From Candidatus Omnitrophota bacterium (lineage in GTDB: Bacteria; Omnitrophota; Gorgyraeia; Zapsychrales; Zapsychraceae): a DNA stretch of 64,000 nucleotides. The notes beneath the pieces are model-generated. The model did no database searches, was not told the DNA's origin, and was given only the letters and a program-made list of their open reading frames with translations. Below are positions 1 through 64,000 of this stretch, piece by piece (within the stretch, counting starts at the first letter, position 1; every line of letters starts with the position of its first letter). The stretch spans positions 72,171 through 136,170 of the forward strand of contig JACKFK010000008.1 in NCBI GenBank assembly GCA_020632515.1. The letters run 5' to 3'. The translations under genes and the position numbers were made by a program.

Positions 1-5
1 AGGCG

Positions 6-1715
6 GTGGTCGCAGTATATCCTTACGAACAAGTATATGAGGACATTACAAAACTATCAAATCAGGAAATGATAAAGGCGGTAGAATCATTTTTTTCTAA
101 ATTTCTGATTGTAACGCGGTTAAGTCCGGAAGTGCAGGTTCTTGAAATCTTAACCAGATCCATTGAAAAGTACGGGGCGAATGTCACGCTTGAAAAGGAA
201 GAATATAATAATGAGACAATTAATCTTTTGAAGGTTAAAAATACGCCGGTTGTTTTTGCGTATGCGCGATTGAAAGATTTGCTTGTTATTGGATTTGGAT
301 CCGACGGAGTTAAAGCAAGTATTGATGTTTTTCTAAAGCAAGGATCTCCGTTAGCAGGATCTTCCGATTACGCTAAGAAATCTGGACGTTTTGTGAAAAG
401 CGCGGATATGGAAAGTTATTGGAATGTTGACAGTCTGCTTAAATTTCTAGAAGATCAAATTAAAATTCGTTCAAAGTTTAGTCAACATGAGCGTGTGGAA
501 GATTATTTCCAGATGATGCGGGCGTTTCAGTCTGTGGTTATCTCTATGGATATGGATAAGATAAACACCATAAAGACGGAGATTATGCTGGATAAATCGC
601 AATTGCCGGCAGATGTTTTGCCTATGTATAACTGCCGTTCAGTGGAGAACGCATCAACTGCTTTTGTGCCAAAAGATGTTATCGGTTATCAATGGAATAA
701 ATGTTTTGATCTTGGTTATTATTGGAATCAAATGCAGAGGGATCTTCAGCAGATGCCCGCAGAAGCCACACAACAGCAAATCGCTTCTATAGAAGGTTTT
801 CTGGGGATGTCGATTGAAAAGGATTTAATTCCTGCCATTGGCGATGAGATCGGCGGGTTTATGAAAGATTTGGATATGAGCGGGCCATTTCCTCTGCCGA
901 AGATCGCGCTTTTTATTAAAGTTAAGAATAAAGACACAATTCAAAAGCTTTTGGATTTGTTAAAAACAGTGCCTTTGGTTGCTCTTCAGAACGAGGAGTA
1001 TAGCAATGTTGCGTATCATTATGTTGCTTTACCTTTGGGTGAGGCGTTGCAGCCGGGATATTTTTATTTAGACGACTATCTTATTATTGCTATGAATCGA
1101 CAGCTGATTAAAGATTCTATTGATGCTTATAAGAATGGAGAAAATTCTTTTAAGGATAATAAGGCTTTCGCGTCGTATCCTATCTTCAAAGAGAAGAATA
1201 TGAGTTTTTATTTTATCCGCACTGATCAGATTATGGCTAAGTTCAAAGGACTGATTGAGTGGGGAAATCGATTCAATTTATCGCAGTCAGCTAAGCAGGA
1301 CGCGTTTCGCGCGGGAGCAGAACGACGTTTAGATGATGTGAATGGGCAATATGAAGCTAAAGAACAAGAATCGACGACAATAGATGAGAATATTACTAAA
1401 GTAGAAGATGAAATATGGCTTTTAGAATCAAAGAATGAAGACGCTGCATCTAAACGTAATCAATTGGCAGAACTACAAAAAGATAAAGGATTGGTTGCTG
1501 ATGATTTGGAGAAATTATCCGCGCAAAAGCAAGAACTGCAAGAAGTTATTTCGGGATACGATTCTCGCGGGCAAGATCCGCAAAAGCGGCAATTTTTATT
1601 GGATCAGGTTGTGTTTCCAATTTTAGACGCGATAGAAACAAATGAATGGTTTGTTTCAACCGGGAAGACAACGAATGATTCCTTTGAATTTTTGTTTAGC
1701 ATTAAAGGAAAATAA
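6..1715 (+). CDS. hypothetical protein with C-terminal coiled-coil; possibly 5'-truncated by the window edge
   Basis: 569-aa ORF whose frame stays open to base 3, so the GTG at 6 may not be the true start. E/K/Q-rich heptad-like segment near residues 440-520. No family recognised with confidence. Confidence 0.55.
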
Positions 1716-1717
1716 CA

Positions 1718-2116
1718 ATGCCTGATGTAACAAATAACGAACGTTATCAAAAAGGGTGGGCCACATTAAGCAAAATTAATGACAAGGCGGGTGAACGGAT
1801 TCTTAAATTATTGGAAGATGTTTGTCCGGATATGGCTAAATTGGTGATCGAGTTTCCTTATGGCGATATTTATTCCCGTCCGGGATTAGATTTAAAAACG
1901 CGTGAATTGATTACGATCGCGTCTTTAACTACGTTAGGGTTTGCTAAGGATCAGTTGAAGGCGCATGTTTATAATGCCTTGAATGCCGGATGTTCAAAAG
2001 AAGAGATTATTGAGGTGATTATGCAGATGTCTGTTTATGCTGGATTTCCTGCCGCGTTAAATGGATTATTCGCGGTTAAGGAAGTTTTGACTGAAAAAGG
2101 GCTGCTTAATAAATAG
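1718..2116 (+). CDS. carboxymuconolactone decarboxylase (CMD/AhpD-like) family protein
   Basis: 132 aa. [12 protein letters not shown]...[22 protein letters not shown] matches the CMD-domain pattern. Start lies 3 nt after the upstream stop. Confidence 0.8.
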
Positions 2117-2212
2117 GGCAGGCGCTGTTTATAGTTTCTGGTAGGTATGTGAGCATGGCAGTTAACAATAACGTAAAGAGATTTTCGCTTTCGCGGAAAT
2201 AAAATTAATTTT

Positions 2213-2536
2213 ATGGAAATTACTTACGGTCAAGGCACATATCAGGAAAAGAATAAGAAATTCACTGGACAAATTATTCTTAGTGATCATAAAGTTTTTA
2301 TTAAAACTCCGCAGGAAGATCTGCCGCAGACATTTATTCCTTTAGAAAAGATTGAACGATTAAAACAATCGTCTAATAGCGTTGACATTCAGGTGCGGTT
2401 AACTATCATGATTATGTATACGGCAACTATTACCGGCCAAAAGAAAAATATTAGTGATTTGGTTAAGGATATCGTTAAGCGACGGGGGCTGAAGAAAAAA
2501 TTTTTTAAGAATGAATGGATCGAGGAAAAAATTTAA
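2213..2536 (+). CDS. hypothetical protein
   Basis: 107-aa ORF with ATG start in a coding-dense region and a basic C-terminus. No family recognised. Confidence 0.45.
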   Translation: MEITYGQGTYQEKNKKFTGQIILSDHKVFIKTPQEDLPQTFIPLEKIERLKQSSNSVDIQVRLTIMIMYTATITGQKKNISDLVKDIVKRRGLKKKFFKNEWIEEKI

Positions 2537-2710
2537 TTGAGCAAAAAATATCTTCTCTTACTGGTTTTGCTCTTTTGTCTGCTGGCGCTCAACGGATGTG
2601 CCATGCTGCAAGCACCGCTGCAATTGCTCCAACTGCCGTTTCAACTTTTAGGTGAAGCTTTTAAATTAATCGGTAAACTTCCTAAGCCGCCGCCAGGTGT
2701 TTTTTTCTAG
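2537..2710 (+). CDS. putative small lipoprotein (57 aa, TTG start), not in the supplied ORF track
   Basis: My own translation from the TTG directly after the upstream TAA: (M)SKKYLLLLVLLFCLLALNGCAMLQAPLQLLQLPFQLLGEAFKLIGKLPKPPPGVFF*. It has a positively charged N-terminus, a hydrophobic core and a lipobox-like L-N-G-C. Confidence 0.45.
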   Translation: MSKKYLLLLVLLFCLLALNGCAMLQAPLQLLQLPFQLLGEAFKLIGKLPKPPPGVFF

Positions 2711-2731
2711 AGATTATCTGCGAGGTTATCA

Positions 2732-4462
2732 ATGAAAAACAAAGAAATTGCTGAGCTATTTGAGAAAATGGGAACACTTCTCGAAATTAAGGGGGAGATT
2801 GTTTTTAAAACACGCGCGTATTTTAAAGCCGCGGAAAATATTAATAATTTGGCTGAAGATATTGAGACGGTTAAGAATGAAAAACGTTTGTCGGATATCC
2901 CGGGGATTGGCAAAACTCTACAAGAAAAGATTGTCGAGTATCTTGAGACAGGAAAACTCACAGCGTATGAAAAACTAACGAAAGAAATTCCGGAAAGTAT
3001 TCTGGATGTGATTAATATTCCTTCTGTTGGCCCGAAGAAAGCGAAGTTGTTTTTTGACAAATTAAAAATTAAGGATGTGCCAGGTTTGAGAAAGGCAGCA
3101 GAGTCAAAGGAAATCTTGCAGTTGGAAGGTATTAAAGAAAAGACTGTTGAAAATATTTTAAAAGGGATCAAAGTGGTGACAGAAGGACAGGCGCGTATGA
3201 ACCTGGGAACTGCCACGCGGGTGGCAGAGGAGCTTATCGCGCAGCTTCAGAAAAGGCCTGAAGTAAAATCAGTTTCTCCGGCGGGAAGTTTGCGTCGGGG
3301 AAAAGAGACGATTCGTGATATCGATATCTTGGTGGATTCAACGGACGCGAAAGTGACAATGGATTTCTTTTGTAAATTACCGCAGGTTAAAACTGTCTCC
3401 GCGCATGGTGAAACTAAGTCATCCATTTTAACCGAGAAGAATGTTCAGGTTGATCTGCGTATTTTAGATCATCATTGTTTTGGTGCAGGGCTTTTATATT
3501 TCACCGGATCAAAGAATTTTAATGTCAAATTGCGTCAGATCGCGATGAAAAACGATATGAAGGTCAGTGAGTATGGTATTTTTAGCGTTAAAGATAATAA
3601 GGAAAAGTTTTTAGCTGGAAAGACCGAAGCAGAATGTTTTAAAGCGTTAGGTATGCCTTTTATACCGCCGGAATTGCGAGAAGATATTGGAGAAGACCTG
3701 TTGTTTAAGAAAACAGGAGCTGTTAAGATTCCAAAATTAATTGAGCTTGGAGATATTAAAGGTGAACTGCATGTGCATTCTACTTGGTCGGATGGACACA
3801 ATACGATAGCTGAAATGGCTGACGCAGCGCAAAAAAGAGGTTATCAATATCTGGCGATCAGTGACCATTCTCCTAGATTAAAGGTCGCGCGAGGGGTGTC
3901 GGTCGAAGATTTGAAGAAGAAAAAGGCTGAAATTGAACAGCTTAATAAAAAGATGAAAAATTTCAGGATTCTTTTCGGTACGGAAGTAGAAATAGACAGC
4001 GATGGGAATTTAGATTACAATGATAGCGTATTAAGCGAATTTGACATAGTTGTGGCAGCTGTCCACAGCGGATTTGAGCAGGATGTTAAAAAACTTACCC
4101 AGCGAATTGTAAAAGCCTGCCAGCACAAGAGCGTTCATATCATTGCGCATCCGACAGGCGTTCATTTAGGTAAACGAGATCCTTATGCCCTTGACTTAAA
4201 GGAGGTTTGCAAAGCAGCGCGTGATCATAATGTTTTTCTTGAGATTAACGCCTTTCCTATTCGGTTGGATTTAAATTCAAAAAACGCCTTTTATGCGAAG
4301 AATCAGGGTGTTCACTTTGTGATCAATACAGATTCTCATAATGTTGATCATTTTAATCATTTGCGTTATGGGATTTCCGTTGCTCGACGGGCCTGGTTAA
4401 CAAAACAAGAGGTATTAAATTCATTGCCACTCAAAGAAATGCTTCAGCGGATAAAAAAATAA
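2732..4462 (+). CDS. polX: DNA polymerase/3'-5' exonuclease PolX (family X polymerase + PHP domain)
   Basis: N-terminal HhH and pol-beta-like nucleotidyltransferase core (GSLRRGKETIRDIDILV) plus a C-terminal PHP domain (ELHVHSTWSDGHNT ... INTDSH). Confidence 0.9.
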   Translation: MKNKEIAELFEKMGTLLEIKGEIVFKTRAYFKAAENINNLAEDIETVKNEKRLSDIPGIGKTLQEKIVEYLETGKLTAYEKLTKEIPESILDVINIPSVGPKKAKLFFDKLKIKDVPGLRKAAESKEILQLEGIKEKTVENILKGIKVVTEGQARMNLGTATRVAEELIAQLQKRPEVKSVSPAGSLRRGKETIRDIDILVDSTDAKVTMDFFCKLPQVKTVSAHGETKSSILTEKNVQVDLRILDHHCFGAGLLYFTGSKNFNVKLRQIAMKNDMKVSEYGIFSVKDNKEKFLAGKTEAECFKALGMPFIPPELREDIGEDLLFKKTGAVKIPKLIELGDIKGELHVHSTWSDGHNTIAEMADAAQKRGYQYLAISDHSPRLKVARGVSVEDLKKKKAEIEQLNKKMKNFRILFGTEVEIDSDGNLDYNDSVLSEFDIVVAAVHSGFEQDVKKLTQRIVKACQHKSVHIIAHPTGVHLGKRDPYALDLKEVCKAARDHNVFLEINAFPIRLDLNSKNAFYAKNQGVHFVINTDSHNVDHFNHLRYGISVARRAWLTKQEVLNSLPLKEMLQRIKK

Positions 4463-4465
4463 TTT

Positions 4466-5344
4466 ATGAAATATAGGATTATCAGTAAACAGATTGTCGC
4501 GAGTGATGTTAAGCGGCTTGATATTGTAGCCCCGTCTATTGTAAAACATTTTAAGCCAGGCCAATATGTTAGTATTTCACCGGAAGAAGGGTGTGAACGT
4601 ATTCCTTTATCAATTATCGATGTTGATTATGATAAGAAAACTATTGCGTTAATTTTTAAGGAAGTTGGAGAAACAACGCGAAAGTTAGGGCAGATCCCGA
4701 TTAATGAATCAGTTTTTTCGATTCTCGGACCTTTAGGCCAGCCGGCTACGATCGAGAAAAAGGGGACGGTGCTTTGTGTGGCAGCAGGAATCGCCACGGC
4801 TCAAATGCTGCCGATCGCGCGGGCTTTTAAAAATGCGGGTAATAAAGTTATTGGTATTGTTGGTGCTAAAACAAAAAAGAATCTTATGCTTGAAGCTCAG
4901 ATGCGGTTAGTGTGTAATCGTATTTTTATCACAACGGAAGACGGTTCGTATGAACGTAAAGGAGTTGTGACTAACATGATTGAGCGTGTTATTGAGCAGC
5001 AATCGGTTGATTGGGTTTATGCTATCGGGTCGGTGGATATGATTGAAGCGGTGACACGATTAACGGCAGAGCATCATATTCCTATCCGTGTTCACTTAAA
5101 TCCAATCATGGTTGATTGTATTGGTGTCTGCGGGGCTTGTCGTGTTTGTGTGGACCAGCGGGAAGTTTTAGCGTGCATTGAAGGGCCGGAATTTGACGGA
5201 CATAAAATAGATTTTGATTATTATCGTATTCGATGTAACGCCTATGAGGTAAGTCAATGGAACAACGAAAAGTACATGTTCAGCCAGAAGAGAAAAGAAG
5301 AAGGAATTTTCAGGAAGTTTCTGACGGGTATTCTAAAAAATTAG
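4466..5344 (+). CDS. nfnA: NfnA/SudB-like FAD/NAD(P)-binding ferredoxin-reductase-type subunit with C-terminal [2Fe-2S] site
   Basis: PyrK-like fold length and motifs. Cys cluster CIGVCGACRVC...C near the C-terminus. Directly paired with a GltD-like subunit. Confidence 0.7.
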   Translation: MKYRIISKQIVASDVKRLDIVAPSIVKHFKPGQYVSISPEEGCERIPLSIIDVDYDKKTIALIFKEVGETTRKLGQIPINESVFSILGPLGQPATIEKKGTVLCVAAGIATAQMLPIARAFKNAGNKVIGIVGAKTKKNLMLEAQMRLVCNRIFITTEDGSYERKGVVTNMIERVIEQQSVDWVYAIGSVDMIEAVTRLTAEHHIPIRVHLNPIMVDCIGVCGACRVCVDQREVLACIEGPEFDGHKIDFDYYRIRCNAYEVSQWNNEKYMFSQKRKEEGIFRKFLTGILKN

Positions 5345-6657
5345 CCGTTGACGAAGCTATCCGTTGTCCTCAATGTACAGATCCAGTGTGTGTGGCTGGT
5401 TGTCCGTTAGGTATTAATATTCCCGGATTTATCCGTTTTCTGCGCGAAGGAAAAGCGGCTGAAGCTTATCAGCTTATTAAAAAAAATAATATTTTACCTT
5501 CCATCTGCGGACGTATTTGTACAGCGCCATGTGAATTGCGGTGCATTCTGCAGGAGGAAAGTTCGCCCATTGGTATTCGGGCGTTGGAACGGTACGCGTC
5601 TGATTACGGACGGGGTAAAGGTATTAGGAACGAACGTGTTTTAAAAGGTAAGAAAATCGCGATTGTCGGTTCTGGTCCGTCGGGATTGGCTGCCGCGGCG
5701 GAATTAGCTCAGCGTGGATATCAGGTAACGGTTTTTGAGGCTTTAGATGAGCCGGGTGGTGTCTTGCGTTATGGCATCCCTGAATATCGGATACCTAAGA
5801 AAGTTTTAAATCAAGAAATTCAGGAGATAACGGCGTTAGGTGTTGAGTTTGTAACAAGCGCTTTTATCGGACAAACCCATTCGTTACAGCAATTAAGTGA
5901 AGAAGGTTTTGTCGCGATTCTTTTAGCGACAGGGGCTGGGAGTGTGAAATTTATGGATATCCCTGGATCTAATTTAGGCGGGGTTTATTATGGAGAGGAA
6001 TTCTTAATTCGGGTTAATTTGGCTAAGGTGAATTTATTGAATCGTGCAAGCGCGGATTTTTTTATAGGCGAAAAGGTTGTGGTGATTGGTTCAGGCAATA
6101 CAGCTTTGGATTGCGCTCGTTCAGCATTGCGCTTTGATCGGAAGGCGACGATGATTTTTCGCAAGTCCTTTGATGATTTAAGAGTAAGAAAAGATGAGAT
6201 TCATTATGCTGGTCAGGAAGGTGTTCAGTTTGAACCTCTGGTTAAACCTATTGAAATTTTAGCGGATCAGAATAATTTTGTCAGTGGATTAAAATGCGTT
6301 CGGATGGACTATGCGCAAAAAAGCGGACAGCAGGGCTGGGAAATTATACCGGTTCCTGATTCTGAATTTATTATCGACGCTGATACGGTAATCATTGCGA
6401 TTGGGCATAGCCCTAATAATTTGTTGCAGTCGCATTTTGCGGTGGGTTTATTATGCAATGATGATGGAACAATTAAAGTTGATGTTCAAAGCGGACTAAC
6501 ATCTGTTCCTGGTGTTTTTGCCTGCGGCAACGTTGTGACAAACGCCGGGCCTGTGGTGGATGCGATAGCCAGCGGTTATCAGACAGCGGTTAAGATTGAC
6601 GCGTATATTACAAATCATAATAATCAGCAGGAACTTTCATCACAATACGTTTCTTAA
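5257..6657 (+). CDS. nfnB: NfnB/GltD-like NADPH-dependent oxidoreductase subunit (glutamate synthase small-chain family)
   Basis: N-terminal iron-sulfur Cys motifs (CPQCTDPVCVAGCP; CGRICTAPCELRC) and two dinucleotide-binding motifs (IVGSGPSGLAAA; VIGSGNTALDCA). The conserved NFQEV..GY motif sits just after the ATG at 5257. Confidence 0.8.
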   Translation: MEQRKVHVQPEEKRRRNFQEVSDGYSKKLAVDEAIRCPQCTDPVCVAGCPLGINIPGFIRFLREGKAAEAYQLIKKNNILPSICGRICTAPCELRCILQEESSPIGIRALERYASDYGRGKGIRNERVLKGKKIAIVGSGPSGLAAAAELAQRGYQVTVFEALDEPGGVLRYGIPEYRIPKKVLNQEIQEITALGVEFVTSAFIGQTHSLQQLSEEGFVAILLATGAGSVKFMDIPGSNLGGVYYGEEFLIRVNLAKVNLLNRASADFFIGEKVVVIGSGNTALDCARSALRFDRKATMIFRKSFDDLRVRKDEIHYAGQEGVQFEPLVKPIEILADQNNFVSGLKCVRMDYAQKSGQQGWEIIPVPDSEFIIDADTVIIAIGHSPNNLLQSHFAVGLLCNDDGTIKVDVQSGLTSVPGVFACGNVVTNAGPVVDAIASGYQTAVKIDAYITNHNNQQELSSQYVS

Positions 6658-6668
6658 AAGAGTTTGTT

Positions 6669-7514
6669 ATGAAAAAGAATAAAATTACAGTTGAATACAT
6701 TCGTGGGTTAAAAAAGAAGCATGAAAAGATTGCCATGCTGACAGCGTATGATTTTCCTTTAGCGGAAATTTTGGATCATGCGGATGTTGATATTATTTTA
6801 GTTGGAGATTCATTGGCGAACGTTGTCTTAGGGTTGCAATCGACCACAGAAGTAGGGATGACAGAAATGCTGCATCATGCCAAAGCCGTAGCTAAAGCTG
6901 TAAAACGCGCATTAGTTGTCGGAGATATGCCTTTTGAATCTTATCAAGCGAATCAGGAGAGGGTAGTTGAGAACGCGCAAAAATTTATTCAGGAGGCTGG
7001 CTGTGACGCGGTTAAGTTGGAATGGTTTGACGGGTGTCTGGAGTGCGCGCGTAAGATTATTGATGCCGGCATTGCGGTGATGGGGCATGTCGGGTTGACT
7101 CCGCAGACAGCAGAACAGTTAGGCGGGTTTAAAGTGCAGGGGAAAGACGCATTATCCGCCCAGAAAATTATTGAACACGCACAGGCGTTGGAACAAATTG
7201 GTTGTTTTAGTGTTGTCGTGGAATGCGTTCCGCAGGAAATCGCAAATATTATTACAGAATCGTTATCAATTCCGACGATAGGAATTGGCGCTGGAGTTAA
7301 TTGCGACGGGCAGGTTTTGGTTACGCATGATATTTTAGGATTAGCAAGTCGGCATCATCCAAAATTTGTTAAAAAGTTTTTTGATTTGCGTTCTGGTATT
7401 TTATCTGGAGTAGAGACTTTTATCCATGAGGTTAAAGATAGCAAATTTCCTGAACAAAAACACAGTTATACAATTTCAAAAGAAGAACTGGAAAAGTTGC
7501 GGCCAAATTGTTAA
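6669..7514 (+). CDS. panB: 3-methyl-2-oxobutanoate hydroxymethyltransferase
   Basis: IAMLTAYDFPLAEILD..DIILVGDSLANVVLG and VKLEWF..GIAVMGHVGLTPQ are typical PanB motifs. 281 aa. Confidence 0.92.
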   Translation: MKKNKITVEYIRGLKKKHEKIAMLTAYDFPLAEILDHADVDIILVGDSLANVVLGLQSTTEVGMTEMLHHAKAVAKAVKRALVVGDMPFESYQANQERVVENAQKFIQEAGCDAVKLEWFDGCLECARKIIDAGIAVMGHVGLTPQTAEQLGGFKVQGKDALSAQKIIEHAQALEQIGCFSVVVECVPQEIANIITESLSIPTIGIGAGVNCDGQVLVTHDILGLASRHHPKFVKKFFDLRSGILSGVETFIHEVKDSKFPEQKHSYTISKEELEKLRPNC

Positions 7515-7523
7515 CTTATAATT

Positions 7524-7790
7524 ATGGATATTGATCAAACAAAGAAAAGAGATTGGTATTTTAAACGCTCCACATTGATTGTGGGTTTTTTATTTCTTGG
7601 ACCTTTTGTTATTCCGTTAGTTTGGTTAAATCCGCACTATTCACGATTTAAGAAGATTTCATTATGCTTGCTAATTTTATTTCTTTCCTTTATTTGTCTT
7701 TTGCTGATTATTAAATTTGGGCAGCCGCTTAGTGATTATTATCATTCGCTTAAAAATAATTCGCTTTCTTTGAGTTGGAAGGCTGGATAA
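7524..7790 (+). CDS. small membrane protein, hypothetical
   Basis: 88 aa with two clear hydrophobic helices (LIVGFLFLGPFVIPLVWL; ISLCLLILFLSFICLLLII). Confidence 0.5.
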   Translation: MDIDQTKKRDWYFKRSTLIVGFLFLGPFVIPLVWLNPHYSRFKKISLCLLILFLSFICLLLIIKFGQPLSDYYHSLKNNSLSLSWKAG

Positions 7791-7852
7791 ATATTTCTGC
7801 TTGATTGATAGAAGAATTTTGTTATTATATTTCTATAAAAGGAATTGAAACT

Positions 7853-8689
7853 ATGGAAGTAAATATCCTCAATCAATCGCAATATTCAACTCTTCTTCAG
7901 GATATCCGCAGGCTTATTAAAGAAGGAAAAGAGCGGGCAGGGCGAGCCGCAGCCAATGAGTTGGTCAAAACCTATTGGGAGATTGGGCGACGTATTAATA
8001 GGGAACAAATGACGTTTCAAGCCGGTTATGCGGACTCAATTATTGAGGATTTGGCGGATGAGCTTCAAATTGACCGGTGGACATTAAAAAGAACCCTTCT
8101 TTTTTTTAATACTTATCCCGGTGGAGCCCCTAGGGGCTCAAATCTTAACTGGGCCCATTATAGAGAGTTGATAACCATTAATGATGATCAAGAGCGGCAA
8201 TGGTATGAGCGCCATGCACTTAAGCAACGTTTAACCAGAGATCAGCTTGTGAAGGCGATCAAAAAGAATGTTTATCAAGAGAAAACCCTCCTAAATAATT
8301 CAAATTTAATAAAATCTGATAAAATTATAAGACCTACGGAAGCAACGTATGTTTATCGGGCTTATGTGGTTCGGGTTATTAGTGCTGATCGGCTGCTTTT
8401 AAGGCTTGATTTAGGATTCCAAGTCTTGAAAGAACAAAGGATTCGTTTGGCCGATATTGAAGCGCCGGCAATGGATGATCCTAAAGGCCGCGAAGCTTAT
8501 GAGTATGTGTTAGGCAAATTAGTCCAATCACCAATGGTGGTTGTAAAAACAAGCAAGATTGATATTTATGGAAGATATTTAGCGTATCTTTTTTATTCAA
8601 CTAAGAAAATGCCGTTGGATATGGTCTTTGAAAAAGGGCAGTTTTTGAATCAGGAAATGGTAGATAACGGATTAGCCCATTTGGCGTAA
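7853..8689 (+). CDS. DUF1016 (YhcG) N-terminal domain fused to a staphylococcal-nuclease (SNase/thermonuclease)-like domain
   Basis: The N-terminal half matches the YhcG pattern (ELVKTYWEIGRRI ... NLNWAHYRELI ... ERQWYERHA). The C-terminal half matches the SNase fold (VVRVISADR..IRLADIEAPA..GREAYEYV..DIYGRYLAYLFY..NGLAHLA). ATG at 7853 is preferred over the in-frame TTG at 7805. Confidence 0.75.
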   Translation: MEVNILNQSQYSTLLQDIRRLIKEGKERAGRAAANELVKTYWEIGRRINREQMTFQAGYADSIIEDLADELQIDRWTLKRTLLFFNTYPGGAPRGSNLNWAHYRELITINDDQERQWYERHALKQRLTRDQLVKAIKKNVYQEKTLLNNSNLIKSDKIIRPTEATYVYRAYVVRVISADRLLLRLDLGFQVLKEQRIRLADIEAPAMDDPKGREAYEYVLGKLVQSPMVVVKTSKIDIYGRYLAYLFYSTKKMPLDMVFEKGQFLNQEMVDNGLAHLA

Positions 8690-8707
8690 TTCTTATGTAC
8701 AAAAGTA

Positions 8708-8736
8708 CTTGCAATTTGAATAAGTTTTATCTACAA
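8708..8736 (+). promoter_or_regulatory. sigma70-type promoter upstream of glyQS (TTGCAA-17 nt-TACAAT)
   Basis: TTGCAA at 8708-8713, exactly 17 nt of spacer, TACAAT at 8731-8736. Predicts a leader of roughly 215-230 nt before the glyQS start. Confidence 0.5.
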
Positions 8737-8956
8737 TACATTTTCTTGCAGTGCCGTTCCTAATTTAGTGCCTTTTAAGATGTGATTGCGGCTTGATATC
8801 TAGTTAAACTAACGAAGGCGACATGTTACGGCTTAAAAATGCCACGGTTTAAGTCGAAAAACATGGATTATAAGGAATACGCGCATTCTTTACTCATGTA
8901 TTGTTCTTAAAATTTAATCCAAGGTATTTAACAGGGACTAGCGTAAGGTTATTTTT

Positions 8957-10285
8957 GTGCAAAGAAGTGATTTAATGGAAAAAGTTGTCTCTTTGTGTAA
9001 GAGACGAGGATTTATATTTCAATCCTCAGAAATTTATGGTGGCCTCGCCAGCGCATGGGACTATGGACCACTCGGAGTAGAATTAAAACGTAATGTTAAA
9101 TCCTCCTGGTGGAAAGCTGTTGTGCACGATCGTGATGATGTGGTTGGTTTAGATGCCAGTATTTTGATGCATCCAAAGGTTTGGCAGGCTTCTGGACACG
9201 CGGAAAATTTTCATGATGATCTCGTCGATTGTAGAGTTTGTAAAAAACGATTTCGTGCGGACCATTTGGAAAATCGTGATTGTAAAACTAAAGATAAATG
9301 TGATTTTACGACGGCAAGGGCTTTTAATCTGATGTTTAAGACGCATTTAGGCGCGGTGGAAGATGAAGCATCAGTAACTTATTTGAGGCCAGAAACAGCG
9401 CAGGGGATATTCGCTAATTTTAGAAATGTTTTGGATTCAACGCATAAGAAATTACCTTTTGGAATAGCTCAAATTGGAAAATCGTTTAGAAATGAAATTA
9501 CACCAGGAAATTATACATTTCGTACGCGGGAGTTTGAGCAAATGGAAATAGAATATTTTACAAAACCAGAACACGCCGACGAATGTTATCAACAGTGGAT
9601 AAATCAACGTTTTCAATGGTATTTGAAATTAGGTATTCAAGAAAAACATTTGCGAATTCGTCGTCATGGAGATGATGAATTGGCGCATTACGCTAAAGGG
9701 TGTAGTGATATTGAATATGAATTCCCCTTTGGCTGGTCGGAATTAGAAGGAATAGCGAATCGAACGGATTTTGATTTAAAACAACATGCGAAATTTTCAG
9801 GAGTTGATTTGCAGTATAACGATCAAGTGGAACAGAAAAAATATTTTCCTTATGTGATTGAACCTTCGGGGGGCGTTGATCGGGCTACTTTAGCTTTTCT
9901 CGTGGACGCGTATCATGAAGAAGAAGTTCAAGAACGCACAAGAGTCGTTTTAAAATTGAATCATCAATTAGCGCCGATTAAGGTTGCTGTTTTGCCATTG
10001 CTCAAGAAAAATTCTGAGATTGTTGAAATGAGTAAAAAAATTAAGAATAGATTGCAAAAGAAATGTGTCTGTGTTTATGATGATTCCGCAGCTATTGGAA
10101 AATTGTATCGCCGTCAGGATGAAATCGGAACAATGTATTGCGTTACAGTTGATGTTGATTCATTGCAAGATCAACAGATTACTGTTAGAGAGCGTGACAC
10201 GATGAAGCAAGAACGAATTTCAGCGGATCAATTAGAGAATTATTTGACTGAGAAATTAACCAATGATTCGTCTATTTTGAATTAA
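8957..10285 (+). CDS. glyQS: glycine--tRNA ligase (homodimeric class II GlyQS type)
   Basis: MEKVVSLCKRRGFIFQSSEIYGGLASAWDYGPLG is the canonical GlyRS N-terminus. Class II motifs and an anticodon-binding C-terminus are present. The start is either GTG 8957 or ATG 8975. Confidence 0.93.
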   Translation: MQRSDLMEKVVSLCKRRGFIFQSSEIYGGLASAWDYGPLGVELKRNVKSSWWKAVVHDRDDVVGLDASILMHPKVWQASGHAENFHDDLVDCRVCKKRFRADHLENRDCKTKDKCDFTTARAFNLMFKTHLGAVEDEASVTYLRPETAQGIFANFRNVLDSTHKKLPFGIAQIGKSFRNEITPGNYTFRTREFEQMEIEYFTKPEHADECYQQWINQRFQWYLKLGIQEKHLRIRRHGDDELAHYAKGCSDIEYEFPFGWSELEGIANRTDFDLKQHAKFSGVDLQYNDQVEQKKYFPYVIEPSGGVDRATLAFLVDAYHEEEVQERTRVVLKLNHQLAPIKVAVLPLLKKNSEIVEMSKKIKNRLQKKCVCVYDDSAAIGKLYRRQDEIGTMYCVTVDVDSLQDQQITVRERDTMKQERISADQLENYLTEKLTNDSSILN

Positions 10286-10343
10286 ATGGACAAAATCAGT
10301 TTCCCCATGATTTTGGGGTGATAAAGAAAGGGTAGAAGTAAAC

Positions 10344-13142
10344 ATGGCTAAGAAGTACGTATATTTTTTTGGCGGCGGAAAAGCCGAGGGAACAGCTCAA
10401 ATGAAAAATTTATTAGGTGGAAAAGGCGCTAATCTAGCTGAAATGGCTGGGCATAAGGATTTGCGACTGCCAGTTCCTCCGGGATTTACTATTACAACGG
10501 AAGTATGTACATATTATTATGAAAACAAAAAGAAATATCCTGCATCTTTAAAAGCAGAAGTTAATACAGCTATTAAAAAAGTTGAAAAAGTCATGGGAAA
10601 GAAGTTTGGCGATGTAAAGAATCCTTTGCTTGTTTCAGTAAGATCCGGAGCTAGAGTTTCTATGCCAGGAATGATGGAGACTGTTTTAAATGTTGGGTTA
10701 ACAGAAAAGACCTTACCCGGCTTAGCTGTTAAATTCGGCAGTGAGCGGTTTGCTTACGATGCTTATCGACGGTTAATTACAATGTATTCTGATGTTGTTA
10801 TGGAAAAATCTGCAGGAATTGAACCGGCTGAAGGTCAAGGCATCCGTGTGCAGTTAGATAAACTTTTATCGAAAAAGAAAAAAGAATGTGGTGTAAAAGT
10901 TGACTCGGAATTGACTGTTGAAGATTTAAAAAGTTTAATCGCGGAATATAAAGTTCGAATCAAAGATGTTTTAGGTAAACAATTTCCAGATGATCCTGAA
11001 CAGCAATTATGGGGCGCGATAACAGCTGTTTTTCAATCATGGAGTGGTAAGCGGGCGGTATCTTATCGTAAGATTGAAAATATTCCAGAGGAATGGGGAA
11101 CGGCTGTAAACGTTCAAAGTATGGCCTTTGGTAATACTGGTGAAAATTCTTCGACGGGTGTTGCTTTTACGCGTAATCCAGGAAATGGCGAAAATCATTT
11201 TTATGGAGAATACCTTGTCAATGCTCAAGGGGAAGACGTCGTTGCTGGGATCAGAACTCCGTCGCCGATTAATGAATATTCACAAAGTGAATTAAACAAA
11301 GACCTTAAAATTCTTGCCAATGAAAATCCAAAGATCTACAAACAATTAGAGGATATTCGTAAGCGTTTAGAAAAACATTATAAAGATATGCAGGATATTG
11401 AATTTACCGTTGAAGAGGGTGTGCTTTTCATGTTGCAGTGTCGCAGCGGAAAAAGAAATGGTCCTGCAGCTGTTCGTATGGCTGTTGATATGGTTAAAGA
11501 GAAATTGATTGATAAAGAAACGGCTGTTACACGAGTAACGCCTGCGCAGTTGGATGAATTGTTGCATCCGATTATTGATCCGGTGGAAGAAAAGGTTGCT
11601 AAATTTTTAGGAAAAGGTTTGCCAGCAGGGCCCGGCGGGGCAAGCGGGCAGATTGTCTTTACCTCCGATGACGCTGTTAAGTGGGCAAAGGAAAAAAAGC
11701 AAGTTATTTTAGTTCGTGATGAGACAAATCCTGAAGATGTTGAGGGGATGCGGGCGTCACAAGCAATTCTTACCGCTCGCGGCGGAATGACATCGCATGC
11801 GGCTTTAGTTGCGCGGGGCTGGGGAAAATGTTGTATTGTTGGTTGTTCTGATATTGAGATTGATTTTTCTGACAGAACAATGAATATAGGATCAAACCGG
11901 TTAAAAGAAGGTGATTGGATCACGCTAAACGGGACAAAAGGAACTTTTTATGAAACTCGTTTACCTATGATTGACGCGTCGGAAGAAAATACATATTTTC
12001 AAGAATTTTTGAAAATATGTGATTCAGTCCGTACTTTAAATATTCGAACTAATTGTGATACGCCTGAAGATGCGGTTAAGGCGCGAACATTTGGTGCTGA
12101 AGGAATTGGGCTCTTTAGAACGGAACACATGTTTTATGGAAAACATTCAGAAGAGCCATTGTTCATTTTACGAAAAATGATTATGTCTAAAGATGTAGCT
12201 GAGCGACGGCACGCTTTAGATGAATTATTTCCTCATGTTAAAAGCGATATTAAAGGAACTTTAGAAGCGATGAGCGGATATCCTGTAACTATTCGTTTGT
12301 TAGATCCGCCATTGCATGAATTTGTTCCTCATAAAAAAGAAGCATTAGATAATCTAGCTAAAAGTTTAGGTATTAATGCTGAACAATTAGAAAAACGAAC
12401 AGCTGCGTTACATGAAAGTAATCCGATGATGGGGCATCGCGGGGTGCGCTTGGGCGTGACTTTTCCTGAGATTACCGAGATGCAAGTGAGGGCGATTCTG
12501 GAAGCCACTGCGGAGCTTTTGAAAAATGGAAAGAAAATTTATCCGGAAATTATGGTTCCGGTTATTTGTTCCGTTAATGAATTGAAAACGCAGAAAAAGA
12601 TTGTAGCACGTGTTTATGAAGAAGTTTTAAAGAAGTATAATATGAAAAAATTCTTTTACATGTTTGGAACGATGATTGAAATCCCTCGAGCGGCTTTAAC
12701 AGCTGACCAAATCGCGGAAGAAGCAGAGTTCTTCTCTTTCGGAACCAATGATTTAACTCAGATGAGTTTTGGTTTTTCACGTGATGATATTGGTGGATTC
12801 CTTCCAGATTATTTAGAAAATAATATCTTGCCGGAAGATCCGTTTCAAAGTATTGATGAAAATGGTGTTGGTCAGTTGATTGATATTGGAGTTAAACGAG
12901 GACGCCAAGCGCGATCCAATTTAAAGATTGGTATATGTGGAGAGCATGGCGGAGATCCGGCATCAATCGCATTTTGCCAGCAAGTAGGAATGGATTATGT
13001 TAGTTGTTCACCTTATCGCGTTCCGATTGCGCGTTTAGCTGCGGCTCAATCAGCGTTAAAATTAAAGGGAACTACTAAAAAGGGTAATACTACAAAGAAA
13101 AAAGCAGTTAAGAAAACTAGCGTCAAAGCAAAGAAAAGATAA
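10344..13142 (+). CDS. ppdK: pyruvate, phosphate dikinase (with a Lys-rich C-terminal tail)
   Basis: Full-length PPDK architecture: N-terminal ATP-grasp (GGKGANLAEM), phospho-His domain (GGMTSHAALVARGWGK) and PEP/pyruvate TIM barrel (FFSFGTNDLTQM; CGEHGGDP). Confidence 0.95.
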   Translation: MAKKYVYFFGGGKAEGTAQMKNLLGGKGANLAEMAGHKDLRLPVPPGFTITTEVCTYYYENKKKYPASLKAEVNTAIKKVEKVMGKKFGDVKNPLLVSVRSGARVSMPGMMETVLNVGLTEKTLPGLAVKFGSERFAYDAYRRLITMYSDVVMEKSAGIEPAEGQGIRVQLDKLLSKKKKECGVKVDSELTVEDLKSLIAEYKVRIKDVLGKQFPDDPEQQLWGAITAVFQSWSGKRAVSYRKIENIPEEWGTAVNVQSMAFGNTGENSSTGVAFTRNPGNGENHFYGEYLVNAQGEDVVAGIRTPSPINEYSQSELNKDLKILANENPKIYKQLEDIRKRLEKHYKDMQDIEFTVEEGVLFMLQCRSGKRNGPAAVRMAVDMVKEKLIDKETAVTRVTPAQLDELLHPIIDPVEEKVAKFLGKGLPAGPGGASGQIVFTSDDAVKWAKEKKQVILVRDETNPEDVEGMRASQAILTARGGMTSHAALVARGWGKCCIVGCSDIEIDFSDRTMNIGSNRLKEGDWITLNGTKGTFYETRLPMIDASEENTYFQEFLKICDSVRTLNIRTNCDTPEDAVKARTFGAEGIGLFRTEHMFYGKHSEEPLFILRKMIMSKDVAERRHALDELFPHVKSDIKGTLEAMSGYPVTIRLLDPPLHEFVPHKKEALDNLAKSLGINAEQLEKRTAALHESNPMMGHRGVRLGVTFPEITEMQVRAILEATAELLKNGKKIYPEIMVPVICSVNELKTQKKIVARVYEEVLKKYNMKKFFYMFGTMIEIPRAALTADQIAEEAEFFSFGTNDLTQMSFGFSRDDIGGFLPDYLENNILPEDPFQSIDENGVGQLIDIGVKRGRQARSNLKIGICGEHGGDPASIAFCQQVGMDYVSCSPYRVPIARLAAAQSALKLKGTTKKGNTTKKKAVKKTSVKAKKR

Positions 13143-13311
13143 GCTTTTTATTATCATTAGTTTTGAAGAATAAAATACATCCTAGAATTTAAATTCTATA
13201 AGCTCAATGGGGCATATAGGTGCATAAAAAGAATAACGCTTTAATAGAATTTAAAGGTAAAGGATTTTAAGAGGGATATATTGTGATGAAAACCTTATGT
13301 GAAAATATAAT

Positions 13312-14139
13312 ATGGACCCAATTAAAGCTTATTTAAAAGATGTACGGCCTATCCCGCTTTTAACAGCAGATGAAGAAATCGATCTTGCTAAGAAAGTGAA
13401 AAAAGGAGATCGAGAAGCGCGGGATAAGATGATTCGATCTAATCTTAGATTGGTAATTAGTATTGCGAAAAGGTATGTCAATTTAGGGGTTCCTTTAAGT
13501 GATTTAATCGAAGAAGGAAATATCGGATTAATGAAGAGTGTTGAGAAATTTGATCCGACGAAAGGGTTTCGTTTTTCAACGTATTCAGCTTGGTGGATTA
13601 AACAGGGAATTTCCCGGGCAATAATTGATCAGGGAAAAATGATTCGTGTTCCTGTGTATATGAATGAAGAGATTCTCAAATATAAGAAAATGGTTGAGAA
13701 ACTAACTCATAAGCTTAAACGAAAACCCCGGCAGGGCGAAGTGGCAAAAAAGATGAAGATTCCTGTAGATAAGGTAAGGGATCTTGAGAATTCAATCGCT
13801 AAGATGTCAAGTCTTGACGCTCCGATCGGAGATGTGGGTGACGGTCAAGTTAAAGACATTATTGAAGATCAGAATATTGCTAGTCCCGATGAGCAACTGG
13901 AAATTTTCTTTAATAAAGAACGGGCTATGGGATTTTTGGAGATGTTGAACGAGCGCGAGCGTAAAATTTTGGAATTACGTTATGGTCTTACGGATGGAAC
14001 ATCGAGGACATTAGCGGAAATTGCAAAAATTCTTGGCGTCTCGAGAGAACGTGTCCGGCAGATTGAGTCAGCCACTATTAAGAAAATTCGACAAATTATC
14101 AGTCAAAAAGAAAAGAATAAAGAAAAAGAACGTGTCTAG
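13312..14139 (+). CDS. RNA polymerase sigma factor, sigma-70 family (RpoD/RpoS-like, lacks region 1.1)
   Basis: Region 1.2 (DPIKAYLKDVRPIPLLT), region 2 (NLRLVISIAKRY..EGNIGLMKSVEKFD..FSTYSAWWIKQ), region 3, and region 4 (ILELRYGL..RTLAEIAKILGVSRERVRQIE). Confidence 0.9.
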   Translation: MDPIKAYLKDVRPIPLLTADEEIDLAKKVKKGDREARDKMIRSNLRLVISIAKRYVNLGVPLSDLIEEGNIGLMKSVEKFDPTKGFRFSTYSAWWIKQGISRAIIDQGKMIRVPVYMNEEILKYKKMVEKLTHKLKRKPRQGEVAKKMKIPVDKVRDLENSIAKMSSLDAPIGDVGDGQVKDIIEDQNIASPDEQLEIFFNKERAMGFLEMLNERERKILELRYGLTDGTSRTLAEIAKILGVSRERVRQIESATIKKIRQIISQKEKNKEKERV

Positions 14140-14986
14140 TCGAAAGCGTAAACCGACTTTTGTATTAGTTATTCCCCGTTTCGAAGATATTTTTCACTCC
14201 TTTTATGCAACAGAAGTGATTCGAGGAGTCAGTCTTTCTGCCAGCCGCCTGAATGCGGATTTTCTTATTCACATTACAGATCGAACAAATCACCGCGGCT
14301 GGCTTGATTCCACATTAATGGATAAAGATTATATCGATGGAATTATCTTTGCTGATATTGACAATGATGTAAATATTGTTAAGAAAGCGATCCGTCGCGG
14401 GGTTCCTTGTATTGTTCTCAACAATTTATTGGACGAACCTATTAATTTCGTTGCCATGGATAATGAAAAGGCTGCGTGTGAAGTTATTGAATTCTTAATT
14501 AGTCTTGGCCATGAGAAAATTGCGACTATATGTGGCGATGTTTCTACACAGGCAGGATTAATGCGTTTAGAAGGATATCAGAAAACCCTTTTAAAATATA
14601 AGCTAAATGTTCCCAGAAATTATATTACATTCGGAGAATTCTTGCGCACGCCAGCGCGAGCCGCAGCTAAAAAGCTATTGTCATTAAAGGCAAGGCCGAC
14701 CGCGATTTTTGCTGCTTCGGATGTTATGGCCTTGGAATTGATGGATGTGGCCCGGGAAATGAAAATTAAAATTCCTGAAGAGTTATCGGTGATTGGCTTT
14801 GATGATAATCCATTGAGCTTAACAAATTCGATAAAGTTAACCACGGTGGCTCAACCAATTGTTGAAATGGGACGGTTAGGTGCTGAGAATTTAAGTTTAA
14901 TTAGTCGGGGGAAAGCGGGTTTGCCGGTAAAGGTGGTTCTTCCAACAAAGTTATTAAAAGGGGATTCAACGGCTAAGCTTTCTTAA
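14132..14986 (+). CDS. LacI-family periplasmic-binding-fold (Peripla_BP) ligand-binding domain protein lacking the N-terminal HTH
   Basis: The core begins immediately (TFVLVIPRFEDIFHSFYATEVIRG) and runs through typical LacI-core motifs (IFAASDVMALELMDVARE..IPEELSVIGFDD..LTTVAQP). The only plausible start is GTG 14132, overlapping the sigma stop as GTGTCTAG. The ATG at 14021 lies inside the sigma gene. Confidence 0.75.
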   Translation: MSSRKRKPTFVLVIPRFEDIFHSFYATEVIRGVSLSASRLNADFLIHITDRTNHRGWLDSTLMDKDYIDGIIFADIDNDVNIVKKAIRRGVPCIVLNNLLDEPINFVAMDNEKAACEVIEFLISLGHEKIATICGDVSTQAGLMRLEGYQKTLLKYKLNVPRNYITFGEFLRTPARAAAKKLLSLKARPTAIFAASDVMALELMDVAREMKIKIPEELSVIGFDDNPLSLTNSIKLTTVAQPIVEMGRLGAENLSLISRGKAGLPVKVVLPTKLLKGDSTAKLS

Positions 14987-15010
14987 GTCCTTAAGGAAAG
15001 GTTTTATAAT

Positions 15011-15544
15011 ATGAAAGAGGCTTTAAAGAAAAGTGATTTAAGAAATAGAATACGAGACATTCCTGACTTCCCTAAAGAAGGAATTATTTTTAAAGATATA
15101 ACAACTTTATTGAAAGACAAAGCTGCTTTTAAGAAATCCATAGATATATTGGCAAAGAAATTTCGAAAAGAAGATATTGAATATGTTGTAGGAGTTGAGG
15201 CGAGAGGATTTATTTTTGGCGCAGCTTTGGCGTATAAGCTCGGGGTGGGATTCATCCCTGTCCGTAAAAAAGGAAAACTTCCTTCAAAAACAAAAAGTAT
15301 TACCTATGAGTTGGAATATGGTACGGATAGTCTTGAAATTCATGAAGATGCGTTGAATCCTCAAGCAAGGGTATTAATTGTTGATGATTTGCTGGCGACG
15401 GGAGGGACAATTAAAGCGGTTTCTGATTTAGTAAAAAATCAGAAAGCTGTAATTGCTGGAGTTGCCTTTATTGTTGAATTAGGTTTTCTTAAAGGCAAAG
15501 AGAAATTAAAAGATTTAGATGTTTATTCGGTTATAAAATATTAA
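15011..15544 (+). CDS. apt: adenine phosphoribosyltransferase
   Basis: IRDIPDFPKEGIIFKDIT and the PRPP motif VLIVDDLLATGGT. 177 aa. Confidence 0.93.
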   Translation: MKEALKKSDLRNRIRDIPDFPKEGIIFKDITTLLKDKAAFKKSIDILAKKFRKEDIEYVVGVEARGFIFGAALAYKLGVGFIPVRKKGKLPSKTKSITYELEYGTDSLEIHEDALNPQARVLIVDDLLATGGTIKAVSDLVKNQKAVIAGVAFIVELGFLKGKEKLKDLDVYSVIKY

Positions 15545-15568
15545 TAGATTGTTGAATGCGTATATGAA

Positions 15569-15603
15569 AATCTCCCTAGAATTCTTTAGGGAGATTCATT
15601 TTT
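15569..15603 (+). terminator. Rho-independent terminator after apt
   Basis: ATCTCCCTA / TAGGGAGAT 9-bp stem with an 8-nt loop, followed by TCATTTTT. Confidence 0.7.
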
Positions 15604-15628
15604 AACGAAGCAGATTTAATGTCTACGG

Positions 15629-18094
15629 ATGAAGATTTTGTCCGGCAGGTTTAAAGGTTTTGATATGGAGTTTGGTCTTAAAAAGTCTTGTTTGTTTTTG
15701 TTTCTTTTATTTGCGGTAATAACTTTAAGCTACTCGCCTGTTTTAAAAGCTCAGTTTCTTAATTGGGATGATGATCTTCACATTTACGAGAATGTTTCCA
15801 TTCGGGAAATTAATTTAGATAATCTAAAGGTAATTTTCCAAAGTACCATCAATAAAATCTATTTACCTTTGACGGTTCTTAGTTTCGCGATTGAATATCA
15901 TTTTGCTAAGCTAAATCCCCTTATTTATCATTTAGATAATCTTTTCTTACATATCCTTAATACTTGGCTAGTTTTCTGTCTGTCCAGAAAATTAGGATTA
16001 TCCATACTGGCATCATATATCAGTATATTAATTTTTGGACTTCATCCTATACATGTTGAATCTGTGGCGTGGGTAACAGAGCGTAAAGATGTTCTTTATG
16101 CGTTTTTTTATTTGTTGGCAATGCTTAGTCATCTTAAATATATCGAAATATTGTCGGTAAAAAAGACGAATCGATTATTTTATTTTCTATTAACTATTTT
16201 TTTGGGAACGTTAAGTATACTTTCTAAGCCGATGGCCTTGAGCTTACCATTAATTCTGATGTTATTAGATTGGTTTCAGGGGCGAAAGATTAATTTTAAG
16301 ACCATAGGGGAGAAGCTTCCTTTAATGGCGATCATTTTTGGTATTACTTGGATTTCGTATGTCAGCCATGCCAGGGTGCCGAGCGCAACTATTCTTGAAG
16401 GCGTCTTGATTTGGTTTTGGTCGGCCGCCTTTTATATCCGACAGTTTTTTCTTCCTTTAATTTCAGTTCCGTTGTTTAAACTACCGTTACCAGTAGGGTT
16501 AAATCATCCTCAATATCTTTTTTCAATTGGCTTGATTTTATTTGTCTTGGTTTTTGTTTATCGTTTTCATTTTAATAAATGGATTTTATTTTCGTTTTTG
16601 TATTTCTTTTTGTCGATATTTTTTTTATTTCGGTTTGATGCGGGGTTTGATACTAATATGGTTGCTGATCGTTTTATGTATTTACCATGTTTGGGATTTT
16701 GCTGGTTGTTGGCATTGGGGGGTGAGAAAGCTTATTTGAATTCAGCAAAGGGAAGAAGATATTTAATATCAAGTCTTTTAATTGTCATACTTGGATTTTA
16801 TTGTGTTCGGACTTATCAACAAAGTCAAGTTTGGCAAAATAGTGTTAATTTATGGACTCATCAATTAAAGATTTATCCTCAAAGTCATACTGGATTAAAC
16901 GGGTTGGCCAATGCGTTAAGTGAAGATTCTCTTTATATTGAAGCAAAACAGAATTATGCTCGGATGGTTAAATTAGAGAATGAAGGTCTGAAGCCAGATT
17001 TAAATGAAGAATTTAAAAAGCAAGTTGAAAAATTTCAGTATTTAGAGGAGTTATATAAAAGAACGATTGAAATCAAGCCTGACTTTTTCCGCGCGTATTA
17101 TAATCTCGGGCATCTCTATTTTGATGTTGGTATGTATAAGGAAGCTTTTAATGCGTATCTAGAGACAATTAAGATTAATCCTGAATTTCACGAAGCGCAT
17201 TTTAGTTTGGGGAAACTATATGAAGAGTTAGGTGACGCGTCGCAAGCGGTGACGGCCTTCTCAAGATCTGTTGATGTTGTTTCAAAAGAGAAATATAAAG
17301 ATCATTTAATGAGTGTATTAGAAAATTATAATGAAGCTATTCGTAAATATCCAAATAGTAAAGAATATTTAGTGGCCCGAGGAGAAGTATTTAACAAATA
17401 TGCGGATTTCGTTAATAAATCAAGGCAGAGTGCCACGGCTTATTTTAATTTGGCGGTTTTATTTTATCAAAATGGGGAACTGGATCGGGCTATGTCGGCG
17501 TATCAAATGGCATTAGAGATTGATCGCAGTCATACAGGATCTTTATATAATTTAGGCAATATTTATAAAGACATGCAGCGCTACAACGAAGCTGTAAATT
17601 ATTATAAACAAATTCTTAAGATTGATCCGGGTTTTTCTAACGCGTATCTTAATTTAGGTGTTATTTATTTAAGGCAAAATAATGAAAAGTCTGCCGAGGA
17701 GAATTTTTTAAAGGCGGTTGAGGTGGATGATCAGAATGCTCGAGCTTATTTTAACTTAGCGTCTATGGCTGATGTTCAAGCGCGGTATCATGACGCAATC
17801 GCATTATATCAAAAAGTAAATGAATTGGATCCTCAAAACGCGGATGCTTATTACAATTTGGGAAATATTTTTGTAAAAACAGGTAAGCGGAAAGAGTCTA
17901 TTAATGCTTATTTGAATGCGGTAAAGATTGATCAAAACTATCTTGATGCTTGGATTAATTTGTCAATCATGTCTTTTGAAATTAAAGATTTTTCAAAGGC
18001 GGTTGAGTATTTGGATGAGGCTGTTTTTTTAGGGTATGAACCACCAACTAAGTATTTGGAAGCGTTAAAGCCTTATATAGAGGAAGAAAAGTAA
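15629..18094 (+). CDS. TMTC/PMT-like membrane glycosyltransferase (GT-C fold) with C-terminal TPR repeats
   Basis: About 400 aa of polytopic membrane domain (YHLDNLFLHILNTWLVF..HPIHVESVAWVTERKDV), then at least 8 TPR units (AYYNLGHLY, AHFSLGKLY, SLYNLGNIY, AYLNLGVIY, AYYNLGNIF). Alternative start ATG 15665. Confidence 0.8.
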   Translation: MKILSGRFKGFDMEFGLKKSCLFLFLLFAVITLSYSPVLKAQFLNWDDDLHIYENVSIREINLDNLKVIFQSTINKIYLPLTVLSFAIEYHFAKLNPLIYHLDNLFLHILNTWLVFCLSRKLGLSILASYISILIFGLHPIHVESVAWVTERKDVLYAFFYLLAMLSHLKYIEILSVKKTNRLFYFLLTIFLGTLSILSKPMALSLPLILMLLDWFQGRKINFKTIGEKLPLMAIIFGITWISYVSHARVPSATILEGVLIWFWSAAFYIRQFFLPLISVPLFKLPLPVGLNHPQYLFSIGLILFVLVFVYRFHFNKWILFSFLYFFLSIFFLFRFDAGFDTNMVADRFMYLPCLGFCWLLALGGEKAYLNSAKGRRYLISSLLIVILGFYCVRTYQQSQVWQNSVNLWTHQLKIYPQSHTGLNGLANALSEDSLYIEAKQNYARMVKLENEGLKPDLNEEFKKQVEKFQYLEELYKRTIEIKPDFFRAYYNLGHLYFDVGMYKEAFNAYLETIKINPEFHEAHFSLGKLYEELGDASQAVTAFSRSVDVVSKEKYKDHLMSVLENYNEAIRKYPNSKEYLVARGEVFNKYADFVNKSRQSATAYFNLAVLFYQNGELDRAMSAYQMALEIDRSHTGSLYNLGNIYKDMQRYNEAVNYYKQILKIDPGFSNAYLNLGVIYLRQNNEKSAEENFLKAVEVDDQNARAYFNLASMADVQARYHDAIALYQKVNELDPQNADAYYNLGNIFVKTGKRKESINAYLNAVKIDQNYLDAWINLSIMSFEIKDFSKAVEYLDEAVFLGYEPPTKYLEALKPYIEEEK

Positions 18095-18115
18095 GTAGAG
18101 GGTTTAATAAATTTT

Positions 18116-18190
18116 GCGCCTATAGCTCAGATGGATAGAGCACGGCCCTCCTAAGGCCGGTTAGGGCACGTTCGAGTCGTGCTAGGCGCA
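18116..18190 (+). tRNA. tRNA-Arg (anticodon CCT)
   Basis: Cloverleaf read by eye: acceptor GCGCCTA/TAGGCGC, D arm GCTC/GAGC, anticodon arm CGGCC-CTCCTAA-GGCCG, T arm GCACG-TTCGAGT-CGTGC. CCA is not encoded. Confidence 0.9.
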
Positions 18191-18494
18191 TTGATTCTTA
18201 ATGAGCATTTAATTTATGCGACCGAAGGGAGCGTAAATTAGAAATGCGAATTAACCCCGGAAATTACATAGTAATTTATCGGGAGTGCAGTAGGTAGAAT
18301 ATTGTCAGTATTTGTGTGGTTAAGATAAAGCAAGTTATAGCATTAAGATTTAATATTTTCTTAAGTGATTAAATATATCAAATCATTAGAGTTTAGATTT
18401 TACAAAAAAATTGCCTAAAGTTCACAAAGTAAATTAAGTATATTCTTTGTGTGAGTTTAGGAGCGTTGAGCAGTGAAAAAAAATCGAAAAAATA

Positions 18495-18523
18495 TTGACA
18501 CTAAAAAAATTCTATGTGAAAAT
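18495..18523 (+). promoter_or_regulatory. sigma70-type promoter with extended -10 upstream of the porin gene (TTGACA-17 nt-TGtGAAAAT)
   Basis: Consensus TTGACA at 18495-18500, 17-nt spacer ending in TGt, and GAAAAT at 18518-18523. Predicts a leader of about 185 nt. Confidence 0.5.
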
Positions 18524-18713
18524 AGCTACACTTATTATCCACCCAGTGATGATTTTAATTGGACCTGGAAAGGGGGTGTTATCTTTAGCTGGTCGGGAAT
18601 CATCAAATAGAAAGGGTCTATGGTCGTAATAATCTAGGCCATGAAGTACCTAGTTATAAATATATATTAATTAAGAAATTCAATTTTCTTAATTAACTTT
18701 TTGGAGGAGAAAA

Positions 18714-20165
18714 ATGAGAAAGTTTCTACTGTTAGCAGTATTGATGGTAGCCGTTACGGCAGTGCCAGCATCTGCTAGTGTTCAAAACATCAAAATCAGC
18801 GGAAGTATTGACAATACTTTCATCCACAGAAACAATTTTGATTTTGGATTATCTACAAGAGGTGATTCAATTCAAAATCTTTTCGTCACGCAAACAACTT
18901 TGCAAGTGGATGCTGATTTAACAGAAAATGTTTCAGCTACGGTTGGTCTTATTAATGAAAGAGACTGGCGAGCTGATGCAGGTGCGCCAACAGAAGGTGA
19001 TTCTAATGTGGATCTTTATCTGGCTTATGTCACATTAAGAGAAATGTTATATTCACCAATGACTGTTGTTGTTGGTCGTCAACTTTTTAGCTATGGAAAT
19101 AGCTTAATTGTTGATGCTACAGGTACGAACAATTTATCACCAACGGATTCAGCTTTAGTTGGCGTTGCTAAAGACTTAACAAAGCAAACAAGCCAAGATG
19201 CAATCCGTTTAATTTTTGATTATAATCCTCTAACTGTAGAGTTATTGTATTCAAAAATTAATCCTAACACAGGCGCTGCAGCAGCTGAAGACAAAGATGA
19301 TCATGACTTATATGGTATTAATACAACATATGAATTAGGTGATGATCTTAACACAGTTGTCGAAGCTTACTTCTTTGCCAGCTACAATAAAGTAACAGAA
19401 GGTAATGCTACTGGACCAGCTGTTGGTAAAGTTGACACCATTTATACTCCTGGTGTTCGCGCAAGTGTGAATATTCTTGAAGGGTTAAATCTTCAAGCCG
19501 AATTCGCGCATCAAAGTGGTACAAAGGCAAATTCAGGTACTGCTGGAGACCAGCAAAGCAGAAATGCGAATGCGGCTCAGTTTATAGCGAATTATTCTTT
19601 ACCGGATTCAATTCTGCCACAAGCAGTTGCAGAAATGGAACCTGTTGCTAATTATACGTTCACTTATGTTTCAGGTGATCATGATAAAAATGCAGTTGAT
19701 GGGAGTGCAACAAAAATATCTCCTGAAAACTACACAGCTTGGGATCCTTTATATGAAGCCCAAGGAGCAGGAACAATCTACAATTCATTATTTGACTTAA
19801 CAAACTTGTTTATCCATTCCGTTTCTCTACAAGTTAAACCAATGGAAGACATTACTACTAAATTAAGCTGGCATGGACTTTGGTTAGACAAAGAAGTTCC
19901 TGGGGCAATAGGAACAACAGCTTATAGTTTGTTACGAAATCCAACAACAACTGCTGGTCTTACTGGTGGTTTTCAATCAGGTATTTCTCTTGAAGGTGGA
20001 GAGAGTTATCTTGGATACGAAGTTGATTGGGAAACTACTTATGATTACACAGAAGATGTTCAGTTCGGTGTTAATCTAGGTGTTTTTAATCCAGGCGATG
20101 TGTTTACTGGAACCAATAGCGATGCAGCGACACAAGCCATCGTTCATGGAAATGTAATCTTCTAA
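18714..20165 (+). CDS. outer-membrane beta-barrel porin-like protein
   Basis: Strong SD (GGAGGA), signal peptide MRKFLLLAVLMVAVTAVPASA, alternating beta-strand-like composition rich in G/T/N/Y, and a C-terminal ...VHGNVIF ending in Phe as in OMPs. Confidence 0.7.
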   Translation: MRKFLLLAVLMVAVTAVPASASVQNIKISGSIDNTFIHRNNFDFGLSTRGDSIQNLFVTQTTLQVDADLTENVSATVGLINERDWRADAGAPTEGDSNVDLYLAYVTLREMLYSPMTVVVGRQLFSYGNSLIVDATGTNNLSPTDSALVGVAKDLTKQTSQDAIRLIFDYNPLTVELLYSKINPNTGAAAAEDKDDHDLYGINTTYELGDDLNTVVEAYFFASYNKVTEGNATGPAVGKVDTIYTPGVRASVNILEGLNLQAEFAHQSGTKANSGTAGDQQSRNANAAQFIANYSLPDSILPQAVAEMEPVANYTFTYVSGDHDKNAVDGSATKISPENYTAWDPLYEAQGAGTIYNSLFDLTNLFIHSVSLQVKPMEDITTKLSWHGLWLDKEVPGAIGTTAYSLLRNPTTTAGLTGGFQSGISLEGGESYLGYEVDWETTYDYTEDVQFGVNLGVFNPGDVFTGTNSDAATQAIVHGNVIF

Positions 20166-20196
20166 ACATTAGAAGGTTGATATAGTAATACTGTTA

Positions 20197-20229
20197 GCCC
20201 CCTGCATATTTTATGCAGGGGGCTTTTTA
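20197..20229 (+). terminator. Rho-independent terminator after the porin gene
   Basis: GCCCCCTGCATA / TATGCAGGGGGC 12-bp stem with a 3-nt loop, followed by TTTTT. Confidence 0.85.
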
Positions 20230-20425
20230 TTTGTTTGTAATTAATTATTTCGCAACCTCTATAAAATTATTTTTACTATAAAAATATATTTTCTCGTCGT
20301 AGATATTTATTTTGTTTTAAATAAAAAAAGTGAAATAACATTTCCAAAAAAAAATATATTTGTTAATATAAAAAATAAGAAGATAAGTATCTAACTTAAT
20401 AACTGATAACAGTTTCAGAGAAAAT

Positions 20426-21001
20426 ATGACACGCGACGATATCTACGATCATTTAGCTCAAGTTTATTTGGGTAAACGTAAAAAAAGTGATACCAGAAAA
20501 AAGAAACAATATAATACCTGGTTGGTAATTAATATTGTTATTACTGTTATGATTTTCTTTTCAGCTTTTTATGGCTTGACTGCTTCCTTGACGAGAAAAG
20601 GTTCGACACTTCAAGATAATATTATTTATGCGCTTCATAATGGTTCGATTCGAATGGAATATAATTTTAGAGATTCATATACACCAACCCAATCGTTTGT
20701 TCTAGCCATTCCCGATATTAATGCACAGAAATATAAGAAGATTGAGTTTTCTATTCGAAGCAAAGAAGAAGGTTCTCCAGGAAATGTTAAGGTTGAATTC
20801 AAGAATAATAAAAATGAAATCGCTTTTTATTATATTCAAGACGTGGGATTGGAATGGCGAAAATATAGTATCCCTTTAAATGAATTCAAGAATATTACGG
20901 ACTGGTCGCAGATGAATGATATTTCTTTTATATTAGAGTCGTGGAATGTCAAACAAAAAAAAGGTGTTATTTTAATTGATGACGTTCACTTTTCAGGGTA
21001 A
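20426..21001 (+). CDS. hypothetical single-pass membrane protein with extracytoplasmic beta-sandwich (CBM-like) domain
   Basis: Basic N-terminus, one TM helix (WLVINIVITVMIFFSAFYGL), then about 130 aa of beta-rich sequence ending ...GVILIDDVHFSG, reminiscent of carbohydrate-binding/CIA30-type sandwiches. The family is not certain. Confidence 0.5.
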   Translation: MTRDDIYDHLAQVYLGKRKKSDTRKKKQYNTWLVINIVITVMIFFSAFYGLTASLTRKGSTLQDNIIYALHNGSIRMEYNFRDSYTPTQSFVLAIPDINAQKYKKIEFSIRSKEEGSPGNVKVEFKNNKNEIAFYYIQDVGLEWRKYSIPLNEFKNITDWSQMNDISFILESWNVKQKKGVILIDDVHFSG

Positions 21002-21073
21002 AACAATTAATAAATTAAATTCAATCATTTTTATAACTTTACAAAAATATCTATAACAAGGGGGCAAATGTAA

Positions 21074-22444
21074 ATGAAAATCATATCAATCGCTAATCAA
21101 AAAGGTGGATGTGGAAAAACAACGACCGCAATAAATTTAGCATCAGCATTAAGTTTAAACGGTAAACGTGTTTTACTTTTTGATTTAGATCCGCAAGCGC
21201 ATGCCTCATTAGGATTAGATATTGAAAGCCAGGATAGCATTTATAATGTCATTTCCAGATTAACTCCGAGAAAATTGAAATTAGAAAATATTATTAAGAA
21301 GGTTGAGAATTCATTTGATATCGTTCCTTCTAATATTCTAGTAGGAACATTAGAGCAAGAACTTTCCGACGAGATTGGTCGGGAGTTAAAGTTAATGGAA
21401 GTCATTAAACCTATACGTGATCAATATGACTATGTTCTTATTGATTGTCCGCCAAGTTTAGGGATTTTGACAATTAATGCTATTCGTGTTAGTGAGCAAT
21501 TAATTATCCCTGTTGAGACAAGCCGTTTTTCTATGCAGGGGGTAGAGCATTTAATGGATATCGTGCATCTTGTGAAGGAACGGTTAAATCATTCAGTGGA
21601 TTGCCGTATTTTGGTAACTATGTTTGATTCGAGGTTGCGACATTCTTTTGCGATGTTATCTACTTTTAAAGAAAGATTTAATAAGTTATTGTTTGATACA
21701 ATTGTGCATATCAATGTCAAATTAAAAGAGTCTGCGGTAATGGGAAAGCCAGTAGCGTTTTATGATAAATATTGCCGAGGATCAAAAGATTATTATACTT
21801 TAGCTAAAGAATTAATTTTCGAAGATAAACAAACAGGTGCTATTGATGAGGTTAAGCAACAAGTTAAGAAACAGCCTGAAATTAAGGTAGAAAAAATAAA
21901 AGAAAAGAAGGAAAAAATCGAAGAGCCTGTTGTTGCTAAAGAACCTGAACTTGAGAAAACTTCTTGGAAAAATCGATTGGAAGAAGAAATTCTTGATGTT
22001 CAAGAAGATGCGCAGGAAATAAAACTGGAATCAAAATCTGACGCAAAAGAACAAGTAAAAGAAGAAGTGGTTGACGAAGTTGAGCAAGAAGAAACTGCTG
22101 CTGAAGAACAAAAACCGGTAGAGGCAACTTTTCAACCGTTGTCATCACGAATGAAAGAATTGGTTCGTGAAGAAGCAAAAGACTTCTTCCGTGCTAAATT
22201 TTCTATCGAAGCGCCAGGAGCGAAATCTGTTTATGTCACGGGTAGTTTTAATGATTGGTCTTTGGATGATAATTGCCGTCTGAAAAATAAGGGTGATGGT
22301 AATTGGGAAACTGAGATCGATCTTAAACCTGGTGTATATAAATATCAGTTTATCGTCGATGGAGTTTGGAAAGAAGATCCAAAAAATCCGCAAAAAGAAC
22401 GAAATTCTTTTGGTGACATCAATTCCCTCATTGAGGTAAAATGA
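21074..22444 (+). CDS. ParA/MinD-family ATPase fused via an E/K-rich linker to an AMPK-beta/CBM48-like glycogen-binding domain
   Basis: Deviant Walker A NQKGGCGKTTTAINLA, DLDPQAHAS, Walker B YVLIDCPPSLG. Low-complexity linker at residues ~255-365. The C-terminus VYVTGSFNDWS..GNWETEIDLKPGVYKYQFIVDGVWKEDPKNP..GDINSLIEV aligns with the AMPK beta CBM. Confidence 0.85.
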   Translation: MKIISIANQKGGCGKTTTAINLASALSLNGKRVLLFDLDPQAHASLGLDIESQDSIYNVISRLTPRKLKLENIIKKVENSFDIVPSNILVGTLEQELSDEIGRELKLMEVIKPIRDQYDYVLIDCPPSLGILTINAIRVSEQLIIPVETSRFSMQGVEHLMDIVHLVKERLNHSVDCRILVTMFDSRLRHSFAMLSTFKERFNKLLFDTIVHINVKLKESAVMGKPVAFYDKYCRGSKDYYTLAKELIFEDKQTGAIDEVKQQVKKQPEIKVEKIKEKKEKIEEPVVAKEPELEKTSWKNRLEEEILDVQEDAQEIKLESKSDAKEQVKEEVVDEVEQEETAAEEQKPVEATFQPLSSRMKELVREEAKDFFRAKFSIEAPGAKSVYVTGSFNDWSLDDNCRLKNKGDGNWETEIDLKPGVYKYQFIVDGVWKEDPKNPQKERNSFGDINSLIEVK

Positions 22445-22767
22445 TGAACGCCTCCAGTGAGGATAGTGATATTATCCTCGATGGGAAAATATATGCGGTA
22501 ATCGCATATTTATCTTTCTTCTGTTTTATTCCTTTAATATTTAAACGCGATAATCCATTTGTTTTGTTTCATGGTAAACAAGGACTAGTGCTCTTTCTTG
22601 GGCAGTTAGTTTTTTGTGTTTTTGGTATTGTCTTCGGGCTCGGTTTTATCAAATTTGGTTTTTTTGTGTTAGGTGTATTGGCACTATTTGGGATTTTTTC
22701 TGCGCTAAATGGAAAATATAGCCCGATTATTATAATTTCAGAGCTTACCAAGCAGATTCATCTTTAA
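22441..22767 (+). CDS. DUF4870-like small membrane protein
   Basis: AVIAYLSFFCFIPLIFKRDNPFVLFHGKQGLVLFLGQLV pattern with 3 predicted TM helices. Its start overlaps the parA-like stop (ATGA). Confidence 0.6.
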   Translation: MMNASSEDSDIILDGKIYAVIAYLSFFCFIPLIFKRDNPFVLFHGKQGLVLFLGQLVFCVFGIVFGLGFIKFGFFVLGVLALFGIFSALNGKYSPIIIISELTKQIHL

Positions 22768-23304
22768 GTGATTATGTCCATTCTTGATCAAATTCTTAAT
22801 GGTTTTAAGGAGATTTTTAAAGGAAAGCAGCGTCGGAAGAAATCTCGTAAGAAAAAAAAGGCGTCTACAGCTAAAAATGTTTCTAGAAGAGGTAATCCAA
22901 AACCAAAGGGAATAAAAAGTACAAAGAAATCAGTTGCTGTTAAAAAGAAAAAGAAGACAGCGGAACCTGCGCGAAAGAAGAATGTTAAAGCTAAGAGTCC
23001 TGTTAAAAAGAAAAAAACTGCTTTAAAAAACATTTCAAGTCAATCAAAACATGAGCAGATTGTTGGGGAGATAACACACTATTTTTCTAAAATTCAGGTT
23101 GTGGTTATTAAGATTACAAAAGGCGGCATAAAGGTTGGCGATAAGTTGTTAATTAAAGGCGCCCGGAGTGCATTTGTGCAAAAAATTAGCTCTTTGCAGA
23201 TAGAATCAGTTGATGTAAAATCGGCAAAGTCAGGGCAAATAGTTGGAATGAAGGTCAATAATATTGCTTATCCGGGAGATAATGTGTATTTATTAAAGAA
23301 ATGA
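22768..23304 (+). CDS. Lys-rich disordered N-terminal region + EF-Tu domain-2-like beta-barrel protein
   Basis: Residues ~17-95 are about half Lys/Arg (KQRRKKSRKKKK..VKKKKKT..VKKKKT). The C-terminal ~85 aa (GEITHYFSKIQVVVIKIT.GGIKVGDKLLIKG....IESVDVKSAKSGQIVGMKV) resembles translation-factor domain II barrels. Start is GTG 22768 or ATG 22774. Confidence 0.6.
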   Translation: MIMSILDQILNGFKEIFKGKQRRKKSRKKKKASTAKNVSRRGNPKPKGIKSTKKSVAVKKKKKTAEPARKKNVKAKSPVKKKKTALKNISSQSKHEQIVGEITHYFSKIQVVVIKITKGGIKVGDKLLIKGARSAFVQKISSLQIESVDVKSAKSGQIVGMKVNNIAYPGDNVYLLKK

Positions 23305-23316
23305 GAATGGTTATAT

Positions 23317-23733
23317 ATGAATAAAGAATTTAATGATAATGAACTGAATTTAATCCGTCGATATTTGGTGTGGTGTTATAAAACGACAAAAGAGGATTTG
23401 GATAGAATTGATCGGTATTTTACTCAATTTACTGTTGATTCTCATTTGTTGGAATCTTTAAAAAAAGAAAAAGTGTTTAAATCAGATATGAAGTATAAAG
23501 ATGCGGTGAAGCAATTTGAACAATATATGCATGAGAAAATTGATAAAGCTAGGCAAAAGAAGTTTGTAGATAATAAGGAAGAACTAAATACAGAGTATGT
23601 TTATTTGCAAAACCGAATGGTGGCGATTGAGAATACGATTAGTAAATTATTGGGAGAGGAAATGTTAAAAGAGATTGTGCGATTATATGAAGAAGAAATG
23701 ACAGTTAGAATTTTACAGGCGAGGGAACATTGA
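23317..23733 (+). CDS. hypothetical helical protein
   Basis: 138-aa ORF beginning 12 nt after the previous stop. Predicted all-helical and charged. No family recognised. Confidence 0.5.
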   Translation: MNKEFNDNELNLIRRYLVWCYKTTKEDLDRIDRYFTQFTVDSHLLESLKKEKVFKSDMKYKDAVKQFEQYMHEKIDKARQKKFVDNKEELNTEYVYLQNRMVAIENTISKLLGEEMLKEIVRLYEEEMTVRILQAREH

Positions 23734-23737
23734 TTTT

Positions 23738-24025
23738 TCAATAACGGCGTTGTAAGTCGCGTAATCTTTGTTGTTGTATTCTTTGTTGATTTCGATAATC
23801 GCGCATTTTTTGTTCGTTTTCTCTTTTTTGTTGTTTTAATTCGCGGGCTGTTTCAGTTTGGAGTTGTTCGGCTTTTTTTAACGTCGATGTTGAATCAATA
23901 CTGTCAATATTGGATGTCTTTGCGAATGACCGTTTAAACATTGTAGTGACGCCCAGGAAAATGGCGGCGCTGGCCAGAATCCCTGCAATAAAAAGAATGA
24001 TGACATCGAAATCAAATTTTTTCAT
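23738..24025 (-). CDS. hypothetical small membrane-anchored protein with Q/R-rich coiled-coil tail
   Basis: 95 aa. N-terminal TM helix (VIILFIAGILASAAIFLGV), then a Q/R/E-rich helix ending RLRDLQRRY. Convergent with the upstream gene. Confidence 0.5.
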   Translation of the reverse strand: MKKFDFDVIILFIAGILASAAIFLGVTTMFKRSFAKTSNIDSIDSTSTLKKAEQLQTETARELKQQKRENEQKMRDYRNQQRIQQQRLRDLQRRY

Positions 24026-24085
24026 GTTGATTCAAGTATAGTCGTAAAGGGCTTTGACTTCAAGATTCTTTTTTCTTAGGTGTAT

Positions 24086-24114
24086 TTGGTATTTATTTAA
24101 TTAATTGGTATAAT
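24086..24114 (+). promoter_or_regulatory. sigma70-type promoter with extended -10 (TTGGTA-17 nt-TGgTATAAT)
   Basis: TTGGTA at 24086-24091, 17-nt spacer ending TGg, consensus TATAAT at 24109-24114. Lies about 50 nt upstream of the ATG at 24166. Confidence 0.5.
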
Positions 24115-24165
24115 ACGTTATAAAATTTTTTAGTATAAATTATTTTTTAGAAAAGAGGGATAAAA

Positions 24166-24489
24166 ATGGAATTCAAAAATGAATGGGAAAAAGCAAGAAA
24201 ACAATTACTGAAATTTAGTAAGGAAGCAGAAGTTATTGCCCGAAAGGGAGAAAAAGAATTAGTCAATATTTATAATAAAGGTAAGCTTCATGTTGATTCT
24301 ACGGCCGCAGGATTACGCAAAGAGAAATTATATTACCAAATTGGAAAAGAATATGTGCGGACGGTTAAAAGCAAAAAAGAGTCTACATCGTTAAAGAAAA
24401 TGTTGGATGAATTAAATAAGATCGACAAAGAACAGCGCCAGTTAAAGATAAAAATTAAAAAGACGAGTAATGAAAAATCTAAGAAATAA
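24166..24489 (+). CDS. hypothetical helical, Lys-rich protein
   Basis: 107-aa ORF with SD AGAGGG upstream. No family recognised. Confidence 0.5.
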   Translation: MEFKNEWEKARKQLLKFSKEAEVIARKGEKELVNIYNKGKLHVDSTAAGLRKEKLYYQIGKEYVRTVKSKKESTSLKKMLDELNKIDKEQRQLKIKIKKTSNEKSKK

Positions 24490-24943
24490 ATTAGTTTTTT
24501 TAAATACTTTTCTGTTCATGCTGTTGTGCATGGTTCCTATAAAAGTGGAGGCGGATGATGTGCATAACGATATTGTAACGATAATTAATGGCAAGCAATA
24601 CGGTTCATTTGAAGATTATAGAATGGAAAAATTGCTTAAGCATGTAAAGAAAAAACTATTACTTGATTTAGCCCACGATGGAGTTGAATCTGCCGCGCAA
24701 TGGGTCAGAAAATTGCCGCCGTATTTACTCGCGGATTTAGACAATAACCAGATTAGAACTTTGATTCAGGAAGTCGCTCTTTATCAAATACAAAGTATCT
24801 CAAAGCAACAAACTGTTCCTGAATTAGAGCAAATGCAGGAGATGTTGGATCGATATTATCAGGAAAAAAATGGGGTAGGAAAACCTTTGGTTGATCTTGA
24901 TGAAACAAAGATTAGAACTATCTATATTTCGCCTGGCCATTAA
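24470..24943 (+). CDS. hypothetical secreted protein
   Basis: 157 aa. N-terminal signal-like segment (LVFLNTFLFMLLCMVPIKVEA). Overlaps the upstream gene by 20 nt. Confidence 0.5.
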   Translation: MKNLRNKLVFLNTFLFMLLCMVPIKVEADDVHNDIVTIINGKQYGSFEDYRMEKLLKHVKKKLLLDLAHDGVESAAQWVRKLPPYLLADLDNNQIRTLIQEVALYQIQSISKQQTVPELEQMQEMLDRYYQEKNGVGKPLVDLDETKIRTIYISPGH

Positions 24944-25068
24944 TTTAGTTGTAAATATTTGGAAATAAATATGTTATAATTATGGAAACACAATTTCTCG
25001 CAGAAAATTATCAATAATCTACGTACCAGAATCATATTTTTTAAAATTCCCCCGTTAATTACAAAGTC

Positions 25069-25097
25069 TTGACTATTAGTTTGACTGATAGTATAAT
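25069..25097 (+). promoter_or_regulatory. sigma70-type promoter upstream of rpsO (TTGACT-17 nt-TATAAT)
   Basis: TTGACT at 25069-25074, 17-nt spacer, consensus TATAAT at 25092-25097. Predicts an rpsO leader of about 110 nt. Confidence 0.55.
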
Positions 25098-25215
25098 AGC
25101 GCAACTTAAATAACTATTTAAGTTATAATAAATTATGTTAAATAAATAATCCTGGTTATTAAGTACAGGAACGATTTGGATAAGTCAAAAACGTTAATTT
25201 GAATGGAGGCTGAAA

Positions 25216-25485
25216 TTGGTATTACTGAAGGAAAAGAAAACAGAAGTGATTGAAAGTTTTAAGACACATGCAAAGGATACAGGATCATCTGTGGTTCAAA
25301 TTGCATTGTTAACAGAAAAAATTAATTATCTAACAGATCATTTTAAGGCCCATAAAAAGGATTTTCATTCTCGACGGGGATTATTGATGATGATCGGTAA
25401 ACGCCGGCGTCTTTTGTCCTACCTTAAGAGCAAAGATCCACAAAAATATCAGGAAACAATCAGCAAATTGAATTTGCGTAAGTAA
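25216..25485 (+). CDS. rpsO: 30S ribosomal protein S15
   Basis: [50 protein letters not shown] is canonical S15. TTG start lies 6 nt after GGAGG. Confidence 0.95.
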
Positions 25486-25542
25486 GTGAAAGAACAAACC
25501 TACTCAAAAGATTTGCGTATTAAGATTGTTGACCAACTCATT

Positions 25543-25574
25543 TTGTTGAGCTGTGATCAAGTCTGTCTCAACAA
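25543..25574 (+). other. rpsO-pnp intergenic hairpin (8-bp stem TTGTTGAG/CTCAACAA)
   Basis: Perfect 8-bp stem with a 16-nt loop between rpsO and pnp. The position is analogous to the processing/attenuation hairpins known in pnp leaders. Confidence 0.4.
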
Positions 25575-25603
25575 TAATTTTCGTATGTTAATGGAGGAAA
25601 TCT

Positions 25604-27724
25604 ATGTCTATACAGACAGGTAAAATAGAAGTCCCTTATGGGGAAAAGACATTATTGATAGAAACGGGGAAACTCGCTAAGCAAGCTAACGCGGCGGTGA
25701 CTGTAACCTGTGGTGGGACAGTGGTATTGGTGGCTGTTTGTATGTCAAAAAAGGCTAAAGACGATATCGATTTCTTCCCTTTAATGGTTGAATATCAAGA
25801 AAAAACTTATTCTGCTGGGCGTATTCCTGGGGGATTTTTTAAACGTGAAGGACGACCTACTCAAAAAGAAATTTTGACTGCTCGGGTAATTGACCGTCCT
25901 ATTCGGCCATTATTTCCAAAAGGGTTTTTGAATGATGTTGTTGTCACCTGTACCGTATTAAGCAGTGATGGTGAGAATGATCCTGATATTTTGTCCATTA
26001 TTGGTGCTTCAGCGGCGTTAACAATTTCAGATATTCCTTTTGAAGGTCCGGTTGGCGCTGTACGCGTTGGAATGGTTGAAGGGCAAATGGTTCTTAATCC
26101 AACCTATGCGCAACGTGAACAAAGTGTGATGGATCTCGTTGTGGTTGGTCTTAAGGATGGAATCATTATGATTGAAGGGGAGGCTTTGGAAGTTCCTGAG
26201 CCTAAAGTTGTTGAAGGGTTAGAATTTGCTTTTAAGCAACTTCAAGTTATTCGAGAAAAGCAAGTTGAATTTCAAAAACAAATTGGCAAATCAAAAGCTG
26301 AAGTTAAACTTTTTAATCCGCATCCTGATTTACGCGCAAAAGTCGCTGAGCTTACCAAAGGACAGCTTTCCAAAATTTATCAAATTGCTGATAAACTTCA
26401 ACGGGAAGAGGAATTGCATAAACTTTTAGACGAGATTTTAAGTGATATGTCGGTTTTTGATGCGTATAAAGTTGATGATCGTGAAGTGCCGGCTGGACAT
26501 GTTAAGATGATGTTTGATGATTTGGAATATGATGAAGTTAGAAAATTAATCTTTGAAAAGAATCTCCGTGCGGACGGACGTGGCGCTGAAGATATACGCG
26601 CATTAGCATCAGAAATTAATGTTTTACCGCGGACTCATGGTTCTAGCTTATTTACACGTGGGCAGACTCAGAGTTTAGCGGTGGTCACTCTAGGAACTAA
26701 GCGTGATGAACAGATGGTAGAATCATTAGAAGGATTGTCATACAACAATTTTATGCTGCACTATAACTTTCCGGCGTTTAGTGTTGGGGAAGCTCGAGGA
26801 AGCCGTGGTCCTGGGCGGCGGGAGATAGGGCATGGGGCTTTAGCAGCTAAAGCTATTAAGGGAATTTTACCTTCTAAAGAAGATTTCCCTTATACAATTC
26901 GTGTTGTATCTGAAATTCTGGAATCTAATGGGTCTTCGAGTATGGCCAGTGTTTGCGCTGGGTGTTTAAGCTTGATGGATGCGGGGGTGCCGATTAAAGA
27001 TCCTGTGGCTGGAATTTCTATTGGATTAGTGACAGAAGGAGAAAAATTTCAGTTGCTTACGGATATCATGGGGTTGGAAGATCATTTTGGTGATATGGAT
27101 TTTAAAGTTGCGGGTTCAAAGACTGGAGTTACGGCTATTCAATTAGATCTTAAAATTTCAGGGGTTCCATTAAAGGTTTTAACTGACGGTGTTGAACAGG
27201 CTAAAAAAGCACGGTTTATTATTTTAGATAATATGCTTTCTGTCATTGAAAAACCTAAAACGGATATCTCAGAATTTGCTCCACGGATTGTTATTGTTCA
27301 AATTCCACAAGAGAAAATTGGTGAGGTGATAGGACCGGGAGGAAAGATGATTAAAAAGATCATGGAAGAAACCGGCGCAACCTCAATTGATATTGAAGAA
27401 GATGGGAAAGTATTTATTGCAGCGACGAGTAAAGAATCCTCACAAAAAGCTTTGGCCTACGTTAATGGAATTGTTGAAGTTCCAGTTGTCGGTAAGATTT
27501 ATGATGCTAAGGTTGTTAAAGTGGCCAATTTTGGAGCTTTTTGTGAATTTCTCCCTGGACGACAAGGTCTTGTTCATGTGTCTGAATTCTCGAATGAATA
27601 TGTTAAAGATTTAACAACTGTTGCTAAAGTAGGTGATCAATTTAAAGTAAAGTTGGTTGAAATTGATCAGATGAAACGTATGAATTTAAGTAAAAAGCAA
27701 GCAGAAGCGGAAGTTGTTCAGTAG
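25604..27724 (+). CDS. pnp: polyribonucleotide nucleotidyltransferase (PNPase)
   Basis: Two RNase PH domains (FFKREGRPT; GSSLFTRGQTQ; SNGSSSMASVCAG), a KH domain (IGEVIGPGGKMIKKI) and an S1 domain (GAFCEFLPGRQGLVHVSE). Confidence 0.96.
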   Translation: MSIQTGKIEVPYGEKTLLIETGKLAKQANAAVTVTCGGTVVLVAVCMSKKAKDDIDFFPLMVEYQEKTYSAGRIPGGFFKREGRPTQKEILTARVIDRPIRPLFPKGFLNDVVVTCTVLSSDGENDPDILSIIGASAALTISDIPFEGPVGAVRVGMVEGQMVLNPTYAQREQSVMDLVVVGLKDGIIMIEGEALEVPEPKVVEGLEFAFKQLQVIREKQVEFQKQIGKSKAEVKLFNPHPDLRAKVAELTKGQLSKIYQIADKLQREEELHKLLDEILSDMSVFDAYKVDDREVPAGHVKMMFDDLEYDEVRKLIFEKNLRADGRGAEDIRALASEINVLPRTHGSSLFTRGQTQSLAVVTLGTKRDEQMVESLEGLSYNNFMLHYNFPAFSVGEARGSRGPGRREIGHGALAAKAIKGILPSKEDFPYTIRVVSEILESNGSSSMASVCAGCLSLMDAGVPIKDPVAGISIGLVTEGEKFQLLTDIMGLEDHFGDMDFKVAGSKTGVTAIQLDLKISGVPLKVLTDGVEQAKKARFIILDNMLSVIEKPKTDISEFAPRIVIVQIPQEKIGEVIGPGGKMIKKIMEETGATSIDIEEDGKVFIAATSKESSQKALAYVNGIVEVPVVGKIYDAKVVKVANFGAFCEFLPGRQGLVHVSEFSNEYVKDLTTVAKVGDQFKVKLVEIDQMKRMNLSKKQAEAEVVQ

Positions 27725-27792
27725 TATTTTCATAGTTATTCGTAAAACTTAATTCATTTAATCTTTAGATCCAATATTCCTAAAGAAATTAC

Positions 27793-30033
27793 ATGAAACA
27801 AGAACATGTCAGTGAAATTAAAGGTATTGTTATCCTGGCATTGAGCATGATTTTGCTTGCAAGCCTTGTTTCGTTTGTGCCAGACGATCTGCCTTGGTAT
27901 ACTTCACAACCGAATTCCCCAACTCAGAATTGGATTCGAGAGACAGGGGCATATCTCGCCGGTAGTCTATTATTTATCATTGGATATAGTGCTTATTTTT
28001 TAGTGAGCTTCTTAATCTTCTGGGCGTGGAATAAATTCTCTCTTAGAGATATTACTTTCACACTTGCCAAGTTTATTTGTTCAATTATTCTTATTGCGGT
28101 GATCAGTTCACTGTTGAGTATGCTAAGCCCGCCAGATGCCTCAATCCGGTTTCAGCGTTCTGGGATTGTTGGTCTATATATTTCGCAATTTTTAATTGAT
28201 CATATCGGTTATTTTGGATCCTATGTATCTTTAGTTGCGTTGGGATTATTGACATTGATTGTCACTGGAGAATTTTTAGTTTCACCTCTTTTTGTGAATA
28301 TTATTGAGAAAATGCAATCTGTTTACCAAGATTTCATAACAGGTTTTAAAACTTCCGGAAAAAAAGAGGGTAAACCGCAAGCTAAACCAAAGCCGAAAAT
28401 TAATTTTGGACAATCTGCTGTCAAAACACCAAAAAAACCTCAGGCGGTGCAAGATGATGACCAAGAGTACAATGAAGACGAAGGCTCTGAAGAAGTTGCT
28501 GCTAAAAAGCAAAAGAAAGCCGGAGGAGGTTTTTTTCAGCCTAAAATTAAAATAACACCTAATGAAGCTCCGGCAAAAAATAAGGAAGAGTCTCCAAAAG
28601 TTGTCGGAGAATATAAACTTCCGCCGTTAGATTTGCTTGAAGATGCTCCGGAAATATCCACCAGTAAGATTCAAAGTAGTTTGATGAACGGTGCGAAATT
28701 GCTTGAGCAAACATTGGCAAGTTTTAACGTTTCTGCTCGCGTAGCGGATATTGAACGTGGGCCGGCAATTACGCGATATGAATTAGAACCAGCTCCTGGC
28801 GTAAAGGTGCAAAAATTTACGACCCTTTCTGACGACATTGCTTTGGCCATGAAAGCGCCGGCTGTTCGTATTGTGGCGCCTATTCCAGGTAAGAATCGTG
28901 TCGGCATTGAGGTGCCTAATGCTTCATCGGCATCGGTATTTTTAAAGGATGTTTTGGCGAGTGATCAATTTCGTTCTTCAAAATCAAAATTAACATTATC
29001 TTTGGGGAAAGACATTTCTGGAAAACCAATGATTGCCGACTTGGCTGGTATGCCGCATTTGTTAATTGCCGGGACGACAGGGGCGGGGAAAACAGTTTGT
29101 GTTAATGGCATTATTATGTCAATGCTGCTCAATGCATCTCCTGAAGAAGTGAAATTTGTGATGGTCGATCCCAAAATGGTTGAACTTTCACAATACAATG
29201 ATATTCCTCATTTGCTAGCTCCGACTGTGACGGATCCAAAAAAAGCGTCAGCGGTATTAAACTGGGTTGTTAGTGAGATGGAATCCCGGTATAAAAAACT
29301 TTCAAAAGAAGGTGCGCGTAATATTGTGGGATATAACGCGAAGGGCAATAAGATGCCGTATATTGTTGTTATTATTGATGAGTTAGCCGATTTAATGCAG
29401 GTCTCAGCGAAGACTGTGGAAAGTTCAATTACTCGTTTGGCGCAACTTTCACGCGCTGTTGGTATTCATCTCATTTTAGCAACGCAAAGGCCTTCTGTTG
29501 ATGTTATCACAGGTGTTATTAAAGCGAATTTTCCGGCGAGGATTTCTTTTAAGGTGGCATCCAAGGTGGATTCCCGAACTGTGTTGGATATGAATGGGGC
29601 TGAAAATTTATTGGGTAAAGGCGACATGTTATTTATTCAACCAGGAGATGCAAAACCAACGCGTGGACAGTGTAGTTTTGTAAAGGATGAAGAAATTTCG
29701 CGGGTAATTAAATATATTAAAGAGCAACAACAGCCGGAATATGATGAAACGATTCTGCAACAGCAAAAAGGCGGTGCAAAGGGAGGGTCTGAAGAAAAGG
29801 ATGATTGTTATGAGGAGGCCGTGAAATTGGTGATGGAAACTAATCAAGCGTCTGTATCGATTTTGCAGCGGCGGATGCGTCTTGGATACACCCGCGCGGC
29901 ACGTTTGATCGATATGATGGAACAGGATGGATTAGTTGGTCCTTATGTTGGCAGTAAGCCTCGGGAAATATTGGTTGACCGGGAGCAATGGTTATTAGAG
30001 AATATGAATACTGAGGAAGCCGAAGATGAGTAA
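27793..30033 (+). CDS. ftsK: DNA translocase FtsK
   Basis: N-terminal TM helices, Pro/Lys linker, motor domain (HLLIAGTTGAGKTVCVN; IVVIIDELADLM; ATQRPSVDVITG), and a gamma winged-helix (SVSILQRRMRLGYTRAARLID). Confidence 0.94.
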   Translation: MKQEHVSEIKGIVILALSMILLASLVSFVPDDLPWYTSQPNSPTQNWIRETGAYLAGSLLFIIGYSAYFLVSFLIFWAWNKFSLRDITFTLAKFICSIILIAVISSLLSMLSPPDASIRFQRSGIVGLYISQFLIDHIGYFGSYVSLVALGLLTLIVTGEFLVSPLFVNIIEKMQSVYQDFITGFKTSGKKEGKPQAKPKPKINFGQSAVKTPKKPQAVQDDDQEYNEDEGSEEVAAKKQKKAGGGFFQPKIKITPNEAPAKNKEESPKVVGEYKLPPLDLLEDAPEISTSKIQSSLMNGAKLLEQTLASFNVSARVADIERGPAITRYELEPAPGVKVQKFTTLSDDIALAMKAPAVRIVAPIPGKNRVGIEVPNASSASVFLKDVLASDQFRSSKSKLTLSLGKDISGKPMIADLAGMPHLLIAGTTGAGKTVCVNGIIMSMLLNASPEEVKFVMVDPKMVELSQYNDIPHLLAPTVTDPKKASAVLNWVVSEMESRYKKLSKEGARNIVGYNAKGNKMPYIVVIIDELADLMQVSAKTVESSITRLAQLSRAVGIHLILATQRPSVDVITGVIKANFPARISFKVASKVDSRTVLDMNGAENLLGKGDMLFIQPGDAKPTRGQCSFVKDEEISRVIKYIKEQQQPEYDETILQQQKGGAKGGSEEKDDCYEEAVKLVMETNQASVSILQRRMRLGYTRAARLIDMMEQDGLVGPYVGSKPREILVDREQWLLENMNTEEAEDE

Positions 30034-31111
30034 TAGTTTAAAAGAAAAAGAAATTATTTCAGAAATTAAAAATTCCAAAAAAGAACGCAAGGATATGACT
30101 AAGGGGCAGCTTCTTAAACAGGTTCGGGAAGAGCGCGGATTAAGTTTAGATTCTGTGCATGAAGCAACGAAAGTGCCTCTTGATGCGCTTAAAGCGATTG
30201 AAGAAGGTTATACCATTCGAACTTTATCAGAGTTTTATTATAAAGGGTTTCTAAAGATTTATGCGACCTATTTAAATGTGGATGTTTCAGAAGTAATTGA
30301 TGATTATAAACAGGAAGAACCGCAAAAAATTATTGTCCGAAAAGAAAAGCCGCCAGCTTCGTTTGAGTGGAAGAAATGGGTAGCTAAAAATTTAACAAAA
30401 GAACGGAAACAGCAATTGGTGGTTATTGCTGGTATTTTTTTGTTTTTAATTGTTTTATTTAAATCTATTACCTTTTTAATTCATGTGGTGGGGCAGCATC
30501 GTGAGCGGGTAAAGGAAAAAAAGAAAATTGTTGCAGTAGAGCAGGTGGTTGAGAAGAAAATACCTGTTCAGAAAGTTGTTAAGAAAACGGAAAAGCCTGT
30601 TGAGGTTAAGAAGACTGAGAAAAAGACGGAAAAAGTTATAGAAAAAGCAAATAACGTCGAGAAAAAAACAGAGGTTTCAGTCTCACAGCAAACTGTTGTT
30701 CAACAACCAAAAGAAGTCGTTCCGCCAAAACCAAAAGTCTTGGTGCCAATTCCTGTTGAGGCGATACAAAAACAAACTGGTGAAACCGCGGAAGCGCCGG
30801 TTACTCAAAATGAACCTTCCGCTGTTAAACCGCAGGAGGTCAAAGTTGTAAAGAATTTAACGTTAACGGTGAGAGCCAAGAAAAGCAGTTGGCTGCGGGT
30901 GTTAGCTGATAATCAAACGGTTTTTCAAGCGACCCTTCGTCGGGGCGCGGTTGAAACATGGTTGGCGGATAATTCCATTGAGATTTCCGGCCGTAATATT
31001 GATCAATTGGAATTTGAGTTAAACGGCAAAATGATTGGTTCTCTTGGTCGGGCTGACCGCAAAGCAAAAAAGATTGTTGTAACTAAAGAAGGATTATCTG
31101 TTAGTAAATAG
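30026..31111 (+). CDS. rodZ: RodZ-like cytoskeleton-associated protein (HTH + TM + DUF4115)
   Basis: N-terminal Xre-type HTH (LLKQVREERGLSLDSVHEATKVPLDALKAIEEG), a single TM helix, a K/E/P/V-rich linker, and a C-terminal DUF4115-like beta domain (SWLRVLADNQTVFQATL..GRNIDQLEFELNG). Confidence 0.8.
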   Translation: MSNSLKEKEIISEIKNSKKERKDMTKGQLLKQVREERGLSLDSVHEATKVPLDALKAIEEGYTIRTLSEFYYKGFLKIYATYLNVDVSEVIDDYKQEEPQKIIVRKEKPPASFEWKKWVAKNLTKERKQQLVVIAGIFLFLIVLFKSITFLIHVVGQHRERVKEKKKIVAVEQVVEKKIPVQKVVKKTEKPVEVKKTEKKTEKVIEKANNVEKKTEVSVSQQTVVQQPKEVVPPKPKVLVPIPVEAIQKQTGETAEAPVTQNEPSAVKPQEVKVVKNLTLTVRAKKSSWLRVLADNQTVFQATLRRGAVETWLADNSIEISGRNIDQLEFELNGKMIGSLGRADRKAKKIVVTKEGLSVSK

Positions 31112-31134
31112 TAGCACTGGGTGAGACATTGCTA

Positions 31135-31184
31135 ATAGGGGGCAGACAAGGAATCTTTTAAAAGGTTTTTTGTTTGTCCCCTAT
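31135..31184 (+). other. long imperfect hairpin between rodZ and rimO
   Basis: ATAGGGGGCAGACAA pairs with TTGTTTGTCCCCTAT (15 bp, allowing two G-U pairs) around a 20-nt loop. There is no clean U-tract afterwards. Confidence 0.4.
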
Positions 31185-31201
31185 CTCGTTTAAAAGTAGG
31201 G

Positions 31202-32524
31202 ATGATTAAAAGTATGATAAAGGGAATTAAAACAACTTCGGATTTTAAAAAAGAACGTTTATCGACGGGGCAGAAGGTTGGTATGATTAACCTTGGGTGC
31301 GCCCGGAATTTGGTGGATGCACAGGGTTTGTTAGCAAATTTAAAAAAGAAAGGACATCGTGTCGTCGATGTTCAGGAATCGGATGTAGTAATTGTGAATA
31401 CTTGTTCTTTTATCGAAGAGGCCAAAAAAGAATCAATTGATACGATTTTAGATTTAATTGAATTAAAGAAAAAAGGAAAGATTAAGAAGGTGATTGTGGC
31501 TGGTTGTTTGGCGCAGCGATACAGTAAAGAATTAACCGAAGAGTTAAAAGATATAGACGCGATTATCGGCGCGCAAAAGCTAGAGCGCGATGCGATTCCA
31601 AATGACTATTCCTTAACGCCTAAACATTTCGCTTATGTCAAGATTAGCGAAAGTTGTTATAATCAATGTAGTTTTTGCATTATTCCAAAACTTAAAGGGA
31701 AATTTATTTCACGCACGATGGAATCTATCATTGAAGAAGTGAAGCGTTTGGATGAACAGGGTGTTAAAGAAATTAATATCATCGGGCAAGATATCACTGC
31801 TTACGGCATGGATCTTTATCGGGAATATAGTTTGGCGAAGCTATTAAGAAAGATCACTAAAGTTATTAAAAATGTTCAATGGATCAGATTGCTGTATGCT
31901 TTTCCCGCCCATGTAACTGACGAGTTGATTGATACCATCGCCCAGGAAGAGCGGATTTGTAAGTACATTGATATGCCGCTGCAACACATCAGTGATAACT
32001 TGCTTTCCAGCATGAATCGCAATATTACGACAAAACAGACGCGAGTTTTAGTAAATAAGATTCGTTCACGGATTCCTCAAGGAAGTTTGCGTACAACTTT
32101 TATTGTTGGGATGCCGGGCGAGACAAAAGAAAATTTTGATGAATTAACGCGTTTTGTTCAAGAGGTGGAATTTGAAAAGGTGGGGGTTTTTCTTTATTCA
32201 AAAGAAGAAGAAACGCCGGCGTACAGTTTTCCAAAGCATGTGGCCGATTCTGTTAAGAGAGAACGGATGCACGCGCTCATGCAGGTTCAGAAGAAGATAT
32301 CAAAGACAAAACAGAAGAAGTTTATCGGAACACAGCAACGCGTATTAATTGATGAGAAATCGAATCAGGAAAAGGCGTTGTATTTAGGTCGAACTGAATT
32401 TGATGCGCCCGAAGTGGATGGCATTGTTTATATTCAATCAGAGAATGAATTGAAAGTTGGTGAAATGGTTAATGTTGAAATCGTGGATGCTTATGAATAT
32501 GATTTAGTCGGACGTTTGTTATGA
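31202..32524 (+). CDS. rimO: ribosomal protein S12 methylthiotransferase RimO
   Basis: UPF0004 N-domain (INLGCARNLVDAQ), radical-SAM CxxxCxxC (CYNQCSFC) and a C-terminal TRAM domain. The exact start is uncertain (several in-frame ATGs between 31202 and 31280). Confidence 0.88.
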   Translation: MIKSMIKGIKTTSDFKKERLSTGQKVGMINLGCARNLVDAQGLLANLKKKGHRVVDVQESDVVIVNTCSFIEEAKKESIDTILDLIELKKKGKIKKVIVAGCLAQRYSKELTEELKDIDAIIGAQKLERDAIPNDYSLTPKHFAYVKISESCYNQCSFCIIPKLKGKFISRTMESIIEEVKRLDEQGVKEINIIGQDITAYGMDLYREYSLAKLLRKITKVIKNVQWIRLLYAFPAHVTDELIDTIAQEERICKYIDMPLQHISDNLLSSMNRNITTKQTRVLVNKIRSRIPQGSLRTTFIVGMPGETKENFDELTRFVQEVEFEKVGVFLYSKEEETPAYSFPKHVADSVKRERMHALMQVQKKISKTKQKKFIGTQQRVLIDEKSNQEKALYLGRTEFDAPEVDGIVYIQSENELKVGEMVNVEIVDAYEYDLVGRLL

Positions 32525-33093
32525 ATTTACCAAATATCCTTACAATAGCCAGAATATTTTTAACGGTATTTTTTATTGGTGTGATACAGCAGGAAGGTTT
32601 TACTGCTAAAGTTGTTGGAGCCGCTTTGTTTGCGGTGGCGTCGTTAACGGATTTTTTCGACGGGTATTTGGCAAAGACAAGGAATTTAATTACTGATTTC
32701 GGTAAGATCATGGATCCGATTGCGGATAAATTTTTAATGCTCAGCGCGTTTTACATTTTTATGAAATTGGATGTTATTGCTGTTTGGATGTTTGTCGTGA
32801 TCGCTGTCCGGGAAATCGGCATAACAGCATGGCGGCTTTTGGCGATGCGCAGTGGAAAAGTTTTTGCAGCCGAGAGTTTAGGAAAATATAAAACAGTATC
32901 CCAGATAACGGCAATTGGTGTTATATTAATGTTTATGATTGTCGCGGAAACGCAAAACGGTCATAATTTGAATGAAACAACGTTACGTGTTTGGAATCAA
33001 TGTATTTACGGATTGATGTTGGCGGCTGTGGGGTTAACATTAGTTTCAGGAGTTTTTTATATCTGGAAGAATCGAGGACATTTGAATGGGTGA
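32521..33093 (+). CDS. pgsA: CDP-diacylglycerol--glycerol-3-phosphate 3-phosphatidyltransferase
   Basis: CDP-alcohol phosphatidyltransferase motif DFFDGYLAKTRNLITDFGKIMDPIADK. 190 aa, multi-TM. Confidence 0.9.
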   Translation: MNLPNILTIARIFLTVFFIGVIQQEGFTAKVVGAALFAVASLTDFFDGYLAKTRNLITDFGKIMDPIADKFLMLSAFYIFMKLDVIAVWMFVVIAVREIGITAWRLLAMRSGKVFAAESLGKYKTVSQITAIGVILMFMIVAETQNGHNLNETTLRVWNQCIYGLMLAAVGLTLVSGVFYIWKNRGHLNG

Positions 33094-33541
33094 TCGCCTC
33101 ACAAAAATGCTATCCACGTTTTTTTATATTGGCTATTTTCCGGCAGCGCCGGGAACTGTCGCGAGCGCGGCAGGGGCGTTGATAGCTTGTGTTTTGATGG
33201 ATAATGTTTTTTTGTATATTGTGGCAACGGTCATCATTACGGTGATTGGTTTTTTGGTCAGCGGTGATATGGAAAAGATGATCAAATCCAAAGATCCATC
33301 ATGTATTGTGATTGATGAGGTCGCGGGAATAATGATTTCATTTTTTTTGTTGCCGTGGAATACACCGGTTATTTTAACCACGTTTTTTCTTTTTCGCGCG
33401 TTTGATATGTTTAAGATTTATCCGGTTAATAAATTTGAGGCCATTGAAGGCGGTACTGGAGTGATGATGGACGATCTTTTTGCCGGATTGTATACCAATG
33501 TGACAATGCACATTGCGTTGTGGCTGGTCAGTATTGTATAA
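33086..33541 (+). CDS. pgpA: phosphatidylglycerophosphatase A
   Basis: FYIGYFPAAPGTVASAAGA and IVIDEVAG..FRAFDMFKIYP are typical PgpA motifs. Overlaps pgsA by 8 nt. Confidence 0.88.
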   Translation: MGDRLTKMLSTFFYIGYFPAAPGTVASAAGALIACVLMDNVFLYIVATVIITVIGFLVSGDMEKMIKSKDPSCIVIDEVAGIMISFFLLPWNTPVILTTFFLFRAFDMFKIYPVNKFEAIEGGTGVMMDDLFAGLYTNVTMHIALWLVSIV

Positions 33542-33635
33542 TAAATGAAAATAATATCGTATCTTATTTCTCGTGACTAGTGTCTCGAAGATTTATGAGA
33601 CACAAGTGACGAGCGACTTAACTAAGGAGGGTAAT

Positions 33636-34427
33636 ATGATGAGAAGTTCTAATCCAATTTTAAATCCTAAAGGATTTGCCGCTGACCGAACTTATGGGGC
33701 TGGCGAAAGTATGACTATTCAGGGAACTGTTAATAAAACATTTGTTTTATTGGCTTTGGTGGTTCTTACAGCGTCTTATGTTTGGGGAAAGGTGATGCAA
33801 CCGGCTCCGGTTTTAGACGGGTTTGAACAGTACGGCCAATCACAAAGTACGGCCATGCAGAATGTGGGACCGTTGATGATGCTGGGTGTTTTCGGCGGTT
33901 TTATTGCAGCGATTGTTACCGCGTTTAAGAAAGAGTGGGCGCCAATTACAGCGCCGATCTACGCGGGGTTAGAAGGATTGGCGTTAGGCGGGATTTCAGC
34001 GATTTTCGAAGCCAGCTATCCTGGAATCGTTATGCAGGCGGTGGCCTTAACTTTTGGAACATTGTTTTGTTTATTGGTCGCGTACAAAACCGGTCTTGTT
34101 CAAGTCACAGCGAAGTTCCGCATGGGTGTTTTTGCGGCCACAGGGGCGATTGCCTTAGTTTATCTTGTGAATATGATCATGGGCTTTTTTGGCGGAGGCA
34201 TTTCCATGCTTTCTAGCAGCAGCCCTTTGGGTATTGGTATTAGTTTGGTGATCGTCGGCATTGCAGCGTTAAATCTTGTTTTGGATTTTGATTTTATTGA
34301 ACAAGCATCTTCTGCAGGCATGCCGAAGTACATGGAATGGTACGGTGCTTTTGGTTTAATGGTCACCTTGGTCTGGCTTTACATGGAAATGTTACGCCTT
34401 TTGGCCAAGATGAATAACCGTCGTTAA
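33636..34427 (+). CDS. Bax inhibitor-1/YccA-family membrane protein
   Basis: MMRSSNPIL... N-terminus followed by 7 hydrophobic helices. ATG 33636 is preceded by AAGGAGGG and is preferred over the upstream in-frame GTG at 33573. Confidence 0.7.
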   Translation: MMRSSNPILNPKGFAADRTYGAGESMTIQGTVNKTFVLLALVVLTASYVWGKVMQPAPVLDGFEQYGQSQSTAMQNVGPLMMLGVFGGFIAAIVTAFKKEWAPITAPIYAGLEGLALGGISAIFEASYPGIVMQAVALTFGTLFCLLVAYKTGLVQVTAKFRMGVFAATGAIALVYLVNMIMGFFGGGISMLSSSSPLGIGISLVIVGIAALNLVLDFDFIEQASSAGMPKYMEWYGAFGLMVTLVWLYMEMLRLLAKMNNRR

Positions 34428-34495
34428 TGGTTTTCTTTTTAACCGCTGCGTAAACCTTTGGCCTCAAGGTTGCTTAACGCAAGGTTTGTGTCGAT

Positions 34496-35077
34496 TTAGC
34501 GAAGGGGAAATGTGGCCAGCGTTTTGTAAATCGGACCTGCAGGTGTGAGCGTGCTTTGAAATAGTGTGACGCGATCAATGGTTTGTTTTAGGTTGTCGCC
34601 AATTTTGTACGTTTCGATTTTTTTTGTTAGTGTCGAATTTTTTCTTGCGGTTTTCACGCGTCCTAAAGTAACGTGAGGGGTAAAGACGCGCTCCTCTTTG
34701 GCAAAACCTAGTGGAATTAAAGCATTTTCAATTGCCTGCGCTAATTTTCTCAAACATGAACTTAGTCCGACTTCACTCGATCCAACCCAAATTACTGTCG
34801 GTTTACCTTTTTCAGGAAATCTTCCCAAAACATTGAAATTAAATAAGATGGATGGATGTTCCTGGCAAATTTTTAATAAGATGTCTTTGGAAGCATGGAT
34901 TTGTTGTAATGGAAAATGACAAATAAATTTTAACGTCAAATGTAATTTGTTTGGATCAACCCACTTGATTGTACAATCAGGTGTTATCAAATCTTGTTGA
35001 ATTTTTTTGAATTGTTCCCGCAGATTATTATCTAATTCGATAGCGAAAAAAGCGCGAATGGTTTTGGTTTCATCCAT
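34496..35077 (-). CDS. thpR: RNA 2',3'-cyclic phosphodiesterase (2H family, ThpR/LigT)
   Basis: Two H-x-T-x motifs (HLTLKF and HVTLGR) at the expected spacing. 193 aa. Confidence 0.85.
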   Translation of the reverse strand: MDETKTIRAFFAIELDNNLREQFKKIQQDLITPDCTIKWVDPNKLHLTLKFICHFPLQQIHASKDILLKICQEHPSILFNFNVLGRFPEKGKPTVIWVGSSEVGLSSCLRKLAQAIENALIPLGFAKEERVFTPHVTLGRVKTARKNSTLTKKIETYKIGDNLKQTIDRVTLFQSTLTPAGPIYKTLATFPLR

Positions 35078-35088
35078 AGGAGGTTGAC

Positions 35089-35556
35089 TTAAATAAGAAA
35101 TTCCAATAATAACCGCAAGGCTTGGGCTGCGGCTTGAGTTTTAACTTGCAGACGGTTTCCCGGGAAAATGCATTTGAGGCAGATCAATTCCTTTTTTGCG
35201 TTGACAGCGATGTAAGTTAATCCGAGAGGCTTTTTCAAAGTACCACCTTCTGGACCGGCAATACCGGTGATACCGACTCCGAAATCAGTTTTAAAAAGAC
35301 TTCTAACCCCTAAAGCCATTTGACAGGCAACATCATTACTGACCGCACCTTTCTTAGTGATTAAAGCGTCAGGGACTTTGAGCAGTTTGGTTTTCGCGGC
35401 ATTGCTATAAGCTACGATGCCCCCTTTAAAAACAACTGAACTTCCTGGAATGTTTGTTACTCGATGGCCAAGCAGCCCGCCAGTACAGGATTCGGCAATA
35501 CTTAGGCTTTGATGGGAGTTTTTAAGATATTGGATAACCTTTTCTTCTAGTCGCAT
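35089..35556 (-). CDS. pncC: nicotinamide-nucleotide amidohydrolase (CinA C-terminal domain, PncC)
   Basis: LSIAESCTGGLLG..ITNIPGSS..FKGGIVAYSN..GAVS..VGITGIAGPEGG motifs. ATG 35556 is preferred because the TTG at 35595 lies upstream of the predicted promoter. Confidence 0.82.
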   Translation of the reverse strand: MRLEEKVIQYLKNSHQSLSIAESCTGGLLGHRVTNIPGSSVVFKGGIVAYSNAAKTKLLKVPDALITKKGAVSNDVACQMALGVRSLFKTDFGVGITGIAGPEGGTLKKPLGLTYIAVNAKKELICLKCIFPGNRLQVKTQAAAQALRLLLEFLI

Positions 35557-35562
35557 AAAGAC

Positions 35563-35591
35563 ATTATAGGCGGCTACAAAACCCTTGACAA
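35563..35591 (-). promoter_or_regulatory. sigma70-type promoter positioned for a leaderless pncC mRNA (TTGTCA-17 nt-TATAAT-6 nt-ATG)
   Basis: Minus strand reads TTGTCA AGGGTTTTGTAGCCGCC TATAAT GTCTTT ATG. There is no SD between the -10 and the ATG. Confidence 0.5.
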
Positions 35592-35747
35592 GCAATAAGA
35601 TATGGAATATATTACAACATCTTTATTGCTAACAATTGTTAAAGGATTAAATTAGCATTTTTATTTATAAATTATAGTTATTTCAATAGTATTACCTCGT
35701 GATGAGCTTTAGCATTGGGTATTCATGAGGCACAAAAGGGGAAGGAT

Positions 35748-36914
35748 ATGTTTAATTCAATTGACGAAGTTTTAGAAGATTTAAAAGCGGGAAACATGAT
35801 TATTGTTATGGATGATGAAGGTCGTGAAAATGAAGGAGATTTATTGTGCGCGGCAGAATTTATCACTCCTGATAAAGTTAATTTTATGGCCAAAGAAGCC
35901 CGTGGATTAATTTGTGTGCCTATGGAAGAAGATCGTTTGAATGAATTGGATTTGCATCCGATGAAAGTGGATTTAAGTCATAAACATCAAAAATGTGATA
36001 CTGGCTGGGCTATTTCGGTTGACGCGGCTAAAGGCGTTACAACTGGAATCTCCGCAGCTGATCGATCATATACAGTGAAAGTTTTAATCGATCAGGAAGC
36101 AAAGTCAGCGGATTTAATTACTCCGGGACATTTGTTTCCTTTAAGAGCGAAACGTGGTGGAGTGTTAGTTCGCGCCGGACATACTGAGGCGTCTGTTGAT
36201 TTAATGCGTCTGGCTGGTTTATATCCTGCCGGGGTTATCTGTGAGATTATGAACGAAGATGGAACCATGGCCCGAACAGAAGATTTGTTAACCTTTTCGA
36301 AAAAACATAAAATCAAGATTTGTACTATTGATAGTTTGATCGAGTATTTGCGGCGATCAAAGAAATTAATTAAACGGGTTGATGAGTCAATATTACCTAC
36401 AGAATATGGCGATTTTAAAATGTACATTTATAAGTCAGAAGTCGATGACCTTGAACATATCGCGTTAGCTCTGGGCGACGTGCAGAAACAAGATGCTGTT
36501 TTAGTACGTGTTCATTCGGAATGTTTGTTGGCGGATGCCTTGCGCTCATGCGAGATTGATGGATCCTATTCATTGAATACAGCTTTGAAATTAATTCAGG
36601 AAAACGGTAGCGGAATTTTGGTGTACATGAGAAAGGGCAATAAAGAGCTTGATCTTATTGAAAAGGTGAAGGCGTTTCATCAGAAAAAACAAAATCCAGT
36701 AGTCGAAGATTCTGTAGAAGAGATGAGTTTTTTGCCTGATTTACGGCATTATGGTTTAGGTGCGCAGATCTTAGTTGATTTAGGTGTCACAAAAATTAGA
36801 TTGTTAACGAATAATCCAAGAAAGATTGTCGGGTTAGATGGTTACGGGCTGTCTGTGATTGAACGTGTCGCTTTAAAAAAAACTCATGAATCCGCAGCAG
36901 CAGTTACGCAATAA
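35748..36914 (+). CDS. ribB: 3,4-dihydroxy-2-butanone-4-phosphate synthase fused to a degenerate GTP cyclohydrolase II-like domain (RibBX type)
   Basis: The N-terminal half is canonical RibB (DDEGRENEGDL..RAGHTEASVDL). The C-terminal half aligns to RibA, but two of the three RibA zinc-ligand Cys are substituted (HSECLLADALRSCEIDGS vs HSECLTGDALFSLRCDCG) and the EGRxIGL motif is lost. Confidence 0.85.
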   Translation: MFNSIDEVLEDLKAGNMIIVMDDEGRENEGDLLCAAEFITPDKVNFMAKEARGLICVPMEEDRLNELDLHPMKVDLSHKHQKCDTGWAISVDAAKGVTTGISAADRSYTVKVLIDQEAKSADLITPGHLFPLRAKRGGVLVRAGHTEASVDLMRLAGLYPAGVICEIMNEDGTMARTEDLLTFSKKHKIKICTIDSLIEYLRRSKKLIKRVDESILPTEYGDFKMYIYKSEVDDLEHIALALGDVQKQDAVLVRVHSECLLADALRSCEIDGSYSLNTALKLIQENGSGILVYMRKGNKELDLIEKVKAFHQKKQNPVVEDSVEEMSFLPDLRHYGLGAQILVDLGVTKIRLLTNNPRKIVGLDGYGLSVIERVALKKTHESAAAVTQ

Positions 36915-37031
36915 GAATAAGAAAGCCTAAAGCAATAAAAGTCTCTTTCTTGCTTTACTTAAAGCTTTCAACAAAACTTCATCGACAAATAATTAAGAGT
37001 TTTCTTAATTTTCCCGTGCATTATCTGTATA

Positions 37032-37496
37032 ATGGCTAAAATTATTAAAGGAAAACATAAGATTCGTGGTCAGAAAGTTGCGGTGATTGTTGCTAGATTT
37101 AATGAATTTATCACCAAGAATCTTTTAGAAGCCTGTCTTAGTGAACTTCAGCAGTGCGGAGTTAAGAAAAATAATATTACGGTTGTTTGGGTTCCGGGTG
37201 CGTTTGAGATTCCGGTCACTGCCAAAAAGTTAGCGTTAAAGAAAGAAATTGACGCGGTTATTTGTTTAGGTGCGGTCATTCGTGGAGAAACATTGCATTA
37301 TGAGTTGGTGGCCAATGATACCTCCCGAGGGATTATGCAGGTGGGGTTAGAAACAAATAAACCGGTTATTATGGGTGTCTTGGCGGTTGACACGCTAGAG
37401 CAGGCTTATAAACGATCAGAGGAAAAAGGAGAGAATAAGGGCAAGGAAGCTGCATTGGCAGCTGTTGAAATGATAGATCTTCTTTCTCATATTTAA
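37032..37496 (+). CDS. ribH: 6,7-dimethyl-8-ribityllumazine synthase
   Basis: VAVIVARFNEFIT..VVWVPGAFEIP..VICLGAVIRGETLHYE. 154 aa. Confidence 0.94.
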   Translation: MAKIIKGKHKIRGQKVAVIVARFNEFITKNLLEACLSELQQCGVKKNNITVVWVPGAFEIPVTAKKLALKKEIDAVICLGAVIRGETLHYELVANDTSRGIMQVGLETNKPVIMGVLAVDTLEQAYKRSEEKGENKGKEAALAAVEMIDLLSHI

Positions 37497-37546
37497 GAAT
37501 AATATTTTCTAAAAGATTTAATTCTTTTAAAGAAATAAAGGTTATT

Positions 37547-37975
37547 ATGCGTAAAAGAACACGGGGACGCGAAACAGCGTTAAAAATTTTATATCAAGCT
37601 GAAATTACTCGACGGGATATTAAGGATTCTGCTAAGTATTATTGGTCAGACACAGGTATTACCGACAATACGGTTAAAGTATTTTCGGAAACGATTATTA
37701 ATGGTGTTGCTTCGCATTTGGAAGATATCGATAATAAAATTTCATCTTACGCTACAAATTGGCAGATTAAACGCATGGCTGTGATTGATCGTAATATTCT
37801 GCGAATGGGTGTATTTGAATTGCTTTTTGCTCCGGACATTCCTCCCAAAGTTACTATTAATGAAGCGGTTGAATTAGCCAAAAAATATGGTGACTTAGAA
37901 TCATCCAAGTTTGTTAACGGTATTTTAGATAAGATTCACAAAACCGAATTAACAGCGGATTCAAAGAAATCATAG
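37547..37975 (+). CDS. nusB: transcription antitermination factor NusB
   Basis: RETALKILYQAE..IDRNILRMGVFEL..PPKVTINEAVELAKKYG..SSKFVNGILDKI. The conserved ribH-nusB linkage is present. Confidence 0.92.
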   Translation: MRKRTRGRETALKILYQAEITRRDIKDSAKYYWSDTGITDNTVKVFSETIINGVASHLEDIDNKISSYATNWQIKRMAVIDRNILRMGVFELLFAPDIPPKVTINEAVELAKKYGDLESSKFVNGILDKIHKTELTADSKKS

Positions 37976-38008
37976 AATTTTTATTCAGAATTTATATCTC
38001 TTAAACTT

Positions 38009-38827
38009 ATGACAAAATGGGCAGATCTTCATATTCACACCTATTATTCCGACAGCACCTCCTCACCGGAAGAAGTTGTTAATCAGGCCTTAGCCAATGG
38101 TTTAAATTGTATCGCAATCACGGATCATGATATTATTGAAGGAATTCAGCCTGTCATGCAGGCCGCTCAAGGGAAAGATTTAGAAATTATTCCTGGAGTG
38201 GAAATTTCCACGGAGATCCATGGGCAAGATGTCCATATGTTAGGGTATTTATTTGATATTAATAACAGTCGTCTTATTGAGATGCTCGAACGTATGCAGC
38301 AAGAGCGGATTGTCCGAATGAAGCAGATGATCATGAAACTGAAAGAATTGGATGTGGCGGAAATTGATTATGATGAAGTTGCCGCATTGACAAAATCCAA
38401 TGCTTTGGGCCGTCCGCATTTAGCGACAATATTAAAAAAGCAAAAAAAAGTGAGAACGATCAAAGAAGCTTTTGATAAATATTTGGCAGATGATGCGCCT
38501 GCCTTTGTTCCCAAATTTAAGGTTACACCTAAAGAAGCTATTGAGTTGGTTCAAGATGCCGGTGGCGTGACAGCGTTAGCGCATCCGATGATGACAAAAG
38601 TGGATGAATTGATTAATAAATTTGTTGAGCAGGGAATGCGGGGGTTAGAGGTTTATTATCCAAATTGTTCTTCGACAATTATTAATCATTACGAAGGATT
38701 GGCAAAGAAATACAAGTTAGCTGCAACCGGCGGATCTGATGCGCACGGAGAAGCAAAGAAAAATACATTTTTGGGAAAGATTAAAATTCCTTATGAATTA
38801 GTTGAGAATCTTAAGGGGTTGGTTTAA
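38009..38827 (+). CDS. PHP-domain phosphoesterase (TrpH/YciV-like)
   Basis: ADLHIHTYYSDS..AITDHD..GVEIS...HMLGY...ALAHP...GGSDAHG metal-binding motif series of the PHP superfamily. Confidence 0.85.
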   Translation: MTKWADLHIHTYYSDSTSSPEEVVNQALANGLNCIAITDHDIIEGIQPVMQAAQGKDLEIIPGVEISTEIHGQDVHMLGYLFDINNSRLIEMLERMQQERIVRMKQMIMKLKELDVAEIDYDEVAALTKSNALGRPHLATILKKQKKVRTIKEAFDKYLADDAPAFVPKFKVTPKEAIELVQDAGGVTALAHPMMTKVDELINKFVEQGMRGLEVYYPNCSSTIINHYEGLAKKYKLAATGGSDAHGEAKKNTFLGKIKIPYELVENLKGLV

Positions 38828-38830
38828 ATA

Positions 38831-39514
38831 ATGAGAGCGAAAAACGCTGTTCATATTCCTTTTACAGTCGCTAAATCTGCGCAAACTTTAGATGGAAAGA
38901 TTGCCGCCCGAACCGGCCGGTCTAAATGGATCACATCAACCAAGGCGCGGAATTTTGCCCGCCAACAGCGTGAGAATTTTGATGCGATTATGGTGGGTGT
39001 TAACACAGTGATAAAAGATGATCCGCGGTTAACCTCTTTAAATAAAAATCATAAACTGCTTAAAGTGATTGTTGATTCAAGCTGTCGTATTTCCAGACAA
39101 GCTCAAGTATTTGCGGGAATAAAGCAGGGGGGGTGTTTAATTGCGACTACAAAAAAGGCCTCTGTACGAAAGATGAATTTACTGGCGCGAGAAGGTGTAG
39201 AGGTTGTGCAATGTCCGCAGCAGAGAGATAAAGTAAATTTGCTTTGGCTTTTTCAGTATCTTTATCAGCGAGGAATCCGGAAAATTCTCATTGAAGGTGG
39301 AGCGCAGTTAATAGGCGAAGCGTTAAGGTTAAATCTTGTCGAGCAAATGCATATTTACATCGCGCCGAAAATTTTAGGTGATGAGCAGGCTTTAAACTCC
39401 GTTGTTGGTTTGAAACCTTTGGACATTCAGCAGGGTATTTTATTAAAAAAAATTAAAGTAATTCCAATTGATCAAGATATATTGGTGATAGGTAATGTTT
39501 ACAGGGATCGTTGA
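38831..39514 (+). CDS. ribD: 5-amino-6-(5-phosphoribosylamino)uracil reductase (RibD C-terminal domain only; no deaminase domain)
   Basis: FTVAKSAQTLDGKIA..SKWITS..AR...LR...DAIMVGVNTVIKDDPRLT and ILIEGGAQL. The protein starts directly at the reductase domain, and no HAE/PCxxC deaminase motifs are present. Confidence 0.85.
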   Translation: MRAKNAVHIPFTVAKSAQTLDGKIAARTGRSKWITSTKARNFARQQRENFDAIMVGVNTVIKDDPRLTSLNKNHKLLKVIVDSSCRISRQAQVFAGIKQGGCLIATTKKASVRKMNLLAREGVEVVQCPQQRDKVNLLWLFQYLYQRGIRKILIEGGAQLIGEALRLNLVEQMHIYIAPKILGDEQALNSVVGLKPLDIQQGILLKKIKVIPIDQDILVIGNVYRDR

Positions 39515-40070
39515 AGAATTAGGTATTGTAAAGAATCTAAAACAGTTAAAAAATTTAAGTATTTTAACTGTTGCAGCTAAAAAAACCTTACGCGGGGTTA
39601 AGCAAGGTGATAGTGTTGCCGTCAATGGGGTTTGTTTAACTGCGATCAAAATAACAAAGACGCAATTACAGTTTGATATGATGAAAGAAACTTTAGAAAA
39701 AACCACATTAGGACGGTTAAAATTAGACGAATACGTTAATCTTGAGCGGGCGTTGAAGGCTTCTGATCGGTTGGGTGGACATTTTGTTACCGGGCATGTT
39801 GACGAAATCGCGGTGATCAAAGATGTTATTAAACAGAAAAATTATACAGAGATCAAAATTACATTTCCAAAAAAGTTAAAGAAATATATTGTCAAAAAAG
39901 GTTCGATTTGTGTTGATGGTGTAAGTCTAACGGTTGGCTCGGTTGGTCAAAATGTTTTTTCTGTGTATTTGATCCCTTTTACTCAAGAGGTCACAACTTT
40001 TGGATTGAAAAGAAAAGGGGATAAGGTTAATATTGAAATTGATATTTTAGCGAGATACATTTTAGGTTAA
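39495..40070 (+). CDS. ribE: riboflavin synthase
   Basis: MFTGIVEELG start with duplicated lumazine-binding repeats (GDSVAVNGVCLT / GSICVDGVSLTV). 191 aa. Confidence 0.93.
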   Translation: MFTGIVEELGIVKNLKQLKNLSILTVAAKKTLRGVKQGDSVAVNGVCLTAIKITKTQLQFDMMKETLEKTTLGRLKLDEYVNLERALKASDRLGGHFVTGHVDEIAVIKDVIKQKNYTEIKITFPKKLKKYIVKKGSICVDGVSLTVGSVGQNVFSVYLIPFTQEVTTFGLKRKGDKVNIEIDILARYILG

Positions 40071-40178
40071 GCAGGTTTAGTTTTAGTAATCGGTTATCGG
40101 TTTTCGCGAAGTATTCTTTTAAAGTGTTGTGGTTGATATTCAAAGCTGCACTAATTTTTCAGTTACGAAAGGACATTT

Positions 40179-40613
40179 ATGGAACTCGATATTCAAGCAA
40201 TACAGAAAATTATTCCGCATCGATATCCTTTTTTGATGATTGACAGGGTGATTGATTTGGTGGCGAATGAAAAATTGGTCGCTATTAAGAATGTCTCTAA
40301 TAATGAAAATTTTTTTATGGGACATTTTCCTAATGAAAAAGTTATGCCTGGTGTTTTAATTATTGAGGCGATGGCACAGGCTGGATGTATTTATTTCTAC
40401 TACAGCAAAAATATGCAAGGGAAGGATTTAATTTATTATTTGGCAAAGGTGACATCAAAATTTATTGCGCCGGTCATTCCTGGAGATCAGCTGCGGATTG
40501 AAGTAACCACGAAAAAACTGATGAAGACAACGGGATTTCTCATCACCAAGGCATATGTGGGGGATAAACTCGTAGCTGATGCGGAGATTGGGTTTGGGAT
40601 TAAAGAGGTCTAA
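40179..40613 (+). CDS. fabZ: 3-hydroxyacyl-[acyl-carrier-protein] dehydratase FabZ
   Basis: IPHRYPFLMIDRV...FFMGHFPNEKVMPGVLIIEAMAQ. 144 aa. Confidence 0.93.
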   Translation: MELDIQAIQKIIPHRYPFLMIDRVIDLVANEKLVAIKNVSNNENFFMGHFPNEKVMPGVLIIEAMAQAGCIYFYYSKNMQGKDLIYYLAKVTSKFIAPVIPGDQLRIEVTTKKLMKTTGFLITKAYVGDKLVADAEIGFGIKEV

Positions 40614-40829
40614 ATTTTTCTGCAGTTAAAATACATGTAACCCTTTCTATATCAAATAATTAACATTCTATTATTTGTCATTTGACGAAGTTTCTCAATA
40701 ATGTTAGACTACATTTTTTAACTTATTGTTAACTACGATTTTTTGATTCCTCGCTCTCAAAAAGAGTTCGGGATTCATTTGCATGTTAATTTATGTCGCA
40801 AAAAGGCTTCATAAATTATGTGTTCATGA

Positions 40830-40903
40830 ACGGGGAGTAGCGCAGCTGGCTAGCGCGCATCGTTCGGGACGATGAGGTCGTGGGTTCGAATCCCGCCTCC
40901 CCG
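40830..40903 (+). tRNA. tRNA-Pro (anticodon CGG)
   Basis: Acceptor CGGGGAG/CTCCCCG, D arm GCGC/GCGC, anticodon arm CATCG-TTCGGGA-CGATG (G37), T arm GTGGG-TTCGAAT-CCCGC. Followed by TTTTTT. Confidence 0.9.
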
Positions 40904-40923
40904 ATTTTTTGTGAAAGAATTCA

Positions 40924-41193
40924 ATGCAACAAGCGCATATATTTTATTCAGGAATTGTTCAAGGGGTTGGTTTTCGCTATACAGTTAATTCTATTGCCAA
41001 AGATTTAGGCGTAAAGGGGTGGGTGCGTAATCTTGTTGACGGCCGGGTCGAGATTCTAGCCGAAGGGTTGGAAGAAACATTGAAGCAAATGTGTTTGGAT
41101 ATTGAGAATCATTTTGACCGTAATATCCGCGATAAACAAGTTGATATGCGGGAAGCGAGTCAGAAATTTCAGAATTTTGAAATTAGATATTAA
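40924..41193 (+). CDS. acyP: acylphosphatase
   Basis: GIVQGVGFRYTV...LGVKGWVRNLVDGRVE signature. 89 aa. Confidence 0.9.
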   Translation: MQQAHIFYSGIVQGVGFRYTVNSIAKDLGVKGWVRNLVDGRVEILAEGLEETLKQMCLDIENHFDRNIRDKQVDMREASQKFQNFEIRY

Positions 41194-41286
41194 TTTAATT
41201 AAATATTTAAAGTTGCTTGTTGTTGGTCCTTCGATAAACTCAAGACTGCGCCCCCAGCAACATAGTAACAAGCAACTTAATCAATT

Positions 41287-44537
<3,251 letters not shown>

Positions 44538-44601
44538 AGGCAAAGTTCTTGGCGCGTGCTTGCCCAGGGGCCTTGTAATTTTATAACTGTGTGACGTATT
44601 T

Positions 44602-45489
44602 ATGAAGGAACATATCGAGGAGTTTTTAAACTATTTAGCGGTTGAGCGAAATTTGGCTGATAATACTTTGCTTGCTTACCGCCGCGATTTAAATAAATAT
44701 ATTGAGCTTCTAAATAAAGATGGTATTAAGACAGCTGATAGTATCCGCCGGGATCATGTAACGAATTTTATGTTTGATCAGAAGAAGAAAGGGCTTACCA
44801 CAAATTCGATTAATCGCGCTTTAGCTGCTATAAAAACATTTCATCGATTTTTGGTGCGGGAACGTTTGGCTAAAGAAGATCCGACTAATTTAATTGATAC
44901 GCCTAAGGTTTGGAAAAAAGTTCCGGATGTTTTAAGTGTGGTAGAGATTGAAGCAATGATTCAGGCGTCGTCTGGGCGCGGTTGGCAGGCTGTACGGGAT
45001 CGGGCCATTTTAGAAGTGTTTTATGCTAGTGGAATGCGGGTGTCGGAGCTATCCAATTTAAAGATTGAGAATGTGAATTTAGACGTTGGGTTTATCCGCT
45101 GTATAGGTAAAGGCCGGAAAGAACGGATTATTCCTATTGGCAAACGGGCGCGCGAGGCTTTGGCTCAATACTGCGCAGTTCCAAGGAAAAAGTTGAGTAG
45201 GAGCAATTTGGATCCACACGTTTTCTTAAGCCGTTTAGGAAAAAAAATCAGCCGGCAGAGTATTTGGAAGTTGATTAAACATTACGCGCGTAAGGCCAAT
45301 ATTAGGAAAGAAATTAAACCGCACACATTGCGGCATTCATTTGCCACGCACTTATTAGAACATGGGGCTGATTTGCGGTCTGTTCAGGAAATGTTAGGGC
45401 ATTCTGATATTTCAACCACGCAAATTTATACGCATGTGGATAGGGAGCGGTTAAAAATAGTTCATGAACAATTTCATCCACGGAGATAA
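44602..45489 (+). CDS. xerD: site-specific tyrosine recombinase XerD/XerC
   Basis: N-terminal SAM-like domain (FLNYLAVERNLADNTLLAYRRDL). Catalytic residues in context (GMRVSEL; HTLRHSFATHLLEHGADLRSVQEMLGHSDISTTQIYTHV). Confidence 0.85.
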   Translation: MKEHIEEFLNYLAVERNLADNTLLAYRRDLNKYIELLNKDGIKTADSIRRDHVTNFMFDQKKKGLTTNSINRALAAIKTFHRFLVRERLAKEDPTNLIDTPKVWKKVPDVLSVVEIEAMIQASSGRGWQAVRDRAILEVFYASGMRVSELSNLKIENVNLDVGFIRCIGKGRKERIIPIGKRAREALAQYCAVPRKKLSRSNLDPHVFLSRLGKKISRQSIWKLIKHYARKANIRKEIKPHTLRHSFATHLLEHGADLRSVQEMLGHSDISTTQIYTHVDRERLKIVHEQFHPRR

Positions 45490-45498
45490 ATTAAAAAT

Positions 45499-46830
45499 AT
45501 GTCAAGTTATTTAGATAAATGTGATAAGGGTTTTGTTATTTTAGCCAAGAAGATTGGCCATTTCGCCGATGAAAATGGGTATAAAGTTTATATTGTTGGC
45601 GGAGTTGTGCGAGATATTTTATTAGGTAAGAAAAATTTAGATTTAGATATCACGGTTGAAGGCGATTGTTTGACTTTTGCCAAAAAGATAGCGGTTCGGC
45701 TTAAAGCGCAGTTAAAAATCTATGAGCAGTTTCAAACCGCTACATTAACATTAAAGGATGGTGTGCGGATTGATTTAGCGATGACGCGTCAGGAAAAATA
45801 TGCGTCGGCCGCTGTCTTGCCAGAGGTAAGTCCAGGAAGCATTAATGATGATTTATTCCGCAGGGATTTTACAATTAATGCTATGGCAATTGTGATTAAT
45901 AAAGAACGGTTTGGCGAATTAATTGATTTGTATAAAGGATCTGAAGACTTAAATAATAAATGTATTCGGATACTTCATCCTCGGAGCTTTATTGATGACC
46001 CGACAAGAATTCTTCGCGCCGTGCGTTTTGAACAGCGTTTAGGTTTTCAGATTGAAGCCAAGACATTAAGATGTCTGAAAGATTCTATTAGAAAAAACTT
46101 AGATTTAAAAGTTAAGCCTCCCCGGCATTTTGCGGAATTCAAGAAATTCTTTCTTGAAGCGGACGTTTCTAAACATGTTGCGCGAATTAAAGAATTAAGG
46201 GGGGTGAGAGTTTTAGATTCAAGAGGAAATATTGATTTGGAAACTCTAAACGTCGTGGTGGAAAGAGTTAAGATAATACGGCAGAATAAGGATTATGATA
46301 AGGCGGGACGCTGGTGGCCTATTTATTTCTTTTCTTTATTGGAGAAGAAAAATACTCATCAATTGGAGAAACTTAGTAAAGAAGTTCAGTTGGATAATTT
46401 CTTGAGTTTAAGTTTGATGCAGATCCGGGAATGTCAAAGTGTTATTCGGCAATTAACGAATAAAGCAAAAAGAGATAGTGAAATTTATCAATTATTAAAA
46501 CCATTTACTGAGTTAGCATTGTTATATTTTTATGCGCGTACAGATAATGGATTGGCCATTAAACGGATTGATGATTTTGTTTCAATCTTTTCTCATATCA
46601 CATTGGATGTTAACGGTGATGATTTAAAGAACATGGGTTATCCGTCAACAGATGTTATTGGTCAGGCTTTAGAACTTTTACTGCTTAAAAAAATTGATAA
46701 GAAATTAGCAGCAAAAAAAGATGAACTTAAGGAAGCTCAAATATTGTTAAAACGGCGATTTAGCCGGAATATGGAGAATATGAATGGGACGAATCGATCG
46801 GGTGAATCAAGAAGTGAAGAAGGAAGTTAG
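45499..46830 (+). CDS. cca: CCA-adding enzyme / poly(A) polymerase-family tRNA nucleotidyltransferase
   Basis: Head domain GGVVRDILLGK..DLDI...RRDFTINAM and RILRAVRF. 443 aa. Confidence 0.75.
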   Translation: MSSYLDKCDKGFVILAKKIGHFADENGYKVYIVGGVVRDILLGKKNLDLDITVEGDCLTFAKKIAVRLKAQLKIYEQFQTATLTLKDGVRIDLAMTRQEKYASAAVLPEVSPGSINDDLFRRDFTINAMAIVINKERFGELIDLYKGSEDLNNKCIRILHPRSFIDDPTRILRAVRFEQRLGFQIEAKTLRCLKDSIRKNLDLKVKPPRHFAEFKKFFLEADVSKHVARIKELRGVRVLDSRGNIDLETLNVVVERVKIIRQNKDYDKAGRWWPIYFFSLLEKKNTHQLEKLSKEVQLDNFLSLSLMQIRECQSVIRQLTNKAKRDSEIYQLLKPFTELALLYFYARTDNGLAIKRIDDFVSIFSHITLDVNGDDLKNMGYPSTDVIGQALELLLLKKIDKKLAAKKDELKEAQILLKRRFSRNMENMNGTNRSGESRSEEGS

Positions 46831-47155
46831 CCGGGTTATTTTTCAAGAGTTAAGTGATCCGCGGCTTTCGCTAGTTACAATCACAAGTGTGGATGTGAGC
46901 CGTGATTTACGTAACGCGAAAATTAAATTTAGTGTGTTGGGAGAAGAAAAGCAAATACAGGCAGCGCAAAATGCGCTAAATTCGGCGAGAGGCTTGATTC
47001 GGAAATTTGTCGGCAAGAATGTCCGAATGCGTTACACGCCTGAAATTAACTTTGAATATGATCAGTCGCTAGCTTCCAGCGCGCGTATTGATCAGACCTT
47101 ACAGGAGATTGATGATGAACGTCAAGAAGATCATTCAGGCAATCAAGAAGAATAA
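46784..47155 (+). CDS. rbfA: ribosome-binding factor A
   Basis: RIDRVNQEVKKEVSRVI..LSDPRL..VTITSVDVSRDLRNAKI..MRYTPEINFEYD. Confidence 0.9.
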   Translation: MGRIDRVNQEVKKEVSRVIFQELSDPRLSLVTITSVDVSRDLRNAKIKFSVLGEEKQIQAAQNALNSARGLIRKFVGKNVRMRYTPEINFEYDQSLASSARIDQTLQEIDDERQEDHSGNQEE

Positions 47156-48074
47156 AACTTTCTTGATCTCGACGCATGTTGGTCCTGATCCAGACGCGTT
47201 GTGTTCAGAAATGGCTTTGGCGCTTTATTTAAAGGCTTTGGGAAAGAAGGTGATCATCGTTAATGAGGAAAGATCTCCGGAACGGTTTCATTTTCTTCCC
47301 GGGGTGAAACAAATGAAGGCTTATAGTAAAAGCATGAAGGTAAGTTATGATGCGGCGATTGTGGTAGATTGCGGGGATTTTAAAAGAATTGGAAAAGTAG
47401 CTGGTTTGATTGATCAAAATAAGCCTTTAATAAATATTGATCATCATGTGACGAATAACCGTTTTGGGCATTTTAATCTGGTTGATGTCAAATCTTCTTC
47501 GACGGCAGAAGTGTTGTTTGAATTGATTAAAGCAAGCGGCGTGGCTTTAACGAAAAGCATGGCTTTGCATCTTTATGCCGGGATTATGACTGATACAGGG
47601 TCTTTTCGTTATGAAAATACGACCGCGCGGACACATCGCATTGTGAGTGAACTTCGTCAATTTAATTTTTCTGCTTATGAATTGTATAGGGACATTTATG
47701 AACGGATCCCCTTGAATGATATAAAGCACTTTACAAAAGTCATCAGTTCTTTTGAGCGGTTATTTTCAGGGAAAGTGGTAAGAGTTGTTTTAAAGAAAAA
47801 TATTGTGTCTCGATTTTCGCAAGAATTTGATTTGCGTGATACAATATTTAAATTTTTAAGGACGATTAAGGGGATTGAAGTTATTGTTATTTTTACTGAA
47901 ATTGGATCTTCTAAAACACGGATTAATTTTCGTTCTTCAGGAAAAGTGGATGTGGCTAAGTTGGCGCATCGTTTTTCCGGAGGCGGACATCAACGCGCTA
48001 GTGGTTGTACATTGGATAAAAACGTTGAGAAGTCAAAACAGATTATAATGAAAGAAATGAAGGGGCTTGTGTAA
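47115..48074 (+). CDS. nrnA: DHH/DHHA1 phosphoesterase (NrnA-type oligoribonuclease/pAp phosphatase)
   Basis: ISTHVGPDPDALCS, DHH motif (NIDHHVTN), GIMTDTGSFRY, and DHHA1 GGGHQRASG. ATG 47115 lies 7 nt after AGGAG. Confidence 0.82.
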   Translation: MNVKKIIQAIKKNKTFLISTHVGPDPDALCSEMALALYLKALGKKVIIVNEERSPERFHFLPGVKQMKAYSKSMKVSYDAAIVVDCGDFKRIGKVAGLIDQNKPLINIDHHVTNNRFGHFNLVDVKSSSTAEVLFELIKASGVALTKSMALHLYAGIMTDTGSFRYENTTARTHRIVSELRQFNFSAYELYRDIYERIPLNDIKHFTKVISSFERLFSGKVVRVVLKKNIVSRFSQEFDLRDTIFKFLRTIKGIEVIVIFTEIGSSKTRINFRSSGKVDVAKLAHRFSGGGHQRASGCTLDKNVEKSKQIIMKEMKGLV

Positions 48075-48748
48075 TGGATGGAATTATTGTGGTTAATAAG
48101 CCGGATGGTTTAACATCGCACGATGTGGTTGCGAAAGTTCGTCGGAAATTTAACATGAAACGCGTAGGGCACGCTGGGACATTAGATCCGTTAGCGACTG
48201 GTGTGTTGGTTGTTTTATTAGGGAAATCAACAAAGTTGTTTGATGAGTTTGTGGGGTTTGATAAAGCTTATCGGGCCACGTTAATATTAGGGCGTAAAAC
48301 AACATCCGCGGATATTCAGGGAGAAACAATTAGTGAGAAATCTGTAGACCATATTTCTTCTGAGGAAATTAAGAAAGTGTTTAAACAGTTTGTAGGAGAA
48401 ATAGAGCAGGTTCCACCGATGGTTTCGGCTGTGAAAATGAAAGGAAAGAAGCTTTATCAATTAGCGCGAAAAGGTGTTGTTATTAATCGGCCGGCACGCA
48501 ACATTACTATTCGAAAGTTAGAAGTTAGATCAATTGAGATGCCGCAAGTGGAATTTTATGTGGAATGTTCCAAAGGAACTTATGTGCGGCAATTAGCCGA
48601 AGATATTGGCGAGGCATTAGGCTGCGGCGCGTGTATTTGTCAGATTGAACGGACCAAAGTGGGAGAATTTGAAATTAATGAAGCTGTCAAAATAGAAGAT
48701 ATCAATGAAAGTCATATACGGAATTGGCAAGGTAAAAAACGTTTTTAA
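48074..48748 (+). CDS. truB: tRNA pseudouridine(55) synthase
   Basis: GIIVVNKPDGLTSHDVV...VGHAGTLDPLATGVLVVLLG with the catalytic Asp. Start overlaps the nrnA stop (TAATG). Confidence 0.93.
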   Translation: MDGIIVVNKPDGLTSHDVVAKVRRKFNMKRVGHAGTLDPLATGVLVVLLGKSTKLFDEFVGFDKAYRATLILGRKTTSADIQGETISEKSVDHISSEEIKKVFKQFVGEIEQVPPMVSAVKMKGKKLYQLARKGVVINRPARNITIRKLEVRSIEMPQVEFYVECSKGTYVRQLAEDIGEALGCGACICQIERTKVGEFEINEAVKIEDINESHIRNWQGKKRF

Positions 48749-49631
48749 AAATGTTGTTTTGGCGATCGGTGTTTTTGATGGGTTGCATAAAGGGCATCAA
48801 GCATTGATTGCAAACGCTATTAAACGGGCGAAGGCAATTGGAGGGCAGGCTGTTATCATGACTTTTGCTCCTCATCCGGTTCATGTTTTGCATCCACACG
48901 TTCATCTGCCTTACATTATCTCTATACCATTACGATTACAATTTATTGCCGGTCTAGGAGCGGCGGGTTGTATTGTTATTAAATTTACGAAGAAATTTTC
49001 AAAATTGTCTCCACAAAGTTTTATTAAAAAGTATTTAGTGAATTCGATAGATCTTAAGGAGATTTTTGTTGGCGATGATTTTCGATTTGGGCAGAATCGT
49101 GACGGCTCGCTTGATTTTTTTAAAGAAGCAGGACGGAAGCATGGCTTTCGTGTCAATGTTCTTGATCAGATTAAAGGCCGGGGGAGAAAGATTAGCAGTA
49201 CGTTAATTCGTCAGTTAGTTGCCGAGGGTAAATTGTCGGATGTCCGGCGGTATTTGAACAGGCCGGTTACCATTTCCGGCGTTGTAGTCAAAGGTGAAGG
49301 CCGGGGCAAGAAGCTAGGTTTTCCAACAATTAATATTGATTATAACGATGTTGTTTTGCCGCCGACGGGAGTCTATGCTGTTTATGTGAATATAGGTTTA
49401 AAAAAATATCCGGCGATGGCGAATTTAGGTGTTAAGCCTTCTTTTACCGATAAGAATAAAAAAATTAATCTGGAAGCGCATATTTTTAATTTTACTAAAA
49501 GTCTTTATGGCAAGTTTGTCACTGTTGAGTTTATGAAAAGAATTCGCAATGAGCAAAAATTTTTATCAAAAGAAAAATTTATTGAACAATTAAAAAAGGA
49601 TGAGAAGCGCGCGCGGGCAATTTTAAAGTAA
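48705..49631 (+). CDS. ribF: bifunctional riboflavin kinase / FAD synthetase
   Basis: AIGVFDGLHKGHQ (FMN adenylyltransferase) and GRGKKLGFPTINI...EAHIFNF (riboflavin kinase). Confidence 0.93.
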   Translation: MKVIYGIGKVKNVFKNVVLAIGVFDGLHKGHQALIANAIKRAKAIGGQAVIMTFAPHPVHVLHPHVHLPYIISIPLRLQFIAGLGAAGCIVIKFTKKFSKLSPQSFIKKYLVNSIDLKEIFVGDDFRFGQNRDGSLDFFKEAGRKHGFRVNVLDQIKGRGRKISSTLIRQLVAEGKLSDVRRYLNRPVTISGVVVKGEGRGKKLGFPTINIDYNDVVLPPTGVYAVYVNIGLKKYPAMANLGVKPSFTDKNKKINLEAHIFNFTKSLYGKFVTVEFMKRIRNEQKFLSKEKFIEQLKKDEKRARAILK

Positions 49632-49660
49632 GTATTTCATAAAAATTTGTTATTTTAATC

Positions 49661-49702
49661 AAATCCCATGATTTTAATTTTTAAAATCATGGGATTTTTT
49701 TT
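49661..49702 (+). terminator. Rho-independent terminator after ribF
   Basis: ATCCCATGATTTT / AAAATCATGGGAT 13-bp stem with a 7-nt loop, followed by a run of T. Confidence 0.8.
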
Positions 49703-49874
49703 GCTTAGTTACAATTTTGCCTGATTGATTAGTGGAAAAAGATCAGTTTTAGTTATTGTGAGGCACTAAATATAGATAAATTTATGATTTTCACACCACA
49801 TATTGTGGAATTTGGAAAGTGTTTACAAACGCTTATATTTTAACAATATACAGAAAATTTTATCAATTAATTTA

Positions 49875-49903
49875 TTGACACTATTTATGAATCTATGTAT
49901 ACT
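49875..49903 (+). promoter_or_regulatory. dcw/mraZ promoter (TTGACA-17 nt-TATACT)
   Basis: Consensus TTGACA at 49875-49880, 17-nt spacer, TATACT at 49898-49903. Lies about 130 nt upstream of the mraZ ATG. Confidence 0.6.
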
Positions 49904-49913
49904 GTGAATCGTA

Positions 49914-49939
49914 GTGGAGGGAAGTGGAGTAATGTGGTT
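49914..49939 (+). promoter_or_regulatory. putative MraZ operator: three direct GTGG repeats at 10-bp spacing
   Basis: GTGGAG (49914-49919), GTGGAG (49924-49929) and GTGGTT (49934-49939), immediately downstream of the -10 element. Confidence 0.55.
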
Positions 49940-50030
49940 TATTGAATAACTCTTAATCCCGATATTCAGTTCATTTTTTCTTCAGATTAATTAAAAGTCT
50001 CAATAGTTTAATTTTATTTGGCCTATCAAT

Positions 50031-50468
50031 ATGTTCTATGGCGAATACAATCATGGCATTGACCGAAAAGGGCGGTTGATTCTGCCTGCGAAATTTCGTG
50101 ATGTTTGTAAAGATTGCGGGATTGAACGCTTTTTTATTACACGCGGTTTAGATAAATGTATTTTTATGTTTACTGAGGAGGAGTGGCGTTCTCAGGAACA
50201 AAAATTTAAGAATATGCCTTTTACAAAACAAGAAACGCGTAGTTTTAACCGGATGTTTTTTTCAGGTGCTGTTGATGTTATGCCAGACCGACAGGGACGA
50301 TTTATTGTTCCACAATATTTAAAAGATTATGCGAATATTAAAAAGGAAGCTGTGGTGATTGGCGTTGCGAATCGTATTGAAATCTGGGATAAGAAAACAT
50401 GGGAGACATTTTTTTCAAATTCAAGTGAGACTTTTGAACAGATTGCAGAAAATATGATGAATTTGTAG
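50031..50468 (+). CDS. mraZ: division/cell wall cluster transcriptional regulator MraZ
   Basis: Two SpoVT-AbrB repeats (DRKGRLILPAKFR ; DRQGRFIVPQYLK). 145 aa, first gene of the dcw cluster. Confidence 0.94.
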   Translation: MFYGEYNHGIDRKGRLILPAKFRDVCKDCGIERFFITRGLDKCIFMFTEEEWRSQEQKFKNMPFTKQETRSFNRMFFSGAVDVMPDRQGRFIVPQYLKDYANIKKEAVVIGVANRIEIWDKKTWETFFSNSSETFEQIAENMMNL

Positions 50469-50531
50469 ATGGATCTTGAATTTTGTTTTATGCTCTAAAG
50501 TTTCCAGGTTAAGTTAAATAAGGCGCAAAAT

Positions 50532-51467
50532 ATGATTGGTCAATTTAACGATAGAGTGGTCGAGCGAATGGAAGATATTTCGAATCAACACATATCAGTC
50601 ATGCCGCGAGAGGTGATTGCAGGACTTAATATTAAAAAAGATGGAATTTACGCTGACGGTACTTTGGGGTTAGGAGGGCATTCAAAATTAATCGCGAGTC
50701 AATTAGATGAAAAAGGTCGACTCATATGCGTTGATAAAGATTTAAATTCATTGGAGCGTGCTAAGGAAAATTTAAAGGATCATTTAAACAAATGCGTATT
50801 TATTAATGAAGATTTTCGTAATATGGATAAAGTGTTCGAAAAACTGAAGATTCATGAATTAGATGGGATATTGCTTGATTTAGGGATTTCGAGTTTTCAA
50901 TTAAATAATCCTGAGCGGGGATTTAGTTTAAGAATGCAGGGGCCGTTAGATATGCGGATGGACCAGTCTAATCAGATTTCAGCATATGATTTAATAAACT
51001 CTTTGTCAGAAAAAGAACTTTCGCAGATTTTCAAAGACTATGGTGAAGAACGCTGGCATCAACGAATTGCAAAAGGCGTTGTTCAGAACAGATCACGTAA
51101 ACCAATTGAAACAACGGATGAATTAACTGAAATTATTCTTCAATCATTACCTTACAAAAAAGCTAAAGACCGTATTCATCCGGCGACAAGAACGTTTCAG
51201 GCTTTACGCATCGCGGTCAATCGAGAATTGGAAGCGTTAGAAGTTGCCTTAGACAATGGAATTAAGGCGCTTAAAATGGGAGGACGGTTTGTTATCATCT
51301 CTTTTCACTCCCTGGAAGACAGAATTGTTAAACATCGTTTTAAAAAGTTAGCCAAGGTGGGCACAGTAAAACTAATTGTAAAAAAACCTTTGCGGCCTAG
51401 TGAAGATGAGATTAGAAATAATCCTCGTTCTCGCAGCGCTCGTCTAAGGATTGTAGAAAGAGTTTAA
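50532..51467 (+). CDS. rsmH: 16S rRNA (cytosine1402-N4)-methyltransferase
   Basis: HISVMPREV..YADGTLGLGGHS..DLGISSFQL..RGFS..GPLDMRMD..HPATRTFQALRIAVN..ISFHSLEDR. Confidence 0.95.
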   Translation: MIGQFNDRVVERMEDISNQHISVMPREVIAGLNIKKDGIYADGTLGLGGHSKLIASQLDEKGRLICVDKDLNSLERAKENLKDHLNKCVFINEDFRNMDKVFEKLKIHELDGILLDLGISSFQLNNPERGFSLRMQGPLDMRMDQSNQISAYDLINSLSEKELSQIFKDYGEERWHQRIAKGVVQNRSRKPIETTDELTEIILQSLPYKKAKDRIHPATRTFQALRIAVNRELEALEVALDNGIKALKMGGRFVIISFHSLEDRIVKHRFKKLAKVGTVKLIVKKPLRPSEDEIRNNPRSRSARLRIVERV

Positions 51468-51845
51468 ATGAAACTTATTAAATTTATTAAAATAATTTTC
51501 TTTATCACTTTTCTAGCTGTCGTATACACTTATTTACAAATGCAGATTATTGATTTTGCCTACCAGGAAAAAAGGAAAGAACAGCAGGTCCGCAAGTTGA
51601 TAGAAGTTAATGGTAATATTACTCACGCCATCCTTAACATGAAATCCGCTAGTAATATTGGAGGAAAAGTGTTAACGGAGGAATCCAAATTGCATTTTGT
51701 TGATCCCAATAATATTATTAAGATCATTACGCCCCGTGGAGTAGAGAAATTTAAAGAATCGCGGGCGCAAACACCAGAAATTAGAATGGGGAAGTGGCTG
51801 AGTTTTCTTCCCTTTGGCTCTGAAGCTGAAGCAAAACCGCGTTAA
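51468..51845 (+). CDS. ftsL: FtsL-like cell-division membrane protein
   Basis: 125 aa. A single N-terminal TM helix then a short coiled coil. Called mainly from its conserved position between rsmH and ftsI. Confidence 0.6.
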   Translation: MKLIKFIKIIFFITFLAVVYTYLQMQIIDFAYQEKRKEQQVRKLIEVNGNITHAILNMKSASNIGGKVLTEESKLHFVDPNNIIKIITPRGVEKFKESRAQTPEIRMGKWLSFLPFGSEAEAKPR

Positions 51846-51964
51846 GATAGTATAAACATTCACATTTTAAATTTATACTTTTTTGATTGTATAAATTAAA
51901 TGTTCATTAATTAATCTCAACCGTAACAGAAAACCTTTCTGTTACCCTACAACAATCATGTAAA

Positions 51965-53680
51965 GTGCAGATCAGGAAATACGGCCTCCGATTTATTGTA
52001 GTTTTTCTATCACTAATTATCTGCTTGTGTGTCTTTGCGGTTAAATTAGTGTTGATTCAGGTGTTTCGCGCCGATCATTTGGCCGCGCTTGCCGCCAAAC
52101 AGCATAATCATTCTATCGAGATTGAACCTATTCGAGGGACTATTTCTGATCGACGGCTCAAGCCGTTGGCATTAAATGTTACGGCGTACTCTCTGTATGC
52201 GAATCCGCGGATGATGAGTCAGGTTGATAAAGAGGAAGCTGTTAAAAATTTGTCTGTTATTCTGCATCTGGATCCGCAGTTTATCGAAAAACGTTTAGCC
52301 AAAGACCGATTTTTTGTCTGGATAAAAAGAAAATTGCCTGTGGAATTAGCCGATAGCATCGAAGAGTTAAATATTAATGGATTAGATTTTATTAAGGAAA
52401 GTAAACGATATTATCCTAATGGCAGTTTGGCCGCGCATTTAATTGGTTTTTCTGGAATTGATAATTCGGGGTTGGAGGGAATAGAACTTTATTACAATAG
52501 TTTTTTAAAAGGGGAATCTGGCTGGAGGCAGTTGTTGCGTGACGCTCGTCAGCGTGATTTGATGATTGAAAAGAAGTATATCTCTCCCCGTGATGGATAT
52601 AATATAGTTTTAACAATTGATGAAACAATTCAATATATCGCGGAGAGAGCTTTGGAAGCCGCTTTGCATAAGCACAACGCAAAAGCGGCCAGCATTATTG
52701 TCATGGACGTTAAGACGGGAGAAATATTAGCGTTAGCTAATCAACCTACATACGATTTAGATCATGTCGGACGAAGTAGTATAGAAAGTCGTACGAACCG
52801 AGCGATTAGTTTTGTGTATGAACCGGGTTCTGTATTTAAGATTGTAACTGCGGCTGCTGCTTTAGAAGAAGAAGCTTTCACGGAAGCTGATCAGATCTTC
52901 TGTGAAAATGGGGAATATCGGATTGCTAATCATACTTTACACGATCATCATCCACATGGAACGCTTACTTTTGCTGAGGTTTTTCAATATTCCAGTAATA
53001 TTGGAACATCAAAAATTGCTCAGAAATTAGGGCCGGATAAAATTTATGAATACGGTCAACGATTTCGATTTGGTATTAAGACAAATATTGATATACTAGG
53101 AGAAGTTAACGGATATTTAAAATCTCCAAAATTATGGTCGAAGACTTCAATTGGGGCAATCCCCATGGGGCAGGAAGTAACGGTGACGCCATTACAGTTA
53201 GTCGCGGCTATTGCTGCGATAGCGAATGGCGGCGTTTATATGCAGCCGTATGTTGTAAAATCAATTAAAGATATTCATAATGAAGTGATTAAAGCTTTTA
53301 ATCCAAAAGAGCTTGGACGGGTGATTAGCGAAGATACAGCTAAACGCGTGACAGATATCCTTGTCGGTGTTGTTGAGGAAGGAACGGGAAAAAGAGCGAA
53401 GATTGACGGGGTAAAGGTGGCTGGAAAGACAGGCACAGCGCAGAAAGTTGTAAATGGTACGTATTCTCATTCAGATTTTTATGCTACTTTTATGGGCTTT
53501 GCCCCGGCAGACAATCCTCGTATAGCGGCGGTGATTGTGTTTGATGAACCTCGCCCTAGTCATTTTGGTGGAACGGTCAGCGGACCGGTTTTTAAGGAAG
53601 TTGTTGAAAATACGTTGAAATATCTTGAATCCTCACAGGAAGAATATTTATTGCCACAATTAACTTTTAGAGCGCCGTAA
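51965..53680 (+). CDS. ftsI: peptidoglycan D,D-transpeptidase FtsI (class B PBP)
   Basis: TM anchor, PBP dimerisation domain, and transpeptidase motifs SVFK, SSN and KTGT. GTG start with no obvious SD. Confidence 0.92.
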   Translation: MQIRKYGLRFIVVFLSLIICLCVFAVKLVLIQVFRADHLAALAAKQHNHSIEIEPIRGTISDRRLKPLALNVTAYSLYANPRMMSQVDKEEAVKNLSVILHLDPQFIEKRLAKDRFFVWIKRKLPVELADSIEELNINGLDFIKESKRYYPNGSLAAHLIGFSGIDNSGLEGIELYYNSFLKGESGWRQLLRDARQRDLMIEKKYISPRDGYNIVLTIDETIQYIAERALEAALHKHNAKAASIIVMDVKTGEILALANQPTYDLDHVGRSSIESRTNRAISFVYEPGSVFKIVTAAAALEEEAFTEADQIFCENGEYRIANHTLHDHHPHGTLTFAEVFQYSSNIGTSKIAQKLGPDKIYEYGQRFRFGIKTNIDILGEVNGYLKSPKLWSKTSIGAIPMGQEVTVTPLQLVAAIAAIANGGVYMQPYVVKSIKDIHNEVIKAFNPKELGRVISEDTAKRVTDILVGVVEEGTGKRAKIDGVKVAGKTGTAQKVVNGTYSHSDFYATFMGFAPADNPRIAAVIVFDEPRPSHFGGTVSGPVFKEVVENTLKYLESSQEEYLLPQLTFRAP

Positions 53681-53683
53681 TTT

Positions 53684-55141
53684 ATGCAATTAAAACAATT
53701 ACTCGATAAAGTATATAATGGCCAAGTGCTCGACGCTTTTAAAGATATTGAAGTAGAGTTTATCACTGCGGATTCTCGTAAAGTAGCTGCGAATAGTTTA
53801 TTTATTGCCCGTTCAGGAATGAAATATGATGGAGGGAATTTCATTGATATGGCCGTCGAGAAAGGCGCTAAAGTTATTGTTAGCGCGAAAGAGGTTCAAT
53901 CATCTCAATCAAATTCACAAATTTGTTATTTAAAAACAGATAATCCTGATCAATTCTTGCGTCAAATCGCGCAAAAATTTTATGGCAACCTATCAGAGAA
54001 AATTAAAGTCATTGGTATTACTGGAACTAATGGTAAGACTACAATTAGCTATTTATTGGAATCAATTTTAAGGGAGGCCGGTAAAGAGAGCGGGCTGATT
54101 GGAACGATTAATCATCGCATTGGAAATAAAAGGATTCCTTCCTTTAATACAACGCCTTCATTGTTGGAAAATTTGGATTTTTTGTCGGAGATGATTCAAG
54201 AAGGAATTCCATATTGTATTATGGAAGTTTCTTCACACGCTCTTGATCAGGGTAGAGTTGATTTGATTGATTTTCATAGCGCTGTTTTTACCAATTTGAC
54301 GCAAGATCATCTTGATTATCATAAATCCCTTGAGAATTATTTTTCTGCTAAATCAAAATTGTTTACTCAACTTTCCAGTGACGCGGTCAGTATTATTAAT
54401 ATTGATGATAATTATGGTAAAAAATTGGTTTCTAAAACATCGTCAAAGATTATTACTTATGGAATAAATAAAAGCGCCCAGGTTATGGCGAAAGATATTC
54501 AGCTTAGTACAACAGCGACTCAATTTAAATTAGTAACGCCTCAGGATACTGTTTTAATTAAAAGTAATTTATTAGGGTTGTTTAATGTTTATAACATACT
54601 GGCTGCCGTATCGTTTTGTCTAAATGAAGATATTAGTCTAGATATCATTAAAAGATCAATCGAACATTTAAAACAAGTTCCAGGACGGCTGGAAAAGATT
54701 GATTACGGTCAAGATTTTACGATTCTTATTGATTACGCCCATACGCATGACGCGTTAGAAAATGTGTTAAGAACAATTAAAGACACTTGCGATTCTAAGA
54801 TTATCCTTGTCTTTGGTTGCGGAGGAGATCGTGATCAATCTAAACGTTTTAAAATGGGGAAGGTGGCCAGCCGATTAGCTGATTATAGCATCGTTACCAG
54901 CGATAATCCGCGCAGCGAAGATCCGGAGGTGATCATTGAGCAGATTACTAAAGGATTTAAAATGGGACAGTATGAAGTTGAAGTGGATCGGTTTAAAGCT
55001 ATTGAAAAAGCACTGACGATGGCAGAGGCGGATGATATTGTTTTAATTGCGGGGAAGGGGCATGAAAATTATCAAATTTTTAAAGAGCGCACGATTAAAT
55101 TTGATGAAAGAAGAATTATAAAGGATTTGCTTCAATGTTAA
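53684..55141 (+). CDS. murE: UDP-N-acetylmuramoyl-L-alanyl-D-glutamate--2,6-diaminopimelate ligase
   Basis: GITGTNGKTT P-loop, Mur ligase middle and C-terminal domains, and the DNPR motif (TSDNPRSEDP) typical of DAP-adding MurE. Confidence 0.94.
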   Translation: MQLKQLLDKVYNGQVLDAFKDIEVEFITADSRKVAANSLFIARSGMKYDGGNFIDMAVEKGAKVIVSAKEVQSSQSNSQICYLKTDNPDQFLRQIAQKFYGNLSEKIKVIGITGTNGKTTISYLLESILREAGKESGLIGTINHRIGNKRIPSFNTTPSLLENLDFLSEMIQEGIPYCIMEVSSHALDQGRVDLIDFHSAVFTNLTQDHLDYHKSLENYFSAKSKLFTQLSSDAVSIINIDDNYGKKLVSKTSSKIITYGINKSAQVMAKDIQLSTTATQFKLVTPQDTVLIKSNLLGLFNVYNILAAVSFCLNEDISLDIIKRSIEHLKQVPGRLEKIDYGQDFTILIDYAHTHDALENVLRTIKDTCDSKIILVFGCGGDRDQSKRFKMGKVASRLADYSIVTSDNPRSEDPEVIIEQITKGFKMGQYEVEVDRFKAIEKALTMAEADDIVLIAGKGHENYQIFKERTIKFDERRIIKDLLQC

Positions 55142-56499
55142 CAACGCTTGATATTATTACTGCTACCCGGGGCGCACTTTTAGACGGATCAAAAATAAAA
55201 AGATTTAAAAGTGTTTCTATTGATTCCAGGAAAATAAAACCAGGCGCATTATTTATTGCGATTGTAGGACAGCGATTTGATGGCCATAAGTTTATTGAAG
55301 AAGCTATTGAGCAGGGCGCTGTGGGGGTTGTGGTTTCAAAAAAGATTAAGATAAATTCAAATGTTGTCGTTGTCCGGGTTGAAGACACGACGCAGGCGCT
55401 GGGACAAATTGCCGGATTTTATCGTCAGCAATTTAATATTCCTGTTGTGGCTATAACCGGCAGCGCAGGCAAGACGACGACAAAAGAAATGATAGCGGCG
55501 GTATTAAAATCTAAATGGAGAGTATTAAAAAATTATAAAACAGAAAATAACCAGTTTGGCGTACCGTTAACGTTGCTGAAACTTAAAAGAACTCATAACA
55601 TGGTTGTTTTGGAATTAGGAACGAATAGGCCAGGAGATATCGCATGGCTGGCGCGGATTGCTCAGCCGACAGTTGCGGTGTTTACGAATATTGGAGAATC
55701 GCATTTGGAAGAGTTAAAATCGGCAAAAGGGGTTTTTCAGGAGAAACTGCAATTAATTAAGTATCTTCATCAAGATGGAAAAATTGTATATAACAAGGAT
55801 GATGCTTATTTGAAAAAGATTAAAGTGATGAAAACATCACAACGAAAAATAAGTTATTCTATTGAGCAAAAAGCAGATGTCAGCGTGGATGATCGGATAA
55901 ATCTACAAGGAAGATTTGTTAAGTTTACGATTAAGAATGTAAAGTTTATGTTAAAGAGTCCGGCTGCGCATAATGTTTTAAATGCCTTAGCCACGGTCTG
56001 TGTGGGGCGGTGTTTTTCGATGAAGTTGGAGGAAATAAATAAGTGTTTGAATCGTTTCACTTTTGTCGATGGACGACAGAAATGGAGTCGGCAAGGTTCG
56101 TTTTGGTTAATTGATGACTCATATAATTCCAATCCTATTTCTTTTCGCAGCGCTATTGAGACTTTAGACGCGTTAAATATAAAGGGGCGGAAAATTCTTA
56201 TTTGTGCTGATATGTTGGAACTGGGTGAGAATTCAAAACGGTTGCATGAACTAATGGGGCAGCGATTGCTTCAGTCGTCGGTTAATATGGTTTTTACCAT
56301 AGGTAAGCATGCTCAAATTATTTCGCAAGTTTTAAAGAGTAATATTAACGATATTTTAGCCGTGCATTACGCAGATGTTGGAGAACTGCATCGACAATTA
56401 AAAGATTTTTGTCAAAAAGGCGATGTCCTGCTGATCAAAGGTTCACGAGGTATGCAGTTGGATCAAACAGTTAAATTCTTGCAGCAAAACCATAATTAA
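55135..56499 (+). CDS. murF: UDP-N-acetylmuramoyl-tripeptide--D-alanyl-D-alanine ligase
   Basis: FIAIVGQRFDGHKF, AITGSAGKTTTKEM, DSYNSNP. Position after murE. Confidence 0.94.
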   Translation: MLTTLDIITATRGALLDGSKIKRFKSVSIDSRKIKPGALFIAIVGQRFDGHKFIEEAIEQGAVGVVVSKKIKINSNVVVVRVEDTTQALGQIAGFYRQQFNIPVVAITGSAGKTTTKEMIAAVLKSKWRVLKNYKTENNQFGVPLTLLKLKRTHNMVVLELGTNRPGDIAWLARIAQPTVAVFTNIGESHLEELKSAKGVFQEKLQLIKYLHQDGKIVYNKDDAYLKKIKVMKTSQRKISYSIEQKADVSVDDRINLQGRFVKFTIKNVKFMLKSPAAHNVLNALATVCVGRCFSMKLEEINKCLNRFTFVDGRQKWSRQGSFWLIDDSYNSNPISFRSAIETLDALNIKGRKILICADMLELGENSKRLHELMGQRLLQSSVNMVFTIGKHAQIISQVLKSNINDILAVHYADVGELHRQLKDFCQKGDVLLIKGSRGMQLDQTVKFLQQNHN

Positions 56500-56507
56500 G
56501 TAAAGCT

Positions 56508-57593
56508 ATGTTTTATTTTTTATCAGGACTTAGAGATACATTTTCTGGATTAAATCTATTTCGTTATATTACTTTTCGCGCGGGGATGGCTGCGGTGACG
56601 ACTTTTTTATTATGTGTTATTTTTGGTCCGTTTTTTATACGCATATTAAAGAAAATGAAGTTTCAGGAAATTACCAAGAGAGATGATTGTCCAATATTAG
56701 ACCAGTTTCAGGGCGGTAAACAAGGAACCCCGACCATGGGAGGAATTTTTGTCGTTGGAAGTATAGCGGTCTCGATACTGTTATGGAATGATTTAGCTAA
56801 TCCTTACGTCTTGATGACGCTATTTACTTTATTAAGTTTGGCTTGTTTGGGATTTTACGATGATTACATTAAATTGACTAAAAAAGGTCAGCGGGGATTA
56901 AAAAAACGTTCTAAATTATTTTGGCAAATAGTGATTGGAGCGGTCATGGGGTTATTTGTATATTATAATCCTAATACCTCGTCAGATTTGACATTTCCAT
57001 TTTTTAAAAATTTGGTTTGGAATTTAGGAATTTTTTATATACCCGTCGTTGCCATCATTTTAATTGGAACATCAAATGCTGTTAATTTAACGGATGGTTT
57101 AGATGGTCTAGCTATTGGCTGTGTTTTAATTGTCAGTTTGACTTTGGCGATTTTGTGCTATATTACCGGCCATGTTCGTTTTAGTGAATATTTGTTTATT
57201 CCTTATGTTGCCAGCGTCGGGGAATTATCCATTATTTGTATGGCTATCTTAGGAGCAAGTCTTGGATTTTTATGGTTTAACGCTCATCCAGCCAGTGTTT
57301 TTATGGGGGATACAGGGTCTTTATCTCTTGGAGGGACATTGGGAATTATTTCTGTGATTATTAAGAAAGAGCTTTTGCTGGTTGTGTTAGGCGGTGTTTT
57401 TGTAGTGGAGGCGTTATCAGTAATTTTACAGGTATTTTCTGTTAAGGTACGGGGAAAAAGGATATTTAAGGTCTCGCCGTTACATCATCATTTACAATTA
57501 TCAGGTTGGGAAGAATCGAAAATTATTATTCGTTTTTGGATAATTGCGATTATTCTCGCGTTATTAACATTGACGACATTAAAAATTAGGTAA
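56508..57593 (+). CDS. mraY: phospho-N-acetylmuramoyl-pentapeptide-transferase
   Basis: GTPTMGG, NAVNLTDGLDGLA, FMGDTGSL, PLHHHLQLSGW. Confidence 0.96.
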   Translation: MFYFLSGLRDTFSGLNLFRYITFRAGMAAVTTFLLCVIFGPFFIRILKKMKFQEITKRDDCPILDQFQGGKQGTPTMGGIFVVGSIAVSILLWNDLANPYVLMTLFTLLSLACLGFYDDYIKLTKKGQRGLKKRSKLFWQIVIGAVMGLFVYYNPNTSSDLTFPFFKNLVWNLGIFYIPVVAIILIGTSNAVNLTDGLDGLAIGCVLIVSLTLAILCYITGHVRFSEYLFIPYVASVGELSIICMAILGASLGFLWFNAHPASVFMGDTGSLSLGGTLGIISVIIKKELLLVVLGGVFVVEALSVILQVFSVKVRGKRIFKVSPLHHHLQLSGWEESKIIIRFWIIAIILALLTLTTLKIR

Positions 57594-57596
57594 TAA

Positions 57597-58898
57597 ATGT
57601 TAGACATTAATAATAAGAAGATCACGATTATTGGGGCAAAAAAAACCGGCAGCGCTTTAATAAATCTGATTTTACATTTTAAGGGTATCGCAAAGATATC
57701 CGAGACCGCATCATTTTCACAAGAACATTTGGATTGGTTTGATAAACATTGTGTTCAATATGAATCCGGCGGGCATAGTGAGGCGTTTATTAAAGATAGC
57801 GATATTGTTGTTATAAGTCCTGGTGTGCGGATGGATGGACCAGCGGTCTGTTGGGCTAGGTTTGCCGGTATTCCTGTTTTAGGAGAAATTGAATTTGCAG
57901 CACAATTTTGTACAGTTCCAATTATTGCTGTGACTGGAAGTAATGGAAAGTCAACGGTCTCCACTTTAATTTACGAAATTCTTCACGCTAATGGAAAAAA
58001 AGTAGCGCTTTGCGGAAATATTGGATATCCATTTTCTCAATGCCTTGTTGAGCAGGATAATCTCGATTATATTGTGATTGAAGTTAGTTCATTTCAATTA
58101 GAATCAATGTTAGAACCTAATTCGCCTTTTTTAAATAAAAATTTCAAAGGTCGGCGAAGATGGTTTAAAGGATTTAAGCCAAAAATCGCGGTGCTGCTTA
58201 ATCTTAATCAGAATCATTTAGATCGGCATAAGGATATGGAAGAATATTTTCAAGCTAAAGCCAGATTGTTTTCGAATCAAGATAACGCGGATTACGCTGT
58301 GATCGATGGCGATGGAGATTATTTCTCTCGGTTAAGAACTAAAGTTAACGCGCAGATCATTCCTTTTAATACTAATGAACAGGGTGAGAATTTTAATCAC
58401 AATGCGGTTATGAAAGTAGGGCAGATTTTAAAAGTAGATAATGAAATTTGTTCGAAGGTATTTACAGAGTTTAGGGGATTAGAGCATCGGTTGGAATGGG
58501 TGAGAAATCTTGATGGAATTGATTTTATTAATGATTCCAAAGCGACAACCGCGGAAGCTTGTCGATGGGCGCTGAATCAAATTAATCAGCCGATATTGAT
58601 GATTTGCGGAGGGCGAGATAAAAATATCGATTTTTCTGTTTTAGCTCATCTTGTGCATGAAAAAGTTAAAAAGATTTTTGCCTTTGGAGAAGCGAAACAA
58701 AAAATTAAGCAGACGTTTGAAACGTTTGTTCAAGTGGAAGAATGTGATGTTTTGGAAAATGCGGTGAGAAAAGCGAGATCTTCCGCGAATAAAGGAGATT
58801 GTGTGGTGTTAACACCGATGTGCACGAGCTTTGACATGTTTACCAATTTTGAAGAGCGGGGACGTGTTTTTAAAGAAATTGTGAATAAATTAGAGTAA
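57597..58898 (+). CDS. murD: UDP-N-acetylmuramoylalanine--D-glutamate ligase
   Basis: N-terminal Rossmann fold (IIGAKKTG), VTGSNGKSTV P-loop, DSKATT. Position after mraY. Confidence 0.93.
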   Translation: MLDINNKKITIIGAKKTGSALINLILHFKGIAKISETASFSQEHLDWFDKHCVQYESGGHSEAFIKDSDIVVISPGVRMDGPAVCWARFAGIPVLGEIEFAAQFCTVPIIAVTGSNGKSTVSTLIYEILHANGKKVALCGNIGYPFSQCLVEQDNLDYIVIEVSSFQLESMLEPNSPFLNKNFKGRRRWFKGFKPKIAVLLNLNQNHLDRHKDMEEYFQAKARLFSNQDNADYAVIDGDGDYFSRLRTKVNAQIIPFNTNEQGENFNHNAVMKVGQILKVDNEICSKVFTEFRGLEHRLEWVRNLDGIDFINDSKATTAEACRWALNQINQPILMICGGRDKNIDFSVLAHLVHEKVKKIFAFGEAKQKIKQTFETFVQVEECDVLENAVRKARSSANKGDCVVLTPMCTSFDMFTNFEERGRVFKEIVNKLE

Positions 58899-58917
58899 TC
58901 GTTAGCGGAGATAAATT

Positions 58918-60006
58918 ATGCGTCAGATAAGAATTTCTATTGCGACCATCGTTACCATTCTTATTTGTATTGGGATTGTTATGATATTTAGTTCCAGCGG
59001 GGTTTATGCCCGGCAAGAATTAAAACAGACAACGTATTTTTTGAATCGGCATTTGGTTTTCTTAGTTATTGGATTTATATTAACTTTTTCCATTATGGCT
59101 TTGGATTATCGCGATTTACGCAAATACGCTAAGCCAATGTTGATCATAACTATTGCAATGCTTGTTTTTGTTTTATTTCCCGGTATTGGAAAAATAACTT
59201 ATGGTGCTAGACGATGGTTTAGTTTTGGGCCGATTAATTTTCAGCCTTCTGAACTGGCCAAGATTACAATGTTGATTTATGTAGCAGATTTTCTGGCCAG
59301 AAAAAAAGGAAAGATTACTAGTTTTAAGGAAGGTTTTTTACCGATTATTTTGATATTAGGGGTAGTGAGCGTCTTAATTCTAAAGCAACCTGATTTAGGG
59401 AATGTTGTTTTAATTGCCAGTATAACTTTGATTATGATTTTTTTGGCAGGCGCGCGGGTATCGCATATTTTATCTTTAGGGTTATTATCATTGCCTGCGT
59501 TATATATTCTTGTTTTTAAAGTGCCTTACCGTTTAAAACGTATAGTGGCTTTTTTAGATCCGTGGCAGGATAGTCAAGGGGCGGGGTTTCAGTTAACACA
59601 ATCACAAATTGCGTTGGGGTCCGGCGGTGTTTTTGGCGTTGGTTTAGGAAAAAGCATGCAGAAACTCTTTTATCTTCCTGCGGCGCACACGGATTTTATT
59701 TTTTCGATTATCGGCGAAGAGTTGGGGCTTATCGGAACGTTTGTAATTTTGATACTGTTTATAGCTTTTATATGGCAGGGGGCGCGGATTGTAAAACGGA
59801 CGACTAACCCTTTCGGATATTTTCTTGCTGTAGGGATTGTATCGATGTTAGGTTTGCAGGCTGTTGTTAATTTGGGGGTGAGTATTGGCGCCTTTCCAAC
59901 TAAAGGCTTGCCGCTTCCCTTTATTAGTTATGGTGGTTCGGCATTAATATTTAATATGATGGCTGTGGGGCTTTTACTGAATATCTCCCGGATTGAAGAT
60001 TTATGA
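58918..60006 (+). CDS. ftsW: peptidoglycan glycosyltransferase FtsW (SEDS family)
   Basis: QPSELAKI, KQPDLG, HTDFIFSIIGEELG, LPFISYGGS. dcw context between murD and murG. Confidence 0.93.
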   Translation: MRQIRISIATIVTILICIGIVMIFSSSGVYARQELKQTTYFLNRHLVFLVIGFILTFSIMALDYRDLRKYAKPMLIITIAMLVFVLFPGIGKITYGARRWFSFGPINFQPSELAKITMLIYVADFLARKKGKITSFKEGFLPIILILGVVSVLILKQPDLGNVVLIASITLIMIFLAGARVSHILSLGLLSLPALYILVFKVPYRLKRIVAFLDPWQDSQGAGFQLTQSQIALGSGGVFGVGLGKSMQKLFYLPAAHTDFIFSIIGEELGLIGTFVILILFIAFIWQGARIVKRTTNPFGYFLAVGIVSMLGLQAVVNLGVSIGAFPTKGLPLPFISYGGSALIFNMMAVGLLLNISRIEDL

Positions 60007-61079
60007 GAATTATCCTGGCTACAGGCGGCACGGGAGGGCATTTATTTCCAGCATTAAAAACAGCGGTTGTTCTTAAAAATCTTGGGCATGAAATTATATT
60101 TTGCGGATCATTTGGCGTCGCTGTTGAAAAAATTACTGATTATGGATTTGAATATCATAATTTAAATGCTAAAGGATTGTCTTTCTCCACGCCAATCAAA
60201 TTTATCCAAACTGCAATGATTTTGCTTGCGGTTTCTTTTAAATCGATAGCTCTTTTAAATAAAATACAACCAGCTGTGATTTGTGGGTTCGGCGGATACG
60301 GAGCTTTTCCTATTATCTTTGCGGGGTGTTTTAAACGGATTCCTTGTATGATTCATGAACAAAATGTTGTGCCGGGACGAGCGAATAAAATGTTGGATCG
60401 GTGGGTGAGGAAAGTAGCGGTTAGTTTTAAAGCGGCTAGAAAATATTTTAAGAATCCAAATATTGTTTTGACAGGCTGCCCGTGTCATCACACGAAAGTT
60501 AAATTATCACAGAAAGAATGCCGTGCTAAATTTGGTTTGGATAGAGATCGGTTAACGCTTTTAATTATTGGTGGTAGTCAGGGAAGTCAGCGAATTAATG
60601 AAGTTGTTTCTCAGGCAGTAATGACGTTAGAAAATAAAGCTGATATTCAAGTTATTCACATGACAGGCCCTAAGGATTGCGATAGTATAAAAACTCTTTA
60701 TCTTAAGCTAAAGTTACCAACAGCTGTTTTTCCATTTATTGATTGTATAGAAACAGCTTATCAGGCAGCAGATTTGGTGATAGCGCGCAGCGGCGCGGCG
60801 ACGGTATCGGAATTAGCAGTCTTTCAGAAGTTGTCTATATTAATTCCTTATCCACACGCGGGGGGACATCAAAAAGAAAACGCAAAAATACTGGCTGATT
60901 GTCATGAGGCTACTATAATAGACGAGAAAGAATTAACAGCAGATACTTTAAGAAAAATCATTCTTGAACAATTGCAAAGAATTATTTCAGGCGGGGTAGA
61001 CGGTAGAGGCCTTTCTCAAATAACTATTCCCGAAGCAGATCATCAATTAGCAAAAGAAATTATTGCCTTGGGTTCATGA
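60003..61079 (+). CDS. murG: undecaprenyldiphospho-muramoylpentapeptide beta-N-acetylglucosaminyltransferase
   Basis: GGTGGHLFPAL, HEQN, GGSQGS, ARSGAATVSEL. Confidence 0.94.
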   Translation: MRIILATGGTGGHLFPALKTAVVLKNLGHEIIFCGSFGVAVEKITDYGFEYHNLNAKGLSFSTPIKFIQTAMILLAVSFKSIALLNKIQPAVICGFGGYGAFPIIFAGCFKRIPCMIHEQNVVPGRANKMLDRWVRKVAVSFKAARKYFKNPNIVLTGCPCHHTKVKLSQKECRAKFGLDRDRLTLLIIGGSQGSQRINEVVSQAVMTLENKADIQVIHMTGPKDCDSIKTLYLKLKLPTAVFPFIDCIETAYQAADLVIARSGAATVSELAVFQKLSILIPYPHAGGHQKENAKILADCHEATIIDEKELTADTLRKIILEQLQRIISGGVDGRGLSQITIPEADHQLAKEIIALGS

Positions 61080-61852
61080 AAAAATATGCCGCTTTTTTAT
61101 TAGGATTATTTATTTTCTCGTCAGTGTCGGGTGAATGCCGTGATTGGAAGGAATATAAAAGGCGGTATTTTATTATTTATCATAATGATGCCCCGCAGGA
61201 TTTTATTAAAGAAGTGGATAAGGCCGCGGAAGAGTATTATCGTGAGATTGCGCGGAATTTAGGTTTTACCCGTTATGATGCCTGGACGTGGGATGATCGG
61301 GCGAGAATTTATATTTATGATGATTCTGAAGATTATGTACAGTCATCAAAATTAGCCCAATGGTCGCATGGGGCAGCGTCTCCAGAAGATAAAATTATTC
61401 GCACTTTTCCATCAGCTCATGGTTTTTTTGATTCCACATTACCGCATGAAATTGGACATATTATATTTCGGGAATTTATCGGGTTTCGCGCGCGCGTACC
61501 GGCATGGTTTGAAGAAGGCGTGGCCATGTATCAGGAGAAAGCCAAACGCTGGGGCGCAGACGAACATGTTAAAGAAGCTTTAGATAATGGTCGGTTTATT
61601 AGCATTATGGATTTAACGGCTCTTCGATTGACGACAAGAACTGGTCAAGATGTTGTAAATCTTTTTTACGCGGAATCAGCCAGCATTGTAAATTTTTTGA
61701 TCAGTGAATATGGAAAAACAAAATTTGTTCATTTCTGCAGGAAATTGAAAGAAGGAGCTTCTTTTGAAAAGGCTCTTGCTAAAGTATACGTAAATATAAA
61801 AGACTTAGAACGATTAAATACAAAATGGGTAGAATATGTCAAAACTAAATAA
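61076..61852 (+). CDS. secreted zinc metallopeptidase-like protein (peptidase MA clan, HExxH) embedded in the dcw cluster
   Basis: Signal peptide MKKYAAFLLGLFIFSSVSG, HEIGH zinc motif followed by WFEEGVAMYQE (third ligand/Glu region). Start overlaps the murG stop (ATGA), and the end overlaps the murC start by 17 nt. Confidence 0.7.
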   Translation: MKKYAAFLLGLFIFSSVSGECRDWKEYKRRYFIIYHNDAPQDFIKEVDKAAEEYYREIARNLGFTRYDAWTWDDRARIYIYDDSEDYVQSSKLAQWSHGAASPEDKIIRTFPSAHGFFDSTLPHEIGHIIFREFIGFRARVPAWFEEGVAMYQEKAKRWGADEHVKEALDNGRFISIMDLTALRLTTRTGQDVVNLFYAESASIVNFLISEYGKTKFVHFCRKLKEGASFEKALAKVYVNIKDLERLNTKWVEYVKTK

Positions 61853-63236
61853 ACAACATCATTATCATCTTATTGGAATTGGCGGAATTGGAATGGGAGC
61901 GATTGCCTCCTTATTATTAGCGAAAGGCTATAAGGTAACTGGGTCTGATGCAAAAGAAAATGACATGGTCAAGAACTTGATAGAGCAAGGCGCTCAGATT
62001 TCAATTGGCCATGATTCTTCTTTGATTGCAGGCGCAGATGGGGTTGTTTATTCGTCGGCGATTAAATTTGATAATCAGGAAATTATATACGCGAAAAATA
62101 AAGAAATACCACTTTATCAGCGAGCAGATATATTAGCTGAGTTAATGTCGGAGCATATTGGCATTACCGTAGCAGGAGCTCATGGCAAGACAACGACTTC
62201 ATCAATGACATGTCAGTTATTGATGAAGGCGGGACTGCAGCCGACAGTTGCTATTGGTGGAATTGTCAGAGGATTGTCGGCCAATGCCAAACTAGGTCAA
62301 GGAAAGTATTTTGTCTCTGAGGTGGATGAGAGCGACGGATCATTTTTAAAATTTTATCCACACTATTCACTGATCACTAATATTGATTATGAACATCTTG
62401 ATTATTATAAATCGTGGGATAATATCATTAAAGCCTACAAGCAATTTGTGGCTAACACGCATCCAGATGGAATAATTATCGGCTGCGGTGAAGACGAAAA
62501 TGTTATGTCGTTATTAAAATCTTCCAACAGGAAATTTGTGACTTATGGTTTTTCATCGGATTTTGATGTTTTCGCGCAGCAATTAACACAAACAGATTTC
62601 TCATCGTCGTTTCATTGTTTCGCTTTTGGAAAATCGTTAGGTCTTTTTGAATTATCGCTTCCCGGCAAACATAATATTCTTAATGCGATGGCGGTGATAT
62701 CTCTCGGGTTAAAAATGGGCGTAGATTTAAATATTATTAAAGAGGGAATGAAGAAATTTGAAGGGGTTCAGCGTCGGTTTCAATTAATTGACAATATCAA
62801 TAATATTAAGGTTATTGACGACTACGCGCATCATCCTACGGAAATTAAAATGACGTTGCAGGCTGCGGAGCGATTTAAAAAAGAACGTTTAATCGCGGTG
62901 TTTCAACCTCATCGGTATTCGCGTTTTAATTCTTTATTTGATGAATTTGCCGAGGCATTAAAGAATTGTGATTATTTAATTATAACTGATATTTACACCG
63001 CTGGAGAATCTCCTATAGCTGGCGTAACAATTGAAAGATTCGAGAAGTTAATGCGGGAAAAAACAATAAAGCCAGTTAAATATGTTGAAAAGGAAAAACT
63101 TGTTCAATTTATTTCTGCAGAAGCGAAAGAAGGTGATATGGTTTTAATGTTAGGGGCGGGAGATATCACGAAAATCGCTTATCTATTGGCCGAAGAATTG
63201 AATTGTTCGCGGCAAAAACAAACAGAACGGGTATAA
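61836..63236 (+). CDS. murC: UDP-N-acetylmuramate--L-alanine ligase
   Basis: HLIGIGGIGMGAIA, VAGAHGKTTTSSM, DDYAHHPTE. Confidence 0.94.
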   Translation: MSKLNKQHHYHLIGIGGIGMGAIASLLLAKGYKVTGSDAKENDMVKNLIEQGAQISIGHDSSLIAGADGVVYSSAIKFDNQEIIYAKNKEIPLYQRADILAELMSEHIGITVAGAHGKTTTSSMTCQLLMKAGLQPTVAIGGIVRGLSANAKLGQGKYFVSEVDESDGSFLKFYPHYSLITNIDYEHLDYYKSWDNIIKAYKQFVANTHPDGIIIGCGEDENVMSLLKSSNRKFVTYGFSSDFDVFAQQLTQTDFSSSFHCFAFGKSLGLFELSLPGKHNILNAMAVISLGLKMGVDLNIIKEGMKKFEGVQRRFQLIDNINNIKVIDDYAHHPTEIKMTLQAAERFKKERLIAVFQPHRYSRFNSLFDEFAEALKNCDYLIITDIYTAGESPIAGVTIERFEKLMREKTIKPVKYVEKEKLVQFISAEAKEGDMVLMLGAGDITKIAYLLAEELNCSRQKQTERV

Positions 63237-63249
63237 GTAAGGGGAATTT

Positions 63250-64000
63250 ATGAAGAAGCAGCTTGAGAAAAAGTGCCGTGTTGGTGTTCTAATGGGGGGA
63301 TGTTCTTCTGAACGAGAGATTTCTCTTAAATCTGGTAAAGCTGTGTATCAATCTTTGTTAACGCAGGGATATGATGCTGTCAGTATTGATCTTAATGAAA
63401 TGGAGATAAGAAAAATAAATGAAACAATATTGAAGGCGAAGATTGATGTCGCGTTTATTGCTCTTCACGGACAGTGGGGGGAAGACGGGCGTATTCAATT
63501 TTTATTAGAGGATTTGAATATTCCCTATACAGGATCAGGACCGCAAGCAAGTCAGAAGGCATTGCATAAGGTAAAGGCGCAGAAAATATTTGAGACAAAT
63601 GGTATAACTATTGCGAAATATGTTAGTTTGTTAAGGGGTGATGAAGCGGATAAAAATGCAGTTATTGATAATTGGAATATTTTTCCCTGTATTGTTAAGC
63701 CATCAGCTGAAGGTTCAAGTTTTGGTATCAAGCTTGTGTTCTCCAAAGAAGAGTTGGGGCCTGCTGTGGATTTTGCTTTTGAGTTTGATGAAAATGTTTT
63801 AATTGAGAAATATATCAAAGGGCGAGAGTTAACAGTCGGTATTTTAGATGGGCGGCCTTTGCCAATTATTGAAATTTGTCCTCAAGGAAGTTTTTTTGAT
63901 TTTCAATGTAAATATCGTAAAGGTATGACAGATTATAAAGTTCCGGCAGAGTTAGATCTTGCTTTAAGCCGGACGATTCAAGAAACAGCTGTCAGGGCGC
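63250..64000 (+). CDS. ddl: D-alanine--D-alanine ligase (3'-truncated by the window end)
   Basis: My own translation from ATG 63250: MKKQLEKKCRVGVLMGGCSSEREISLKSGKAVY...FIALHGQWGEDGRIQFLLEDLNIPYTGSG...IVKPSAEGSSFGI. The frame is open to the last base. It is absent from the ORF track because there is no stop. Confidence 0.9.
   Translation, partial: MKKQLEKKCRVGVLMGGCSSEREISLKSGKAVYQSLLTQGYDAVSIDLNEMEIRKINETILKAKIDVAFIALHGQWGEDGRIQFLLEDLNIPYTGSGPQASQKALHKVKAQKIFETNGITIAKYVSLLRGDEADKNAVIDNWNIFPCIVKPSAEGSSFGIKLVFSKEELGPAVDFAFEFDENVLIEKYIKGRELTVGILDGRPLPIIEICPQGSFFDFQCKYRKGMTDYKVPAELDLALSRTIQETAVRA

Follow-up and report, generated by a model that had tools for sequence, protein, structure and literature searches.

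The regulators of the LacI family are textbook one-component regulators, in which the sensor and the DNA-binding head are carried by one chain. LacI/GalR repressors such as CelR (5YSZ), CcpA, RbsR, CytR, PurR and LacI itself contain a helix-turn-helix (HTH) headpiece and a hinge helix in addition to the effector-binding core. Some of these cores also bind protein partners, HPr-Ser-P in the case of CcpA and CRP in the case of CytR. The sensor core is portable and can serve a non-LacI DNA-binding partner: it is joined to a GntR winged HTH in AraR, and XylR, described in PMC3561964, associates a LacI-like core with an AraC HTH. Among sigma regulators, Rsd and T4 AsiA act on region 4 of sigma-70, and Crl and RssB act on RpoS. 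Sigma/anti-sigma pairs are usually co-transcribed and coupled. Omnitrophota are uncultivable bacteria with small regulatory repertoires, and no relevant study of HTH-less LacI proteins or of Omnitrophota sigma factors was found in the searchable literature.

A 64-kb window of a Candidatus Omnitrophota genome, which is the whole stretch of DNA that was analysed, contains a LacI-type core devoid of HTH directly behind a sigma-70 gene. The features of the locus are as follows.

10344..13142, + strand: ppdK, pyruvate phosphate dikinase (PPDK), neighbour kept 5' of sigma within this gene array
13312..14139, + strand: sigma-70 family factor, 275 aa (ATG 13312, stop TAG 14137-14139)
14132..14139, + strand: sigma/core overlap of 8 nt, GTGTCTAG, holding the core GTG start and the sigma TAG stop
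14132..14986, + strand: HTH-less LacI-family effector-binding core, 284 aa (GTG 14132, stop TAA 14984-14986)
14141..14158, + strand: codons of the basic N-terminal tail R4-K5-R6-K7-P8-T9 of the core, delimited from ortholog columns and the alignment with full-length relatives
15011..15544, + strand: apt, adenine phosphoribosyltransferase-type (APRT) gene, conserved downstream neighbour
15569..15596, + strand: terminator-like hairpin and T-run 3' of apt, from a consensus scan only

This gene pair is genuine and conserved in one large clade of Candidatus Omnitrophota. The core is a LacI-family variant of a new, HTH-less form inserted in a housekeeping operon, and it probably signals by protein contacts.

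An earlier note on this DNA had described the 284-aa product as a complete LacI-family core without HTH and hinge, a description on which Pfam, NCBIfam and Foldseek agree. The ORF matches Peripla_BP_3 (1e-29), Peripla_BP_1 (1.6e-15) and Peripla_BP_4, with no Pfam match to the LacI HTH (PF00356). Its NCBIfam alignments begin at model position 66 for CytR and 58 for CcpA, directly past the HTH and the hinge, and its best sequence matches in the PDB, CelR 5YSZ and CcpA, are aligned from residue ~58-83 on. The frame upstream of the core encodes the sigma C-terminus and no HTH. The AF2 model (pLDDT 89.7, pTM 0.86) was matched by Foldseek to the cores of CelR, CcpA, RbsR and LacI with TM values of 0.84-0.90 (E 1e-24 to 1e-20); AraR (3TB6) was also among the structural matches, and the CcpA-HPr complexes 3OQM and 1RZR were among the top ones. 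The core shares the two-subdomain fold, the motifs and the R/D/Q pocket triad of the LacI/GalR repressors but lacks their headpiece and hinge helix. CcpA and CytR, unlike it, keep the HTH and act on DNA. Since the core is devoid of HTH and starts 8 residues before the first strand, it cannot bind an operator in the way of the family. The basic tail R4-T9 is read from the alignments as the remnant of the hinge-to-core linker; among the closer orthologues its residues K5, R6, K7 and T9 do not vary.

In the pocket, R145, D224, Q241, F170 and N97 are the equivalents of LacI R197, D274, Q291, W220 and D149, as mapped on LacI and PurR reference sequences. These five positions are invariant in 57 orthologues and are the same in the nearest full-length LacI relatives. 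The R145/D224/Q241 set most likely makes a pocket of the sugar-binding kind. Family motifs and the usual dimer-interface elements are also retained. Because the pocket residues are kept and the LacI-core model is confident, the core is predicted to be a functional stand-alone sensor. The product is most likely a soluble, cytoplasmic protein with the type-I periplasmic-binding-protein fold, and no hydrophobic segment of a signal peptide was seen in its N-terminus MSSRKRKPTFV. A periplasmic sugar-binding protein of the RbsB type was rejected in view of the missing signal segment and of an RbsB equivalog score far under the NCBIfam cut-off (30.6 bits for 337). Binding of HPr-Ser-P as in CcpA was also rejected: CcpA R303 and K307, which hold HPr-Ser46-P, are not conserved and align to E252 and L256 of the core ('amrlltk' opposite 'gaenlsl' in the phmmer alignment to 2FEP).

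The sigma factor contains regions 1.2, 2, 3 and 4 (Sigma70 r1_2, r2, r3 and r4, all above Pfam cut-offs) and is devoid of region 1.1, its first residue aligning to SigA residue 97. Its motifs FSTYSAWWIKQ and SRERVRQIE align with SigA as canonical -10/-35 recognition segments. NCBIfam scores are below cut-off for RpoD (296.7 vs 572), RpoD_Cterm (267 vs 354) and RpoS (297.5 vs 378.7), and the best PDB sequence matches rank Firmicutes SigA (254 bits) above RpoS (217) and RpoD (212). The closest 120 orthologues are 77-88% identical and 269-327 aa long; sigma orthologues are automatically named RpoD/SigA or primary sigma by NCBI and JGI. These comparisons assign the protein to a group 1/2-like type, the target class of Rsd, AsiA, Crl and RssB. 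No second sigma-70 gene was found within the window.

The reading that the sigma TAG overlaps a GTG start at 14132 was confirmed from the ORFs and their translations, the core ORF lying in frame +1 relative to sigma. NCBI's own gene call for the MAG gives the identical 284-aa core (P0001), and the start codon is backed by the orthologues, which all start 8-9 residues ahead of the conserved TFVLVIP strand. The overlap is most likely a translational-coupling junction. It is seen in ~84% of 50 related loci with variable length (8, 11, 4, 17, 14, 23 or 29 nt) and frame; where the genes do not overlap, the gaps are of 1-68 nt, with spacers of 68 and 19 nt in L017 and L019, and L014 has a junction of 0 nt with an in-frame TAA-ATG. 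Sigma-core is the tightest junction of the cluster, the median gap being near 50 nt for ppdK-sigma and near 19 nt for core-apt. An overlap of 8 nt is not statistically unusual in the window, where 14 of the 46 co-directional ORF pairs overlap (30%).

Of 72 sigma-bearing loci, 67 keep the order ppdK-sigma-core-apt. The core lies directly 3' of sigma in all 42 core-carrying Omnitrophota genome loci and in 19 of those 21 sigma-anchored metagenome loci whose sigma is at least 75% identical. The adjacency of sigma and Peripla_BP_3, which the earlier note had proposed to look for in other genomes, is in this way conserved, and orthologous loci do not carry an ordinary full-length LacI regulator in place of the core. 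At least 120 core orthologues are known (281-341 aa, 69-77% identical), none of them with an HTH. The conserved array glyS-ppdK-sigma-apt houses the core between sigma and apt. As synteny extends over all five genes of the block, the sigma-core adjacency may have come by inheritance and not by selection. Because terminator-like sites are absent between sigma, core and apt in a consensus scan, the three genes probably form a single transcription unit. A core that adjoins sigma with an 8-nt overlap and no terminator-like site between the two has the layout of sigma/anti-sigma operons, in which the regulator stands right behind sigma; for the core this likeness is one of genes. No regulatory RNA was found in the 170-nt region 5' of sigma, the Rfam matches in the whole window being two tRNAs, and a promoter scan gave nothing better than shuffles. 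About 90 of the 284 core columns are invariant across 54 sequences, with many surface positions among them, the core is 59-77% identical across species-level genomes whose PPDK falls as low as 48%, and its ORF is unbroken at every core-bearing locus. This pattern points to strong purifying selection since the core was fixed.

Five loci carry sigma without the core. Two of them are nested in the core-bearing clade and have ppdK-sigma-apt, namely L062 (sigma 81% identical) and L073 (76%); in the outgroup L077, L078 and L122 (sigma 57% identical) the core is also absent and apt directly follows sigma. At core-less loci the overlap is between sigma and apt (8 or 4 nt), so coupling to whichever gene comes next belongs to the 3' end of sigma itself. 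Sigma positions conserved with the core but altered without it amount to I/V/L swaps only. From these comparisons the core appears to have been lost at least twice and to be dispensable for the orthologous sigma. The core also differs from known anti-sigma and sigma-binding proteins, none of which it resembles in sequence or fold (no similarity to known anti-sigma domains in Pfam), and the sigma-core pairing is not obligatory.

Among close relatives of this protein HTH-less cores are not rare, contrary to the earlier note: the ~80 nearest cluster representatives with full coverage include about a dozen that are devoid of the N-terminal ~55 residues. Mis-called starts were rejected for three of these paralogues, as translation of the upstream DNA in three frames gave no encodable HTH. 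HTH-less paralogues are found in contexts without sigma, namely GH57-rubrerythrin-core-HAD, HhH-GPD-core-MBL hydrolase and M48-core-ABC permeases-GH130. The HTH was lost several times independently in this LacI subfamily. In public annotation, HTH-less cores are named only 'substrate-binding domain-containing protein'.

In the explanation favoured here, a LacI-family gene that had already lost its HTH and hinge became fixed between the gene of a short RpoD/SigA-like sigma factor and apt. The core is most likely transcribed with sigma and apt, its translation being coupled to termination at the sigma TAG. On binding a small metabolite, the core most likely alters a protein-protein contact, as the CcpA and CytR cores do. 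The candidate partner would be the sigma factor or its holoenzyme, and transcription initiation would then be modulated by the core in a ligand-dependent way. As there is no DNA-binding domain in cis and no LacI-type HTH nearby, the core is no classical repressor. In AraR and XylR the partner is covalently fused, whereas the headless core is not fused at any locus or database match, and any partner of the core must therefore be non-covalent.

That the core is a ligand-responsive regulator acting via some protein partner has close to an even chance. The full explanation, in which the pair is conserved, the headless core signals by protein contact and sigma is the leading candidate partner, is tentative and falls somewhat short of even. 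Sigma specifically is the leading single candidate and a doubtful one in absolute terms. A metabolite-gated anti-sigma or co-factor that binds the region-1.1-less principal-type sigma or its holoenzyme and responds to a sugar- or nucleoside-type ligand is a rather unlikely outcome. An action of the core on sigma is an unproven proposal drawn from gene context. The earlier suggestion that the sensor works with sigma is upheld as far as the strongly conserved adjacency goes; against it, core-less lineages keep sigma unchanged and co-evolution is not pair-specific. Mirror-tree correlation was 0.47 for sigma-core (partial 0.46, p = 0.001), 0.67 for core-apt and 0.21 for sigma-apt, with mean distances of 0.44 and 0.40 for core and apt vs 0.29 for sigma. 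Pair-specific sigma-core co-evolution was rejected because the core-apt correlation is stronger.

If the core does signal via a protein partner, above all sigma, this would be a new route from metabolite sensing to transcription, and an informative one for Omnitrophota. With a metabolite-gated sigma partner, small molecules would directly control global transcription initiation by way of a LacI-type sensor. Sigma regulators would gain a new class and the LacI fold a new mode of output, and other HTH-less paralogues could share the sigma partner in trans. Even with a partner other than sigma, the headless family would offer a clean natural test of a LacI core without DNA.

The alternative that survives best, although itself rather improbable, considers the core as a stand-alone metabolite binder unlinked to sigma, whose place after sigma is a historical accident in a packed housekeeping operon. 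In one form the core might bind a sugar or nucleoside in the cytoplasm, in another it might be the regulatory subunit of an enzyme such as PPDK or APRT, both of which handle AMP and PPi; we know of no enzyme-subunit role for any LacI-family core, which counts against this second form. An accidental position would fit with core-less lineages that retain the same sigma coupled to apt instead, with paralogues that adjoin metabolic genes rather than sigma genes, and with the frequent gene overlaps of the source genome. Full-length relatives of the subfamily are likewise found in housekeeping arrays, for example tilS-LacI-ftsH-folP-cdaA. Core distances follow apt better than sigma, but this may only mirror the higher, more clock-like divergence of both proteins, and the sigma-core junction is tighter and better conserved than core-apt.

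With clearly lower probability, the core could pair with full-length LacI repressors in the same cell and have a dominant-negative or modulatory effect on them, forming one-headpiece heterodimers that tune operator binding. Full-length LacI regulators from this subfamily do occur in Omnitrophota (P0275, P0128, P0136 and P0126, with 36-42% identity to the core), the dimer-interface elements and family motifs are kept, and a generic role as headless partner would account for the repeated loss of the HTH. However, the nearest full-length relatives are merely ~40% identical, and to our knowledge there is no established mechanism for heterodimers of LacI paralogues so distant. Moreover, a full-length LacI gene is absent from the window and from ~85 related loci, and the fixed position behind sigma would be left unexplained. 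A split repressor with a separate HTH nearby was also rejected for the window and these ~85 loci: a LacI headpiece HMM, which detected a Streptomyces control locus, had no match in their six-frame translations.

Decay of a truncated lacI-family gene into a functionless remnant is very improbable. The core has lost the domain needed for the canonical function of the family and was lost altogether at least twice, but its conservation effectively refutes this reading: it is better conserved than PPDK can be, intact at every locus and confidently folded in the model, with an invariant pocket and many invariant surface positions.

The near-negligible alternative that the two ORFs are a single gene for a sigma-linker-sensor fusion, split by a 1-nt error in an A-rich tract as raised in the earlier note, or joined there by transcriptional slippage or a programmed frameshift, draws on a local look at the +1 offset, the A-rich tract and a downstream frame open from 14021, and fails because A-runs do not exceed 5 nt, the junctions of ~50 related Omnitrophota loci differ (offsets 0, +1 and +2) with a stop always between the two genes, and no search gave a sigma/LacI-core fusion, be it among the 120 nearest orthologues of the core, the 120 nearest of sigma or the best 150 representatives of an exhaustive search. 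As a separate observation, the long matches among the best 150 representatives of the core search were tandem LacI proteins or a cytidylate-kinase-like fusion.

In an uncultured phylum, a housekeeping operon that includes a sigma gene holds as a fixed member a new variant of LacI-family core, one that has lost its headpiece, the N-terminal HTH of this family. The sigma-core pair consists of the following open reading frames (ORFs):

13312-14139, + strand, sigma ORF of 275 aa with Pfam Sigma70 regions 1.2, 2, 3 and 4
14132 (GTG start) to 14986, + strand, core ORF of 284 aa, in the +1 frame relative to the sigma ORF

Reading of the window confirmed these coordinates and the GTG start of the earlier note, the core start overlapping the sigma TAG stop within GTGTCTAG. 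The best NCBIfam matches of the sigma factor were RpoS (297.5 bits) and RpoD (296.7 bits), both under the curated cut-offs, and among PDB sequences Firmicutes SigA (254 bits) ranked ahead of RpoS (217) and RpoD (212). Since the PDB alignment begins at SigA residue 97, region 1.1 is absent. Orthologues were automatically named 'RpoD/SigA', 'primary sigma factor' or 'sigma-70 family' (NCBI, JGI). Searching with sigma also retrieved a gammaproteobacterial-type surE-nlpD-rpoS locus (L125, 3501-3932). Across the N-terminal 144 residues the RpoS of that locus and the Omnitrophota sigma are 54% identical, a match that shows the closeness of the latter to group-2 factors.

As had been noticed earlier, the product of the second ORF is a complete LacI-type sensor core that lacks a DNA-binding domain; its predicted pocket is intact. 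Pfam matched Peripla_BP_3, Peripla_BP_1 and Peripla_BP_4 and no LacI HTH. In NCBIfam the alignments start at position 66 of CytR and 58 of CcpA, directly past the headpiece and hinge, which these regulators possess and the core lacks. A confident AlphaFold2 model built on 54 orthologues (pLDDT 89.7, pTM 0.86) superposed on the cores of CelR, CcpA, RbsR and LacI with TM of 0.84-0.90, pointing to a fold in common with the family. The identical 284-aa protein is present in the database (Candidatus Omnitrophica MAG), and none of the at least 120 orthologues among the matches listed (69-77% identical, 281-341 aa) contains an HTH or sigma domain. The start codon is fixed by the N-terminus common to every orthologue, M-x-x-(R/K)-K-R-K-x-T-F-V-L-V-I-P. 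Residues Y25, N97, R145, F170, S196, D224 and Q241, which we take to be equivalent to the effector pocket of LacI and PurR, do not vary among 57 orthologues, and the same seven are found in the nearest full-length LacI relatives.

The local gene order on a single strand is glyS-ppdK-sigma-core-apt, with ppdK encoding pyruvate phosphate dikinase (PPDK) and apt being an adenine phosphoribosyltransferase-type gene; the only terminator-like hairpin of the block follows apt. Its tightest junction is that of sigma and core, the median gaps being near 50 nt from ppdK to sigma and near 19 nt from core to apt. The gene pair is real and conserved, and it is probably co-transcribed and translationally coupled. 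Gene overlap is common in this genome: 14 of the 46 co-directional ORF pairs of the window overlap, often by 4, 8 or 11 nt (several by 8 or 11 nt). The genome is very tightly packed. Almost all large ORFs of the window lie on the + strand, and two tRNAs were the only Rfam families found in its whole length. Upstream of glyS, an ORF with a DUF1016 N-terminal domain and a staphylococcal-nuclease-like domain (7805-8689) could have been inserted locally; in L001 and L004, the two related loci where genes this far upstream could be read, the site is occupied by a lipid A acyltransferase gene. At the syntenic ppdK position of related loci (L001-L080), PPDK falls into two classes, 48-54% or 74-83% identical to that of the window (10344-13142). 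These are interleaved on the sigma tree, where sister lineages can differ in class, a pattern suggestive of replacement in situ or of a pair of ancient alleles.

The most informative result came from the sigma-anchored scan. Among the 21 loci whose sigma is 75% or more identical and whose sequence reaches far enough downstream, 19 have the core. The sigma gene is directly followed by apt in L062 (sigma 81% identical) and L073 (76%), and in the same way in the more distant L077, L078 and L122 (57%), with an overlap of 8 or 4 nt between sigma stop and apt start in L073, L077 and L122. The neighbour-joining sigma tree has the 57% loci as its outgroup, and L062 and L073 are nested inside the core-bearing clade. 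The core therefore entered the space between sigma and apt a single time, close to the root of a large clade, and was afterwards lost or moved at least twice. Apart from I/V/L swaps, the sigma of core-less lineages shows no change at positions conserved in core-bearing ones.

An exhaustive search and a tree built from its top representatives grouped the sigma-linked cores in one clade reaching down to 55% identity, at which level P0121 has the same synteny as the window. Its sister comprises full-length HTH-bearing LacI regulators of about 40% identity. Full-length members of the subfamily occur in housekeeping arrays as well; one of them, P0126 (39% identical; L137, 6001-7062), lies in the order tilS-LacI-ftsH-folP-cdaA, a housekeeping setting, not a sugar-catabolic operon, that is unusual for LacI-family regulators. 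Further HTH-less proteins branch apart from the sigma-linked clade, three of which were checked on DNA:

L049, 5001-5855, P0122, HTH-less core 47% identical to the window core, in the order GH57-rubrerythrin-core-HAD hydrolase
L135, 2479-3345, P0274, HTH-less core 40% identical, Omnitrophota label, in the order HhH-GPD glycosylase-core-MBL-fold hydrolase
L136, 4001-4831, P0131, HTH-less core 38% identical, in the order M48-core-two ABC permeases-HAD-GH130

None of the three has upstream HTH coding capacity or an adjoining sigma gene. Given this separate branching, head loss is recurrent in the subfamily, and HTH-less cores are less rare here than the earlier note assumed.

Run against the window and about 85 related loci, a headpiece HMM detected no separate LacI HTH. 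Since no headpiece is found in cis or nearby, the core would have to act by ligand binding alone or via a protein partner. LacI-family cores contact proteins in CcpA with HPr-Ser-P and in CytR with CRP, and from these precedents a partner is plausible. The HPr-Ser-P-binding residues of CcpA are not conserved in the core. Because the position of the core right after sigma is conserved, sigma or the holoenzyme is the leading single candidate. Should the core prove to modulate a primary-type sigma factor under the control of a ligand, the interest would be high; as things stand the finding is moderately interesting and does not amount to a demonstrated new regulatory system. The literature searched yielded no account of proteins of this kind or of how sigma is regulated in Omnitrophota. 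That the core works on sigma can be held only tentatively, because sigma is unchanged in core-less lineages, it is coupled to apt where the core is missing, headless paralogues occur in other settings and pair-specific sigma-core co-evolution was not detected. Indeed, distance-matrix correlations (sigma-core 0.47, core-apt 0.67, sigma-apt 0.21) carry no signal specific to this pair. A metabolite-binding or enzyme-regulatory role independent of sigma is about as tentative a proposition, and it is quite improbable that the core joins full-length LacI paralogues in heterodimers as their headless subunit.

A non-functional remnant is effectively excluded by the invariant pocket positions and by about 90 invariant columns out of 284 in the 54-sequence alignment, and the core appears to be a functional protein with its predicted ligand site preserved. 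The proposal that both ORFs are really one gene, split by a 1-nt homopolymer error, is also effectively excluded. Junctions were compared in about 50 loci with both genes, drawn from 42 Omnitrophota species-level genome loci, exact-protein look-ups and 79 sigma-anchored metagenome loci. Most frequent was an overlap of 8 nt (16 loci), followed by 11 nt (13), 4 nt (6) and 17 nt (4); the rest showed overlaps of 14, 23 or 29 nt, an in-frame TAA-ATG (L014) or 1-68 nt of spacer. Each of the three possible frame relationships was seen and a stop codon closes sigma in every locus. As junction frame and length vary and the stop is constant, a one-base error, programmed +1 shifting and slippage on the A-rich tract are ruled out as a conserved feature. 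The adjacency of sigma and Peripla_BP_3 recurs in other genomes, and a fusion was found neither among the nearest orthologues listed for core and sigma nor in the 150 best representatives of the exhaustive HMMER search. The long matches of that search were LacI proteins in tandem or a fusion with a cytidylate-kinase-like part. For instance, P0260 (498 aa) carries an N-terminal cytidylate-kinase-like P-loop domain (PF13189) fused to an HTH-less LacI-type core, another non-DNA-binding architecture for this sensor. Finally, L017 (JANQMA010000017.1) has a GC-rich palindromic insert, GTGGTCTGTGCTCTGTGGTCTGTGATCAGACCACGGACCACGGGCCACGGACCAC, where the other loci mostly overlap, so that 68 nt (about 3930-4000, counted within the locus) separate sigma from core; a hairpin or a small repeat element may account for the insert.

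Follow-up and report, generated by a model that had tools for sequence, protein, structure and literature searches.

ATPases of the ParA/MinD type are a general bacterial means of placing chromosomes, plasmids, carboxysomes and chemoreceptor arrays. In the McdA/McdB, PpfA/TlpT, ParC/ParP and PomXYZ systems a ParA-type ATPase spreads a cargo other than DNA with the nucleoid as matrix, and the partners of such cargo-positioning ATPases bear a basic N-terminal peptide or a disordered region. In the ParA cargo systems that we know of, a separate adaptor contacts the cargo. MinD and FlhG carry a C-terminal membrane-targeting sequence, an amphipathic helix whose avidity is raised by dimerization. 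Among storage polymers, the polyhydroxybutyrate granules of Ralstonia eutropha are tethered to the nucleoid by PhaM and are inherited by both daughters. Glycogen is the most widespread bacterial carbon store, and to our knowledge no ParA/MinD positioning system serves it.

The protein described here, ParA-CBM, is encoded in a 64,000-nt stretch of contig JACKFK010000008.1 from a Candidatus Omnitrophota bacterium (the window, to which all coordinates refer). Its 456 residues form three parts: a Soj-type ParA ATPase, a disordered linker and a C-terminal AMPK-beta-type CBM48. This architecture had been proposed in a first-pass annotation of the DNA, and HMM, sequence and fold comparisons fully support it, as does its conservation in Omnitrophota; the open reading frame has exactly the ends, strand and length claimed. 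A database search returned an identical protein (100%), the NCBI entry 'AAA family ATPase [Candidatus Omnitrophica bacterium]'. The author of that annotation likewise knew of no described ParA system for glycogen. Our full-text literature search (ParA with glycogen or CBM48, Omnitrophota with glycogen or ParB) found none either, and the ParA-CBM protein itself is undescribed there.

ATPase domain, linker and distribution of the fusion

21074..22444, + strand: ParA-CBM gene, ORF of 456 aa plus stop
21074..21823, + strand: Soj-type ParA ATPase domain, residues 1-250 (AAA_31 E 1.8e-54)
21101-21124, + strand: deviant Walker A KGGCGKTT, residues 10-17, with signature Lys10 and Lys15
21836..22129, + strand: disordered E/K/A-rich linker, residues 255-352 (pLDDT <50 over much of it)
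22130..22189, + strand: conserved helix before the CBM, residues 353-372 (S357, M360 and E367 near-invariant)
22190..22441, + strand: AMPK-beta-type CBM48 beta-sandwich, residues 373-456 (AMPK1_CBM 60.2 bits)

The ATPase is complete, as the first reading of the sequence had it. Besides the Walker A motif it contains DLDPQ with D37 and D39 and a Walker B motif VLIDCPPSLG with D124, and Pfam AAA_31 matches residues 1-175 above its cut-off (184.8 bits); CbiA also matches above cut-off (68 bits). In an alignment of 55 homologues, residues K10, G11, G12, G14, K15, T16 and T17 do not vary, nor do D37, D39, Q41 and D124 across the aligned family, in which the Val of Walker A is replaced by an invariant Cys. 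The protein has no signal peptide, with Walker A already at residue 10, and any bound glucan would therefore be cytoplasmic.

The best sequence matches of the ATPase in the PDB are ParA 8ray (E 1.5e-50), HpSoj (4e-39) and TtSoj (4.5e-38), and the fold ranking repeats this order (target TM about 0.8). McdA is far weaker in both sequence (E 3e-15) and fold (E 3e-12). The nearest solved relatives are thus chromosomal ParA/Soj proteins, not McdA, MinD, FlhG or BcsQ. This kinship would also suit a plain chromosomal ParA (Soj) with its ParB encoded elsewhere and the CBM as an accessory decoration, as would the lack of another ParA within ±10 kb of the gene at all loci. Chromosomal parA is, however, normally part of a parAB operon, and a ParB box II motif is absent from the ORFs of 83 loci within ±10 kb; no ParB domain occurs among the annotated neighbors of two homologous loci. 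The NCBIfam model ParA_partition scores 109 bits, below its cut-off of 180, and none of the fixed operon partners is related to ParB. We consider this explanation highly improbable.

The ATPase is 40% identical to BsSoj, in which R189 and R218 are needed for nucleoid binding. By alignment, the basic patch of BsSoj is retained at R187 (R189), K199 (K201) and K216 (R218), but R215 is replaced by I213; R187 and K216 are invariant in the aligned ParA-CBM homologues. Of the four HpSoj lysines one is matched by position (K230). The protein may accordingly bind non-specific DNA through this patch, as judged from aligned residues.

The E/K-rich low-complexity linker of the first-pass annotation is real. 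In the best 120 homologues its length ranges from 12 to 114 aa, Glu makes up 22% and the net charge is usually negative; both length and sequence vary extremely (mean column identity 0.05).

Of 84 loci from other assemblies, nearly all with an Omnitrophota label, 83 have both domains in one ORF, the sole exception being a gene cut by a contig end (L024); both are also carried by all of the best 120 database matches. These counts put the fusion far beyond chance or artefact, and the possibility that misassembly had merged two genes is excluded. The fusion is kept in nearly all sampled relatives within this uncultured phylum. A wide occurrence across phyla was considered and rejected: a search with the CBM against 1.84 billion representatives returned few fusion representatives, all from the ParA-CBM family, the remaining top matches being tandem CBM arrays. 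Some loci labeled 'Planctomycetales' or 'Lysobacterales' hold the entire Omnitrophota module, and these labels look like labeling or binning issues.

The CBM48 module and its predicted sugar site

Pfam AMPK1_CBM matches residues 382-456 with E 2.3e-16 and 60.2 bits against a cut-off of 26.8, and CBM_48 barely passes (23.0 versus 22.4 bits), so that in profile searches, a check proposed with the original reading, both halves of the protein exceed the cut-offs of their models. Among solved structures, those closest in sequence to the tail are the CBMs of AMPK beta1 and beta2 (E 4e-11, including 1z0n). An AF2 model of residues 353-456 (pLDDT 83) superposes on AMPK-beta CBM-cyclodextrin structures; with Foldseek it matches 1z0m, 1z0n and 4yee with a target-normalized TM of about 0.8, an rmsd of 2.0-2.4 Å, 34-36% identity and a probability of 1.00. 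Outside the family, the nearest matches are starch/glycogen-binding CBM48 modules in tandem arrays, which bear the name 'glycogen-binding domain-containing protein'; one of the arrays has an alpha-amylase catalytic domain.

The first-pass annotation had aligned the sugar contacts of AMPK position for position, and this stands for three of the five residues. Rat W100, W133 and N150 correspond to W395, W432 and N450, each found in 120 of the best 120 homologues; the L146 position is F446, 98% conserved. The claim fails for the lysine. HMMER pairs KYQF with the QYKF of AMPK, which makes Q425 the counterpart of rat K126 and leaves K423 two residues earlier. Q425 is present in 119 of the best 120 homologues and K423 in 97%. 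At the same columns, 584 related bacterial CBM domains have the two Trp in 97% and 84%, the Asn in 64% and a Lys at the K126 position in 89%. In AMPK beta1 the K126Q substitution abolishes glycogen binding. On the same strand, K423 may compensate for the lost lysine, judging by its position. Binding of alpha-glucan or glycogen by the tail is therefore probable but not secure, the K126Q-type residue being fixed in the family.

The same substitution is an argument for another explanation, in which the CBM-like domain has lost alpha-glucan binding and recognizes a protein or other ligand, the ATPase positioning or regulating a complex of the 191-aa and 108-aa membrane proteins (see below) over the nucleoid. 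Gln occupies the K126 position in 99% of the family, the whole module is unusually conserved (mean identity 0.80), and its gene is coupled to that of the 108-aa protein and preceded by that of another membrane protein with an invariant cytoplasmic peptide. Yet the two Trp and the Asn are invariant, K423 and Q425 are conserved at 97-99%, as they should be if the sugar site is maintained, and the closest relatives are glucan-binding arrays, which leaves a loss of binding quite unlikely.

No glg gene was found in two annotated homologous loci or in the scanned ORFs of the window, and a single GlgP-like ORF was found across 83 loci. Genes for glycogen synthesis occur in most of the Omnitrophota MAGs that have been described, among them the Zapsychrus exili MAG, which bears the fusion (locus L045).

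Operon partners and neighbors

18714..20165, + strand: Alginate_exp-family outer-membrane beta-barrel (Pfam E 2.5e-13; in 63 of 64 loci)
20426..21001, + strand: 191-aa bitopic membrane protein, candidate ParA partner, upstream of ParA-CBM
Synthetic form of the N-terminal peptide of the 191-aa protein: MTRDEIYDHLAQVYLGKRKK
22441..22767, + strand: 108-aa small polytopic membrane protein, DUF4870/MamF_MmsF-like; start overlaps the ParA-CBM stop
22768..23304, + strand: 178-aa protein, Lys-rich disordered N-terminal region and EF-Tu-domain-2-like beta-barrel
23317..23733, + strand: 138-aa helical orphan protein (in 41 of 76 loci; operon membership uncertain)

The order 191-aa protein, ParA-CBM, 108-aa protein, 178-aa protein is kept in about 87-100% of the loci, whereas flanking housekeeping genes are kept in only 45-67% of them. 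Carriers of the operon include the complete or near-complete genomes OY759724.1, JACKFL010000005.1, JBFWOS010000001.1 and CAVYLG010000003.1.

A homologue of the 191-aa protein occurs in 77 other loci and shares the strand of ParA-CBM without exception; since the flank rule counted 74 loci with room for the gene, it is present in effectively all. The protein begins with the cytoplasmic peptide MTRD(D/E)IYDHLAQVYLGKRK; a basic stretch and a TM helix follow, and the part outside the cytoplasm is a beta-sandwich. Mean identity is 0.93 over the first 18 residues compared with 0.62 for the beta-sandwich, G16 and K17 are invariant, and the peptide finishes in a ParB-like LGK motif (...VYLGKRK). In HpParA one loop, described as poorly conserved across ParAs, clamps the ParB peptide; the equivalent loop is 95% conserved in the ParA-CBM family. 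The beta-sandwich is weakly CBM11/CIA30-like: 13 of 38 members match CBM_11 weakly, and the family profile has a marginal match only in the PDB (CBM11 at 0.08). This orphan family comprises 708 clusters. Its 120 listed matches have no Pfam domain, every named entry among them is an Omnitrophica/Omnitrophota 'hypothetical protein', and none is an outgroup that pairs the protein with a plain ParA. The premise that ParA-CBM works with no separate adaptor is thus doubtful; because the gene sits in a conserved operon with a membrane protein that carries a ParB-like peptide, a separate partner probably exists.

Downstream, the overlap of start and stop codons implies translational coupling of ParA-CBM and the 108-aa protein, a homologue of which is found in 69 of 80 loci at a median offset of -7 nt. 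The 178-aa protein has a homologue in 70 of 79 loci, and 27 of 34 members match GTP_EFTU_D2; against the PDB its family profile gives a marginal match only (eEFSec domain at 0.75). Its Lys-rich region has a net charge of +17 to +64 in all homologues except one. This basic region co-varies with the acidic ParA linker (Spearman -0.34, p 0.004), a correlation on which we do not rely, as it is weak, uncorrected for phylogeny and includes near-duplicate genomes. A Pfam scan of the 138-aa protein gave no match.

The surroundings bear on the view that the ATPase is a BcsQ-like organizer, which would localize a trans-envelope apparatus (a TPR protein, the Alginate_exp barrel and the CBM11-like membrane protein) while the CBM holds nascent cytoplasmic alpha-glucan. 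Pfam CBP_BcsQ matches ParA-CBM with E 5e-12, the barrel is syntenic as listed above, a TPR protein lies near the operon in 32 of 52 loci, and the outer domain of the 191-aa protein has the weak CBM11 likeness. The CBP_BcsQ match is, however, generic to ParA/MinD proteins, and the NCBIfam model cellulose_yhjQ scores 64 bits, below its cut-off of 158. Fold comparison gives Soj at E 1e-18 with 33-37% identity versus BcsQ at E about 5e-12 with 15-16%. No glycosyltransferase, synthase, exporter or bcs gene was found in two annotated homologous loci or among the scanned window genes near the operon, and a 13-bp GC-rich terminator-like hairpin at 20196-20224 divides the barrel gene from the operon, so that the barrel is probably a syntenic neighbor on a separate transcript. 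An organizer of this kind seems very unlikely.

A further neighbor is FtsK, which in roughly half of the loci lies some 5 kb downstream. Together with the Soj type of the ATPase and the documented role of AMPK-beta modules in glycogen sensing, it would be consistent with a regulator in which the CBM reports glycogen status and does not move the glycogen. Binding or sequestration of ParA on glycogen would then alter the supply of nucleoid ATPase and so make chromosome segregation, the choice of division site or the control of replication depend on carbon reserves. Against this, no ParB, DnaA or division gene was found inside the operon, the conserved partners are membrane proteins, and the K126Q-type substitution counts here too. 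We regard a sensing role as unlikely.

A proposed nucleoid-glycogen tether and its relation to known systems

With the domain identities, fold, conservation and operon structure established above, we tentatively favor a reading of ParA-CBM as an ATP-switched tether or positioner that links glycogen to the nucleoid, in which the activator and the cellular outcome are proposals. The protein would be a nucleoid-binding Soj-type dimer with an alpha-glucan-binding CBM48 on a flexible tether in each subunit. In the ATP form the sandwich dimer would hold non-specific DNA through the basic patch, and the CBM of each subunit, tethered by 12-114 residues, would grip the surface of glycogen particles, dimerization doubling the valency. 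With DNA bound by the dimer and glycogen by its CBMs, glycogen would be kept on and spread over the nucleoid instead of being excluded to a pole, and would be passed on with the chromosomes. ATP hydrolysis would let the tether go, probably set off by a co-operonic partner. The best candidate for the activator is the cytoplasmic N-terminal peptide of the 191-aa protein, which resembles the LG(R/K)G motif by which ParB stimulates ParA; the lysine-rich 178-aa protein could be an alternative.

The tether is favored by the complete ATPase motifs and Soj-type relatives, by the invariance of R187 and K216 as counterparts of nucleoid-binding residues of BsSoj, and by the AMPK1_CBM score, the AMPK fold match, the invariant W395, W432 and N450 and the glycogen-binding-array relatives. 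Glycogen synthesis in most described Omnitrophota MAGs points the same way, and the involvement of a partner is suggested by the conserved operon order, the 191-aa N-terminal peptide and the ParA clamp loop. It is weakened by the Gln at the K126 position, by I213 in the basic patch and the single matched HpSoj lysine, and by the lack of a linked glg gene in the examined loci. A pure nucleoid-glycogen tether has no need of membrane proteins, yet the operon products on either side are of this kind. Bacterial glycogen particles are also usually numerous, and active partitioning may for that reason be unnecessary. A physiological rationale is provided by E. coli, where unpositioned glycogen condensates gather at the old pole, displace the nucleoid and skew division and inheritance (Thappeta et al.).

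A more elaborate version, possible but more doubtful, is a three-way nucleoid-glycogen-membrane system: a nucleoid-binding Soj-type ATPase with a cargo domain in cis and an inner-membrane-anchored activator with a ParB-like LGK motif, which would be the first ParA/MinD machine for a polysaccharide storage body. If true, the system would keep the glycogen of the ultra-small Omnitrophota cells dispersed and pass it in equal shares to the daughters, which would avoid the polar build-up and asymmetric division seen in E. coli. The ParA repertoire would gain a new design, in which the ATPase itself binds the cargo and the activator may be anchored in the membrane. As a conserved ParA that has its glycogen-binding module built in, the protein would be a natural experiment on how cells control where a storage polymer lies and how it is inherited, and would come as a compact, testable module of two to four genes from an uncultured phylum. 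The AMPK-type module also raises the possibility that glycogen sensing feeds into bacterial chromosome or division control.

Compared with the chromosomal ParA/Soj proteins (T. thermophilus Soj 1wcv/2bek, H. pylori Soj 6iub/8jmj and 8ray, 'ParA in complex with ATP'), ParA-CBM has the same fold, motifs and ATPase domain size and boundaries, and it keeps the DNA-binding Arg/Lys equivalents R187, K199 and K216 of BsSoj. It differs in the added linker and C-terminal CBM48, in the Cys for Val in Walker A, in the absence of an adjacent parB in 83 loci and in having membrane proteins as operon partners. With the AMPK-beta CBMs (1z0m, 1z0n, 4yee, 4yef) it shares the beta-sandwich and the invariant equivalents of W100, W133 and N150, but it has Gln for K126 with a Lys at i-2 (QYK to KYQ) and Phe for L146, and its module follows a conserved helix and is joined to an ATPase, not to a kinase scaffold.

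With the McdAB-like systems ParA-CBM would have the concept in common, its candidate partners being the 191-aa protein with the N-terminal ...YLGKRK and the K-rich 178-aa protein; its putative cargo-binding domain is in cis, and the proposed cargo is a polysaccharide. As proposed, the protein would resemble PhaM in fixing a storage-polymer granule to the nucleoid; PhaM is unrelated in sequence and is not an ATPase, while the ParA-CBM tether would be nucleotide-switched. Like MinD and FlhG, ParA-CBM is an ATPase that carries its own putative surface-binding element at the C-terminus, but here a long linker bears a folded CBM of 85 aa in place of an amphipathic helix, and the ATPase is of the Soj type.

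The ParA-CBM gene and its distribution

The ORF at 21074..22444 (+) encodes the 456-aa protein ParA-CBM, which is 100% identical to an NCBI entry labelled only 'AAA family ATPase [Candidatus Omnitrophica bacterium]'. The first-pass annotation had described a ParA-type ATPase ending in an AMPK-beta/CBM48-like module. Each of the motifs it quoted (KGGCGKTT, DLDPQ, VLIDCPPSLG, GSFNDW, VDGVWKEDP and DINSLIEV) was found in the translation, and profile searches with both halves bore out this architecture.

Pfam matches of ParA-CBM
AAA_31, residues 1-175 (ATPase), E 1.8e-54
CbiA (ATPase), E 9.5e-19
AMPK1_CBM, residues 382-456 (tail), E 2.3e-16, 60.2 bits, gathering cut-off 26.8
CBM_48, C-terminal half (tail), 23.0 bits, barely above the threshold of 22.4

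The window is an unremarkable piece of chromosome from a bacterium of low GC (32-42%). Over positions 1-64000 the GC skew is positive in all 2-kb bins (0.13-0.28) and the + strand holds about 60 of the 63 ORFs that reach 100 aa, so that the window lies within one replichore with genes extremely co-oriented with replication. An ORF at 7805-8689 encodes a DUF1016 N-terminal domain together with a staphylococcal-nuclease domain.

The top 120 matches in a database of 5.8 billion proteins are 368-474 aa long and all have both domain sets; those that are named come from Omnitrophica/Omnitrophota without exception. Scanning GTDB species-representative genomes with a CBM profile gave 189 stretches encoding relatives. 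The set analysed comprises the 80 best of these, three loci obtained beforehand and the window, 84 in all. ParA and CBM lie within a single ORF in 83 of these 84 loci, the remaining one being interrupted by a contig end. The fusion is thus not the product of two genes merged in assembly, and an assembly artefact is ruled out. When the CBM alone was searched, without filters, against 1.84 billion cluster representatives, few fusions came back, all of the ParA-CBM family. The remaining top matches, from Hydrogenedentota, Elusimicrobia, Krumholzibacteriia and Epulopiscium, contain 2-18 tandem copies of the module; some are labelled 'glycogen-binding domain-containing protein', one carries an alpha-amylase catalytic domain, and a crude check found signal-peptide-like N-termini in about two-thirds. 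Judged from these sequences, the fusion thus arose once and long ago, is restricted to one phylum, and put a glucan-binding module in the cytoplasm. Among the tandem proteins, 18 separate stretches of an 1812-aa hypothetical protein of Candidatus Epulonipiscium viviparus (P0121) match the query CBM, and four-copy proteins of about 480 aa, mostly with signal-peptide-like N-termini, occur in many other bacteria.

Operon and candidate partner

Conservation of the neighbouring genes, named by length, is given as homologue-bearing loci out of all loci whose flank is long enough to show the gene.

Features around the ParA-CBM gene
18714-20165, Alginate_exp-type outer-membrane barrel, 63/64 loci
20196-20224, strong terminator-like hairpin 3' of the barrel gene
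20426-21001, 191-aa protein, homologue in 77 loci (74 counted with enough flank), effectively all
21074-22444 (+), ParA-CBM
22441-22767, 108-aa small polytopic membrane protein, DUF4870/MamF_MmsF-like, 69/80 loci
22768-23304, 178-aa protein, downstream of ParA-CBM, 70/79 loci
23317-23733, 138-aa helical orphan, downstream, 41/76 loci

The synteny of flanking housekeeping genes (sigma-70, PNPase, FtsK and others) is only 45-67%. The start codon of the 108-aa gene and the stop codon of ParA-CBM overlap (median offset at other loci -7 nt), and no hairpin comparable to the one before 20426 was found within 20426-23733. Together with the synteny this defines an operon 191aa - ParA-CBM - 108aa - 178aa, possibly also including the 138-aa gene, whose product has no Pfam match and conserves the motif LIRRYLxWCYKTTKE. 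In the 178-aa protein a lysine-rich disordered region, of net charge +17 to +64 in all homologues but one, precedes an EF-Tu-domain-2-like beta-barrel; the protein may be nucleoid-associated or serve as an alternative ParA partner. Some loci carry unexpected labels. A 3.8-kb contig binned as Lysobacterales (JBLINE010000142.1) holds the complete Omnitrophota module (191aa, ParA-CBM, 178aa) and is probably mis-binned, and the many module-bearing loci titled 'uncultured Planctomycetales' (binchicken MAGs) are presumably Omnitrophota. MAG nzgw314 has a ParA-CBM gene on each of two separate contigs (L007, L040); the two copies may be paralogues, or the MAG may mix strains.

The 191-aa protein is a member of an orphan family comprising 708 clusters. 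Among the 120 clusters listed, the named ones are all Omnitrophica/Omnitrophota 'hypothetical protein' and none has a Pfam domain. Its cytoplasmic N-terminus, MTRD(D/E)IYDHLAQVYLGKRK, is followed by a basic stretch, a single TM helix and an outer domain that is weakly CBM11/CIA30/MAM-like. Conservation is 93% over the N-terminal 18 residues and 62% over the outer beta-sandwich, with G16 and K17 invariant. The L-G-K core at the end of this peptide resembles the N-terminal LG(R/K)G motif of ParB, which binds ParA and stimulates its ATPase (in HpParB MAKNKVLGRG, with L7 and R9 conserved). In HpParA the loop L23, described as weakly conserved across ParAs, clamps the ParB peptide; the corresponding segment of ParA-CBM (residues 42-56, ...SLGLDIESQDS) is 95% conserved and acidic. 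The conserved peptide and the conserved L23 equivalent make the 191-aa membrane protein a candidate partner of the ATPase, on evidence that is circumstantial but coherent.

ATPase, linker and putative sugar site

The closest solved relatives of the ATPase half by sequence are 8ray, 'ParA in complex with ATP' (E 1.5e-50), 6iub, H. pylori Soj (4e-39), and 1wcv, T. thermophilus Soj (4.5e-38); McdA (6non, 3e-15) and likewise MinD match far more weakly. The order is the same when folds are ranked with the full-length AF2 model (pLDDT 70.7): ParA/Soj structures reach a target-normalised TM of ~0.8 and E ~1e-18, against E ~1e-12 and 15-25% identity for McdA, FlhG, BcsQ and MinD. Sequence and model thus place ParA-CBM in the ParA/MinD superfamily, nearest Soj; that it would be a BcsQ-like organiser of envelope polysaccharide is decidedly improbable. 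A plain chromosomal ParA is very improbable, since neither marker of ParABS membership that was run was found: adjacent parB is absent, and the score against the curated ParA equivalog model lies under its cut-off. A parB motif was not found in 83 loci.

The family keeps Lys10 (signature), Lys15, D37/D39 and Walker B D124 without exception, so by analogy with the established ParA mechanism the protein should be an active ATPase forming a sandwich dimer. The usual Val of Walker A (window 21101-21124) is an invariant Cys. The basic patch of B. subtilis Soj (BsSoj) consists of R189, K201, R215 and R218, of which R189 and R218 are required for nucleoid binding according to mutagenesis (HpSoj paper). 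In an alignment of ParA-CBM with BsSoj (40% identity), these residues correspond to R187, K199, I213 and K216; R187 and K216 are invariant in the ParA-CBM family. Of four H. pylori Soj lysines only one has a positional match (K230). DNA binding is therefore likely, short of proof.

The linker (residues 255-352) has pLDDT mostly below 50 and a mean column identity of 0.05, ranges in length from 12 to 114 aa across the homologues, contains 22% Glu and usually has a net negative charge; it is predicted to form a flexible tether. Just ahead of the beta-sandwich lies a short conserved helix (residues 356-372).

The top solved sequence relatives of residues 353-456 are the carbohydrate-binding modules of AMPK beta1/beta2 (E 4e-11), followed by pullulanase/neopullulanase CBMs and the plant starch phosphatases LSF1 and SEX4. 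The AF2 model of this region (pLDDT 83.3) fits 1z0m, 1z0n, 4yee and 4yef with a target TM of ~0.8, rmsd 2.0-2.4 Å and 34-36% identity. By HMM and predicted fold the tail is an AMPK1_CBM/CBM48 member. The position-for-position match claimed for the sugar-contacting Trp/Lys/Trp/Asn holds for W395, W432 and N450 (rat AMPK beta1 W100, W133 and N150), invariant in 120 homologues, where F446 (L146) is 98% conserved. It fails for the Lys, which is displaced by two positions: in HMMER's gap-free alignment K-Y-Q-F stands opposite Q-Y-K-F, so rat K126 becomes Q425, with K423 at i-2. One of the five canonical contacts is thus missing. C401, also in this domain, is 97% conserved.

Of 584 related bacterial CBM domains, 89% have Lys and 2% have Gln in the K126 column, against 99% Gln in the ParA-CBM family; by these alignments the deviation is specific to the family. 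It is the main caveat to glycogen binding, as K126Q abolishes glycogen binding by the isolated AMPK beta1 CBM (review PMC6274970). K423 is 97% conserved, where related domains have E, Q or L, and the two fixed residues share a face of a single strand. This is more in keeping with a sugar site that has been remodelled and kept than with one in decay. That the CBM was repurposed for a non-glucan ligand, with a membrane complex as cargo, appears quite unlikely.

Possible mechanism and known systems

We tentatively favour ParA-CBM as an ATP-switched tether or positioner linking glycogen to the nucleoid. The ATP-form dimer would bind the nucleoid while the flexibly tethered CBMs, two per dimer, bind glycogen; ATP hydrolysis, probably triggered by the membrane-anchored LGK peptide, would release the link. 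Glycogen would then stay on the nucleoid and be inherited along with it. Our confidence falls somewhat short of even because we infer the binding of both glucan and DNA as well as the identity of the partner, and because a simple tether does not account for the membrane partners. A glycogen-sensing regulator is unlikely. The glgA and glgC motifs were not found in 83 loci, which contain one GlgP-like ORF, and no glg genes occur among the scanned window ORFs or in two annotated homologous loci. Most Omnitrophota MAGs are reported to encode glycogen synthesis, including Zapsychrus exili MAG 3300035698_1555, in which contig L045 carries the fusion.

Full-text literature searching found no published description of ParA-CBM. 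In E. coli, glycogen condensates are excluded to a pole, displacing the nucleoid and skewing division, whereas the tether proposed here would hold glycogen on the nucleoid. ParA-CBM would work like McdAB-type cargo positioning and PhaM-type storage-granule tethering, but differs from both in its proposed cargo and in that its putative cargo-binding domain is joined in cis to the ATPase.
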